DNA of 64,000 nt from Eledone cirrhosa (lineage: Eukaryota), in assembly GCA_964016885.1 (NCBI GenBank), contig OZ024741.1, forward strand, positions 364,064,001 through 364,128,000. Reading direction: 5' to 3'. The notes beneath the pieces are model-generated. The model worked only from the letters and a program-made list of their open reading frames with translations, was not told the DNA's origin and made no database searches. A program made the translations under genes and the position numbers. Positions within the stretch are counted from its first letter, which is position 1. Every line of letters starts with the position of its first letter. Shown one piece after another: positions 1 to 64,000 of this stretch.

Positions 1-150
1 TTGCTGCACAAACATGTGGTTTTAGGTCCAGTTCAACTACGTTGCACTTTGGGCAAATGTCTTTTACTAGTCAGTCAATTACTTTTGGGAGAAATTTGGT
101 AGATGGAAATTGTGTAGATTCCCATCATATATGTGTGTGTGTGTGTGTGT
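1..150 (+). mobile_element. Degenerate tRNA-derived SINE fragment ending in (TG)n
   Basis: Motif ...ttgggcaaatgtcttttacta...atttggtagatggaaattg... resembles the reverse complement of the repeat at ~18915-19070; recalled similarity to octopus SINEs. Confidence 0.45.
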
Positions 151-247
151 TTACGCCTACTGTTCATGTATTGCTCATAACTTAGCAGTTCAATAAGAGA
201 TTGTTCAGATCTTTTTTTAAGGTATTATTTTTTATTTTCAATATACA

Positions 248-418
248 TACTGTATTTTCTGGTGCTGAAGACGCTTCGTCCTCGAGGACGTACCCTATTT
301 TGATGACCAAAAATTTGAAAAAGAATAATAAACAACCTTTGGCCTCCAGCACGCATGGTAGATGTTTTGGACTTATTTTAGGAAAAAAGTAGCGTCTTCG
401 GCACCGGGAAATATGGTA
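248..418. mobile_element. Non-autonomous Tc1/mariner (pogo/Tigger-type) MITE
   Basis: ~28-bp imperfect terminal inverted repeats TACTGTATTTTCTGGTGCTGAAGACGCT / AGCGTCTTCGGCACCGGGAAATATGGTA with TA at both ends. Confidence 0.7.
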
Positions 419-624
419 AATAACATTACAAGTTGATCACAATTCTTTCAGAATGAAAATAAACACATATAATAAATACAATTAACTATTGCTAAGAACT
501 TCACAAATATAACGCACCAAATGACCAGAGCGAGAGAGAAAAAATAAAGAATAAACAAAAACAAAAACAACCATCAATTAACTACCAAGTGTGACAATTG
601 ACTGCACTTTACAAGGGTCAATGG

Positions 625-1000
625 ACTATTTTGAGGCCAGCCAATATGCTTGCAGCATTACCACGGGTGATGGCGAGGCTAAGATTGCAGAAACAACCAG
701 ACCCTCTCATGGGCATCACCTGAAACCTCAGTAAAGCGAGCCACCAGCGATGGCAAGAACTTCACTGTCAGCAGAACTTCACTGCCTCTTACCCAGAGAC
801 AAGGGTAAGGCCGTCTGGTCTTTTCCCATCACTTCTCGATAATCCAGTCTGGTCCAGAACTGAGGGATATTTACCCAAGCTAGGTTTAGCTTGGTGTGGC
901 AGGCAAAGTGATCAGCATTCAGGCAGCAGGACAAACCATGGAGGTCTGTGGAGTCAAGGGACCTACCACAATAACATCTCAGACCCTAACAGACAATTGC
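625..1000 (-). mobile_element. CRE-clade non-LTR retrotransposon 3' fragment (Zn finger plus restriction-like endonuclease), degraded
   Basis: Minus strand reads RCYCGRSLDSTDLHGLSC...LSRSDGKRPDGLTL...LSLAITRGNAASILA; homologous to 17145-17600. Confidence 0.75.
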
Positions 1001-1734
1001 AGGCTGCTGGCCAGTTTGATGACTGAACAAGCTTTTTTTAGGTCACCTTTTCTAGACTCTTCCCATGTGGTATGTATGAGCAAGGCATGCCCAAAAAGGG
1101 CTGCTCAGATGCTCAAGACTCCAACGAAGCTTGTTGGTGTTCAGGTTAACAGTGCAAAAACCATTAGGATAAGACTCAAGCTGCCTATGTGTAGATTTGT
1201 GACCATGTACTTCTAACTGGTTGAGCCTACACATGTTGCCACCCCTCCACCACTGTTGGACTTGTGAAGAAATATCTACACATAAAGATGGCAATGCTAC
1301 ATGCTTGTGTTGCACACATAGCACCCACTCCATCCTCGTAGCTATGTGTCCAGTTACAAGCCAAGACAAGATAACAGGACAGTTACGAAGATTGCATGTG
1401 TCATGGAATATAACCTCTCCGGGGGGTGAAACCATACTTACCATGTTTGGTCAATTACAGGTTGATGAGACTGTTCAATCCCTAGTTGGGGAGGATGGCC
1501 GTTGACTCTTTGGAGTTCATCTGCTCTTTGACAGCTCTTGTCTTTGTGATGCTGGGTTTTCACTTACCTTTCTCACCAGGTCAGGGTCTGGTGAGAAAGC
1601 CAGTTTAGTCATTGACCATCCGACCATGAAACAGGTTGTACTGGGCTAAATGGTACAAATAGCAGACAGAGACCTGACCTGACACACACATATATATACA
1701 CACACATATATATTCACACACACATACACATATA

Positions 1735-2060
1735 AAAGACCTCCTTCGGTCACATATGACCTTTGACCTTAGGATTTGCACCTATAAAGTTCCCCACAAG
1801 TCTGGACAAGGTCCTTTGTGGAAGACCAGCAATTGCCCACGCATACGTGTCTCCCCTCTCCACACCAATCTTGCCCATGGAAAAGACAAAGGCCGTTACA
1901 GCTTGGCACCAGTGATATCACAACTAATTTCTATAGCTGAGTGAACTGGAGTAACATGAAATAAAATGTCTTGTTCAATGCATTGCCTGGTCCAAGAATC
2001 AAGCTCACAACCTCATGATTATAAGCCCAATGCTCACACCACTAAACCATGCATCTTCAC
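1735..2060 (-). mobile_element. tRNA-derived SINE
   Basis: Head and core (…tttctatagctgagtgaactggag…atgaaataaaatgtcttg…) shared with copies at 5.2, 22.5, 27.9, 46.7 and 48.5 kb. Confidence 0.7.
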
Positions 2061-2139
2061 ACATATACACACATGCATAGATATACATATATGTGTGTGC
2101 ATATACATATATATATGTGAATATATATATGTGTGTACC

Positions 2140-3400
2140 AGGTGACAAAGAGAGAAGCTAGGCAACAAGTATACACAGCTTGGAGAGAGGCTAAAGAAAG
2201 AAAGTTTGCCAACGTCGTGAGGCATGAGGATCAGAGACATGAAGTGTTCTGAATTGCAAGGCAGTGTGTCAGTGTGAATCTTGATGTTGTTGGGGAAAAA
2301 TATGTTAGAAATGACACCAGTGTATTTAGCACTACTGATGCTCAAAAGAAAGAGGCCTAGAAATGTTACTATGAGAGACTGACGAATGTAGAGAATGAAT
2401 GGGAGGAAGAGAAACTACCACCAATCCACCCAACTGAAGGACAAGCCATTGAAGTTGATAATTGTAAGGTTAAAGAAGCAATCAGAGATGAAAAATCGTA
2501 AAGTTGCAGGACCTTCAGAAATAGCTGCTGAGATGCTAAAAACATCAGAAGAAGTAGGAGTCAAACTAGTAACATGCACAGTCAATCAGATAATACAAGA
2601 TAGTGTCATACCCAATGACTGATGCAGTAGTACAATCATAAATTGCTACAAGGGCAAAGGTGATACTGTAGATATGAGCAACTGTAGAGGAATAAAACTA
2701 ATGGACTAAGTTATGAGAGTGATGGAAAGAGTTATAGCACAATTAATTTGAGGAAGATTCAAATTAGATGAGATGCAGTTTGGATTCATGCATGGGAAAC
2801 GTACGACAGACATGCTCTTATTAGTGAGGCAGCTACAAGAGAAGTTCTTAACCCAAAATAATAATAATACCAAGCTTTCATTGACCTAGAGAAAACATTT
2901 GACAGAGTACCCTGATCTAGAATGTAGTGGTTCTCAAAGAAATTAGGTGTAGAATAATGGTTGGTGAGTCATGTACCAAGGAGCTGTCAGCAAAGTGAGA
3001 CTAGGAAATGAGTTTAGTGAGGAAATCAATGTACATGTAGGAGTTCATTAAGATTTGGTTCTTAGCCCACTGTTATTCATTATAGTCCTCCAGGCCATAA
3101 CAGAGGAATTTAAGACTGGTTGCCCATGGGAAATGCTCTATGCAGATGATTTTATCCTTATAGCCAAATCCATTAAAAATCTAGAAAATTATTTTTGACT
3201 ATAGAAACAGAATTTAGAATCAAAAGTCCTGAGAGTAAATGTAGCCAAAACTAAAGTGCTAGTGAATAGGAGAGAAGATAGAGCCCTGATTCCTTCAAGG
3301 AAGTAGCCCTGTTCAGTATGTAGAAAGGGAGTAGGCATAAACTCCATACGATGTACACAATGATGTAGTGGGATAACAGGTAAACTAACAGGAAGAGAAA
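2140..3400 (+). mobile_element. Degraded RTE-clade LINE, reverse transcriptase region
   Basis: KVAGPSEIAAEMLK, DLEKTFDRVP and LYADD motifs with many stops; homologous to 38692-41770. Confidence 0.85.
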
Positions 3401-3750
3401 ACAGTCTTGGCACAAAATCAACTTTTTACATTCACATGACCTCTACCGACCAATCAAAATTGTTTTGACCACAAGAATTTTTGCAACACAAAAATAACGC
3501 TGGAGCCACTTTTTTAACATAAAAACAGGTAGAATTCCCAAAACTAATCAGATCAGAGCAAACAGCACGGACACTCTATCTCAAAATTATTTTTGAAAAG
3601 CATTTAGAAATGCGCAACCGGTAAAAACTTAAAAACTTAAAACCACAACTGAATACTAACCCATACAATCACTAATACTCTTTTATTCCTAATTAAACCA
3701 TTTTTCAACTGTGAACAATTTGTCAGCATTTTCTATTCCGTTTACCAATA
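3398..3750. repeat. Unclassified interspersed repeat ending next to (TA)n, copy 1
   Basis: Nearly identical to 6571-6920. Confidence 0.8.
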
Positions 3751-3789
3751 TATAATAACTTGTGTGTTACACCTCTATTCTTTTAACTA

Positions 3790-4600
<811 letters not shown>

Positions 4601-5104
4601 ATATATATATATATATATTCATATAACAAGGAATAAATTCTTTTTCTTTTCATCTCTTTCCTGTTGAAACATGTTTAAGATAAATAAAATGTTTTAAATT
4701 TCATCTGCCTTATCTATCTATTAACCTTTTTGATTACAAACTGCTTGGTTTTTGATTACAAACTACTTTGTTTTAATTGTTCGTGCATATATGAGAAACT
4801 TTGTTAAGCTATCCTCCAAACACTAGTTTAATATTGAGAAAATTAGTTAATACTAAATCCTACCAAATTCTTGAATATTTTGATAATTATTTGAAAATTA
4901 TAGGCAGTTTCTTTTATTAGAAATGTGATAATGAAAAGGTTAAGGAACTTTTCCTCTAATTATTTGACTGACATAGCTATGAGAACTATAATAAATAGGA
5001 GGGAGCTGAGATCAGAGCCCTGATGGACACATAACTGTGTGCTAAATTCCTTGTTGAGCTCATACTCAATTCTCATATGTGTGTGAATATATATCTATAT
5101 ATCA

Positions 5105-5458
<354 letters not shown>

Positions 5459-5514
5459 GTATTTATATATATATATATATACGTATATATATATATATAC
5501 ATGTATATATATAT

Positions 5515-5566
<52 letters not shown>

Positions 5567-5588
5567 ATATATATACGTATATATATAT

Positions 5589-5990
5589 ACATGTGCATCG
5601 GAAAATCTAATATATGTATTAACTTGCTCAGGTTGTCGAGAACAATACATAGGCCAGACCAAAAACAGCCTCCGCCAACGCATGACTGTCCATAGATCCC
5701 AAATTAAAATACGGGAATACAGGAAAATACCACTGAGTGAACACATTGATACCTGTGCCGCCCCAAATCATCCCAACTTCAGAATCTTTCCCCTCTACAA
5801 ATTTAAAGATAATGCCACCCACACCCAGCGCATCAGCAAGGAATCTTACTTCATTAACAAATACGGACCCCGTCTAAACACTTCTCCCTAAGACGAACCA
5901 CAACATACACACGTTAACATACATACCTACATCAGCACACATCTCCACCCACATATAAACACAATGACATACGTAAACACACATGCTCTA
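5589..5990 (+). mobile_element. Penelope-like (Neptune-type) GIY-YIG endonuclease fragment inside (TA)n
   Basis: In-frame [35 protein letters not shown]...EH...KESYFI...LN, stop at 5891. Confidence 0.85.
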
Positions 5991-6021
5991 TGGTGCAACA
6001 CAGAAAAAATATATGTGTATA

Positions 6022-6113
<92 letters not shown>

Positions 6114-6260
6114 ATATATGTATGTGTATATATATGTAGTGAATATCATTTCACACCCTTTATTGTTAAGATTTTTGATGTTCTATTAAGAGAACCGATT
6201 TTACTGAAAAAATAGAATAATGTACACCATTTTACCAGGGGGAAAAAATACTGGTCCACC

Positions 6261-6300
<40 letters not shown>

Positions 6301-6396
6301 GACACACACACACACACACACACACTTATCTTAATAGCCATTTGACACACATCCCTGTTAACCATTATCACAACATCGAACACCTTACTACTACTA

Positions 6397-6432
<36 letters not shown>

Positions 6433-6454
6433 TTGTTGTGAAAGTGTCATTTCT

Positions 6455-6915
6455 CAATCTTGGCGCAAAACCAATTTTTTATTCACATGACCTCTCCGAC
6501 CAATCAAAATTGTTTTGACCACAAGAATTTTTGCAAACACCAATAGCTCTGGAGCCACTTTTTAACATAAAAACAGTCTTGGCGCAAAATCAATTTTTTA
6601 CATCCACATGACCTCTACCGACCAATCAAAATTGTTTTGACCACAAAAGTTTTGGCAACACCAAAGTAACGCTGGAGCCACTTTTTTAACATAAAAACAG
6701 GTAGAATTCCAAAACTAATCAGATCAGAGCAAACAACACGGACACTCTATCTCAAAATTATTTTTGAAAAGCATTAGAAATGCGCAACCGGTAAAAAACT
6801 TAAAAACTTAAAACCACAACTGAATACTAACCCATACAATCACTAATACTCTTTTATTCCTAATTAAACCATTTTTCAACTGTGAACAATTTGTCAGCAT
6901 TTTCTATTCCGTTTA

Positions 6916-6920
<5 letters not shown>
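6455..6920. repeat. Same unclassified repeat as 3398-3750, with a tandem ~119-bp subunit
   Basis: The subunit cttggcgcaaaa...ataaaaacag is present twice, followed by the shared end abutting (TA)n. Confidence 0.8.
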
Positions 6921-11316
<4,396 letters not shown>

Positions 11317-11358
11317 ATATATATATATACGTATATATATATATATATATATATATAC

Positions 11359-11452
<94 letters not shown>

Positions 11453-11466
11453 GTATATATATATAT

Positions 11467-11835
11467 GATAAAGAACACAAGAGCGTCTACAACATCAAAA
11501 TATTTTTATTGGCTTACAATGTTTCTTCCTTACGTAACCGTAGGATTCGTCAGAGCTATAAAAGGGGTTTGCTTGGTGTTATGGACTCTACCAACCAAAC
11601 ATTCAAGAACAAAGAGTAAAGAGAGTAAAGAGCAAAAGTAGGGGACGATAAGTCTAATTTTGGTGCGGGAGGGTGGGGTGTGGGTCCTTGTTTACTAGCT
11701 GCGGTCATATTCATTCACGGGAGTCGAGTGGTTAGCTGAACCATAGATGGGGTGGCGTCGATAGTATGGTGCAGAGGGTGTGCAGAGGCCACACAGACAC
11801 AAAGGGCATACAATATATATATATATAACGGAGGA

Positions 11836-11837
<2 letters not shown>
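11467..11837 (-). mobile_element. Non-coding HHR-bearing pLTR-like insert in (TA)n, copy 1
   Basis: Near identical to 43778-44141 with the same terminus; contains an HHR. Confidence 0.75.
11512..11556 (-). ncRNA. Type I hammerhead ribozyme
   Basis: gcu-CUGACGA-aucc uacg guua cgua agga a-GAAA-cauug-UA-agc, then cAAUAAA. Confidence 0.85.
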
Positions 11838-12782
<945 letters not shown>

Positions 12783-12833
12783 AAAGACGTAAAATAAGAA
12801 AATTATAGTAATTAACTTACTTACTTAAATTTC

Positions 12834-12915
12834 ACTCCAACTAATTAGTTTCTGAAAGGGGATATACATAGTCTACAAATGGACACCATGGAGAATCCTT
12901 TCTTCATCAGGGAGT
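12834..12915 (-). ncRNA. Type I HHR with long stem II (family A, copy 1)
   Basis: acucc-CUGAUGA-agaaagg...ccuuuc a-GAAA-cuaauuag-UU-ggagu. Confidence 0.85.
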
Positions 12916-13357
12916 CATTCTCGGCTAAGATTATTGGCAATACGCGGACACAGGGAACTTATACAAAAATAATTCAATGGATCGAAAAAAGCAAGCGCGG
13001 ACTAAATTCCAAGACACTAAAAATTTCACTGCCTTCCTGGTCAGTGGCAAATTCAAAAGAATCAATCACGTGACATCGAGGTTAATCAGTGAGGAGTGGG
13101 GTGTTAAAAAGACAGTAGCCAAACTAATACTATGAACCATAGTAGTAATTTAGGCAAATTTTTGCTCAACAAAATAATTTGGCGATAATTATAAACAATT
13201 AGTATATCTACCAACATATTTATACAGATGTATACTTACGCTAGCAAAGATATAGGTTTTGTCTTAGTAACTTTGTGGTTCAATACAAAGAGATGTATAA
13301 CAATTATATAAAAGACGTAAAATAAGAAAATTATAGTAATTAACTTACTTAAATTTC

Positions 13358-13439
13358 ACTCCAACTAATTAGTTTCTGAAAGGGGATATACATAGTCCTC
13401 AAATGGAAACCATGGAGAATCCTTTCTTCATCAGGGAGT
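13358..13439 (-). ncRNA. Type I HHR (family A, copy 2)
   Basis: Same fold, 524 nt from copy 1. Confidence 0.85.
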
Positions 13440-13757
13440 AATTGTCGGCTAAGATTCCTGGCAATACGCGGACACAGGGAACTTATACAAAAATAATTCA
13501 GTGGATGAATTACTACCAGTCAAATTACTACTATGGTTGATAGTATTAGTTTGGCTACTGTCTTTTTAACACCCCACTCCTCACCGATTAACCTCGATGT
13601 CACGTGATTGATTCTTTTGAATTTGCCACTGACCAGGAAGGCAGTGAAATTTTCAGTGTCTTGGAATTTAATCCGCGCTTGCTTTTTTCCATCCACTGAA
13701 TTATTTTTGTATAAGTTCCCTGTGTCCGCGTATTGCCAGGCATCTTAGCCGAGAATG

Positions 13758-13839
13758 ACTCCCTGATGAAGAAAGGATTCTCCATGGTCTCCATTTGAAG
13801 ACTATGTATATCCCCTTTCAGAAACTAATTAGTTGGAGT
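13758..13839 (+). ncRNA. Type I HHR (family A, copy 3)
   Basis: actcc CTGATGA agaaagg attctc catggtct ccatttga agactatg tatatcc cctttc a GAAA ctaattag TT ggagt. Confidence 0.87.
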
Positions 13840-14015
13840 GAAATTTAAGTAAGTAAGTTAATTACTATAATTCTCTTATTTTACGTCTTTTATATAATTG
13901 TTCTACATCTCTTTGTATTGAACCACAAAGTTACTAAGACAAAACCTATATATTTGCTATATTTATACATCTGTATAAATATATTGGTAGATATACTAAT
14001 TCTTTATATATATAT

Positions 14016-14710
14016 ATAATAGAAATAGTATTTCGCTTCAAGCATAGCTTTATCAGCAGGTCAATACGTAAACAGAGACTCAGATTTGCTGGCCACTGTT
14101 GGCACAGCAAGGAAGAAATAGCAGGTGATGTATTGTTATGGAGTCCATCTCATGGAGCAAGAAACGCTGGTCGTTCCAAGAAGACATACGTCAAGCAACT
14201 TGAGGACGATACTGGATGCATTGCGGAAGAACTGGCAAACGCTATGAGAGACAGAGATGGATGGAGGAAGCGTGTCGTAGAAAACCGAGCAAGCTCGACC
14301 TGATGATGATGATAGCTTTATACAAATATGCATAGAAATTTCGTATTTCTAAAGAAACATGGTTTTAGAAAGCCGTAGCTATGCAAACACTGGGGCTAAC
14401 GCCCTCTGGTGGTGTCCAGCAGAAGTAACAGGGGATAACCATTTATGTATTTCAGGCTTGACTGGCCTTCCACAGAGCGGTCCCTTCCACCACTTGCAAC
14501 TGCAGGACTTGAAAACAGTCGAGAATATACAGTTTTCTCGTCTGTGTAAATGAGGTGATTAATCTCATTTGCATATGAAGCTGCATAAGTTGGCTCAACT
14601 TATAATAGAATAGAAATAGTATTTTGCTTCAAGCATAGCTTTATACAATATGTATAAAAATTTTGTATTTCTAAAGAAACACGGTTTTAAGAAACCGTAG
14701 CTATGCAAAC
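14016..14710 (-). mobile_element. HHR family B: 323-bp monomer, partial tandem, interrupted by an RTE fragment
   Basis: ~110-bp direct repeats at both ends; degenerate HHR at 14438-14481 (accgcu-CUGUGGA-aggcc agucaa gccu-GAAA-uaca-UA-aauggu). Confidence 0.65.
14054..14311 (+). mobile_element. RTE-type LINE 3' end with (TGA)n tail and 10-bp target-site duplication
   Basis: RKQRLRFAGHCWHS...GRSKKTY...AMRDRDGWRKRV; ATAGCTTTAT at 14044-14053 and 14312-14321. Confidence 0.85.
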
Positions 14711-14744
<34 letters not shown>

Positions 14745-14749
14745 AATAC

Positions 14750-15275
14750 ATAAACGGAGAAAGCTATTAGCGATACTCCGACCAATTTCCAACTCACTCA
14801 ACAAACATTAGGAGGTATTTGTAGTTTACTTGAAGCATTGTGTATGGTATATAACATTTGAAGTTTGAAAGACATGACAATGTGAAATGGATGAATAAAG
14901 AGTGAAACAATTTGTTATGTGTTTTACCTTAATTCATTTAGATGTCCTGATATTTCAAGATTAAAATCTCTTCTTCCGAGGAAATGTTTAAGTAGATTTA
15001 AAGGGAAATAATTCTGTGTGCCCCATTGACCTGTCAGGACCTTTAATTTTATTACAACAAAAGAGGTTAAAAAATATATATAATAAAACCACTTTTGCCA
15101 GTCGTGCTTCATTGGACACTGAATTAGTCTCTTATTTTCCTCGGAAGAAGAGATTTTAATCTTGAAATATCAGGAAATTTAAATAAGGTAAATTAAGGTA
15201 AAATACATAACAACTTGTTTCACTCTTTATTTGTCCATTTCACATTGTCATGGCTTTCAAAATTCAAGTTTTATA
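14750..15275. mobile_element. HHR-bearing insert with inverted arms (variant CGGAAGA core)
   Basis: 14848-14985 is inverted at 15135-15275; HHR-like folds at 14945-14984 (-) and 15135-15178 (+); the first ~70 nt resemble the family C terminus at 33670. Confidence 0.65.
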
Positions 15276-15439
15276 TATATATATATGCATAGATTTTGAG
15301 TTTATGTTGGTTGTATACCAACACCTCAGTATGCAGGCTGGAGCACTCAACGAAGTGCGCAGGTTGGTTTGGTTACTCCGGAGTAGTGTAAAATAAAGTT
15401 AAATAAAAGTCAAATGATTAAAATTTAGCTTCGTTTATT

Positions 15440-15494
15440 ACTGCTATATATATTTCAGTGACAGCCATCTTTGGCTGTGACCTCTTCAGGCAGT
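15440..15494 (-). ncRNA. Type I hammerhead ribozyme
   Basis: Mirror of 15725-15781. Confidence 0.85.
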
Positions 15495-15724
15495 TTGAAT
15501 TAGTATGGTATAGACAAGTACATATGTTGTTTAGGTGTATGATATTGTCAATACTCTGATATGCCCAGTTCCTTGCTGGGTTGTTAATTCACTGGGGAAC
15601 TGGAGTCATATGACTCCAGTTCCCCAGTGAATTAACAACCCAGCAAGGAACTGGGCATATCAGAGTATTGACAATATCATACACCTAAACAACATATGTA
15701 CTTGTCTATACCATACTAATTCAA

Positions 15725-15781
15725 ACTGCCTGAAGAGGTCACAGCCAAAGATGGCTGTCACTGAAATATATATATAGCAGT
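15725..15781 (+). ncRNA. Type I hammerhead ribozyme
   Basis: actgc CTGAAGA ggtc acagcca aaga tggctgt cact GAAA tatatata TA gcagt, then AATAAA. Confidence 0.87.
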
Positions 15782-16429
15782 AATAAACGAAGCTAAATTT
15801 TAATCATTTGACTTTTATTTAACTTTATTTTATATATATGCATATGTATATGACTTACTCAGCCCTCACAAGGCATTATACTAGTTTTCTTAATGACAAT
15901 CAGATTAAAAAGGGTAGTTTTTTTTGCCAAAAGCCTTCTCCAGATCAATGAATCTAGGTATAGTGGTTTGTTTGGGACTAAGAAAAATCTTCTGTAGTTG
16001 TCTTACTTAGAAGTAGACATTAGTGATACCATGTTTTAGCATGGTATCACTAAAGCTGTTGTTTCTGATTAGCTTTGCTATAACCCCACCTCTCTCACTT
16101 TGCCATTTTCATTACTTGGTTATCATATTCACCCTTTGGGTACCAACTTGGCCAATATCAACTCTGGTTCTATGGAACATAACATTTCATTTTAAATGGT
16201 TTCTATTTAAGTTAAAATCTAACATGATTTCATATAAAAACCATGTTAAGTTAGTAATCTCAGTAATGAAATAATTAATAATTTTAGGAAATCCTTCAAA
16301 ATTCTTAATTAATTAATTAATTAATTAATTAATTAATTGAAATATGGTGTATTTCATTAGAAATACTAGCAGAAAAACTGCCCTTCGGGTGGTTTTCTGC
16401 TAGCATATGTAGTGTGCATGTTGGTATTA

Positions 16430-16945
16430 TAAAGCGTGACCAGCCAAGCTCATGGATGTTATCCAACTATCTTTCTCAGGGTCTACCTCTGGGTCTCTTG
16501 CTGGTTGGTTTTGCCTGTAAAATGTGTCCAGAGATTCTTTACTGAGACATTCTAACCACATGCTCATAATATCGGAGTTGTGATCTCTCAATTCGGAGAA
16601 GTAGCAGCTCTACCAGGAGTGACTCTCTGGTCTCTGAGCTATGCACTTTATCGAGTAACATTACTCCAAAGACCCTTTGGAGGAATCCCATTTCTGCCAC
16701 TTTTATTTGCAATTGTATTCTTTTGGTCATTACTCAAGATTCATGATCATCGGTAAGAGTTGGCAGGAATACCAGGAAGACAGCAAGTTTGGCTTTTACA
16801 CTTACCTCCCTTCATCTGATTGCTGAATGCTGAGGCTGGCGCATTACTGCATCAGCTTTTGTAATTCTTGCACTTCCATCACTCATGAACACGGCTCCAA
16901 GATATTTGAATTTCTCTAACTGCTTCAGTGGAACTCCATTCACAT
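16430..16945 (-). mobile_element. RTE-type LINE 3' coding fragment
   Basis: LEKFKYLG...QVAEMGFL.RV.GV.LLDKV.S...RIERSQLRYY.HV.RM. Confidence 0.8.
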
Positions 16946-17144
16946 GTGTATAAATTTGAGGGACTTCTGTCCACCCGTCCATCACCCAATATGTATGTGT
17001 GTTTGTGTGAATGTATGTGTGTGTAAAAGGAAGGAAAGGAATACACACATATATATGTCTAACTTAAAAACAGTGACACACACACGTGTCTCTAATTTAA
17101 GAACGCCAACAAACTCATGCGCACACATACACACACTGTCCTAT

Positions 17145-17760
17145 TACCACTTAAGAGCTTTGGCCCGGGCAAACATCCCCTCAATTTTGGAACCATCTGG
17201 GTTGTCCTGAATTGATGGGAAAAGACTTGACGGTCTTACTCTGTGCTGTTGGTCAAGAGGCAGGTTCGTTACCTGGGACGTCACAGTTAGTGACTCTTTT
17301 GCTTCTTCCCACATTCTGAATGTATCGGTAAGGGCGAGAACTACAGCATCTGCAGCTGAACGGAACAAAATCCTAAAATACCGTGTTCTGTCAGCTAACT
17401 ACATTATCCAGCCTGTGGCGTTCGAGACGTTTGGGGGAGTCGGGCTACTGACAGCGAGATTCTTATCTTCACTGGCGGCTCGCCAAACAGAGGTAACTGG
17501 TGATGCTCGTGAGGGCACTTGGTTGTTCCAACACCTCAGCATCGCCATCACCCCAGGTAACGCTGCAAGCGTGCTGGCCTGCCTCAAAAATTATTAGAGA
17601 GGTTTCCAGTGCTCCTCACTATATTGCTATCTTTTACTCTGGTAGCGGCTCGTTTTTCCAATCTTTCGCCTGCATTTTGTTCTATGTAGTCTATGATGTG
17701 TGTATTACGTGCTTGTGTATTCTTTTTCTTTCTTTTTTTCCTTTCCCCTTCCTTTGTATA
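17145..17760 (+). mobile_element. CRE-clade non-LTR retrotransposon 3' end (restriction-like endonuclease)
   Basis: LEPSGLS.IDGKRLDGLTL..WSRG..VTWDVTV...AAERNK..KY...PVAFETFGGVG...LFQHLSIAITPGNAASVLACL. Confidence 0.82.
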
Positions 17761-17769
17761 TATCATATT

Positions 17770-17950
17770 GAATTGGCAGTATCGGTAGAGGGTCGGACGT
17801 CATGCTTTCCAGCATAGTTACGTCCCTTTACGGTCTGAGTTCAAATCACGTCAAGGTTAACTTTGCCTTTCATCCTTACGGGGTCAATAGAATAAAGTAC
17901 CAGTAATACACTGTGATAATTGCTGGCCTTGTGCCAAAAGTAGAAACAAT
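17770..17950 (+). mobile_element. SINE of a second family (Meta-domain-like core); further copies at ~24774, 25357, 38455, 42355, 47915 (+) and 55895, 56095 (-)
   Basis: Shared gagttcaaatc...gaggttaactttgcctttcatccttacggggtcgataaaataaagtaccag core and (TTA)n tails. Confidence 0.75.
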
Positions 17951-19724
17951 TATATTTGTTAGTGTTTTCGTTCTGTAACCATTATATTAAATGAGTTTAA
18001 AAAAAAAAGTGTTAATAAATAAATAAATAAATAAAGAGTTAATAAATAAATAAAAAGTTATACTTGTTTTACCCTCCCATTTCCATTTCACCGAACGCTA
18101 TCATGACTGTATGTGTGAGTTTGTGTAAATGTATGTGTGAATCATGATGGAAGGTTTTGAGATAAATATAAACACTTTAACATAAGTCAAAAGAGTTAAT
18201 AGCAGTTAACTTTTATATTTAGTCCTTCTGTTTGGTTTATAAGGAAGCAGTTTTTTCCCCCCAACATATTCTCCTCATTTAGCAGCCAGTAGTAAACCTT
18301 TTATTTTCTTTTATTCTTTTACTGATTTGACTGCAACAGTACTGGAGCACTGTGTCCAGTCATTTGAGCAAAGTCATTTTGAGCGAGGTTAAAATTATGT
18401 GCTTTTTGAGTAATGGTTATTAAGCGATGTCAGTTTGAGCGAACCTCAAACTGTTTTTTTAAAGACACTTTCAGTGAAGTTCATAAAAATAAAAATATAC
18501 TAGAAACCTACGATTTTTTTTGTACAAATAATTACACCTTTACAATAAAAAAAAAAATTATTAAAAATCGACACATTTTATGGTAGAAAGAACTAAAAAT
18601 TCACAACGTTTAAAATCGAAAAAATTAATTCTAGAAAGAATAAAAATTCAATTTGTATATATTTTGCTTAAAATTAATCTTCACTGAAATTACCATTCAC
18701 TCAAAATGACTTCGCTAAAAATTAACTTCACTCAAAATAAATGGAACCTTGGAGCACTGCCCGAGTGGGATTTAATTAATCATATTGACCCCCAGTACAT
18801 AATTTTTATAGTCTGATAATTATTTTATCAATATCTGTTTGTCAGACTACTAAATTCTAGGACATAAACACAGACACAAATGTAAACAGTCATAAATACA
18901 CACACACATAACAGACTTTTGCACATATTTTATCGACCAAATTCCACTCAAAGGGCATTGGTCAAACCAAGGCTATAGTAGAAGACATTTGCTCAAGGTA
19001 CCATGCAGTTGGACTGAGCCTGGACACACGTAGTTGTGAATCACTCTTTAACCACACAACCATGGCTGTGTCTCCACACAGCAATGCTCACAACTGTATG
19101 TAAATAATTATTCCATAAACTAGTAAAATAAAGTCAATTGTTTCAGCTTTCATAATCAAAGGTACCTACAAAACAGGTAATCAGATTTATTACATAAAGG
19201 ATAAGGGGATAGGGGTTTTGTGTTCATCATACCTTTCCCAAGGCCATCACAGATTAAACCTACCTAATTAAGAGGAGCTTACCAACTATGCTAGGAGGAT
19301 TTACCATAAATAGACAGACACATGCACTCTTTCACACACATACACATATGAAAACATGCTCATAACATATTTACTTACAGCATCTAGTTATAGGTGAATA
19401 TGTGTAAGATATCATCATCATCATTATTACATCCAATTTTCTGTTTGCATGGGTTGGACAGGTCTTTTCCAGTGCCTTCCTCCATATGATATGTTCCTTT
19501 GTAATCTTCTCTGTGAGTTTCAGCATTTTGAGATCTATTCTCACCACTTCCGACCAGATTTTCTTAGGCTCACACACATGCGCACGTGCGCGCACACACA
19601 CACACAGATATTTGACCCATGTAAGCATAGAAAATGGACGTTAAATGGTGATAATGATGATGATATATATCATCATCATTATCACCATTTAACGTCCATT
19701 TTCTATATATATATACATATACAT

Positions 19725-19890
19725 ATAGGAACGAGTAGGACCCCGACGGCTGAGCTCAAGCCGTTTCGAAATGGCTTGAGCTCAGCCGTCGGGGTCCTAC
19801 TCGTTCCTATTACCCACTCTACTACCCTAAGTATTGAGTACTTTGGTGCGTTATGGTCCATCTGGTTCCGTACCACATTTCCTTCGTTAC
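19725..19890 (+). mobile_element. pLTR-like insert with a fold-back at the HHR GAAA (3' half of an HHR)
   Basis: 43-bp arms centred on TTC|GAA; GAAA-(c/t)ggct tgagctc agccg-TC; same family as 48203-48364. Confidence 0.65.
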
Positions 19891-19963
<73 letters not shown>

Positions 19964-19994
19964 CATATATATATATAAATATATATATATATAT

Positions 19995-20867
19995 CTTTAG
20001 GTTTGTTGGTTCACCACTGGATAGAACTGGTCATTCCGTATCGTCAATCCTGGTGTAATATTGTGAAGAGTACTCAACGCAGTGCAGTTCACCCATCTTC
20101 GAAATTGTGGAGTTCCCACTAGCGATCCCGGAGCCAAAGTTAGCTACGTTCCTAGAGTACTCGGAAAAATTAATTTCCATTTCTTTCGCTGGACGATACC
20201 ACTCGAGACTGGCTGACTCATGGTGGTGGGTGTGCTGGCTGGGACTCCCAATCGAAACCTTTACTCTATATCCCATCCTAATATCTTATCGAGTTAAAAA
20301 ATTTTTTTCATATAAGACTCTCTCCGTAAGTTCATTAAATAAATAAATCTCGCTACCTCTATTTTTCAATTTACCATTTTGCAATTTAATATTTTTAATT
20401 TAATTTAATTTCATCCTATAACTCGCAACATAAGTTTAACGTTCCAATCTTCGGTTCACACATTAGACCATACAGACACCCATTATAGATTCTTTGGGTA
20501 GCATTTTTTTGCGGCATTTTCTAACATGAATGTAGTTTGACCCTTACACTACACTTCTTTCTCCCTTTCTTTCTTTCTTTCTTTCTTTCTTCCCTTCTTC
20601 TTTGACGGAGTGGTGGTAGCGCATTGTAAGCCTTCGCCAGATATTCATTGGTAGTTTTCGGTTGCCAACACTTTGAGGGCGGATGGCTGAGTAGCTAGTC
20701 GGTCAGCCATCCTCTCTGTCTCTGATTTTTCGGACCCATGGCTTTTTACATATTCCTTTATTATTTCCAATACCTGATGATATCACCGGATTCATATGTA
20801 ACATTGAAATGATCATAGTTTAATAAACCTTTCAAGGATTTACACCAGTCCAGCCTCCTGTTATTTC

Positions 20868-20870
<3 letters not shown>
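19995..20870 (+). mobile_element. PLE 3' UTR/pLTR-like insert between (TA)n arrays, with an HHR at 20772-20819
   Basis: ac CTGATGA tatcac...gtaacatt GAAA tgatca TA gt, AATAAA at 20822; stems partly decayed. Confidence 0.6.
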
Positions 20871-20919
<49 letters not shown>

Positions 20920-20923
<4 letters not shown>

Positions 20924-21702
20924 AGTACAATAACTAGGGTAAGAACAGGATGGAAGAAGTTCAGGGAACTACTGCCACTGCTAGCTGCAAAAGGCTTTTC
21001 CCTCAAAATGAAAGGCAGACCGTATGATGCGTGTATACGAACAGCAATGTTACATGGTAGTGAGACCTGGGCGCTGAAGGTGGAAGACTTACGTAGATTA
21101 GAAAGAAACGAAGCCTGCATGCTCTGATGGATGTGTAATAGTAATATACGCGAACGGCAAAGCATAAATGAATTGAGAGAGAGACTGAGCATAAGAGGAA
21201 TCAAGTGCTGTGTGCAGGAGAGGCAGTTGCGTTGGTATGGACATGTGATGCGTATGAAGGCTGACAACTGCATAAAAAGGTGCAGAGCACTAGAAGTCAA
21301 TGGAAACCGCGGAGTGGGGAGACTCAAGAAGACCTGGGATGAGGTGATAAAAGCCAACCTTACCCAATTACACCTCTCAAAGGCGATGACACACGACCGT
21401 GACATCTGGCATCTCGCAGTACAGAGTACCCGACCTCCCATGCTGAAGCATATAGACAATATGCCCCCACACCCTCCCACTGCAAAGTGGTCGTGGAGGT
21501 GCCATGGAAAAAAAGCACCCAGCACTCACTGTAAATGAGGTTGGTGTTAGGAAGGGCATCCAGCTGTAGAAATCAAGCCAGAATCAGTTCCTGTATGAGC
21601 AAGGCATGGTCAGCCGACCAGACACTGCCCACAACAGGACAACCCGTCTAACCCATGCTAGCGTGGAAGAACGGACGTAAAACGGTGATGATGATGATGA
21701 TA
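20920..21702 (+). mobile_element. RTE LINE 3' end with 3' UTR and (GAT)n tail
   Basis: WKKFRELLPLL...HGSETW...RQLRWYGHVMRM...GR.KKTW. Confidence 0.88.
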
Positions 21703-22122
21703 TATATATACGTATATATTGGCGGTACTCAGTAACAGAGAAGACCCGCCTTACCTAAATACAAAGTAAAACCTACTACATTCAGTAGGCATCTCTAACA
21801 AAATAACCCCCCCCCCCCGCCACCCCATCCACACCGCCCCCTTCAATGCAAAGTTATGTTGGTGCCACAACATCCAGGCCGAAACAAATGAGATCGTGTA
21901 GGTGTCACGACAAAAAACACACAGTCCACGCTGTAATGTGGCCGTGTAGGCAACACGGTAAAAACCTCCCAGTCCCACACTGTAAATGTGGTTGGTGTTA
22001 GGAAGGGCATCCAGCTGTAGAAAACCCGCCAGACAGTCCTATGCGAGCAAGACAACCACTCTTGCCTCAAGTGGGAAAACCCCCGTCCAAACCCATGCAA
22101 GCGTGGAACAGGGACGTTAAAC

Positions 22123-22159
<37 letters not shown>

Positions 22160-22238
22160 TGTGCGCTTGTTGTATGTGTTTGTGTGTATAAAAAGGATAT
22201 ATATCATCATTATCACCATTTAACGTCCATTTTCTCTC

Positions 22239-22269
<31 letters not shown>

Positions 22270-22279
22270 CATCATCATT

Positions 22280-22705
<426 letters not shown>

Positions 22706-23969
22706 GTATATATGTGTGTACTTGCTGTATGTGTCTGTGTGTATAAAAAGGTAAATACACCCTTCAGTCACAAATGACCATAGGTTTTGGACCTAGAAAG
22801 TTCCTCTTTGAGGCACAAGCTCAAGCAAAGTGTTTTTGTAGAAGACCAGCAGTCACCCATGCATGCCAGTTTCCTTTCCTCTTGCCACCTACTCATTTCT
22901 CCAGATAAATGAACTGAAGCAACATGAAATAAAGTGTTTTACTCAAAGATACAAAGCACTACCCAGTCCACCCTGTAAGGTGCTCACACTGGTACAGCAA
23001 CAAAAAGCTCCCAGTCCACCCTGTTAGGTGATTGTCCTGGTGTCATGACAAAAAAGCACCCAGTCTACCCAATAAAATGGTAGTGGTGGTGCCACGATAA
23101 AAGCTCCCAGTACATGCAGTAATGTGGTTGGCATTAGGAGGGGCAGCCAGCTATAGAAAACCAAGCCACAAACAGATCTGGATGAACATCACATACTCAC
23201 CTTATCTAACTAGCATCATAACATGACAACTCATCTGATCCATGTAAGAATGGAAAATAGACATTAACTGGTGATGATGGTAAAAACTTAAAAATAAAAA
23301 GGGGATTTCAGGTAGTTTGGTATCCAAAACACTAAGGCTGTAGGTATCCCATCCCTGTACTCCTGTCTTGAAAAAGAAGGGCTCATTAAATAATGTCTAA
23401 GATAAATCTAAGATAACTCCTAAAAAGGTGGAATCATAAAGACATAAATGCCTATCATCATAATGTCTGATCTGGGGATATAACAACAACAACAACAAAG
23501 GTTGTTGTTGTTATAACAACAACAACAACAACCTTTGTTGTTGTTGTCACTAGAATAAATCTAAAAACATTCTTTTTATAACTTCAATGAAAAGGTCACA
23601 TGGGGTTATTAAGATAAGCATACACTTAATCTCAAGACCCAGGTATGGGTGTATACAGCCATTTAAATGATATTAGAGGTATTTTCCAGTATGTCGGCTC
23701 GTCCACCCAAGTATTCACAAATATATATATATATATAGATTCATTTATTTATATATATTTCTATATTGTCGAACAATGCTCAGTATAGAGTACAACAAGA
23801 GTAGTTTAAGTTCAATCATCGACAAATTGCTAATAATAATAAATCTCTTTTTAAAGCAGGCTAATCCGATAATCCATATCATTCTAACTTGTATGGATTA
23901 GCCTGTTATACATTGCTAGCCAGATGATGATAATAATAATCAGCCTATTATCATTATCATCATTATTAT

Positions 23970-24712
23970 TGTTCTTTGAGTCTCAGTCATTGATGTTATT
24001 TAACTGGAAAGTTTGTTGAAATGAATATCAAGCCGCTACCTGCAGCTTCAGATATTCAGGACGTATCAGAGGGTTCTTGCTGTTCCCAGCAAGCATGCCT
24101 TTTGAAGTGTTCCAAAAAGCGGGGCTTGACTAAACTTCTTTAACCATACTTGGAAACTCTTTGAGATAGTACCTAGTGCGCCTATGACAATCGGGACGAC
24201 CTTGATTTCATGGCAGTTCCAAATCCTTTTTAACTCCCACTTTAAGTCCTGGTATTGGTTAATTTTCTCCCTCTCCTTCTCTTGCACTCTTGTGTCAAAT
24301 GGGCAGGCTACATTTACAATCAGGCACAATCTTTTTTTCCTTGTTCAAAACTACCAGGTCAGGCCTATTGTGTTCTAATTTCTTGTCCGTCTGTATCCTA
24401 AAATCCCATAGCACCTTCACCTGATCGTTCTCCATCACCGCCTCTGGCTTATGCTCATACCACTTCTCAGAATGTGGTAAATTGTTTACTTTGCATAGGT
24501 GCCAGTGGATCACCCTGCCCATCACATCATGTCTCCAGCCTTTATAGTGCGTCTGGGCTAGGTGTTTACACTCGTATACAATGTGAGCCACAGTCTCCTC
24601 TCTCTCTTTCCACAGATCCTACACAGTGAGCTAGCCTCCTCCTTGTAAATATGGTGTTTCACCCACTTCGTTTTGAGGGCCTGCTCTTGCGCAGCCATTA
24701 GCATTCCTTCTG

Positions 24713-24714
<2 letters not shown>
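23970..24714 (-). mobile_element. R4-clade (Dong/Rex6-like) non-LTR retrotransposon 3' fragment in (TAA)n
   Basis: CRICG...ETVAHIVYEC...RHD...LWDF.IQTD...NRPD...VACP...EK...Y.DL..EL.RIW...VPIVIGALG...LQKACLLGTA; bounded by (TTA)n. Confidence 0.85.
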
Positions 24715-24772
<58 letters not shown>

Positions 24773-25552
24773 GTCTGAGTTCGAATCCCGCCGAGGTTAA
24801 CTTTGTCTTTCATCCTTACGGGGTCGATAAAATAAAGCACCAGTAACGTACTGGGGTTGATTTAATCGATTTTCCCCTCCCCCAAAATTGCTGGCCTTGT
24901 GCCTATATAAGAAACCATTATTATTACCTCAAAGACATGTGGGCAACAATTCACATGTTTTCATTTCATTCCAGTTAGATTCTCTCAATTCAGTCAGAAA
25001 GGAGATAGAAAAATATATATAACAGCGAGGAGAAGGGAGAACTTTAATTTTTTTTTTTAATTCAGAAATTGTAAAGTGTTATTATTACAGTTAAAGAAAG
25101 AAAAAAAACGAAAATGAATTATTCTAAATTATAAAAAGCTGATAACAGTACAATGACAATGATAGAGTTACTTAAAATCTAATATCTGTAAGCATTAAAA
25201 AGACTAGTAGGACATGTGGAAATTCCATGGAAAAAGTTAAGAGGAGCTATTTACATTACTCTATATACACTATTATATTTACTACTAGCGGTGGATTGGC
25301 AGATTACTACTGGGTAATTGCTGGCCTTGTGCCAAAAGTAGAAACAATTATTTATGGCGGTGGATTGGCAGTATCGGTAGAGGGTCGGACACCATGCTTT
25401 CCAGCATAGTTACGTCCCTTTGCGATCTGAGTTCAAATCCCGCCGAGGTTGACTTTGCCTTTCATCCTTACGGGGTCGATAAAATAAAGTACCAGTAATG
25501 CACTGAATAATTGCTGGCCTTGTGCCTAAAGTAGAAACAATTATATTTACTA

Positions 25553-25951
25553 CTAGCAGATGTACCCGGCGTTGCTCGGGAAATGAATGACAGCCTGAAT
25601 TGTTCAAGGTCGTTTATGGCTTAACTAGCAATTTCTGAGTGCATGTCAGCTTATGTCAGCTAATTGGTTAGCCAATGAGAGGTCGCCTCAATAGCACGTG
25701 CCAAATCGGCCTAGTACTTCAAAAGTTAAAAGGAGCCTAGTATTTGTACACAGACAGATACACACACAAAATCGATTTTTTTTCGGCCCCAATATCGATT
25801 TGTTTTTGTCCAAAACCTGCTCTGGCATATAAGCAACATGTGTGCCAAATTTGGTTGAAATCGGCCTAGTATTTCAAAAGTTAAAAGGAGCCTAGTATTT
25901 GTACACAGACAGACACACACACACAGACCGACTTGCTTTTATATATATAGA
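25553..25951 (-). mobile_element. Non-autonomous Helitron
   Basis: 5' TC(TATATATA) start; 3' hairpin cccgagcaacgccggg then CTAG; sits between A and T. Confidence 0.8.
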
Positions 25952-26276
25952 TTATATTTTCACAGTAAAGGCTTTATATCACATAATATCTCACATAATA
26001 TCGAATCTATGAGATTTTGATGTTATTTATTTTGAGAACTACACCATAACATAAGTATGAGTTGCTAGTTATGGCAGTTTGAACAGAAAGAGGTGAGAAA
26101 ATTGTGGTCAGATATGGCCGGTTTAAATGTTAAGGGGTTAAGAGACGTTCGTCTGGCTGTATATTATCTCTTCTCTCCTGTTGTCTTAGTCTACTTTGCT
26201 CTAAAATGATATGCATCTGTTCGTCATTCATTTCCTCACGTCTCTGTACACATACACACATTCAATTCATTATAAT

Positions 26277-26388
<112 letters not shown>

Positions 26389-27104
26389 CGTATGCATATG
26401 TATACATTTATATGTATGAGTATATAAATATAAACGCGCAAACACACATACATTCACACAAAAACACACACATACACTTATACAAGTGTAGCTAATCTTG
26501 CAACGCTCATCGCTATAGCGTTTCACCTCAATTATTCCTCAATTATTACATAGATGAGAGAGAGACTGAGCATAAGAGGAATCAAATGCTGTGCGTAGGA
26601 GAGGAGGTTGCGTTGGTATGGACATGTGATGCGTATGAAGGCTGACAGCTGCATAAACAGGTGTAGAGCAAAGGTTCTCAACGGGGGGCATATGCACCCC
26701 TGGGGGGCGTTAGGGAGACGGTTAGAGCTTTGAGGGGTGCTGGAAGGCTCTTTACTTTGGTAAGTTTTATAAGCAATATTTGTATGTCTTTGAGACAGCC
26801 TGTGTAAATGCATTTGAATGAGCATGCAGACAGCATAACTATAGTCTGACCACAGCTGTGAGCAGGCGCGCAGGCGTATCTAGATATTAACCGGTAATTG
26901 AGATCCTAAAAATGGAAAAACCCACAGTCAACTGGGTCAAGGACACTTTGAGCGCAGCCAGTTAGAATCTTGTCTTTCCTTCACAATGTATTTCATGTCT
27001 GAAGTTATTGACTCAACCGTAACGAGTTAACACTATGTAGATCTATTTTATTCCCTATTGTATAAATAATATTACAAATAAAAAAGAAAAGAAAAAACAC
27101 AGAA

Positions 27105-27612
27105 GCGGGTAGCACACACATCTAGGACCACATACAACACATAATAAGATAATACACACATCTAGGACCACCTACAACACATAAGCAGGTAATACACACA
27201 TCTAGGACCATATACAACACATAAGCAGGTAATACACACATCTAGGACCACATGCAACACATAAGGAGGTTATACATACATCTAGGACTACATACAACAC
27301 ACAGGCAGGTAGTACATACATCTAGGACCACATACAACACATAAGCAGGTAATACAAACATCTAGGACCACATACAACACATAATCAGGTAATACAACTA
27401 GGACTACATACAACAGATAATCAGGTAATACATACATCTAGGACCACATACAACACACAAGGAGGTAATACGCACATCTAGGACCACATACAACACACAA
27501 GCAGGTAATACATACAGCTAGGAGCACATGCAATACATAAGCAGGTAATACATACATCTAGGACTACATACAACACACAGGCAGGTAATACATACATCTA
27601 GGACCACATACT
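27105..27612. repeat. 40-bp minisatellite, ~13 copies
   Basis: Unit ~gcaggtaatacatacatctaggaccacatacaacacataa; ctagga recurs every 40 nt, with one 36-nt unit. Confidence 0.92.
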
Positions 27613-28084
27613 AGCATGAGTTAGACGGGTTGTCCTGTTGTGGGCAATGTCCAGTTGTGTGACCTTGTCTTGCTCATATGGGAACTGATTCTGGCTTGAT
27701 TTCTACAGCTGGATGCCCTTCCTAACACCAACCTCATTTACAGTGAGTCCTGTGTGCTTTTTTGCCGTGGCACCTCCACGACCACTTTGCAGTGGAATGA
27801 TAGGGACCCCAGTCCCTATCATCTCATTTCTACAGCTGAGTAAACTGGAGCAATGTGAAATAAAGTGCCTTGCTCAAGGAAACAACACATCACCCGATCT
27901 GAGAATTGAACTCACAACCTTTCGATTGCAAGGCCAATGCTCTAACCACTAAGCCATGTGCCTTCATGGTTTAGTGTCCAAAATAAGTTGTCAGTCAATA
28001 AATATATATATTCAAAAGTGATTGTTGTTCTCTCCAACATTTAATACATGCTTTGGATTTTAGTCTTCAAATTTATTATTATTA

Positions 28085-28186
<102 letters not shown>

Positions 28187-28519
28187 AATAAGTATGTTTT
28201 GAAACAGTGAGCGAGTTTGAAATTAGAAAATATATAGCTTTCACCGTATTTTTGACTAAAGAAATTTTAGCTTGATAACGGGGTTTAGAACCCTCAGATA
28301 AATGGAAAAAGATGAGTATTGACGTACATATATATATATATAGCATGTATTAAATGTTGGAGAGAACAACAATCATTTTTGAATACATATATTTATTGAC
28401 TGACACTAAACAATCAATATGCACGTTGATGAAATGAATACTGATATCGATATCCGTACAGTGAAAATAAATGGGTGATTTAGTGCCCTCATCGGAGCCA
28501 AAAAAAGGATTATAACATA

Positions 28520-29305
28520 CTACCATAATGGCCCGGCGTTGCTCAGGCTTCTAAACATAGATTGGCATGTTTATCCCTCCTTTCTGAAACAGTACAGAGA
28601 AGTACGGAATACCTCTGCCTGGGGATGGTGTCTACATTTTGTGCTTATAAAAAAAATTCGTCGTAGATTACCAGGAGTTTAACTTAATTGGGTGCCTGAG
28701 AGCAAAATGTTCAACCCACGAAAGCCAAGACGATAGGGTTAAGTAAAAAGGCATTCGACAAGCCGAACATGTATTTCCTGTGCTATGGTACAATGAAAGC
28801 AATAGTTACAGAGCAGTAAGCATGTGGGACTGCAGTGGTGGAGAGCATGAAGAAATTTAGTTGGATACTTTTAAGGTTACAAAAATCTATCCAATCTGAT
28901 ATAGACCGAACTGTTATATCAGATGCCAAACGCTTCGGAGTTACTATTGGGGTCACCATCAACAATTTCAAGGGATGTACATTTAAGTAGGGATAATATA
29001 GTCTATAAAGAGAGGTAACTATTTCAAAATACTAAAGAGTTGTCTCTATTGAACATTGTAGACAAAATTGCCTTAATTAATTGACAAAAAGGGCTTAAAG
29101 TTTTAATGAAAAAAAACGCCTCTAACAACAGAAAATTGAAAAATAAAAGCTGCAGTTAATATCTTTAGACCGCAAGGAATATATAAATGCAAGTTTGAAG
29201 TCAATCGGGATTTGTATAGACTTCGAAGTCAATGTGGATTTGTATAGACTTTGCCAAAATTAGGAAACACACACAGACAAATTCAGTTTTATATATATGT
29301 ATAGA
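28520..29305 (-). mobile_element. Degenerate non-autonomous Helitron
   Basis: gcccggcgttgctc hairpin at the left and ...cagttttatatatatgtatagat at the right, like 25553-25951. Confidence 0.5.
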
Positions 29306-29469
29306 TTACTTCAAAAATAATAATTTTGCTAGACAAATTTTCTTCCATTTACTCGCTTGGTTCACTTGTCTGGCAATCTATATGCATTGAGCACACAAAT
29401 CTTCACTCTACTGGCTTGTAATCTGCTTAACTAAACAACTATTTCTCCTCTTTGATTGGTTTACTTGCC

Positions 29470-29513
<44 letters not shown>

Positions 29514-29557
29514 TCATCATTTCATTTTACGTCCGCTTTTCCCTGCTTGCAAGGGTT

Positions 29558-29663
<106 letters not shown>

Positions 29664-29870
29664 TTACAATAATCAAAGTTCAGTTTAAATCATTTATTTG
29701 CTTACAATTGTTTCCTTGGATTCTTCGGAGCAACTATTTAGTGATCTATAACATACTTGACCTCCTTTTCAACACAAGACATATAAAAACATATGCACAT
29801 ATTGATCAACAGTGGGATGACATCCATCAAAATGATATAGCATGGCAATTTACATATAAAGGTTAAAGGA

Positions 29871-30081
29871 TAAAGATAAAAATAAAAATAAAAATAAAAA
29901 TAAAAATAAAAATAAAAATAAAAATAAAAATAAAAATAAAAATAAAAATAAAAATAAAAATAAAAATAAAAATAAAAATAAAAATAAAAATAAAAATAAA
30001 AATAAAAATACAAATACAAATAAAAATAAAAATAAAAATAAAAATAAAAATAAAAATAAAAATAAAAATAAAAATAAAAAT
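29871..30081. repeat. (AAAAAT)n hexanucleotide array
   Basis: Direct reading, ~35 units. Confidence 0.95.
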
Positions 30082-31736
30082 GAAGCATTGGCAGTCTATG
30101 AAGATAAAGCAAGAGGAAAGTTTAGAGTAGTCAGTGTATGAAACAATCTCACGTGTAGCATGCACGCGTGTCTTATTTATGCAGGATTAGAGTGCGTCAG
30201 AATGTTACTTGCAGGGTTAGGCAGTTGAAGCAGGCAATCGATATTATTATGTGGGCTGAATTATTAAATCATTGTTTCGCATACACCTGTATGATATACA
30301 GTCCTGAATGTAGAGAAACACCAAAATATCAAAAATATCAAACATATTATAAAACATATTATATCGTAGACAAAACAGTACCACTGTCTTCGCGCACACC
30401 ACCACTCACATAATCCATGAGACGCAATATATAGACCACGGGTCTATCATATAATTCACGATGGTTCGGCATATAACCAAGTTATAAACCGTATCTTGTC
30501 GATTTTTAATTAATAGATCATGTTGTTTAGTTTTGTGTGATGATATTATATTCCGGAAGTGTGTGTATGACCAAGGGGAATTAATGCGTAAGGGGAGGTA
30601 ACTAGCTGGTTTACTTGGTTAAATTTATTATCCTAAATTACATTAATGGTGTTTCAAATAATGGTGTTTCAAATAAGTGCCTATCATATGCTGTTATAAC
30701 TAATTTCTAGATTATGTTACTTATCTATAGGTTACAGTGTTGTCTATTAAGAAGTACTAAAGGTGTATATATCAGGATGATTACCTTCTATTAAGGGGTG
30801 TCATATCTGAACATTCTATAAGAAGAGTCAGACCCCCAAATCAATGTTCTTTGTAAGTGTAATTCCTCCCGCAGGACCTGGCATGGTCCTATTATTTTAT
30901 ATGTGACTCCCGGTAAGCTCTGGGTCATTGTATGTCTGAATCCTTGGTAAATCTGAATATCTCCAGGGTGGTCTGGAGATCAAATCTCTCATATAAAGAC
31001 ACCAGTCTGGCCATCAAGCAATAGATAAACTCCTATCTCATATATAAATTAAATTAGGTATCTTATCTACAAACTAGAGTGGAGTCTATTAATAAGTACT
31101 AAAGGGGTTCATATCCTGATGATTACAATCTAATATGGAGTGCCACACCTGGACAATCCATAAGAAGAGTCAGACTACAAAATTAATTATAACGGTCTCA
31201 CTACTAATAAGGGACTTATTACTAATAATGCTCTTATTATCATACAAGACTCCCGGCAAGTTTCGGGTCATTGTATGACTGCATTCCCGGTAAGTTCACC
31301 AGGGTGGTCCGGGGACCCGTTCTCTCATCAAAAGATACTAGTCAGGTCATCAAGCAACACAGAGACTCCTAACTGATGTATCACCTGTGCATAATTCATT
31401 GTACTGATCGTATAGAATATATAGTCACATAATAATAAGATTACTTACTTAATCATCAATCTATCTCATGGTGGCACTCCATGCACAGAACTATGATAGC
31501 ACAACCAATACCGTGTCTACAGTTTATATTAATCATATATTTGTGCAATGCAGTTTAAGTAATCCACGGCCGAGATATCAGAATTAGACGTACATGTGGG
31601 TATCCCCAGGGTAGATGGTGCTATAATGCTGCCAGTATTACCTTTAGAGTATATAAATGGGTGTGGAGATGAGGTGTGAGGTGTGCTACTGATGCTAATT
31701 GCTAGGGGTGGTGACGGTTCCAGTCTGACATTGTTA

Positions 31737-32956
31737 TATATAGGGTTTAAAGTTTTGGAAAGAGTGTCGGAAGCGGTGTTGGCAAGATGCGAACACTTCT
31801 GATTTTTTTATTAAGGAGATTATGGTTAGAGAAGATGATAGTATGGGTCTCTAGTAGACAGAGGTTACAAAATTTATTAGGTGGTTTGTACGATGATGCA
31901 CTACCTACCACTTCCATTTAAGTGTGTATATTTTAGTTTTAGTTTTTAGATAGTGTATGTAGCTAGATAGTGAAGTGGAGTTGGCCAGACTGTGTTTTTT
32001 GAAAGAGTGGAGGTGCGAATTGTATCTAGTTTTGAAGCAGTTAGAAGTAGAGCCTATATAGGTTTCAGAAGAGTTGTTAGTTGTGACTGTACATGAGTAT
32101 ATGATATCCTTGGTTAAGCATTTTTTTATCTAAAGGGCAGATTCTATTTGATCTACAGTTACAATTATTCTGGGTGTTAGTCTGCCGGTTACTATGCTGT
32201 GTAGAAGTTAGGATGTTAGCTATAGTGTTATGGTTATGTGGGTTGTCGTTCGCAGCGTTAATGTTTACACTAGTACTAATACTATTATTTCTATTGATAT
32301 GGTTAGTTGCTATAATGTTATTTTGAATGTTATTTTGAAGGTTTATCGTCTGTTGTGATTTAGTTTGTTGGAAGTAAGAATTAATTTTTCTTTTATTGCT
32401 ACTAGCTATGTGGTATGCTAAGTTAGGCGTAGTAGAGTATGAGATTTTAATAGTGTTTTTGTTTAAAAGGCTATGGTACCTGTGGCCGGATGGGAAGTGT
32501 TTATCCAGTAGTGAGAAGAAAGCCCTAGGTAGGTTGGTAGAGACGTTTAGATTGAAAGGAGGGTTGAAAAATGTATTATTTCTTCTTCTATTTCTGTTTT
32601 TTATGTCCGGTGATTTGTTTCCTTTAATGTTACTATGGTAATTTCTGTGGTGTGGGTTACTTTTGTTGTTATCATCTCTATTAGTGTGTGTGTGGTTGCT
32701 ATTCCTATTATTAAATTTTCCCATGGACATGTTGTGTGAAATAATGTTGTAGTTATGCGTTTTTGTAGGTAGGAACTCTATCCCTGTATTATGTCCTAAT
32801 CTAGCTAATGCCTGATTATAATACTGCGAGTTATTGTTAAATGTGTTTATGTCATAGGATAGATTAGAGATTCTATTAGATACTTCCTTAGAGATAGAGT
32901 TTAATATAGATCTAGGGTGGTTAGACTTGGTATCTACGTAGATGAGTTTTTCATTA
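31737..32956 (-). mobile_element. 5'-truncated Penelope-like element (thumb, linker, Cys-rich GIY-YIG; same clade as 3901-4600, possibly Nematis-type)
   Basis: YVDTKSNHPRSIL...FNPPFNLNVSTN...DKHFP...IKISYS..PN...CNCR...CPL; after a frameshift IIYSC...YIGST...FKTRYNSH...CNLCLLE...LLNKKSE...CQH. The UTR probably continues left to ~30100. Confidence 0.88.
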
Positions 32957-33174
32957 TATATATATATATGTAGGAGGTGAGTTTTATTGTAGTACAATAA
33001 AGCAATGCAGATATCGGATAAGTAGCTCTCTACAGTTTGTAGGACTGGAGTATAAATAATATATAAGATCAATTTTTTTCCCAATATCACACATCAATCT
33101 AAAACTACTTTTCATATGTTGATTTAAAACTGCACTATTCACAAGTGTTTTTTAACCTTCATATCATGTCTCCC

Positions 33175-33245
33175 TATTTTATCTGACGAAAACGCAAATG
33201 TCATCGCATGATGATATTTGTTTTTGAAATACGCATAATAAAATA
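33175..33245 (+). ncRNA. Type I hammerhead ribozyme with long stem II
   Basis: tattttat CTGACGA aaac gcaaatgtcatc gcat gatgatatttgt tttt GAAA tacgca TA ataaaata; perfect 8-bp stem I. Confidence 0.85.
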
Positions 33246-33273
33246 CATGGAACTCTTTTAACCATCTTTTGAT

Positions 33274-33329
<56 letters not shown>

Positions 33330-33415
33330 AAATTGAGATAAGCGGAACAAGTAAAATTCAAACAATCTTTCAAAATAAATTCAAAAATATAATTTAAATA
33401 TTTACCTATCCATAT

Positions 33416-33496
33416 TGCTTTTACCGACGGTTTCGCCTCACAAAAGATTGGAAATCTGAGGGACTTTCAATGGAAAGTTCGGCTCTTCAGAAAGCA
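33416..33496 (-). ncRNA. Type I hammerhead ribozyme with branched stem II
   Basis: ugcuuu CUGAAGA gc...gc GAAA ccg u cgg UA aaagca; two hairpins inserted in stem II. Confidence 0.82.
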
Positions 33497-33624
33497 TTTT
33501 CCCTTACATAGGACATAAAGTCCCACAGCCGGCAAATATATTGCCTTCAGCCAGCTAGTGCAGGATCGAATGGGGCCGTAAACGTGACCTACACGTGAAC
33601 TGGTCGTTAGTAGAAGCGGCAGTA

Positions 33625-33669
<45 letters not shown>

Positions 33670-33673
<4 letters not shown>

Positions 33674-34632
33674 CAGAGAAAGCCTTAAGCTATACTCCGA
33701 CTGGCTTCCATCTCACTCAACAAACATTAGGATATACCTTAGTATAATCCCAATTTTACGTTTGGGGTGCTAACTATATGTATTTTGCGGAAAGCCAGTT
33801 GTATTATTTTATATGAGACATAATTAAAATGAAAATATATCTCCCTTTCCAAACAATTGTTTCATTATAAGTTTTCTACAAGTTGGGAGAATGTGTCCGG
33901 GTTATGTAGAAGCCTGCACATCTTTCCGTAGGAAGATATGCAGGTGGGCACTTGTAAATCATCAGTGGGTGCCCGTCAAACATCGATATAAGAAAAACTC
34001 TCTTACCGATGTCAAAATTTCATGTCAGCAATGGTCCCTCTCCGCATCATAATGACCGCCAAATTTGAAATTCCAGCAGTCTCAGAATGAGGAATCTCAC
34101 AGCCTCATGAAGCGGAAAAGGGAGGCAATCGCGAAACACAAGAAAGTCAAATAATTTACACGTGGGTCAATTAATTTTTTCAACAATTTTAACCCTGCGT
34201 GTGAAGAACTCAATTAGATTTAAAAAAAATAAATGTATGCATATATTAATTATACACGCATATAGGTATTTTCTTAGGCTAAAAACAGAGATATGATACC
34301 AGAATAACGATCAATATTTCATAATAATAATAAATACGGAAAGTTACGCTTAAAAGGTATCTGGAAATATTCATCTCAGGCCAAATCAAGAGTATAATAT
34401 TCAATACATAAACAGAGAAAGCCTTAAGCTATACTCCAACTGGCTTCCATCTCACTCAACAAACATTAGGATATACCTTAGTATAATCCCAATTTTACGT
34501 TTGGGGTGCTAACTATATGTATTTTGCGGAAAGCCAGTTGTATTATTTTATATGAGACATAATTAAAATGAAAATATATCTCCCTTTCTAAACAATTGTT
34601 TCATTATAAGTTTTCTACAAGTTGGGAGAATA
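33670..34632 (-). mobile_element. HHR family C: ~740-bp non-coding monomer, partial tandem
   Basis: 33672-33892 is repeated at 34411-34632; diverged copy at ~48900-49456 (+). Confidence 0.8.
33847..33974 (-). ncRNA. Type I HHR with a large branched stem II domain (family C)
   Basis: cca CUGAUGA u uuacaag [two hairpins] cuuauaa u GAAA caauug UU ugg. Confidence 0.75.
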
Positions 34633-34658
34633 TATTGCTCAAACCTTTCGATTGCAAG

Positions 34659-34728
<70 letters not shown>

Positions 34729-35023
34729 CTTGCAATCGAAAGGTTTGAGCAAGACACTTTATTTCACATTGCTCCAGTTTACTCAGCTGTAGAAATGAGA
34801 TGATAGGGACTGGGGTCCATATCATTCCACTGTAAAGTGGACGTATAGGCGCCACGGCAAAAAAGCACCCAGCACTCACTGTAAATGAGGTTGGTGTTAG
34901 GAAGGGCATCCAGCTGTAGAAATCAAGCCAGAATCAGTTCCCGTCCCACCCTTGCAAGCAGAGAAAAGCGGACGTAAAATGATGATGATGATGATGATGA
35001 TACATATACATATATATATACAC

Positions 35024-35105
<82 letters not shown>

Positions 35106-35231
35106 TTATTTATGTAGAATTTGAAGTTGGTGAAAATAATTAAAATATTTACCTGAATATAAGCAGACACCCCATTTTACCATTGATTTTTTTTGTCACA
35201 TATTCCTCTTAAGTATATACGGTATATATAT

Positions 35232-35312
<81 letters not shown>

Positions 35313-35350
35313 CACACATACATATGTGTGTTTTTATGTGTGTGTGTATA

Positions 35351-35859
35351 TCTATATATATAAAGTTGTTTCATGTCTGTTTGTTTGTCTGTTTGTTTGT
35401 TTGTTTGTTCACGAACTACTCCTATGGTTTTGGAGATAGACCCCCATAACCATATATATTCTAAAACTACATTTCCCAGATTACTTGGATAAGTATATTC
35501 CATTTTAATCCCCGAGGGCACAAAACCCCCGCGGAAAGTTTTTTCCCTTCGATTTATATGAAATTTAAACCATAGGTAAATGACAAGATATGATGCATAT
35601 TCATAAAAGTTTTGAATTGATATTTTGAAAAAAATATTATTTACAAGAAACGAAATAAGAATAAGATTTAATAATGTAATTTTGATTTGATATATTACCA
35701 AAAATAATGTTTTCCAATTTTTCATGCATTACATTTTACATTGAGTAATATTAAAATGTAGAGTTTTTCTCCATAAATTATATCACTGATTCAAAATCAG
35801 TGGTCATTTTCTTACGAAAAAATGTGTGAAGCGCAGCAAGGTGCTGGTAATTCAGCTAG
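35351..35859 (+). mobile_element. Non-autonomous Helitron
   Basis: Starts TCTATATATATAAAG with a (GTTT)/(GTCT) microsatellite and ends ...cagCTAG before T. Confidence 0.7.
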
Positions 35860-36233
35860 TATATATATGTTGGACCTCTGTTGATTCCAATGATAAGTGT
35901 TCCAGAAGTTCAAGCAATGGACAGCCTGCTCATGAAATGATGTGCATGTTGCTGAGTATTCCAAACCCTTGTAGTTCTCACATTTATAAATATACCATAT
36001 ATACTTAAGAGGAATATGTGACCGAAAAAAAATCAATGGTAAAATGGGAATGCGGTGTCTGCTTATATTCAGGTAAATATTTTAATTATTTTCACCAACT
36101 TCAAATTCTACATAAATAAGGTATAATATACCTGTTTTTCTACATTTACTACATCATTATTGGCGTTATTTCTTTGAAAATGTTTCCAACAAATTTTTAT
36201 ATGAACTTTTTAATACATTAATATCCCATACAT

Positions 36234-36284
<51 letters not shown>

Positions 36285-36781
36285 TGATTTTCTCTGGCAA
36301 TATTTTTTTCTTTTAATCTTACTTTTGATTTTATTTTATATCTCTCCTTCTCTCTCCCTTCTCGGTCTCACTCTCTCGTTTTCTCACTCTCACTTGCTGT
36401 TTTTCCCTCCCTCTTCTACTCTATGAATCCCCTATACAACATTTTTTTATTCACTCTTTTGCTTTCACAGTACTCCTAGCATGTGAGTGGCTGGAAGTAA
36501 ACAAAAATTCGAGAAACTTGTTGAAACTTAACATAATAGAAACTCATTACATAATTAAATTGTGAAACAAAAATTATACTTTAAACAATACTTAAAACAT
36601 TTTAAACATTAAAATATTAAAACTTGATAAATATATTTTATACTAATGAGAATTTCAAAGCAACGCCATCTAATCAATGTGTTGATTAGCTGCCTTGGCT
36701 TATAAACAGGGTTTGGATGTTTGCCCATTTCTCAGACATAATAGGAGGCCGGCTTATATTTGGATTGGCTTATATTTGAGT

Positions 36782-36784
<3 letters not shown>

Positions 36785-36826
<42 letters not shown>

Positions 36827-37435
36827 GTCTTCGTTTAACGTCCATCTTCCATGCTAGCATGGGTTAGACGGGAGTTGTCCCACTTGAGGCAAGGTTGGTT
36901 GGGTGACCGTATCTCGTTCATATAGGACTATCTGGCAGGTTTTCTACGGCTGGATGCCCTTCCTAACACCAACCACATTTACAGTGTGGAACTGGAAACT
37001 TTTTACCATGTTACCTACACGGCCACATTACAGCGTGGACTGTGTGTTTTTTTTCTCGTGACACCTACACGATCTCGATCTCATTATCTCATTTATTTGG
37101 ACTGGATGTTGTGGTACCAACTTTACAGAGAGAGGGTGGTGTTGGTGGGAGTGGGAGGATATGGTAGGGGTAGTGGATTGGGGTGTATATTTGGTTAAGA
37201 GGTGCCTACTGACTGTAGGTTTTGCTTTGTACATAGGCAAGGCGGGTCTTCTGTATTACTGTGTAGCACCAAAGATATCGGTCCAGTGACATTGTCTTAG
37301 AGAGGTGCAAGTGTGTAAGGTCGGAATTTATCAGATCGTCCCAGGTTTTTCTGGGTCTACCTACTCCGTAACTACCATCAATTTTGATCGCCCTGCACTT
37401 TTTTATACAGCTGTCGTCTTTCATGCGCATCACGA
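36785..37435 (-). mobile_element. RTE LINE 3' end and 3' UTR
   Basis: VMRMKDDSCIKKC...GRPRKTWDD...; (GAT)n tail; ~105 bp duplicated at 38692-38794. Confidence 0.85.
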
Positions 37436-37464
37436 ACGTATATATACAGCAAATATATAGATAT

Positions 37465-37521
<57 letters not shown>

Positions 37522-38406
37522 CCATTGTTATAATTTGATGAAGAAACTGAACATTAATATTCTGTTTGTATTTAATGGCTATAAACTAATAATTGTTTCT
37601 ACGTTAGGCACAAAAGGGAAAGACATTTGGTTTGAAGAAATATTTAACTGAAAGGATTATTATTTTAGTAAAAATCATAAAAGTAATGGATTGGCAAAAT
37701 TGTTAAAAGCACCCAGCCCACACTGTGAAGTGGTCCTGTAGGAGTCACGACAAAAAGCACCCAGCCCACACTGTGAAGTGGTCCTGTAGGAGTCACGACA
37801 AAAAGCACCCAGCACACACTGTAAATGTGGTTGGTGTTAGGAAGGGCATCCAGCTGTAGAAACCAAACCAGAAACAATTCTGTGTGAGCAAGACATGGTC
37901 ACCTAACCCAACTTATCTCAAACGAGACAACCTGTCTAACCCATTCTAGCGTGGAAAAATGGATGTTAAACGATGATGATAATGATCATGATTGAACAAC
38001 ATGCTTTAAGGCCCCTAGTTATGGCTATTTATGTTGTGAGTTCAAATACTGCAAACGTCAACTTTCCCTTCCATCCATCAGATGTCAATAAAATAAGTGC
38101 TATTCAAGTGCTGGGGTCAATGTAATTAACTTGGTCTGTCTCCACCCCCATCCCAATTTCTGGCCTTGTGCCTAAATTAGAAATCAATTAGTAGAACATT
38201 GAACAAAATGTTTTGCAGGATTTAGTTACAACTTTTTACGTTCTAAGTTTAAATTAAATTGGGGCCAGCTTGCCTTACATTTTCAGGATTGGTAAAATAT
38301 AATACCAGTTAAGTACTGAGGTTGATTTAACCAATATTATCCTCCCACAAATTACTGACCTTGTGCTTGAAATCATCCTCATCCTCATAATTATTATTAT
38401 TGTTGC

Positions 38407-38447
<41 letters not shown>

Positions 38448-38691
38448 GAGTAATGAGGGTGGTAAATTGTCAATATCAGTAGAGCGTCGGACCACATGAT
38501 TTATGGCATATAGTTACATCCCTTTATGTTCTGATTTCAAATCCTACTGAGATGAGCTTTGCCTTTCATCCTTTCAGGGTTGATAAAATAAAGCATCAGT
38601 AATGCACAGGGGTAAATTTAATCGATACCCCCCCCCCCCCCCCCTAAAAAAAATTGCTGGCCTTGTGCCTAAATCAGAAACCATTATTATT

Positions 38692-41600
38692 ATCAGATCG
38701 TCCCAGGTTTTTCTGGGTCTACCTACTCCGTAACTACTATCAATTTTGATCGCCCTGCACTTTTTTACAGCTGTCGTCTTTCATGCGCATCACGTGACCA
38801 TACCAACGTAGTCTTCTCTCAAGTAAACAGCATCTGATCTCTCTTATTCCTAATTTCTCACTTAGTTCATTTATGCTTTGCCGTTCACGTATATTACTAT
38901 TACACATCCAACGGAGCATGCATGCTTCGTTCCTTTCCAGTCTGCGCAGGTCCTCTGCACGTAATGCCAATATCTCAATGCCATATAGCATTGCTGTTCG
39001 TATACAGGCACCATACAATCTGCCTTTCATTTTTAGAGAGAAACCTTTTGTGGCCAACAGCGGTATAAGCTCTCTGAACTTTTTCCATCCTGTTCTGACT
39101 CTGGCTACTGTACTTTCAGAACACCCTCCACCACTGCTGATTTCGTCACCCAGGTAACGGAAAGTGTCCACTGTTCCTATAGAACCATCTGGGCAATAGA
39201 AGGAGCTAGTATCCTGTGGACACTTGCTGCTTATTGCACCTGAGCATCGGCTACATATAAAGTCTACGTTCTTAGATAGTTTACATGTGATCCCACTACA
39301 TCTTTTATGTACCCATACTTTGCATTTGGGAAATAAAATGGAATTTCTGCCTACTCCTTTCCTACACACTGAGCATGGCCATTTCCCTGAGGGCACCTGT
39401 ACCTTATTTTCCTTTCTACAAACTAGAACTTTAGTCTTAGACAAGTTAACTTTAAGGCCTTTTGATTCTAGGCCATGCTTCCATGTTTGGAATTTCTTCT
39501 CTAGTTCAGCCATAGATTCAGCTGTGAGAGTTAGATCATCTGTGTATAGGAGTTCCCCTGGGCAGCCGGTCTGGAACTCCTCTGTTATAGCCTGAAGGGC
39601 AATAATAAATAGGAGGGGGCTAAGGACAGAGCCTTGATGAACACCAACTTTTACACTAAATTCTTCACAATATACATTGTTAATTCTAACCTTACTGATT
39701 CTTTATACATAGCTTGTATAGCTCTCACAAGCCATTCATCTACACCTAACTTTAAAAGAGCCCACCAGATAATGGCGCAGGGGACTCTGTCAAAGGCTTT
39801 CTCCAGGTATACAAAAGCTAAGTAGAGGGGTTTAGTTTTAGCTAAGTACTTCTGTAGTTGTTGTACAAGGAAAAGAGCGTCTATGATACTTTTACCTGAC
39901 ACAAACCCAAACTGCATTCCATCTAGATCAATTCGCTCTCTGATTAGTTGCGCTATAACTCTTTCTGTGAACTTCATGACCTGGTCAACTAACTTAATGC
40001 CTCTATAGTTTCCCCTATCTAGAGCATCCCCTTTACCCGTGTAGCAGTTAATGATGATGCTGCTACGCCAGTCTTTTGGTATGACGCCATTCTGTATTAC
40101 TTGGTTAACTATACGGGTGACCATAGTGTGTCCCACCATTCCGGATGCCTTCAACATCTCAGCAACTATCTCCGAAGGCCCAGCTGCCTTGCCTGTCTTC
40201 ATATCTTTGATTGCCTTACTTATTATATTACCTTTAACTTGCACCGCTGGTCCTTCTATTGGATCGATTTGGGGCAGACGATCTTTTTCCTATTTATTCT
40301 CCTCATTTAATAGTCTCTCGTAGTGACACTTCCAGGCTATCTTCTTATCAGTATCAGTGAGGGCAAGTACACCGTTATCATTACGGACACACTTCTCCCC
40401 GACAATATTACGGTTTTCCTTGACACATTGTCTAGCAATCCTGAACACCTCATGTTTTTGGTCCTCACGTTGTAGAACATGCTTGAACTTTCTATCCTCT
40501 GCTTCCCTTTTTGCAAGGTACACTTGTCTCCTAGCTTCTCTCCTGGCCAGTTGATAGTGCTCTATACTTCCCCTATCCTGCTATACTTTCTAAGCCTGCT
40601 TTTTGGCCTTGATTGTCTCCTCCACCTTACTGTTCCGCCATCAAGTTACTCTCCTCCTGCCAATAGGTCTGCTCCAGCCACAGATTTCATCCGTTGCTTT
40701 CAGCAGGTTCACTTTCAAGAATTGCCACTGTTCCTCTATATCGCACGTCTCTAATTGCTCTTCCTTATTGTCAAAGGCATCAAGTAATAAGCTTTTAAAT
40801 TTATCACTGGCTGTGGGGTCCTTCAACTTCCATATTCTTCTCCTCAAGGTAGGTCCTCCTCTGTCGTCGAGTACGTCTATTCCTGACTATGAGGTCACTA
40901 ACTACTAGGCTATGTTGGGAGGTGCATTCTTCAAGGGGGAGGGTTTTAGTGTTTAAAACAGACACTTTGTCCCGTCTTCTAGTAAGGATATAATTTATCT
41001 GGCTGGCGTGTTCCCCTGATCTATAGGTGATCAAGTGGTTTTCTCGGTTTTTGAAGTTTGTATTACAGATAGTTAGGTTATTAGCGTCACAGAATTCCAG
41101 GATTCTGAAGCCCTCCTCATTTCTATTTCCAACCCCATAGCCTCCATGGATTCCATCATAGCCATCACTATGTTGTCCAACGTGACCGTTTAGATCGCCA
41201 GCAATAATTAAGTAGTCGCTGTCGGTTATTTGGGAGGTAGTGTGCATTAGCATCTCATAGAACCTGTCCTTTATAACGTCAAGTAGACCAGATTGGGGTG
41301 CATAAGCAGATATTATTGTCACAGTAGTTCTATTTAGAACTAGTCTTATTTTAATTATTCTGTCATTCACTCTATTTACATCAATTACCTTATCTACCCC
41401 TTTTTCAGCTAACATAATTCTTACACCACCCAGTCCGTTGTCATTTCTCACCCAGAAAAGTTTATAGCATCGTTTTTTACCCACGATGAATCTGGCAGAC
41501 CCATCTCTCCACATAGTCTCTTGAATACAACAAACATCAACTTCTTTACGTTCAAGCATCTCTGCAACCTCATTTGAGCGACCTTTCAATGTGCCTATGT

Positions 41601-41770
41601 TCATGGTACCAACCCTGAAGTTGGGAGGGTGGGATGGATGGGTTGGATGGGCAGGGAGGGGTGTCGGAGATGGAATTATGTTGGTCATCCGTGTCCGAAA
41701 TAAAGAGGGGTCCTTGTATTCTCGTCCAGCAGCGGGAGGTAAATTTATCTTTATCTGTGACATTGTCATT
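38692..41770 (-). mobile_element. Near full-length RTE-clade LINE (APE endonuclease plus RT), with few frameshifts
   Basis: GTMNIGTL...CIQET...SAYAPQ...GDLNGHVG...SQH; AAGPSEI, NYRGIKL, QFGF, LEKAFDRVP, YTDD, FRYLG, LRWYGHVMR. Confidence 0.95.
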
Positions 41771-42580
41771 GAGTGATTAGACTTTCCAAATTCCGTAGTC
41801 CATCCATCAAACAGGTCTAAACTTAATGAGTAGTAACCGAGGTGGTAGCTTTGCTATACTGATTTGTTAGAGAACTTACTATAAGCCGCTGAGTTATCAT
41901 TGGACCATATAGCAGGGGAGGTAACTTTAGGAGAAGATTAGTTTTTAGGAAGGGTCCAACAGAATGAGACATATTAAAAACATGTAAAATATTAATTGAA
42001 AATCCGGGAGATAAACGAAGAATTTGAATTCTAGACTGGCATAAATAGAAATTTAAAACTCTGCTTATTGAGTCGACTACGGGTAAAAGGAAAGACAAGT
42101 ATTTTGCTTACATTCTCAAGATGGACAGATTGTCCATAAGATAGATTAGATAGATAGATAGATAAATTCTGTCCTTGGGAACCCAGCAAGGTTTATTTTA
42201 TACTTGCGATCAGACAGGGAGGGGGGGGGGGATATGAGAGAAGGAGCAAAGTGTTTACAAAGTTAGCGAGCGAGATGCAGGAAGGTTCTAGAATAATTAA
42301 TTAATAATAATACTCGAAGGTTAGTTTTTAGGAAGAGCCCAACAGAATGAGACATTCCAAGGTTAACTTTGCCTTTCATCCTTACGGGGTCGATAAAATA
42401 AAGTACCAGTAATGTACTGGGTATTTGCTGGCCTTGTGCCAAAAGTAGAAACAATTATTAAAAATATGTAAAATATTATTTGAAAATCCGAGAGAAAAAC
42501 GGAGAATTTGAATTCTAGACTGGCATATGTGTGTGTGTACTTTGAAAAATTAAAACCAAGAACTGCTAACTATATTATAT

Positions 42581-42644
42581 TTTAATTTATGTACGTTTCA
42601 TCCTTAATATTAAGAGCTCAATATTAGGAATCTTCAGAATTAAA
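42581..42644 (-). ncRNA. Type I hammerhead ribozyme
   Basis: uuuaauu CUGAAGA uucc uaauauuga gcuc uuaauauua agga u GAAA cguaca UA aauuaaa. Confidence 0.82.
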
Positions 42645-42806
42645 TTAAATATAACTACCTTAAACACATCATTTCGTCCAAAAATATATCATATCAGAAC
42701 AATTTTGTTTACATTTAAAAAAATACTGCATCATAACTTCTGCATCTTCAATTACCTGTTTTCGTATTTGAAAATGTATTACTTTATACAATATATATAT
42801 ATACAT

Positions 42807-43150
42807 AAATGGAAAAGAATGAAACGAAATTTCATTTTTCACTCTTAGTACGGCTGATACTTAAATGTAAGTATGTATGTATACGTACATACATATATGT
42901 ATACAGACGTACAGTAGTATGTATATATATACATGCACACATATATATATGTACGTATGGGTTTACCGAACATTTATTATAATGCTCGGTTTGTTTGTTT
43001 ACAAACAAACAAACCGAGCATTATAATAAATGTTCGGTAAACCCATACATACATATATATATATGTGTGCATGTATGTATGTATATATACATACTACTGT
43101 ATGTCTGTATACATATATGTATGTACGTATACATACATACTTACATTTAT
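42807..43150. repeat. Fold-back copy of the HHR family D terminus; another at 49505-49752
   Basis: Inverted about ~43000 (gtttgtttgttt acaaacaaac); homologous to 44590-44795. Confidence 0.75.
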
Positions 43151-43722
43151 ATATACATACACATATATATATATAAGTTTATCCCGGGTTCAATCGGCGC
43201 TAACCACAGTAAGTAAGGTACTCAATACATAGCAGAATATAAATATTTAATATAGAAATGGCTTCTACAGGACTAGAACTGTTTCATTCAGGAGAAATCA
43301 TCAGGGCAAACAAATCCACAAACAAACACACACATAGACAGAAATTGCCATTTATGTATATAGATACACACACACATATATATGTATATATATATATATA
43401 TCATCACCATTTCTATTTAGCATCAATTCTTCCATGCTTGCATAAGTTAGATGGGTTGTCCATACCGGGAGCCAAGTCTGGCCACGGTTGGCCATGTATC
43501 ACCTTGCTCTGGCGAGAACTGTATATATATAGCGGTGAAGTTGCAAAGATGTTAGAACATCAGGCAGAATGCTTTGTGCCATTTATTCTGATTCTGTGTG
43601 CTCCAAGTTCAAATCCTGCTGTAAGGTCAATTTTACTTTTTATTGTTCCAAGGTCAATGAATAAAATGTCAATTCAATACTAGGGTCAATTCTTCCTTTA
43701 TATCTCTCTCCCACTTCCTCTT

Positions 43723-43777
<55 letters not shown>

Positions 43778-43780
<3 letters not shown>

Positions 43781-44520
43781 AAAGAACACAAGAGCGTCTA
43801 CAACATCAAACATTTTTTATTGGCTTACTATATTTCTTCCTTACGTAACCGTAGGATTCGTCAGAGCTATAAAAGGGGTTTGATTGGTGTTATGGACTCT
43901 ACCAACCAAACATTCAAGAACAAAGAGTAAAGAGAGTAAAGAGCAAAAGTAGGGGACGATAAGTCTAATTTTGGTGCGGGAGGGTGGGGTGTGGGTCCTT
44001 GTTTACTAGCTGTGGTCATATTCATTCACGGGAGTCGAGTGGTTAGCTGAACCATAGATGGGGTGGCGTCGATAGTAGGGTGCAGAGGGTGTGCAGAGGC
44101 CACACAGACACAAAGGGCATACAATATATATATAACGGAGGAGAAAGTACATGAGGTAATTAGAAATGGAATAAGAATAAGAATAATTTATAGTTAATAA
44201 TGTATAATAAGGCATGGGGAAGATTACACTATAATAAGGTATGAAAGTAAGAATAAAATAAAGTATAAAGGAGGATAAAAATGAAAATAAGAATTTAAAA
44301 AAAAATATATATATATAAAAAATATGTAGAGAATATATAAAAAATATAAGCAAGTATCAGAAAGGGAAAAACACAATGTAAAAAAACAGATTTTGTTAAA
44401 TAAAAATATTATAAATATGGGGGGAGAAAATGGGAGAGAGAAATATAATCATAATGTGATTAGTTGAGAGAATATAAGATGATAATAAGTGGACTGAGTA
44501 CTCTACTACTATGGATATAA
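43778..44520 (-). mobile_element. HHR-bearing pLTR-like insert, copy 2 of 11467-11837; HHR at 43823-43867
   Basis: Same core and stems; loop III reads uauag instead of cauug. Confidence 0.78.
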
Positions 44521-44559
44521 CCTACTATTATATATATATACTATTATATATATATAACC

Positions 44560-44589
<30 letters not shown>

Positions 44590-44593
<4 letters not shown>

Positions 44594-45267
44594 GGAAAAA
44601 ATGAAACAATATTTCATTTCCCACTCTTAGTACGGCTGTTACTTAAATATAAGTATGTACACGTACATACATATATGTATACCGACGTACAGTAGTATGT
44701 ATATATATATATACATACATGCACACATATATATATGCACGTATGGATTCACCGAACATTTATTATAATGCTCGGTGTGTTTGTAAACAAACATCCCGTA
44801 TTAAGCCGTAGTGTCTAGCAACCATTGTTGCTCGTTTGTTCAACACTGACAAAGGAACGCTGTACTAGTTTCAAGCTTGTTAGCTATCGTCAGCAACGTA
44901 TACCTTCCTGCCAGATTGTTGAACGTATATACTTACCTTATGCATATTAACGGCTGAGTAGCCCAATTTGCATATCGAGTGGGTTAATCGGCCGGGTGCA
45001 CCGAAAACGATAAACGGAAAAAATGAAACGATATTTCATTTCCCACTCTTAGTACGGCTGTTACTTAAATATAAGTATGTACACGTACATACATATATGT
45101 ATACCGACGTACAGTAGTATGTATATATATATATACATACATGCACACATATATATATGCACGTATGGATTCACCGAACATTTATTATAATGCTCGGTGT
45201 GTTTGTAAACAAACATCCCATATTAAGCCGTAGTGTCTAGCAACCACCGTTGCTCGTTTGTTCAACA
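44590..45267 (-). mobile_element. HHR family D: 422-bp non-coding monomer, 1.6-mer tandem
   Basis: 44591-44845 is repeated at 45013-45267. Confidence 0.85.
44857..44899 (-). ncRNA. Type I hammerhead ribozyme (family D)
   Basis: acguug CUGACGA u agcu aaca agcu u GAAA cuag UA cagcgu. Confidence 0.88.
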
Positions 45268-45975
45268 GGACAACTCGTCTAACCCATGCTAGCGTGGAAA
45301 AACGGACGTAAAATAGTGATGATGATGATGATGATGATGTATATATGGAATACATTTGTTGAGTTAAAACCTAGAGAAGGATAGACTCTAATAGGTTTAT
45401 ATGCCTCTAACAAATTATGTCATGATGGTGCCTCTACAAATCCATCAGGAATTAAGGGCCCATAGAATTCATATAGATATACATAATCTTACATTAATTT
45501 GTTTTATGCTGGTATGTGTTGACTGAACCTCATAGTGTTTCCCCACATGTCAGTGCATTTCATTATCTGTTACACACATCAAAACAGAAAACACACCAAT
45601 CTTTTTGTGTGTCATTTTATATTTTCATGTATGTGTGTGTAGGTGAGTTAAGGATTGGGTTGGGGAGGTATGTGTGTGTTTAGAGATGTTTATTCACTCT
45701 AAAAATGTTTCATTGTATTGTATTTTATTGTATTGTTATGTTTCAAATAACTTAGTATAAATATAGAAATTATTATCATAATTCTCCTCCTACTCCTACT
45801 CTTCGACTCCTACCATTCCTACCACTCCTCCTCCTTCTCCTACTCCTTTTTCACCAGCTACTCCTTCATCTCCTTCTCCTTATCATCATCACCATCGTCA
45901 ATGTTGTCAGAGGTATCATCATTATCATCATCATTATGGCCATCATCATCATCATCATCATCATCACCATCAGCA

Positions 45976-46008
<33 letters not shown>

Positions 46009-46986
46009 CCATCACCATCACCATCATCATATTCATATACTTTCCTAAGCTAACAGTGGTTGGGCTCATAATAGCCTCTTATTTTTGTATGTGTTTTAAT
46101 GCTTGTGCGTTTTTATTGTTGTCATTGTTGTTGTTGTTGCTGTGATTGTCCTTGTTGTTGCTGTGATTGTCCTTGTTGTTGTTGTTGTTGTTAGTCTTTG
46201 TTGACCCTCTACATTGCTCTGGCTATCATTAAATAAACACTCCATTATTAATTTCCCCACTCAGTTAACATCATCCATTCTCATCACATGCTAACCATAA
46301 CATAATCATTTTCCTCATACAAACAAACACACCCTCTCTCTCACACACACATTAACAAACATACAAACCTCCACGCACACACAGACACACATACCAAGGC
46401 ACCTCTTGTAATTTTTTTCTCAAAACCATGGCTTGTCTAAAAATAAAAATAAATATACAATATATATATATATACATATATACACATACATAAAGATATA
46501 TCATCATCATCATCATCATTTTATGTCCGCTTTTCCCTGCTTGCAAGGGTGGGACGGGAACTGATTCTGGCTTGATTTCTACAGCTGGATGCCCTTCCTA
46601 ACACCAACCTCATTTACAGTGAGTGCTGGGTGCTTTTTTGCCGTGGCACCTACACGACCACTTTGCAGCGGAATGATAGGGACCCCAGTCCCTATCATCT
46701 CATTTCTACAACTGAGTAAACTGGAGCAATGTGAAATAAAGTGTCTTGCTCAAGGAAACAACACATCACACCTGAGAATTGAACTCACAACCTTTCGATT
46801 GCAAGCCCAATGCTCTAACCACTAAGCCATGTGCCTCCATATACGTATATATATATATATATATATATAGGGAGTGTAACGTGAAGTTACTGTAGGTTCA
46901 CCCAGGTGAGCACTTGCTGTTTAGGTTCACATCAATGGAGAGGTGTAGAGCTAAAGAAAGTGTAATATAATAATACAAGAGCAGAA

Positions 46987-47058
46987 GTCCGACGAGCTTT
47001 TGATTCCAGAGTTAGGCCAGACCGATACAGATCGAACCAATAGTGAAACTCACGTCAC
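46987..47058 (+). ncRNA. Degenerate HHR-like motif (CCGACGA core)
   Basis: gt CCGACGA gct...agt GAAA ctcacg TC ac, AATAAA at 47064. Confidence 0.5.
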
Positions 47059-47077
47059 CAATCAATAAACACAATAA

Positions 47078-47865
47078 ATGCTCATGCGATACATCGTGTT
47101 GAGGGTAGCTAGGGAACCTGGCACGGGTGGGTCCTTCATCAATTTAGATCAGTCGAAAGCTTTCGATAGGGTCGACCATCGTTATCTGGCGGCAGTCATG
47201 AGGGCGGCTGGCTTTGGGCCCGTCTTCAGAGGCTGGATCGCTGCCATGCACAGCGACATCTGCTCTGTGGTGAGAGTGAACGGTCACCTTTTGGAACCAT
47301 TCAACATCATGCGCTCGGTCCGCCAAGGATGTCTCCTCTCATCCCTCTTGTACGTATTGACTCTCGAGCCATTACTGCACAAACTGGAGACGTTGAGGGG
47401 GGGTCCCATGCGAACTAGGATGCAGAAGATCCGTGTCACCGTAGTGGTGTTGAACGCCCAACACATCGAGGCGATCGGCACTACACTAAGAGAATACGAA
47501 GCGGTGCAGGAAAATCAGGGTAGAGAGGGAAGTGCTCTCTTCCCAGCTTTTTGTTGAAAGATGGGTGAAAGAGGCAAGAATGGCCCGAGTGAATGGACCT
47601 ACTCTGAGTATATGCCTGTAAATTGAAGGTAGAAAACTGGGAGAAGACACTTGCCCTGGTGGTCAGGGTCACCGTGGCTTTTTTTAATGGGCTTTCTCCA
47701 CGATAGCCCTCGAAAATCTCCCCCCTATTGGGGAATTTTTCATTGTTCTTTTATTACATCCCCTGTTTTCTTTTACACGCAGAAATGCCCATTTGTACCA
47801 TCCTGTATTGTCCTGTACTGTCCTTAATGTCTACTTTGTGTAAACCTTGTGGTTAATAAAGAAAG

Positions 47866-47912
<47 letters not shown>
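47078..47912 (+). mobile_element. Internally deleted Tx1/L1-clade LINE fragment
   Basis: INLDQSKAFDRVDHRYL...GFG..F..WI...VNG...SVRQGC.LS.LLYVL.LEPL; AATAAA plus (TTA)n tail. Confidence 0.8.
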
Positions 47913-47914
<2 letters not shown>

Positions 47915-48101
47915 GAGCGATGAATTGGCAGTATTGGTAGAGGGTCGGACACCATGCTTTGACGCATAGAGTTACAGCCCTTGCCATTCTGAGTTCAAAT
48001 CCCACCGAGGTTAACTTTGCCTTTCATCCTTACGGGGTCGATAAAATAAAGTACCAGTAATGTACTGGGTAATTGTTGGCCTTGTGCCAATAGTAGAAAC
48101 A

Positions 48102-48152
<51 letters not shown>

Positions 48153-48391
48153 TATATGTATATATGTTTATGTATGTGTATATATGTATATATATATATA
48201 TATAACAAAGGAAATGTGGTAAGGAACCAGGTGGACCATAACGCACCAAAGTACTCAATACTTAGGGTAGTAGAGTGGGTAATAGGAATGAGTAGGACGC
48301 CGACGGCTGAGCTCAAGCCGTTTTGACGGCTAATTCTGGACTAGTCGTCGAAACGGCTTGAGCTATTATATATATTCCTATTATATATATT

Positions 48392-48428
<37 letters not shown>

Positions 48429-49152
48429 CATGGCTTATTGGTTAGAGCATTGGGCTTGCAATCGAAAGGTTGTGAGTTCAATTCTCGGACCGAGTGATGT
48501 GTTGTATCCTTGAGCAAAACACTTTATTTCACATTGCTCCAGTTTACTCAGCTGAGGAAATGAGATGATAGGACTGGGGTCCCTATCATTCCACTACAAA
48601 GTGGTCGTGGAGGTGCCATGGAAAAAAGCACCCAGCACTCACTGTAAATGAGGTTGGTGTTAGGAAGTGCATCCAGCTGTAGAAATCAAGCCAGAATCAG
48701 TTCCTGTATGAGCAAGACAAGGTCAGCCGACCGGACACTGCCCACAACAGGAAAACCTGTCTAACCCATGCTAGCGTGGAAGAACCGACGTAAAACGGTG
48801 ATGATGATGATGATATATATTTATTAAAATAACAGATTAAAGTTTAAGCAAAGAATCGCTGCTTTCACCCTTATATATATATATTTATTTTTTTAATTTC
48901 AATTGAGTTGTTAACACGTTGGATTGATAATGTTTTCGAAAAAACTGATTAACCCGCGTGTATATTATTTTTTTTTCCCTCCTTTCGTGGATCGTAGTTG
49001 TCTCCCCTTCCCGGTTAGTGACGCTATAATACTTCCTCAGTCAAAAACTGCTGGAATTTCAAATTTGCCGGTCATTCGATGCGGGAAGGAGCAACTTAAC
49101 AGACACGATTTTTAACTGTGGTAAGAAATGGTTTTCTTATATCAAAGTTTAA

Positions 49153-49282
49153 TGGGCTTCCACTGATGATTTATAAGCGCCCACCTAAATATATTCTTAC
49201 ATGAATGTATATTAGGCTTCTACATAAACTGGAAATATTCTCCGAATTTGTAGAAAACTTATAATGAAACAATTGTTTGGAA
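49153..49282 (+). ncRNA. Type I HHR with a large branched stem II (family C, diverged copy)
   Basis: ttcca CTGATGA t ttataag ... cttataa t GAAA caattg TT tggaa. Confidence 0.8.
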
Positions 49283-49463
49283 AGAGAGATATATTTTAAC
49301 TTTAATTATATCTCATAAAATAATACAACTGGCTTTTCCACATAATACATATTGTTAGCACCCCAAACACTTAAATTGGGTTTATATTAAAATATAACCT
49401 AATGTTTGTTGAGTGAGATGGTTACCAGTCAGAGATTAGCTTTAAACTATCTCTGTTATTGTA

Positions 49464-49511
<48 letters not shown>

Positions 49512-49769
49512 TATGTATACGTACATACATATATGTATACAGACGTACAGCAGTATGTATATATATATATACATGCACACATATATATATATATGTACGT
49601 ATGTATATATGTGTGCATGTATGCATGTATGTATATATATACATACTACTGTACGTCTGTATACATATATGTATGTACGTATACATACTTATATTTAAGT
49701 AACAGCCGTACTAAGAGTGAGAAATGAAATTTTGTTTCATTTTTTCCATTTATATATATATATATCATC

Positions 49770-50553
49770 ATCATCATCATCATCATCATTTTACGTCCGC
49801 TCTTCCCTGCTTGCAAGGGTGGGATGGGTTTTATTCAGCACTCGTCACAGTCTTTCATCATCTCACCACCCCCGTCCATGTTTTTCGTGGTTTACCTCTA
49901 CCACGTCTTCCTTCAACTGGCATTTCCTGGCACTTCTTCACCCATCGGTCATCCTCCATGCGCATCACATGTCCATACCACCTCAGTCTCCTCTCCCGTA
50001 CACTACATTCTATTCCTCTCAGACACAGTTTCTCTCTCAACACATTCATGCTGGGTCACTCACGCACATTTACACTGCACATCCAATGGAGCATGCTTGC
50101 CTCATTTCTCTCCAGCCGTCGCATATCCTCTGCAGTTGCTGCTCATGTCTCACTACCATGCAGCATCACGCTCCTCACACAGGCATCATATAACCGGTCT
50201 TACGTACGCAGGGAGAAACCCTTCTTCGTCAGCAGAGGAAGCAGCTCCCTAAACTTCTTCCAACCCGTCCTTATTCTAGATACTATGGTTTCGGAACACC
50301 CTCCTCCCATGCTAATCTGATCTCCTAGGTACCGGAAGCTACCCACCACTTCTATAGCATCCTCCTGCATTTGAAAAATGTGTCTATCAATGCGACTTCT
50401 ACTGTCTAATTTCCCTGTACATCTACTGCATACATATTTCTCCCTACCTGTTAGTTTGCCTCCTATCCCGCTACATCTCTACACTCAGGATCTGCATTGT
50501 GTGTATTTTATTGAATTTATGCCAGTTCCTTTTCTGCATATCGAACATGGCCA

Positions 50554-50555
<2 letters not shown>
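49770..50555 (-). mobile_element. RTE LINE 3' fragment
   Basis: RERRLRWYGHVMRMEDDRWVKKC...GRGKPRKTW. Confidence 0.85.
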
Positions 50556-50589
<34 letters not shown>

Positions 50590-50592
<3 letters not shown>

Positions 50593-50845
50593 GACGTAAA
50601 ATAAGAAAATTATAGTAATTAACTTACTTACTTAAATTTCACTCCAACTAATTAGTTTCTGAAAGAGAATATACATAGTCTCCAAATGGAGATCATGGAG
50701 AAACCTTTTCTTCATTAGGGAGTCATTCTCAGCTAAGATACCTGGCGATGCGTGGACACAGGGAACTTATACAAAAATAATTCAGTGGATGGAAAAGAGC
50801 AAGCGGGCACTAAATTCCAAGACACTGAAAAAATCACTGCCTTCA
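50590..50845 (-). mobile_element. HHR family A, decayed copy (core CUAAUGA)
   Basis: Homologous to 12783-13035 with the same terminus next to (TA)n. Confidence 0.8.
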
Positions 50846-51399
50846 GGCCCGAGTACAACAGATTTCTTCCAGAGAGAAGAAGAATCAACCACATTACTAA
50901 ACTAGTACTTTTTTATTGACATCAAAGGCAAGTTGAGAGGTAAAGCTGACCTTGGCAAGATTTGTATTCAGAGAGCAGAGAGGCAGAATGAATAACATAA
51001 AGCATTCTATTCAACATTCTAATGACTCTGCCAATTTGCCATCATCAAAAGGTGAAAGAAAAGTGTTATTGTACTGCCTGATACATTGTTAGGCTTTGGT
51101 AGGTTTGTGATGACTTCTAGTTCATGAAATCTAATGATGCCAAGGCCTTGACAAACATGTTTCCCAAACATGTTTCCAAGTTGAAGCCATCTGCATAGCA
51201 CCTTGAGCAAGAGTCTTTTTCCATGGCATAATGAAGACAAAGCAGACAGTTCTAAATATAATATTAGGCTTATAAAAAACGTGTAGAAGCCAATCAGTAA
51301 GTGCGTGTGTGTGTGTGTTTATGTGTCTGGTTGTGTGTGTGTGCGTGCGTGTATTATTTTTACCATAAAAGTACACCCTTCAGAAAGTACACCCTTTTA

Positions 51400-52041
51400 T
51401 GAACAAATTAAACCTCTAGTAGATGGATCTGCAAAAGATTGAGTGCCTTTTTTTGCAATATGGTCAAAACTGATCCAACACCAGAAGTCAGCACAAGCTA
51501 CACTGACCACTTGCAAAACTTGAGGGAAGATATGAAAAGAAGATTTAATGATATTATCGAAATGACCCTGCCTAAATAGATTATGTACATGGTACATTTT
51601 AATGTCTTAAGTGAGCAAGACATTGATCCTATTATTGTTCTAGAACTTCTTGAACTGAAAGAGAACAGATGGGGAGAACTGAAAGGGAAGGATTGACTGG
51701 ATGACTGAAAATAAAATTCACCCATTCCTTGCTCTTTGAAAAGAGGTTGAGGTGGGATTTTCTGCAGCAAATTATGTACTCACAAAGAAACATAATTTAT
51801 TGCAGATTGAAAAAAGAGGAGACTTACACCTGAAGCTGAACCAAGGTTTGGAAGTTTAACTTGACAAGCTGATAGACACCAGGAGCAATGTAGTCATTAG
51901 TTAGGCTTTATATTTCCTACTATATATTTCTTTTGTAGATGTATTTCCTGTTACATGGAATTTCTATTTGTTCTTATGTGAACCTGAAATTTTTTTGACA
52001 CTAAAAATTGGTCACAAGGAGGAAAAGGTAGAGAAACACTG
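51400..52041 (+). mobile_element. hAT (Charlie/Buster-type) transposase remnant with right TIR
   Basis: DMKRRFNDIIEM...ELLELK...VEVGFSA..VLTKK.N.L.I.KRGDL.LKL; ends ...ggtagagaaacactg. Confidence 0.65.
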
Positions 52042-53099
52042 GTTTAGAGCATAGGTTTTGTTTCACAAATCCACTATCAAGTAAAAATAAAACAACCTTC
52101 TCCCACATTTTTAGAAAATTTTATTTCTTTATAATCAGAAAATAAAAAAAGAATGAGAAAATTCTAAATTGATATAATATAAAGAAACGGAGATATATTT
52201 TTAGTTTAAGTATTATAAAAAAAACAAAATTTTCTTTAACTGTTATGGAGATCATTATAAACACTAGGGAGATATCGAAATGAATAGGGAATAGTTGAAA
52301 AAGATCAACTAAGCGAACATTGTATAAGGATTGAGAGTAGAAGGGGGAGGAAGAGAAAGTAAGTGAGAGAGGAGAGAAAGAGAGAATGAGTGAGCGAAAT
52401 AAAACAAAACAAGATTGAAAGAAAAAGTATAATTAAGTCACACAAAAAAAAAAAACAGTCTGTGTACATGTATGTGAGTGCATGTACATATACCTATATG
52501 TGTAGAGGATATTTATGTATTAAAAAGTTCAATGTTCTGAATGCAATACAGAGATAAAATTCACGACGATATAGCAAATGTAGAAAAACAGTGTTTCGAT
52601 GTAAAATAATCATTTCAGATATCTTAGCACCTTATTTATATAGAATTTGAAGTTGGTGAAAATCATCAAAATATTTACACTGAATATAAGCCAAACAAGC
52701 TTTCTACCATTGATTTTTTGGTCATATATTACTCAGCTTATATTCAAGTATATAGGTATATATAAATATTACAATAAATATATAAATATCAAAATATTAT
52801 CATCATTGTCATTTTATATCTACTGTTCCATACTTGCATGAGTTAGACAGGTCTTTTTCAGCATATCTACACTTGTCTCATTCCTACGTCATCTCCTCTG
52901 TAAGCTTCAGTGATTTGAGATCAGCTCTTACCACATTCACTTCCTTGGTCTTCCTCTATAGTGGCTTCCTTCCATTGCAGTTTCTTGGCACTTCTTCACC
53001 CACAAATATTAAAATGATTATTTGGATATTATAATAAATATATAGATATTGAAATAATGTATAAATAACAAAACAAATATATAAATACTAAAACAAGTA

Positions 53100-53700
53100 T
53101 CATCATCATCATCATCATCATCATCATTTTATGTCTGCTTTTCCCTGCTTGCAAGGGTGGGATGGGTCCTATTCAGCACAACATCTCCCCATTCGTCACA
53201 GTCCTTAGTCATCTCCTCCGTGAACTTCAGTGATCTGAGGTCAGCTCTCACCACCTCTGTCTATGATTTTCATGGTTTTCCTCTACCACGTCTTCCTTCT
53301 ATTGGGATTTCTCGGCACTTCTTTACCCAGCGGTCATCCTCCATGCACATCGCATGTCCATACCAACGCAGTTTTCTCTCCCCCACACTACAACTCATCT
53401 ATGCTTGGTCACCCACGCACATTGACATTGCACATCTAATAGAGCATGCTTCATTTCTCTCCAGCCATTGCATATCCTCTGCAATTGCTGCCCATGTCTC
53501 ACTACCATGCAGGATCATGCATCTCACACAGGCATCATATAACTGGCCTTTCGTTCGTAGGGAGAAACCCTTCTTTGTCAACAGAGGAAGCAGCTCCCTA
53601 AACTTCTTCCAACATGTCCTTATTCTAGATACTATGGCCTCGGAGCACCCTCCTCCCTTGCTAATCTGATCACCTAGGTATCGGAAGCTATCAACCACCT
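53100..53700 (-). mobile_element. RTE LINE 3' fragment
   Basis: VDSFRYLGDQI...WKKFRELLPLL...HGSETW. Confidence 0.85.
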
Positions 53701-54009
53701 AGTAAAATAAATATAAACTTCAGCAGGGCTCTAACCTAAACTGAGAACAAAATGTAAATCAACCAATAAGGTGTCTTCTATGCCAGTGGCTCCCAAACCT
53801 TTCTTAATCACTACACACTTTATAGAAAGTAAACCATATTTTGGCACACTTAATGCATAAAGTAAAAAATTATACACAAAAGAAAAATGTATTTACATAT
53901 TTTAGCAAACAACAGCAACTATATATAGGCTACTATCTCCTTCTAAAGTAGGCCCTATTATATGTTTAATCAAACTCATTAAGGTTCTCCTTTTAAGGCA
54001 GTATTTTAT

Positions 54010-55062
54010 AGATGCAGAATGGTAGGAACTCCATTCTCTGCCCCAAATGCAAACAATGGGTACACAAGAGATGTAGCGGGATCTCAGGAAGCTTAACTAA
54101 GAATATAGGCTTCACATGCAGCAGCTGTGCTGGGACAGCAAGCAGCAAACAGCCACAGGAAACAAGTACCACCAATCTCTGGGAGGGCTCTGTAGAAACA
54201 GTAGACAGTTAGTTTCTGCTACCTAGGTGACCGAATTAGTAGCGGAGGTGGGTGTTCATAAAGTACAATAACTAGGGTAAGAAGTGGATGGAAGAAATTC
54301 AGGGAGCTACTGCCACTGCAAAAGGCTTTTCCCTCAAAATGAAAGGCAGACTGTATGATGCGTGTATACGAACAGCAATTTTACATGGTAGTGAGACCTG
54401 GGCGCTGAAGGTGGAAGACTTGCGTAGATTAGAAAAAAACGAAGCTTGTGTAATAGTAATATACGCGAACGGCAAAGCATAAATGAATTGAGGGAGAGAT
54501 TGAGCATAAGAGGAATCAAATGTTGTGTGCAGGAGAGGTGGTTGCGTTGGTATGGACATGTGATGCGTATGAAGGATGACAGCTGCATAAAAAGGTACAG
54601 AGCACTAGAAGTCGCTGGAAACCGCGGAGTGGGGAGACCCAAGAAGACCTGGGATGAGGTGATAAAAGCCGACCTTACCCAATTACACCTCTCAAAGGCG
54701 ATGACACACAACCGTGACCTCTGGCGTCACACAGTAATACAGAAGACCCGACCCCCCACGGGTACAAGCCGAAGCTGAAACATATAGACAATATGCCCCC
54801 ACACCCTCCCACTGAAAAGTGGTCGTGGAGGTGCCATGGCAAAAAAGCACCCAGCCCACACTGTAAAGTGGACGTGTAGGCGCCACGGAAAAAAAGCACC
54901 CAGCACTCACTGTAAATGAGGTTGGTGTTAGGAAAGGCATCCAACTGTAGAAATCAAGCCAGAATCAGTTCCCGTATGAGCAAGACAAGGTCAGCCGACT
55001 GGACACTGCCCACAACAGGACAACCCGTCTAACCCATGCTAGCGTGGAAGAATGGATGATGA
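54010..55062 (+). mobile_element. RTE LINE 3' fragment with 3' UTR
   Basis: CPKCKQWVHKRCSG...LRWYGHVMRM...GRPKKTW. Confidence 0.85.
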
Positions 55063-57431
55063 ATGATTTTCCTGTTGTCAAAACATTTTGTCACCTCCTA
55101 TGACATACAAGGATACATTGTACCTATTCTAAAACCAGGTTACACACTATGATATTTATAGATTTATATTTAAAATGATGTCTCTGATAGCAAAATCCTT
55201 GTGGATTGTCTCTCTGTTGACCATTGGCCGCTGTTCTCTGACTTCTGAGGCATTTTTGCCCATTGCTCTCTTTGACAGCATTTAGCTGTTTTAACAGCTG
55301 TTCTAGTGATGAGTTTTCTCATTATTATATGTATTCAAGATTTATACTTATATATTTAATGGTGATGGATAGACAGAATCATTAGAGTGTTACACAAAAT
55401 TCCCCATAATACTTAGTCATGGGTGTTTATGTTCTGAGGTAAACTGTAAAGTAATCTATACTTTTCATCCTTGCAAGATCAATAAAATAATTAGCAGTCA
55501 AATACTGGTGTCAACTGTTCCCCTCACCACAAATTTCTGCCTTCATACCTATGTTAGAAATTATACTTTTATATTTAAGTATTTAATATTTATAATATTT
55601 TTTATATTTCAGCCTATAACCCTTTAGCATTTACATTACTCTCTATATATTATGGTATTTTCATGGTAAACACTTTATTTCACATAACTATCTCATATAA
55701 TTATCTAATCTATGAAATTTTGATATTATTTATTTTGAGAACGATACCTAAATGTCAGTATGAGCAGCTGGTTATGGCCAGTTTGAACAGAAAGAGGTGA
55801 GAGAATTCTGGCCAGATACAGCCGGTTAAAATGCTAAAGGGATAAACATAAATAATTTAAACTACAAAAACTAATTAGATACTTACTTTATTTAATAATT
55901 GTTTCTACTTTTGGCACAAGACCAGCAATTACCCAGTGTATTACTGGTACTTTATTTTATCGACCCCGTATGGATGAAAGGCAAAGTTAACCTCAGCGGG
56001 ATTTGAACTCAGATCGTAAAGGGACGTAACTATGCTGGAAAGCATGTCCAACCCTCCACTGCTACTGCCAATTCACTGCCCTTACTTTATTTAATAATTG
56101 TTTCTACTTTTGGCACAAGGCCAGCAATTACCCAGTGTATTACTGGTACTTTATTTTATCGACCCCATAAGGATGAAATGCAAAGTTAACCTCGATGGGA
56201 TTTATAATGAAACATATTTGTCAAAACTATATTTTAAATTTAGAATTTTAGTTTGTATTTTTCCCATTTTAAAAATATAATGTCATTATTTATGCAGTAC
56301 ACCTGGCTACACTTCCCAGCACACTAGTATGTTAAAGTGCACCTTTTAGGAATCACTATTCTTTGCTGAAGCTTGATCTGCTAGAAATAGCAGCCAAACC
56401 CTCAGATCTGACCCTGGTCATCATATCTTTGCTATTTACAACTAAAGTGTTTATTCTGTTGCGAGTTTCTGCCATTGGTCTTGAGCCTTCATTTTATTAT
56501 ACTATTTACATAATATTTACTTCTAGCTTATATACTGAGATTCTATAGGTGTAGTCATGCTTGAGTGGTTAAGAAAATTGCTTTGTAATCATGAGATCCC
56601 AGGTTTCATCCCACTATGGGGGTGTCTTGGCCAAGTGTTTACTTGAGTTGAGCCAAGCTTTGTGAATGGTAGGGTAGACAAAATCTGTGCAAGTCCATCA
56701 AATGAATTGTACTTACAATTCATATATCCAATCATGTCACATTATTTCATGTTGATTTCGGTTGAGAATTATTTTGTGAGTACATGTGTCTGTGGAGTAC
56801 TCAACCACTTACATGTTAATTCATAAGCTGGATACTAAGTTGATTGAATGACAGAATGCTCATAGTCAAAACCGATGGAAGACCTATCATATACTGAAAT
56901 CAGATATTTACCTGATGTTATTAAGCTTTGAATGCTCCAATAGCCAGCTGATACCTGTCAACACAGCTTTATCAGTCTTCATGTGCCTTAATTAAATCTA
57001 CCATTGACTATTTACTCTGTCCATCAGAAAGATTTGTTCAATTTCTTGGATTTTCCCCAGTTTGTACTATTAAGCAATATTCTTACTATTAAGTATATAT
57101 AATATGTTTTACCTTGTAGAGTACAGGTTTGCTTTAATTAAGTACATCGTTGTGATTAATGTTAATTAATCATATCAAATCCAATTAATTTTCTGCTCTC
57201 TTGCCTTAGTTATTTTTAAAGTAAGCTTAATTAATTAATTATACCAAGTCACCTCCCTTTCTAAACTTTACATGTTTACTTATTAAGAAACACCTCTATG
57301 AACAACACAAACTCAAATAAATAGGTAGCCTACTTGGATCTCACTCAATCTACTATACACTGTATCTAATAAAAAAAAAAAGGATGGTTTATGGTTGGAA
57401 TGCATTTTGACCATAGGTCTGGTTCATTACA

Positions 57432-57888
57432 CCTCTCTAAGACAATGTCACTGGACCGAGATCTTTGGCGCTACACAGTAATACAGAAGACCCGCCTTGC
57501 CTAAGTGCAAAGCGAAACCTACAGTCAGTAGGCACCTCTTAACCAAAATACACCCCTGTCCCACTACCCCCACCCCATCCACACCACCCCTTTCGATGTA
57601 AAATTATGTTGGTACCACAACATCCAGTCCTAAATAAATGAGGTTGTGCAGGTGTCACGACAAAAAAACACACAGTCCACGCTGTAATGTGGCCGTGAAG
57701 GTAACACAGTAAAAACCTCCCAGTCCCACACTGTAAACATGGTTGTGTTAGGAAGGGCATCCGGCCGTAGAAAACCCGCCAGGCAGTCCTATGCGAGCAA
57801 GACAACCAATCTTGCCTCAAGTGGGAAAATTCCCGTCCAAACCCATGCTAGCGTGGAAGATGGACGTTAAACGATGATGATGATGATG
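57432..57888 (+). mobile_element. RTE 3' UTR fragment; similar copy at 21735-22158
   Basis: Reverse complement of 36785-37305. Confidence 0.8.
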
Positions 57889-58258
57889 CTTACCTGATTC
57901 GTAAAGAAATCAACTTTTGTTCTGCTTGCATGAAGTCTACACCACAATGATAAGATTTAAAGTGATCAGGAGTGATTTAAAATCTATTTCTCAGGTCATT
58001 AACCCTTTTATTACCATATTTCTATTGAAATATAGTAATCCTCCTCCTCCTCATCCTCCTCCACCTCCTCCTCCTCATCCTCCTCCACCTCCTCCTCCTC
58101 CTCCTCCTCATCATCATCATCCTCATTTAATGTCCATTTTCCATGCTAGCAAGGGTTGGGGATTGCATCATGCTTACATACATTGCCACACCCTGCAGAG
58201 TGCACTGGGTGCATTTTATCAAGACACCACCACTAGGGAGGATTTGCCATGCCTTTAA

Positions 58259-58477
58259 CCCTTTAGCATTTACATTACTCTATATTTACTATTATATTTT
58301 CATGGTAAAGGCTTTACCTCACATAATTATCTCATAATATTGAATCTATGAGATTTTGATATTATTTATTTTGAGAACAATACCTTAACATCAGTGTGAG
58401 TGGCTGGTTATGGCTGGTTTGAACAGAAAGAGGTGAGAGAATTATGGTTGGATATGGCCAGTTTAAATGCTAAAGGG
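58259..58477. mobile_element. piggyBac-type MITE; other copies at ~55618-55842 and a nested, split copy at 25250-26140
   Basis: TIR CCCTTTAGCATTTA / TAAATGCTAAAGGG with TTAA on both sides. Confidence 0.8.
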
Positions 58478-59090
58478 TTAACACAACTGAAGAGTTGTCT
58501 TGACCCTTTGTTTAGCAAGTTTTCTACAGCTGGATAACCTTCCTATGACCAAACACTTTACAGTGTACTGGGTTCATATATTGTCTTATAAACACTACAG
58601 AGGTTGTTGTGCTTTTGATGCAACTGAAGAGTCATCTCAACTCTTGTTTGCTATGGCTTCTACAGCTGGTTGCCATTCCTGTCATCAACTATCTTACAGA
58701 GTGTACTCGGTGTATATTCTGGGGCACGAGGGAGATTGTTGGTCATTTACTCAACTGAAGAGCCCTCTCTATTCTATGTGGGAGGGGGAAGGGCACAAAG
58801 GTGCAAAAAGATGCTAAGTATGGTGTCATGGGTGTATGGCAGGAAAGGTGCCTCAAATAGCATGGTTTTTTTTGGTGAGTGGGTAGTGTGATAATGAGAA
58901 CATCTAGTAGGGGGTTATGACTGGTGTGTTAGGATCGAAGAGGAGTGGGTTAAGGATTAGGGCTTGTATGTTAGGATTTAAGAGGTGTGGAGGTGATTGA
59001 GAATATTGTGGGGATGGGGTGTACAGTGATAGTAAAAATAGCTATAAAGGAGCAATAGTGGAGAGGAACATGAATGGGTGAGGTCACATC

Positions 59091-59265
59091 CAGTGCCAGA
59101 TATACCATTGTGCTTAGGTGTGCTTAAGCACAGGGCCCCTTTGGCTAGAGGGAGGGGGGAGCCCATCTTCCTGCCCAAACATTTTTTTTACCTCCTTCAG
59201 GGCCCAAGTAAGGGGCCTCATAACTTAACTAGCACAGGGCCTCATTTGTCCTAAATCTGGCACTG
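59091..59265. mobile_element. hAT-type MITE
   Basis: TIR CAGTGCCAGAT / ATCTGGCACTG; perfect 8-bp TSD GTCACATC. Confidence 0.85.
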
Positions 59266-59329
59266 GTCACATCCTTTATGCTGGAAGGCATGTCTTCTCC
59301 AGTATGACGTGATGCCAATACTAACAATC

Positions 59330-60037
59330 CTTTCTCATCTCTGCCATGAGGTTCAGCTTCTTAAGGTCAGTCTTTACCACTTCTTCCTATGTCTTCCTAG
59401 GTCTTCCTCTTCCATGAGTTCCATCCACTGAGGCATCTCTGCACTTTTTTATAAAGCTATCATATTCTATATGCATCACATGCCCATACCACCACAGTTT
59501 TTCTCTTGCACATTACATCCAATTCCTCTTATGCCAAATTGTTCTCTTAGTTTGCTTATCCTACATCATTCATACACACTAACATTACATGTTCATTGGA
59601 ACATACTCACTTCTTTCTAGCTTTCACAGGTGTTCTGCAACCAAGGCTCATGTTTCACTGCTATGTAGCATTGCAGTACACACACAGGCATCATGCAATC
59701 TCCCATTCACTCTGAGAGAGAGGCCCTTTGTTGTGAGCAGAGGTACTAACTCACTAAACATCTTCCAGCCTGTTCTTACCTTGGCTACCACACTTTTAGT
59801 GCATCCTCCCCCACCTAGGTATCAAAATCTGTCAACTTCAAGGGAGCCTTCCTGGTGACTAAACGAATCTATTTCTTAGTGCTTACTTCTCCTATGCATC
59901 TGCTGCATACAAAGTTTATCTTCTCTGTTAACTTGCTTATAATCTTGCTTCATCTCTTGTGCATCCATATATTACACTGTGTGCACCTTATGGAATTTCA
60001 GCCCCCACCTATCAACATGTTGAATAAGGCCACTTCC
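59330..60037 (-). mobile_element. Degraded RTE LINE 3' fragment, interrupted by the Gypsy LTR
   Basis: Homology to the other RTE copies (WKMF.ELVPLL, LWWYGHVM). Confidence 0.7.
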
Positions 60038-60038
60038 A

Positions 60039-63000
60039 TGATAGTGTGGTTAGAAAAAGCTATCTCACTTACCGCTTTTCATAGGCGCTGCTAAATCCCA
60101 TGGCTGGTTTCTCCTCTTCCACATGCGTCCAACTCATTAACACCGGGAGCTGCCAAACTCACGTCCACCACGTTCCTGATCACCACTAGAGAGAGACCGA
60201 CCTGCTGGCCCTTCCGGTCAAGCACCCTTCCGGCCAAGCACCCTTTTGGTCAAGCACTCTTCCGGTCGAGCACTCCCCAGCTTCTGGCCACCGCACACCA
60301 CACCATACCCACATGCCCCCCTGATCTCAAGGATCAATTTACCCCTCGTCCTTCTGCATATGAAAGTCTGCTGTCCAGGTTGGTGGTTTGCGACTTCTTT
60401 GCGATCTCCGCAGTGTTGGGGCGGCACTTTGGATTTCCTCTTCCTCGGAGTCCGTTAACACAGTGATTCTATGGACATCCAGGACATGACGTGGTACTCC
60501 GTCCACGGACACATTGTTCTGGGAATTTACGGCCGTCACCGTTCCCCTTCCCCATTGAGATGTGCAACGTGCATCTGGGGGCTTAACCTAGACTTCTTCG
60601 CCCACCTGCACGAATGCACTCTCTCTCCCCACTGGCCATTGTGGTGGCGTGCACGGGTGCCGCCACTCGTATTTGAATACTGCTCTGTGTGGCACCGATT
60701 CCTCGACCTGTCCAACCCGAGGGGACATGTTGTACCAGAACACTGCCTCCATTGGTGAGTTGTGGCCCCGCTCCGCCATTGCCTTGATCGTCCGGTGGTG
60801 TCGCTCTACAATTCCATTTCCGCTCGGCCTGTACGCTGCTCTGAAGAAACGGTCCACCTTCCATCCATCGAGCATCTCCCTCAGCGCCTCCGAGCGGAAC
60901 GCTGCGCTGTTGTCCATCAGCAGTTCGTCCACAGGGCCCTGCTCCAAGAACACCTCTCTCAACGTCTGCATGATTTCCTCGGCCATTCCAGTCTTCATCT
61001 CCCTCCATATCGCCATCCGCCCTGGTTCACAGTCGACCATCGAGAGGTACGTTCCCTGTCGGTAGTGCGTTACATCCACCGCCAATTGCTTCCAGTTGCG
61101 ATCTACCGGGAGGCTTCCCGTTTCGTGCACACCCGGGGCGGGATCAATGGACTGACATTGGATGCAGCCTCTAACCACCATTTGAACACTGTGTCTGTTA
61201 ACGTCCGAGTCGATTCTCCTGGCTATCCACACCCATGTGGTGCATGTCATGCAACCCTTTCAGATCCGACTCGGTCAGCCGACACACGGCAGCTATCTCC
61301 TCTTCTACCTCCTCCGGTGCTTCCATCCAGGCTTTCTTCACCCTGGTTAAGATGTCCGCCCTATTTTTCTCTGAGGGCACGAAAACTACGCTTAGCCTCA
61401 GGTCGAACTCGGTGGCCAGCTCTCCTAAAGTTCCCAGGCGGCGCTTTATTAGCATCTCCGCCGCCTCTCTCGTTTGCACTCTCTTCTCACTGGTGAGCAC
61501 TGATCTCACCCATCCGAGTACAGTAGCTGAGTCGGTGCGTATCTCGATGGTGCGTAGTCCCCACCTCAGGGCGAGGTTCACCCCTCTCAACACCGCGTCC
61601 AGTTAGGCCACATTGATGTGGTTGCAGTCGTCCTTCTTCCTAAGACAGGCTGCATCCTCGGCCTCAACACCTCCTATCTCCAACGTGACACCCAGCGCTA
61701 TGCTGCTGGCATCGCACCATACGGTCCCGCTCTGCGATTTGGGAACATACCAGAATCCCCGCACTGGGTCGTCAGCCTTCACCCTCTCCACGATCTCCTG
61801 CATCATGGCCACTGTCCTCTCTCCCACTCTGTCACTCCAAGTCACCCCTTCCGCTCGTCTCTTGACATAGCTGGATGCCGTCCGGAGCCATCCAGTAATC
61901 GGGTAGTGACCCACCAACTTTCCACACACCGAGAAAAGCTCCCGCCTACTCATACTTGGGCCTAGTTCTGGAACTTCATTTCCTCTCTGGAATACCAAGA
62001 CGCCCGTCCTGTCTTGCTGTAGCCTAAGTTCCAGCGCGGCTCCTCCCTCCAACGCTTCTGACGGCTTCGCAGCCAGTCCATACCCCTGTAAATGGCTCGT
62101 GACCTCCGCCGCCGACACTACAGACTTGCCCACTAGGATGTCGTCATCTTGTTGGCTTTTCCCAGAATGGTCTTGAGGACCGCCACCATGATCTTCGGTG
62201 CGGAGTTCAGCCCGAAACCGAGCCTGGTCAGGCAATATGTCCGGCCCTTATACCTGACCAGCTGATACTGCCAGAGCTTCTCATCTATATGCAATTGCAA
62301 GTATGCCGACTTTAGATCTACGATTGCGGAACCCCCCCGTCAAGCGTCTCCACTCACACAGGGTTTCCCCACAGACATCCGTGACCTCGCCACCCGTGTG
62401 GCATGACACGTGCTTGTTCAGCTCCCGAAAGTCCAGTACCGGCCTCACCTTGTTCTTTGTGGGTTGCGCCACCGCCATCAACGGCAATACTCCGCACTTC
62501 ACCTCCTCTTTCCAGGGAAGCAGTATGCCCTCCTCAATCCATCTCTCTACCTCTCGCTTGAACTCGCTCCTAATGTCTCCCTTCAATGTGTGTTGATAGC
62601 AGCCCACTTTGGTCTTCAGTGTTGGTGGTTCTCCCTTCCACTACCACTCAACAACCCATCGCTGCCCATTGAACACGGCCTTGAAGTCTTTGTCCTGCAC
62701 AGTGTAAGCGGGATATTTCTCCTCATGGGCCTTCTGGTTCTCCTGTCGCTTACTCACAGCGCATACCGATGCAGCGCCGCCAAACGACACACCGACGTTG
62801 TTCACTGTGACGCCTCCTAGACGGCCAATTGCGTCCATGCCCATAACCACGCTGATCCCATCCACCACGTTGTCAACTACGATGGCAGAAAGCCTTATTT
62901 TCCTTCCCCGTACCGCCATCTCCACCTCGCTGCGACCTCGGCATTCAATTTTCCTGCCGTCGACTGCCCTTATGCTGCTCTTCCCTCTTCACCTCTGTGC

Positions 63001-64000
63001 CACCCCGCGGTCACCAGTGTCGTCGTACAGCCCGCTTTCCCCTCACGAAGACTTCCACCACGGGCAGTGCCTCTACTCGTAAGGGGCAACTACCGGCGCA
63101 GTAGTTCCCCTTGGATCGTTTCCCTGGTCACAGTTAGTAGCGATGTGGCCTGGTCGCTTACACCGGCAGCATATTATTTCCGGCCTTGACTCTCTACAGT
63201 CTCTCACCATGTGCGGGCCCTGGCACCTGGCACCTAAAACACACAGTCCACGCTGTAATGTGGCCGTGTAGGTAACACAGTAAAAACCTCCCAGTCCACA
63301 CTGTAAACGTGGTTGGTGTTATGAAGGGCATCCAGCTGTAGAAAACCCGCCAGACAGTCCTATACGAGCAAGACAACCAATCTTGCCTCAAGTGGGAAAA
63401 TTCTACACCGGTAGCATATTATTTCCGGCCTTGACACTCTACAGTCGCTCGCCATGTGCGGCCCTGGCACCTAAAACAGCTACCTCTAAACGTTCGCGGG
63501 CGACCGCGTGCCGTGGTTGCCTCCCTTTCACCATTTCGCTGCCAGTTGTCTTGAGCCTCTGTAGTTGCTATCGCCGCGACACTCTTCTTGGCATCTTCTG
63601 CTATGATACGGGCTTGCTCCACCAGTGAACGCATCTCCATTTCTTTGTAACCCAGGACTTGTTGCAGTTTCACTGCTATGTCATCTGGAAATCCATTTAT
63701 GAACGCCAACTGCACCGTGCATTCGCATTCCACCTGATATCCAGCCAACATGGCCAATCGCCGTATTTCCGCTGTGAAAATGTCAACACGTTCACCGTTT
63801 CATCTAATCCTTGTCAGCTTAGCAAAAGCGGCTAACGGTCCCTCCGCGAATGCTTCCATCATGCGCCTCTCAATCTTTTGCGCATCCCTTTGGCTGTGTT
63901 CATCCAACTCAAGGAAGAGTACCAATGCGTCCCCCTCGAGGTACAGTGCCATGAGGCCAGCCACATCTTCTATCTTCTGCAAGCTTGTGACCAGCCGGAC
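60039..64000 (-). mobile_element. Gypsy-type LTR retrotransposon (gag-PR-RT-RNaseH-IN plus 3' LTR ~60039-60313), disrupted, continues past the window
   Basis: Gag Zn knuckles; RPVLDFRELN, DL.SAYLQ, TVWCDAS, RTDS, NRAD.LTR; integrase H..H...C..C, AVDVTH, MDN, NG.VER; purine tract AGGGGGGCA before a TG...CA LTR. Confidence 0.9.

What the first reader, a model, noticed from the sequence alone, without database searches (positions are those of the whole stretch)
12783..14001. Retrozyme-like ~525-nt monomer: two tandem HHRs plus an inverted, circularly permuted third copy
Seen: same-strand HHRs are 524 nt apart, so double cleavage would excise a unit-length RNA. The inverted copy (13522-14001) runs through the monomer end and continues into the monomer start, so it was copied from a circular or concatemeric template. 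There is no credible coding capacity. A fourth copy at 50590 has the same terminus. Known: metazoan non-LTR retrozymes give circular RNAs, usually shorter than this. Inference: a larger circRNA-forming retrozyme family.
Basis: partly seen in the sequence, partly recalled or inferred. Interest (0 to 1): 0.75.

Follow-up and report, generated by a model that had tools for sequence, protein, structure and literature searches.

The report
Penelope-mobilised two-armed hammerhead retrozyme
This is one copy of a roughly 525-base non-coding repeat with a predicted self-cutting RNA motif, present at thousands of sites in this animal genome; its fixed ends are those of Penelope-type jumping genes, which likely copied it from one RNA, possibly a circle, so it belongs to a known kind of element.

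Summary
Observation confirmed. Two type I hammerheads lie 524 nt apart on the minus strand, a third lies in an inverted arm, and a fourth copy (mutated core) ends at the same site. The family has at least 9,366 core matches in the genome, units of 478-571 nt, compensatory stem changes and no ORF.

The 'circular permutation' is the Penelope 'tail'. Arms end at two fixed sites, A and B, 115 nt apart, in (TA)n. In a positional sample, 43 of 52 head-to-head pairs were A+B, none was A+A or B+B, and 9 had a disrupted end; A+A pairs occur rarely elsewhere. 5' ends rise at the cleavage site.

Best reading: a non-autonomous Penelope-like element (non-LTR retrozyme), copied from both sides of a break. 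The enzyme is probably Hydra-clade, from a shared hairpin and hammerhead build. The template may be a circle, but that is unproven: no RNA data were available, and a linear multimer fits too. The size is within the published range. The scan reported what is probably this family before, on other DNA.

The parts
11838..12779 (.). (TA)n microsatellite target, left flank
   Evidence: TRF period-2 array; sequence
12777..13507 (-). Left arm, 1.39 units; 5' end at unit position about 381, 3' end at site A (position 58, window 12777)
12834..12915 (-). Type I hammerhead 1; predicted cut between 12839 and 12838
   Evidence: activity untested
13358..13439 (-). Type I hammerhead 2; predicted cut between 13363 and 13362
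   Evidence: activity untested
12839..13362 (-). 524-nt cleavage-to-cleavage unit (predicted monomer RNA)
   Evidence: existence as RNA not shown
13508..13521 (.). Inversion junction: about 9 nt duplicating the start of the right arm plus a short filler
   Evidence: sequence read directly
13522..14008 (+). Right arm, 0.93 unit; 5' end at unit position 212, 3' end at site B (position 173, window 14008)
13758..13839 (+). Type I hammerhead 3; predicted cut after 13834
13897..14008 (+). 'Tail' between RT start sites A and B (115 nt in unit numbering), structured
13900..13923 (+). Bulged hairpin just 3' of site A; same build as in Hydra-clade PLE ends of this genome
13962..13979 (+). Second hairpin in the tail (ATCT loop) with compensatory changes between subfamilies
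   Evidence: alignment columns 246-250 paired with 257-261
14009..14019 (.). Short (TA)n right flank
50584..50844 (-). Separate 5'-truncated copy ending at site A in (TA)n; hammerhead core mutated

Best explanation
The locus is one insertion of a high-copy, non-coding, hammerhead-motif repeat whose two head-to-head arms end at two fixed sites in a (TA)n tract, and it was likely made by a borrowed Penelope-like (probably Hydra-clade) enzyme that would nick both DNA strands and reverse-transcribe one multimeric or circular RNA from both sites. Shown: the family, the (TA)n targets, the fixed ends A and B, A+B pairing, covarying hammerhead and tail stems, and close identity of units within an insertion. 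Inferred: (1) tandem units are transcribed; (2) the hammerheads cut inefficiently, probably as dimers through the palindromic stem III, which gives cleaved 5' ends and perhaps monomers that are ligated into circles; (3) a dimeric RT-endonuclease binds the structured tail and primes one strand at A and the other at B using TATA microhomology; (4) both cDNAs run through uncut or re-ligated hammerheads, stop at variable points and are joined head to head, or to the target if only one arm survives. I put the template at about 55% circle or repeated copying of one monomer, and 45% linear partly cleaved multimer.
For: Positional sample: 79 loci (80 fetched, duplicate L037 dropped), 134 arms. 124 arms end at A or B, and 118 of those 124 are followed by TA repeats. 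Of 52 head-to-head pairs, 43 are A+B, 0 are A+A or B+B and 9 have a disrupted end. An independent subfamily adds 7 A+B pairs and 1 A+A among 19 loci examined. Two RT starts bounding a tail, a predicted dimer and extension of both strands are shown in vitro for a Poseidon PLE (PMC11167929). Partial tandems, an inverted 5'-truncated copy and a one-sided tail are PLE hallmarks (PMC8557442). Stem II base: 96.8% Watson-Crick pairs in 158 copies against 79.9% shuffled, maximum 83.0%; covariation score 0.173 with 0 of 500 shuffles as high. One subfamily has a matched extra base on both strands of stem I. Within-insertion divergence is 2.7-4.0% against 6.4% between loci of one subfamily, and the two arms share derived variants at 2.5% of sites against 0.44%. 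22 of 62 independent TA-joined 5' ends in a 16-position window lie at 0/-1 of the cleavage site (counted by eye; binomial p 3e-6). Hydra PLEs of this genome have two ends, a bulged hairpin after site A (13 of 14 loci with a long tail, by eye) and, in several families, an extra nucleotide on both sides of the stem II base, as here.
Against: There is no RNA evidence of expression, cleavage or circles. No autonomous element with sequence homology was found. The hairpin is not exclusive to Hydra: one Neptune family has it with a 43-nt insert. Two arms are joined in sense to Neptune 3' UTRs (L076, L108). Clear A+A pairs exist (L030, L221), plus a disrupted one (L029); the best-hit set gave 11 A+B and 2 A+A among 16 pairs. 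The core has C.A or A.A at the base of stem II, which may impair catalysis, and the MFE fold of the isolated motif is not the hammerhead (-20.9 against -17.1 kcal/mol). Only 1 of 9 Xenopus retrozyme dimers cleaved in vitro, and cleavage was dispensable for Poseidon insertion in vitro. The 5'-end peak is partly confounded by T microhomology: 14 of the 22 have it, and a control anchor had 10 of 48 at a similar position. Arms are short: 3 of 134 exceed 2 units. Same-index units are slightly more alike than different-index units in 20 of 29 loci (p 0.20), which is the direction a linear master would give.
Confidence: 0.8

Rival explanations
1. Same element and enzyme type, but the template is always a linear read-through multimer. 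Hammerheads only trim 5' ends or are largely inactive, no circle takes part, and tandem units are regenerated by template jumps or by re-insertion next to old copies.
For: 5' ends rise at the cleavage site, including in multi-unit arms such as L072 (starts at position 1) and L013. Arms are short. Uncleaved RNA is the dominant substrate for Poseidon in vitro. 20 of 29 loci lean towards same-index similarity.
Against: The lean is not significant (3.3% against 3.7%, p 0.20). In young L031 three units plus the inverted arm differ at 3 of 1,732 compared sites while sharing private variants. None of about 190 junctions of the main sample shows an added base at the cut itself (that sample was partly selected on an exact junction pattern). 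5' truncation should erode multimers unless something regenerates them (inference).
Confidence: 0.4
2. The mobilising enzyme is a Neptune-type PLE, or several PLE clades, rather than Hydra.
For: Neptune-like ORFs are abundant (10,596 GIY-YIG candidates; intact ORFs) and also end in (TA)n. One Neptune family carries a long-loop version of the hairpin. Two of 43 unpaired arms are fused in sense to Neptune 3' UTRs without TA.
Against: The short-loop, AT-bulged hairpin and the flanked stem II match Hydra best. The fusions involve two different Neptune families, have short microhomology and could be later deletions.
Confidence: 0.25
3. The copies are truncated terminal repeats (pLTRs) of a coding PLE that was not sampled.
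For: The ends have the full PLE grammar, and only about 126 of several thousand loci were read.
Against: 49 complete hammerhead-to-hammerhead units of 478-571 nt have no room for an ORF. The unit persisted through 8 or more subfamilies 73-93% identical, with compensatory changes across it (20 of 141 consensus pairs). No GIY-YIG or Hydra locus carried it as its end.
Confidence: 0.07
4. DNA-level satellite or palindrome formation (unequal exchange, fold-back repair) without an RNA step.
For: Tandem and inverted copies can arise at DNA level, and Li et al. discuss local amplification.
Against: Thousands of dispersed loci, two fixed 3' ends, variable 5' ends, A+B pairing and sense-strand RNA covariation.
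Confidence: 0.03

Closest known systems
Metazoan non-LTR retrozymes (Cervera & de la Pena 2020, PMC7229834: passages and part 4 of 6 read; Li, Clavereau & Pollet, bioRxiv 10.64898/2026.07.22.740005: parts 1-3 of 5 read)
   Same: Non-coding, low-GC tandem units with one type I hammerhead each and a palindromic stem III; thousands of copies; proposed to be mobilised by PLEs. The unit length is within the 51-972 bp range of the preprint.
   Different: circRNA was shown there for coral, mussel and axolotl, not here. The passages read do not describe head-to-head arms with paired A/B ends or 5' ends at the cleavage site. Stem II here is about 50 nt long with C.A or A.A at its base.
Penelope-like elements, general insertion structure (Craig et al. 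2021, PMC8557442: passages, section 11 and supplement look-ups; Frangieh et al. 2024, PMC11167929: parts 1-2 of 4 read)
   Same: Partial tandems, an inverted 5'-truncated copy, a tail at one end, AT-rich or (TA)n targets, two RT start sites, and a hammerhead near the end.
   Different: No ORF. The tail is 115 nt, not 30-40. Both start sites carry TATA that matches the target, whereas the Poseidon start sites were reported as non-homologous.
Hydra-clade PLEs of this genome (L161-L196; clade described in PMC8557442)
   Same: (TA)n targets, two fixed ends, a bulged hairpin just after site A, and extra nucleotides flanking the stem II base in several families.
   Different: No alignable sequence homology was seen in the part of the BLAST output displayed (cut at 5,000 characters). 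The Hydra ends lie about 35-41 and 106-113 nt after the cut, against 58 and 173 here. Hydra elements are coding.
PLE minimal hammerheads (Cervera & de la Pena 2014, PMC4209133: parts 1-2 of 4 read)
   Same: [quoted passage not shown]
   Different: Here there is also a conserved A before G12, a 6-nt loop 3 and a much longer helix II.

Membership tests
Non-LTR retrozyme | Tandem units, each with a type I hammerhead | tested here: met
   28 of 134 sampled arms cross two or more cleavage sites
Non-LTR retrozyme | No protein-coding capacity; no LTR/PBS/PPT layout | tested here: met
   (ORFs); the layout is tandem units (PBS and PPT were not searched separately)
Non-LTR retrozyme | Dispersed, multi-copy mobile family | tested here: met
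Non-LTR retrozyme | Hammerhead self-cleavage | not testable with these tools
   Indirect only: covariation and 5' ends at the cut
Non-LTR retrozyme | Expressed as linear and circular monomer RNA | not testable with these tools
   No RNA holder was listed
Penelope-like element (autonomous) | RT plus GIY-YIG ORF between pLTRs | tested here: not met
Penelope-like element (non-autonomous dependent) | Two fixed 3' ends (tail), partial tandems, inverted 5'-truncated arm | tested here: met
Penelope-like element (non-autonomous dependent) | Sequence homology to the pLTR of an autonomous partner | tested here: inconclusive
   None in 50 GIY-YIG loci and 20 Hydra loci, a small sample; shared structure only
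Hydra-clade dependent | (TA)n targeting and shared end signals | tested here: inconclusive
   (TA)n met. The hairpin is closest to Hydra's, but a variant occurs in one Neptune family.
Type I hammerhead ribozyme | CUGAnGA and GAAA core, NUH site, three helices, open helix I | tested here: met
   Rfam models miss it; non-canonical pair at the base of helix II

The most novel reading that the evidence does not exclude
Each two-armed insertion records one dimeric Hydra-type Penelope enzyme bound to one circular 525-nt ribozyme RNA, with its two active sites starting at sites A and B on opposite DNA strands and rolling round the same circle. The RNA is a structured, viroid-like replicon that has evolved under RNA-level selection through successive subfamilies while keeping only a small hairpin signal from its host element.
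Probability: 0.35. Interest if true: 0.7.

Novelty: new member of a known kind. Interest (0 to 1): 0.4.

Why it matters
Retrozyme mobilisation by PLEs through circular RNA has been proposed, but in the papers read here it is not shown mechanistically. This family gives countable genomic footprints: near-strict A+B pairing of arms, 5' ends at the hammerhead cut, and a shared hairpin with coding Hydra elements. These turn the proposal into a defined in vitro test with a named RNA, two predicted start sites and a candidate enzyme. The hammerhead build (long stem II, mismatch at its base) is missed by Rfam. As a category, though, it is a known kind, and the scan has noted similar families in this genome several times.

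Tried and rejected
1. A transcription-start hotspot at the hammerhead's 5' edge. 9 of 30 unpaired arms in the sample began at positions 445-461, but genome-wide TA-joined 5' ends were 48 there (control 5) against 39 in a control window. Not supported.
2. An extra G at the cleavage junction as a template-jump scar. There were 664 matches, 96 of the first 100 with G, but all 35 junctions in 19 loci examined carry the extra base with a matching one in stem I. It is a subfamily trait.
3. RNA evidence. No RNA holder was listed. The three contig runs of unknown kind added nothing on expression.
4. Rfam. No hammerhead hit among the 150 of 224 rows shown for the window, or in the 4 hits for the stretch.
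5. Autonomous partner by homology. None in 50 GIY-YIG loci, where two incidental unit hits were not checked further than orientation and position, or in 20 Hydra loci. The published Hydra-1_Obim hammerhead pattern had no match in G000. PF26215 is not in the library.
6. Core-conservation rate was not used: the positions were mis-indexed and the sample was selected on the core.
7. One search used a mis-registered structure string and was replaced. Row L070 had wrong coordinates and was left out.
8. Lunse et al. (PMC5785218) is not held. I saw only its title in a reference list, so it may already describe this core variant.
9. Literature searches listed no paper on this family; only listings were seen for the papers not opened.
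Dropped before counts: L008, L010 and L037 (duplicates).

Full report
Observation. The window holds a left arm on the minus strand (12777-13507, 1.39 units) and a right arm on the plus strand (13522-14008, 0.93 unit), head to head, between (TA)n tracts. Hammerhead cores start at 12910(-), 13434(-) and 13763(+). The motif is type I: stem I ACUCC/GGAGU, core CUGAUGA, a long stem II, GAAA, and a two-pair stem III with a palindromic 6-nt loop, with the cut after GUU. I number the unit from the first base after the cut (524 nt). A fourth copy at 50584-50844 ends at the same site as the left arm and has a mutated core. No frame inside the element exceeds 74 aa. Rfam does not detect the motif.

Family. 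An exact 20-nt core pattern has 9,366 matches in G000 (control 0; possibly capped). I read the 30 best DNA hits (28 after removing duplicates) and a positional sample of 80 loci from the start of contig C1 (79 after removing one duplicate). 49 complete units of 478-571 nt fall into eight subfamilies 73-93% identical, and a ninth was found later.

RNA structure. The hammerhead covaries: the basal stem II is 96.8% Watson-Crick in 158 copies against 79.9% shuffled, and the covariation score exceeds 500 of 500 shuffles on a 10-row alignment (relatedness inflates such controls). The stem II base is flanked by C.A (102 copies) or A.A (55 copies). A circular consensus fold of the eight consensuses has 20 of 141 pairs with two-sided change. 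Sense-strand z-scores are -5 to -6 and antisense -2.7 to -3.6, on 20 shuffles each for three subfamilies.

Ends. In the positional sample, 124 of 134 arms end at one of two sites, A (about 58) or B (about 173), and 118 of those run into TA repeats. Of 52 head-to-head pairs, 43 are A+B, none is A+A or B+B, and 9 have one or both ends disrupted. The best-hit set gave 11 A+B, 2 A+A and 3 disrupted pairs; the ninth subfamily gave 7 A+B and 1 A+A. This is the PLE signature: partial tandems, an inverted 5'-truncated copy and a tail at one end only (PMC8557442). The tail is the stretch between two RT start sites (PMC11167929).

Template. Units within an insertion differ by 2.7-4.0%, against 6.4% between loci of one subfamily, and they share derived variants three to six times more often. 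The two arms therefore come from one RNA or one source locus, though gene conversion is not excluded. If the source were a linear transcript of an old tandem, units at the same index in the two arms should be more alike than units at different indices. They are 3.3% against 3.7% apart (29 loci, 20 in that direction, p 0.20), which is not decisive and is compatible with a circle. Arms are short: 50 of 134 exceed one unit and 3 exceed two; the longest seen elsewhere is about 3.3-3.5 units.

5' ends. TA-joined 5' ends numbered 39 in positions 493-508 and 40 in 509-523, with 22 at the cut itself (62 independent of 66 hits, by eye; 8 of the 22 have no microhomology). Positions 1-36 gave 178, of which about 53 of the first 100 listed end within 1-16 (by eye). 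This step at the cut suggests that cleavage happens in vivo and that some templates were linear. The anchors differ, however, and TA microhomology confounds it, since a control anchor also had 10 of 48 at a T. A suspected start-site hotspot and an extra-G jump scar were tested and rejected.

Partner. The genome has many Neptune-like ORFs and 698 matches to a Hydra peptide pattern. None of 50 GIY-YIG loci or 20 Hydra loci carries the unit as its end. Following a lead from an earlier AI note (e1-8805697), I compared end structures. Hydra ends lie about 35-41 and 106-113 nt after their hammerhead cut and have a bulged hairpin just after the first site (13 of 14 loci with a long tail, by eye). All eight unit consensuses have the same build; a shuffled sequence gives it 6 times in 8,000. 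Several Hydra families also have extra bases on both sides of the stem II base. Against a Hydra-only reading, one Neptune family has a long-loop version of the hairpin, and two of 43 unpaired arms are fused in sense to Neptune 3' UTRs.

Comparison. It matches metazoan non-LTR retrozymes (PMC7229834), which a 2026 preprint already proposes are non-autonomous PLE derivatives, with units of 51-972 bp. So neither the size nor the PLE link is new. In the same preprint only 1 of 9 dimers cleaved in vitro. No RNA run was listed for this stretch, so expression and circularity are open. Earlier scan notes describe what is probably this family (e1-8805697, e1-10311171) and parallel families. They are unchecked AI notes and are not counted as support.

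Verdict. A real, ordinary-kind element with informative insertion footprints: a new member of a known kind, interest 0.4. Confidence is 0.8 for PLE-mobilised non-coding retrozyme, about 0.55 for a circular or repeatedly copied monomer template, and about 0.65 for Hydra as the enzyme. That the genome looks like a cephalopod's is my inference from its repeats and from earlier notes; it was not tested.

Noticed in passing
window 15285-15835: A second head-to-head hammerhead family (cores at 15489(-) and 15730(+)) with one long-tailed and one short-tailed end in (TA)n; it has a long-loop version of the same bulged hairpin.
   Followed up: partly
window 33183(+), 33490(-), 42637(-), 49163(+), 4534(+): Further hammerhead motifs of other repeat families; 49163 has a very long stem II, and 4534 looks like a Hydra-type end like the one in L015.
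   Followed up: partly
L108:1600-3017; L076:2675-4900: Unit arms fused in sense, without TA, to the 3' UTR of two different Neptune PLE families; either template switch or later deletion.
   Followed up: partly
L053:1-2450: Two-armed array of a 311-nt hammerhead unit (4+4 motifs seen, nearly identical), nested against an arm of this family.
   Followed up: no
window 13600-13607 (+) and 13839-13860: A TCACGTGA palindrome (E-box-like, label recalled) is invariant in all eight consensuses about 160 nt upstream of the hammerhead and is a possible promoter element. GTAAGT donor-like repeats follow the cut, and an AG precedes stem I in several subfamilies.
   Followed up: no
G000 listing, e.g. C2:370562152: Minimal head-to-head insertions with one arm of only 15-25 nt show that both primings can complete with very short cDNA.
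   Followed up: no
L031:2331-3817: Very young insertion: units differ almost only in A/T homopolymer length (571 against 556 nt), so the subfamily was recently active.
   Followed up: partly
window 14080-14310, 49800-50500, 53130-53700: LINE-like 3' end and RT fragments (label from recalled resemblance, not tested).
   Followed up: no
L141, L142, L143: Neptune-like PLE open frames of 844-1096 aa (stop to stop), possibly active elements.
   Followed up: no
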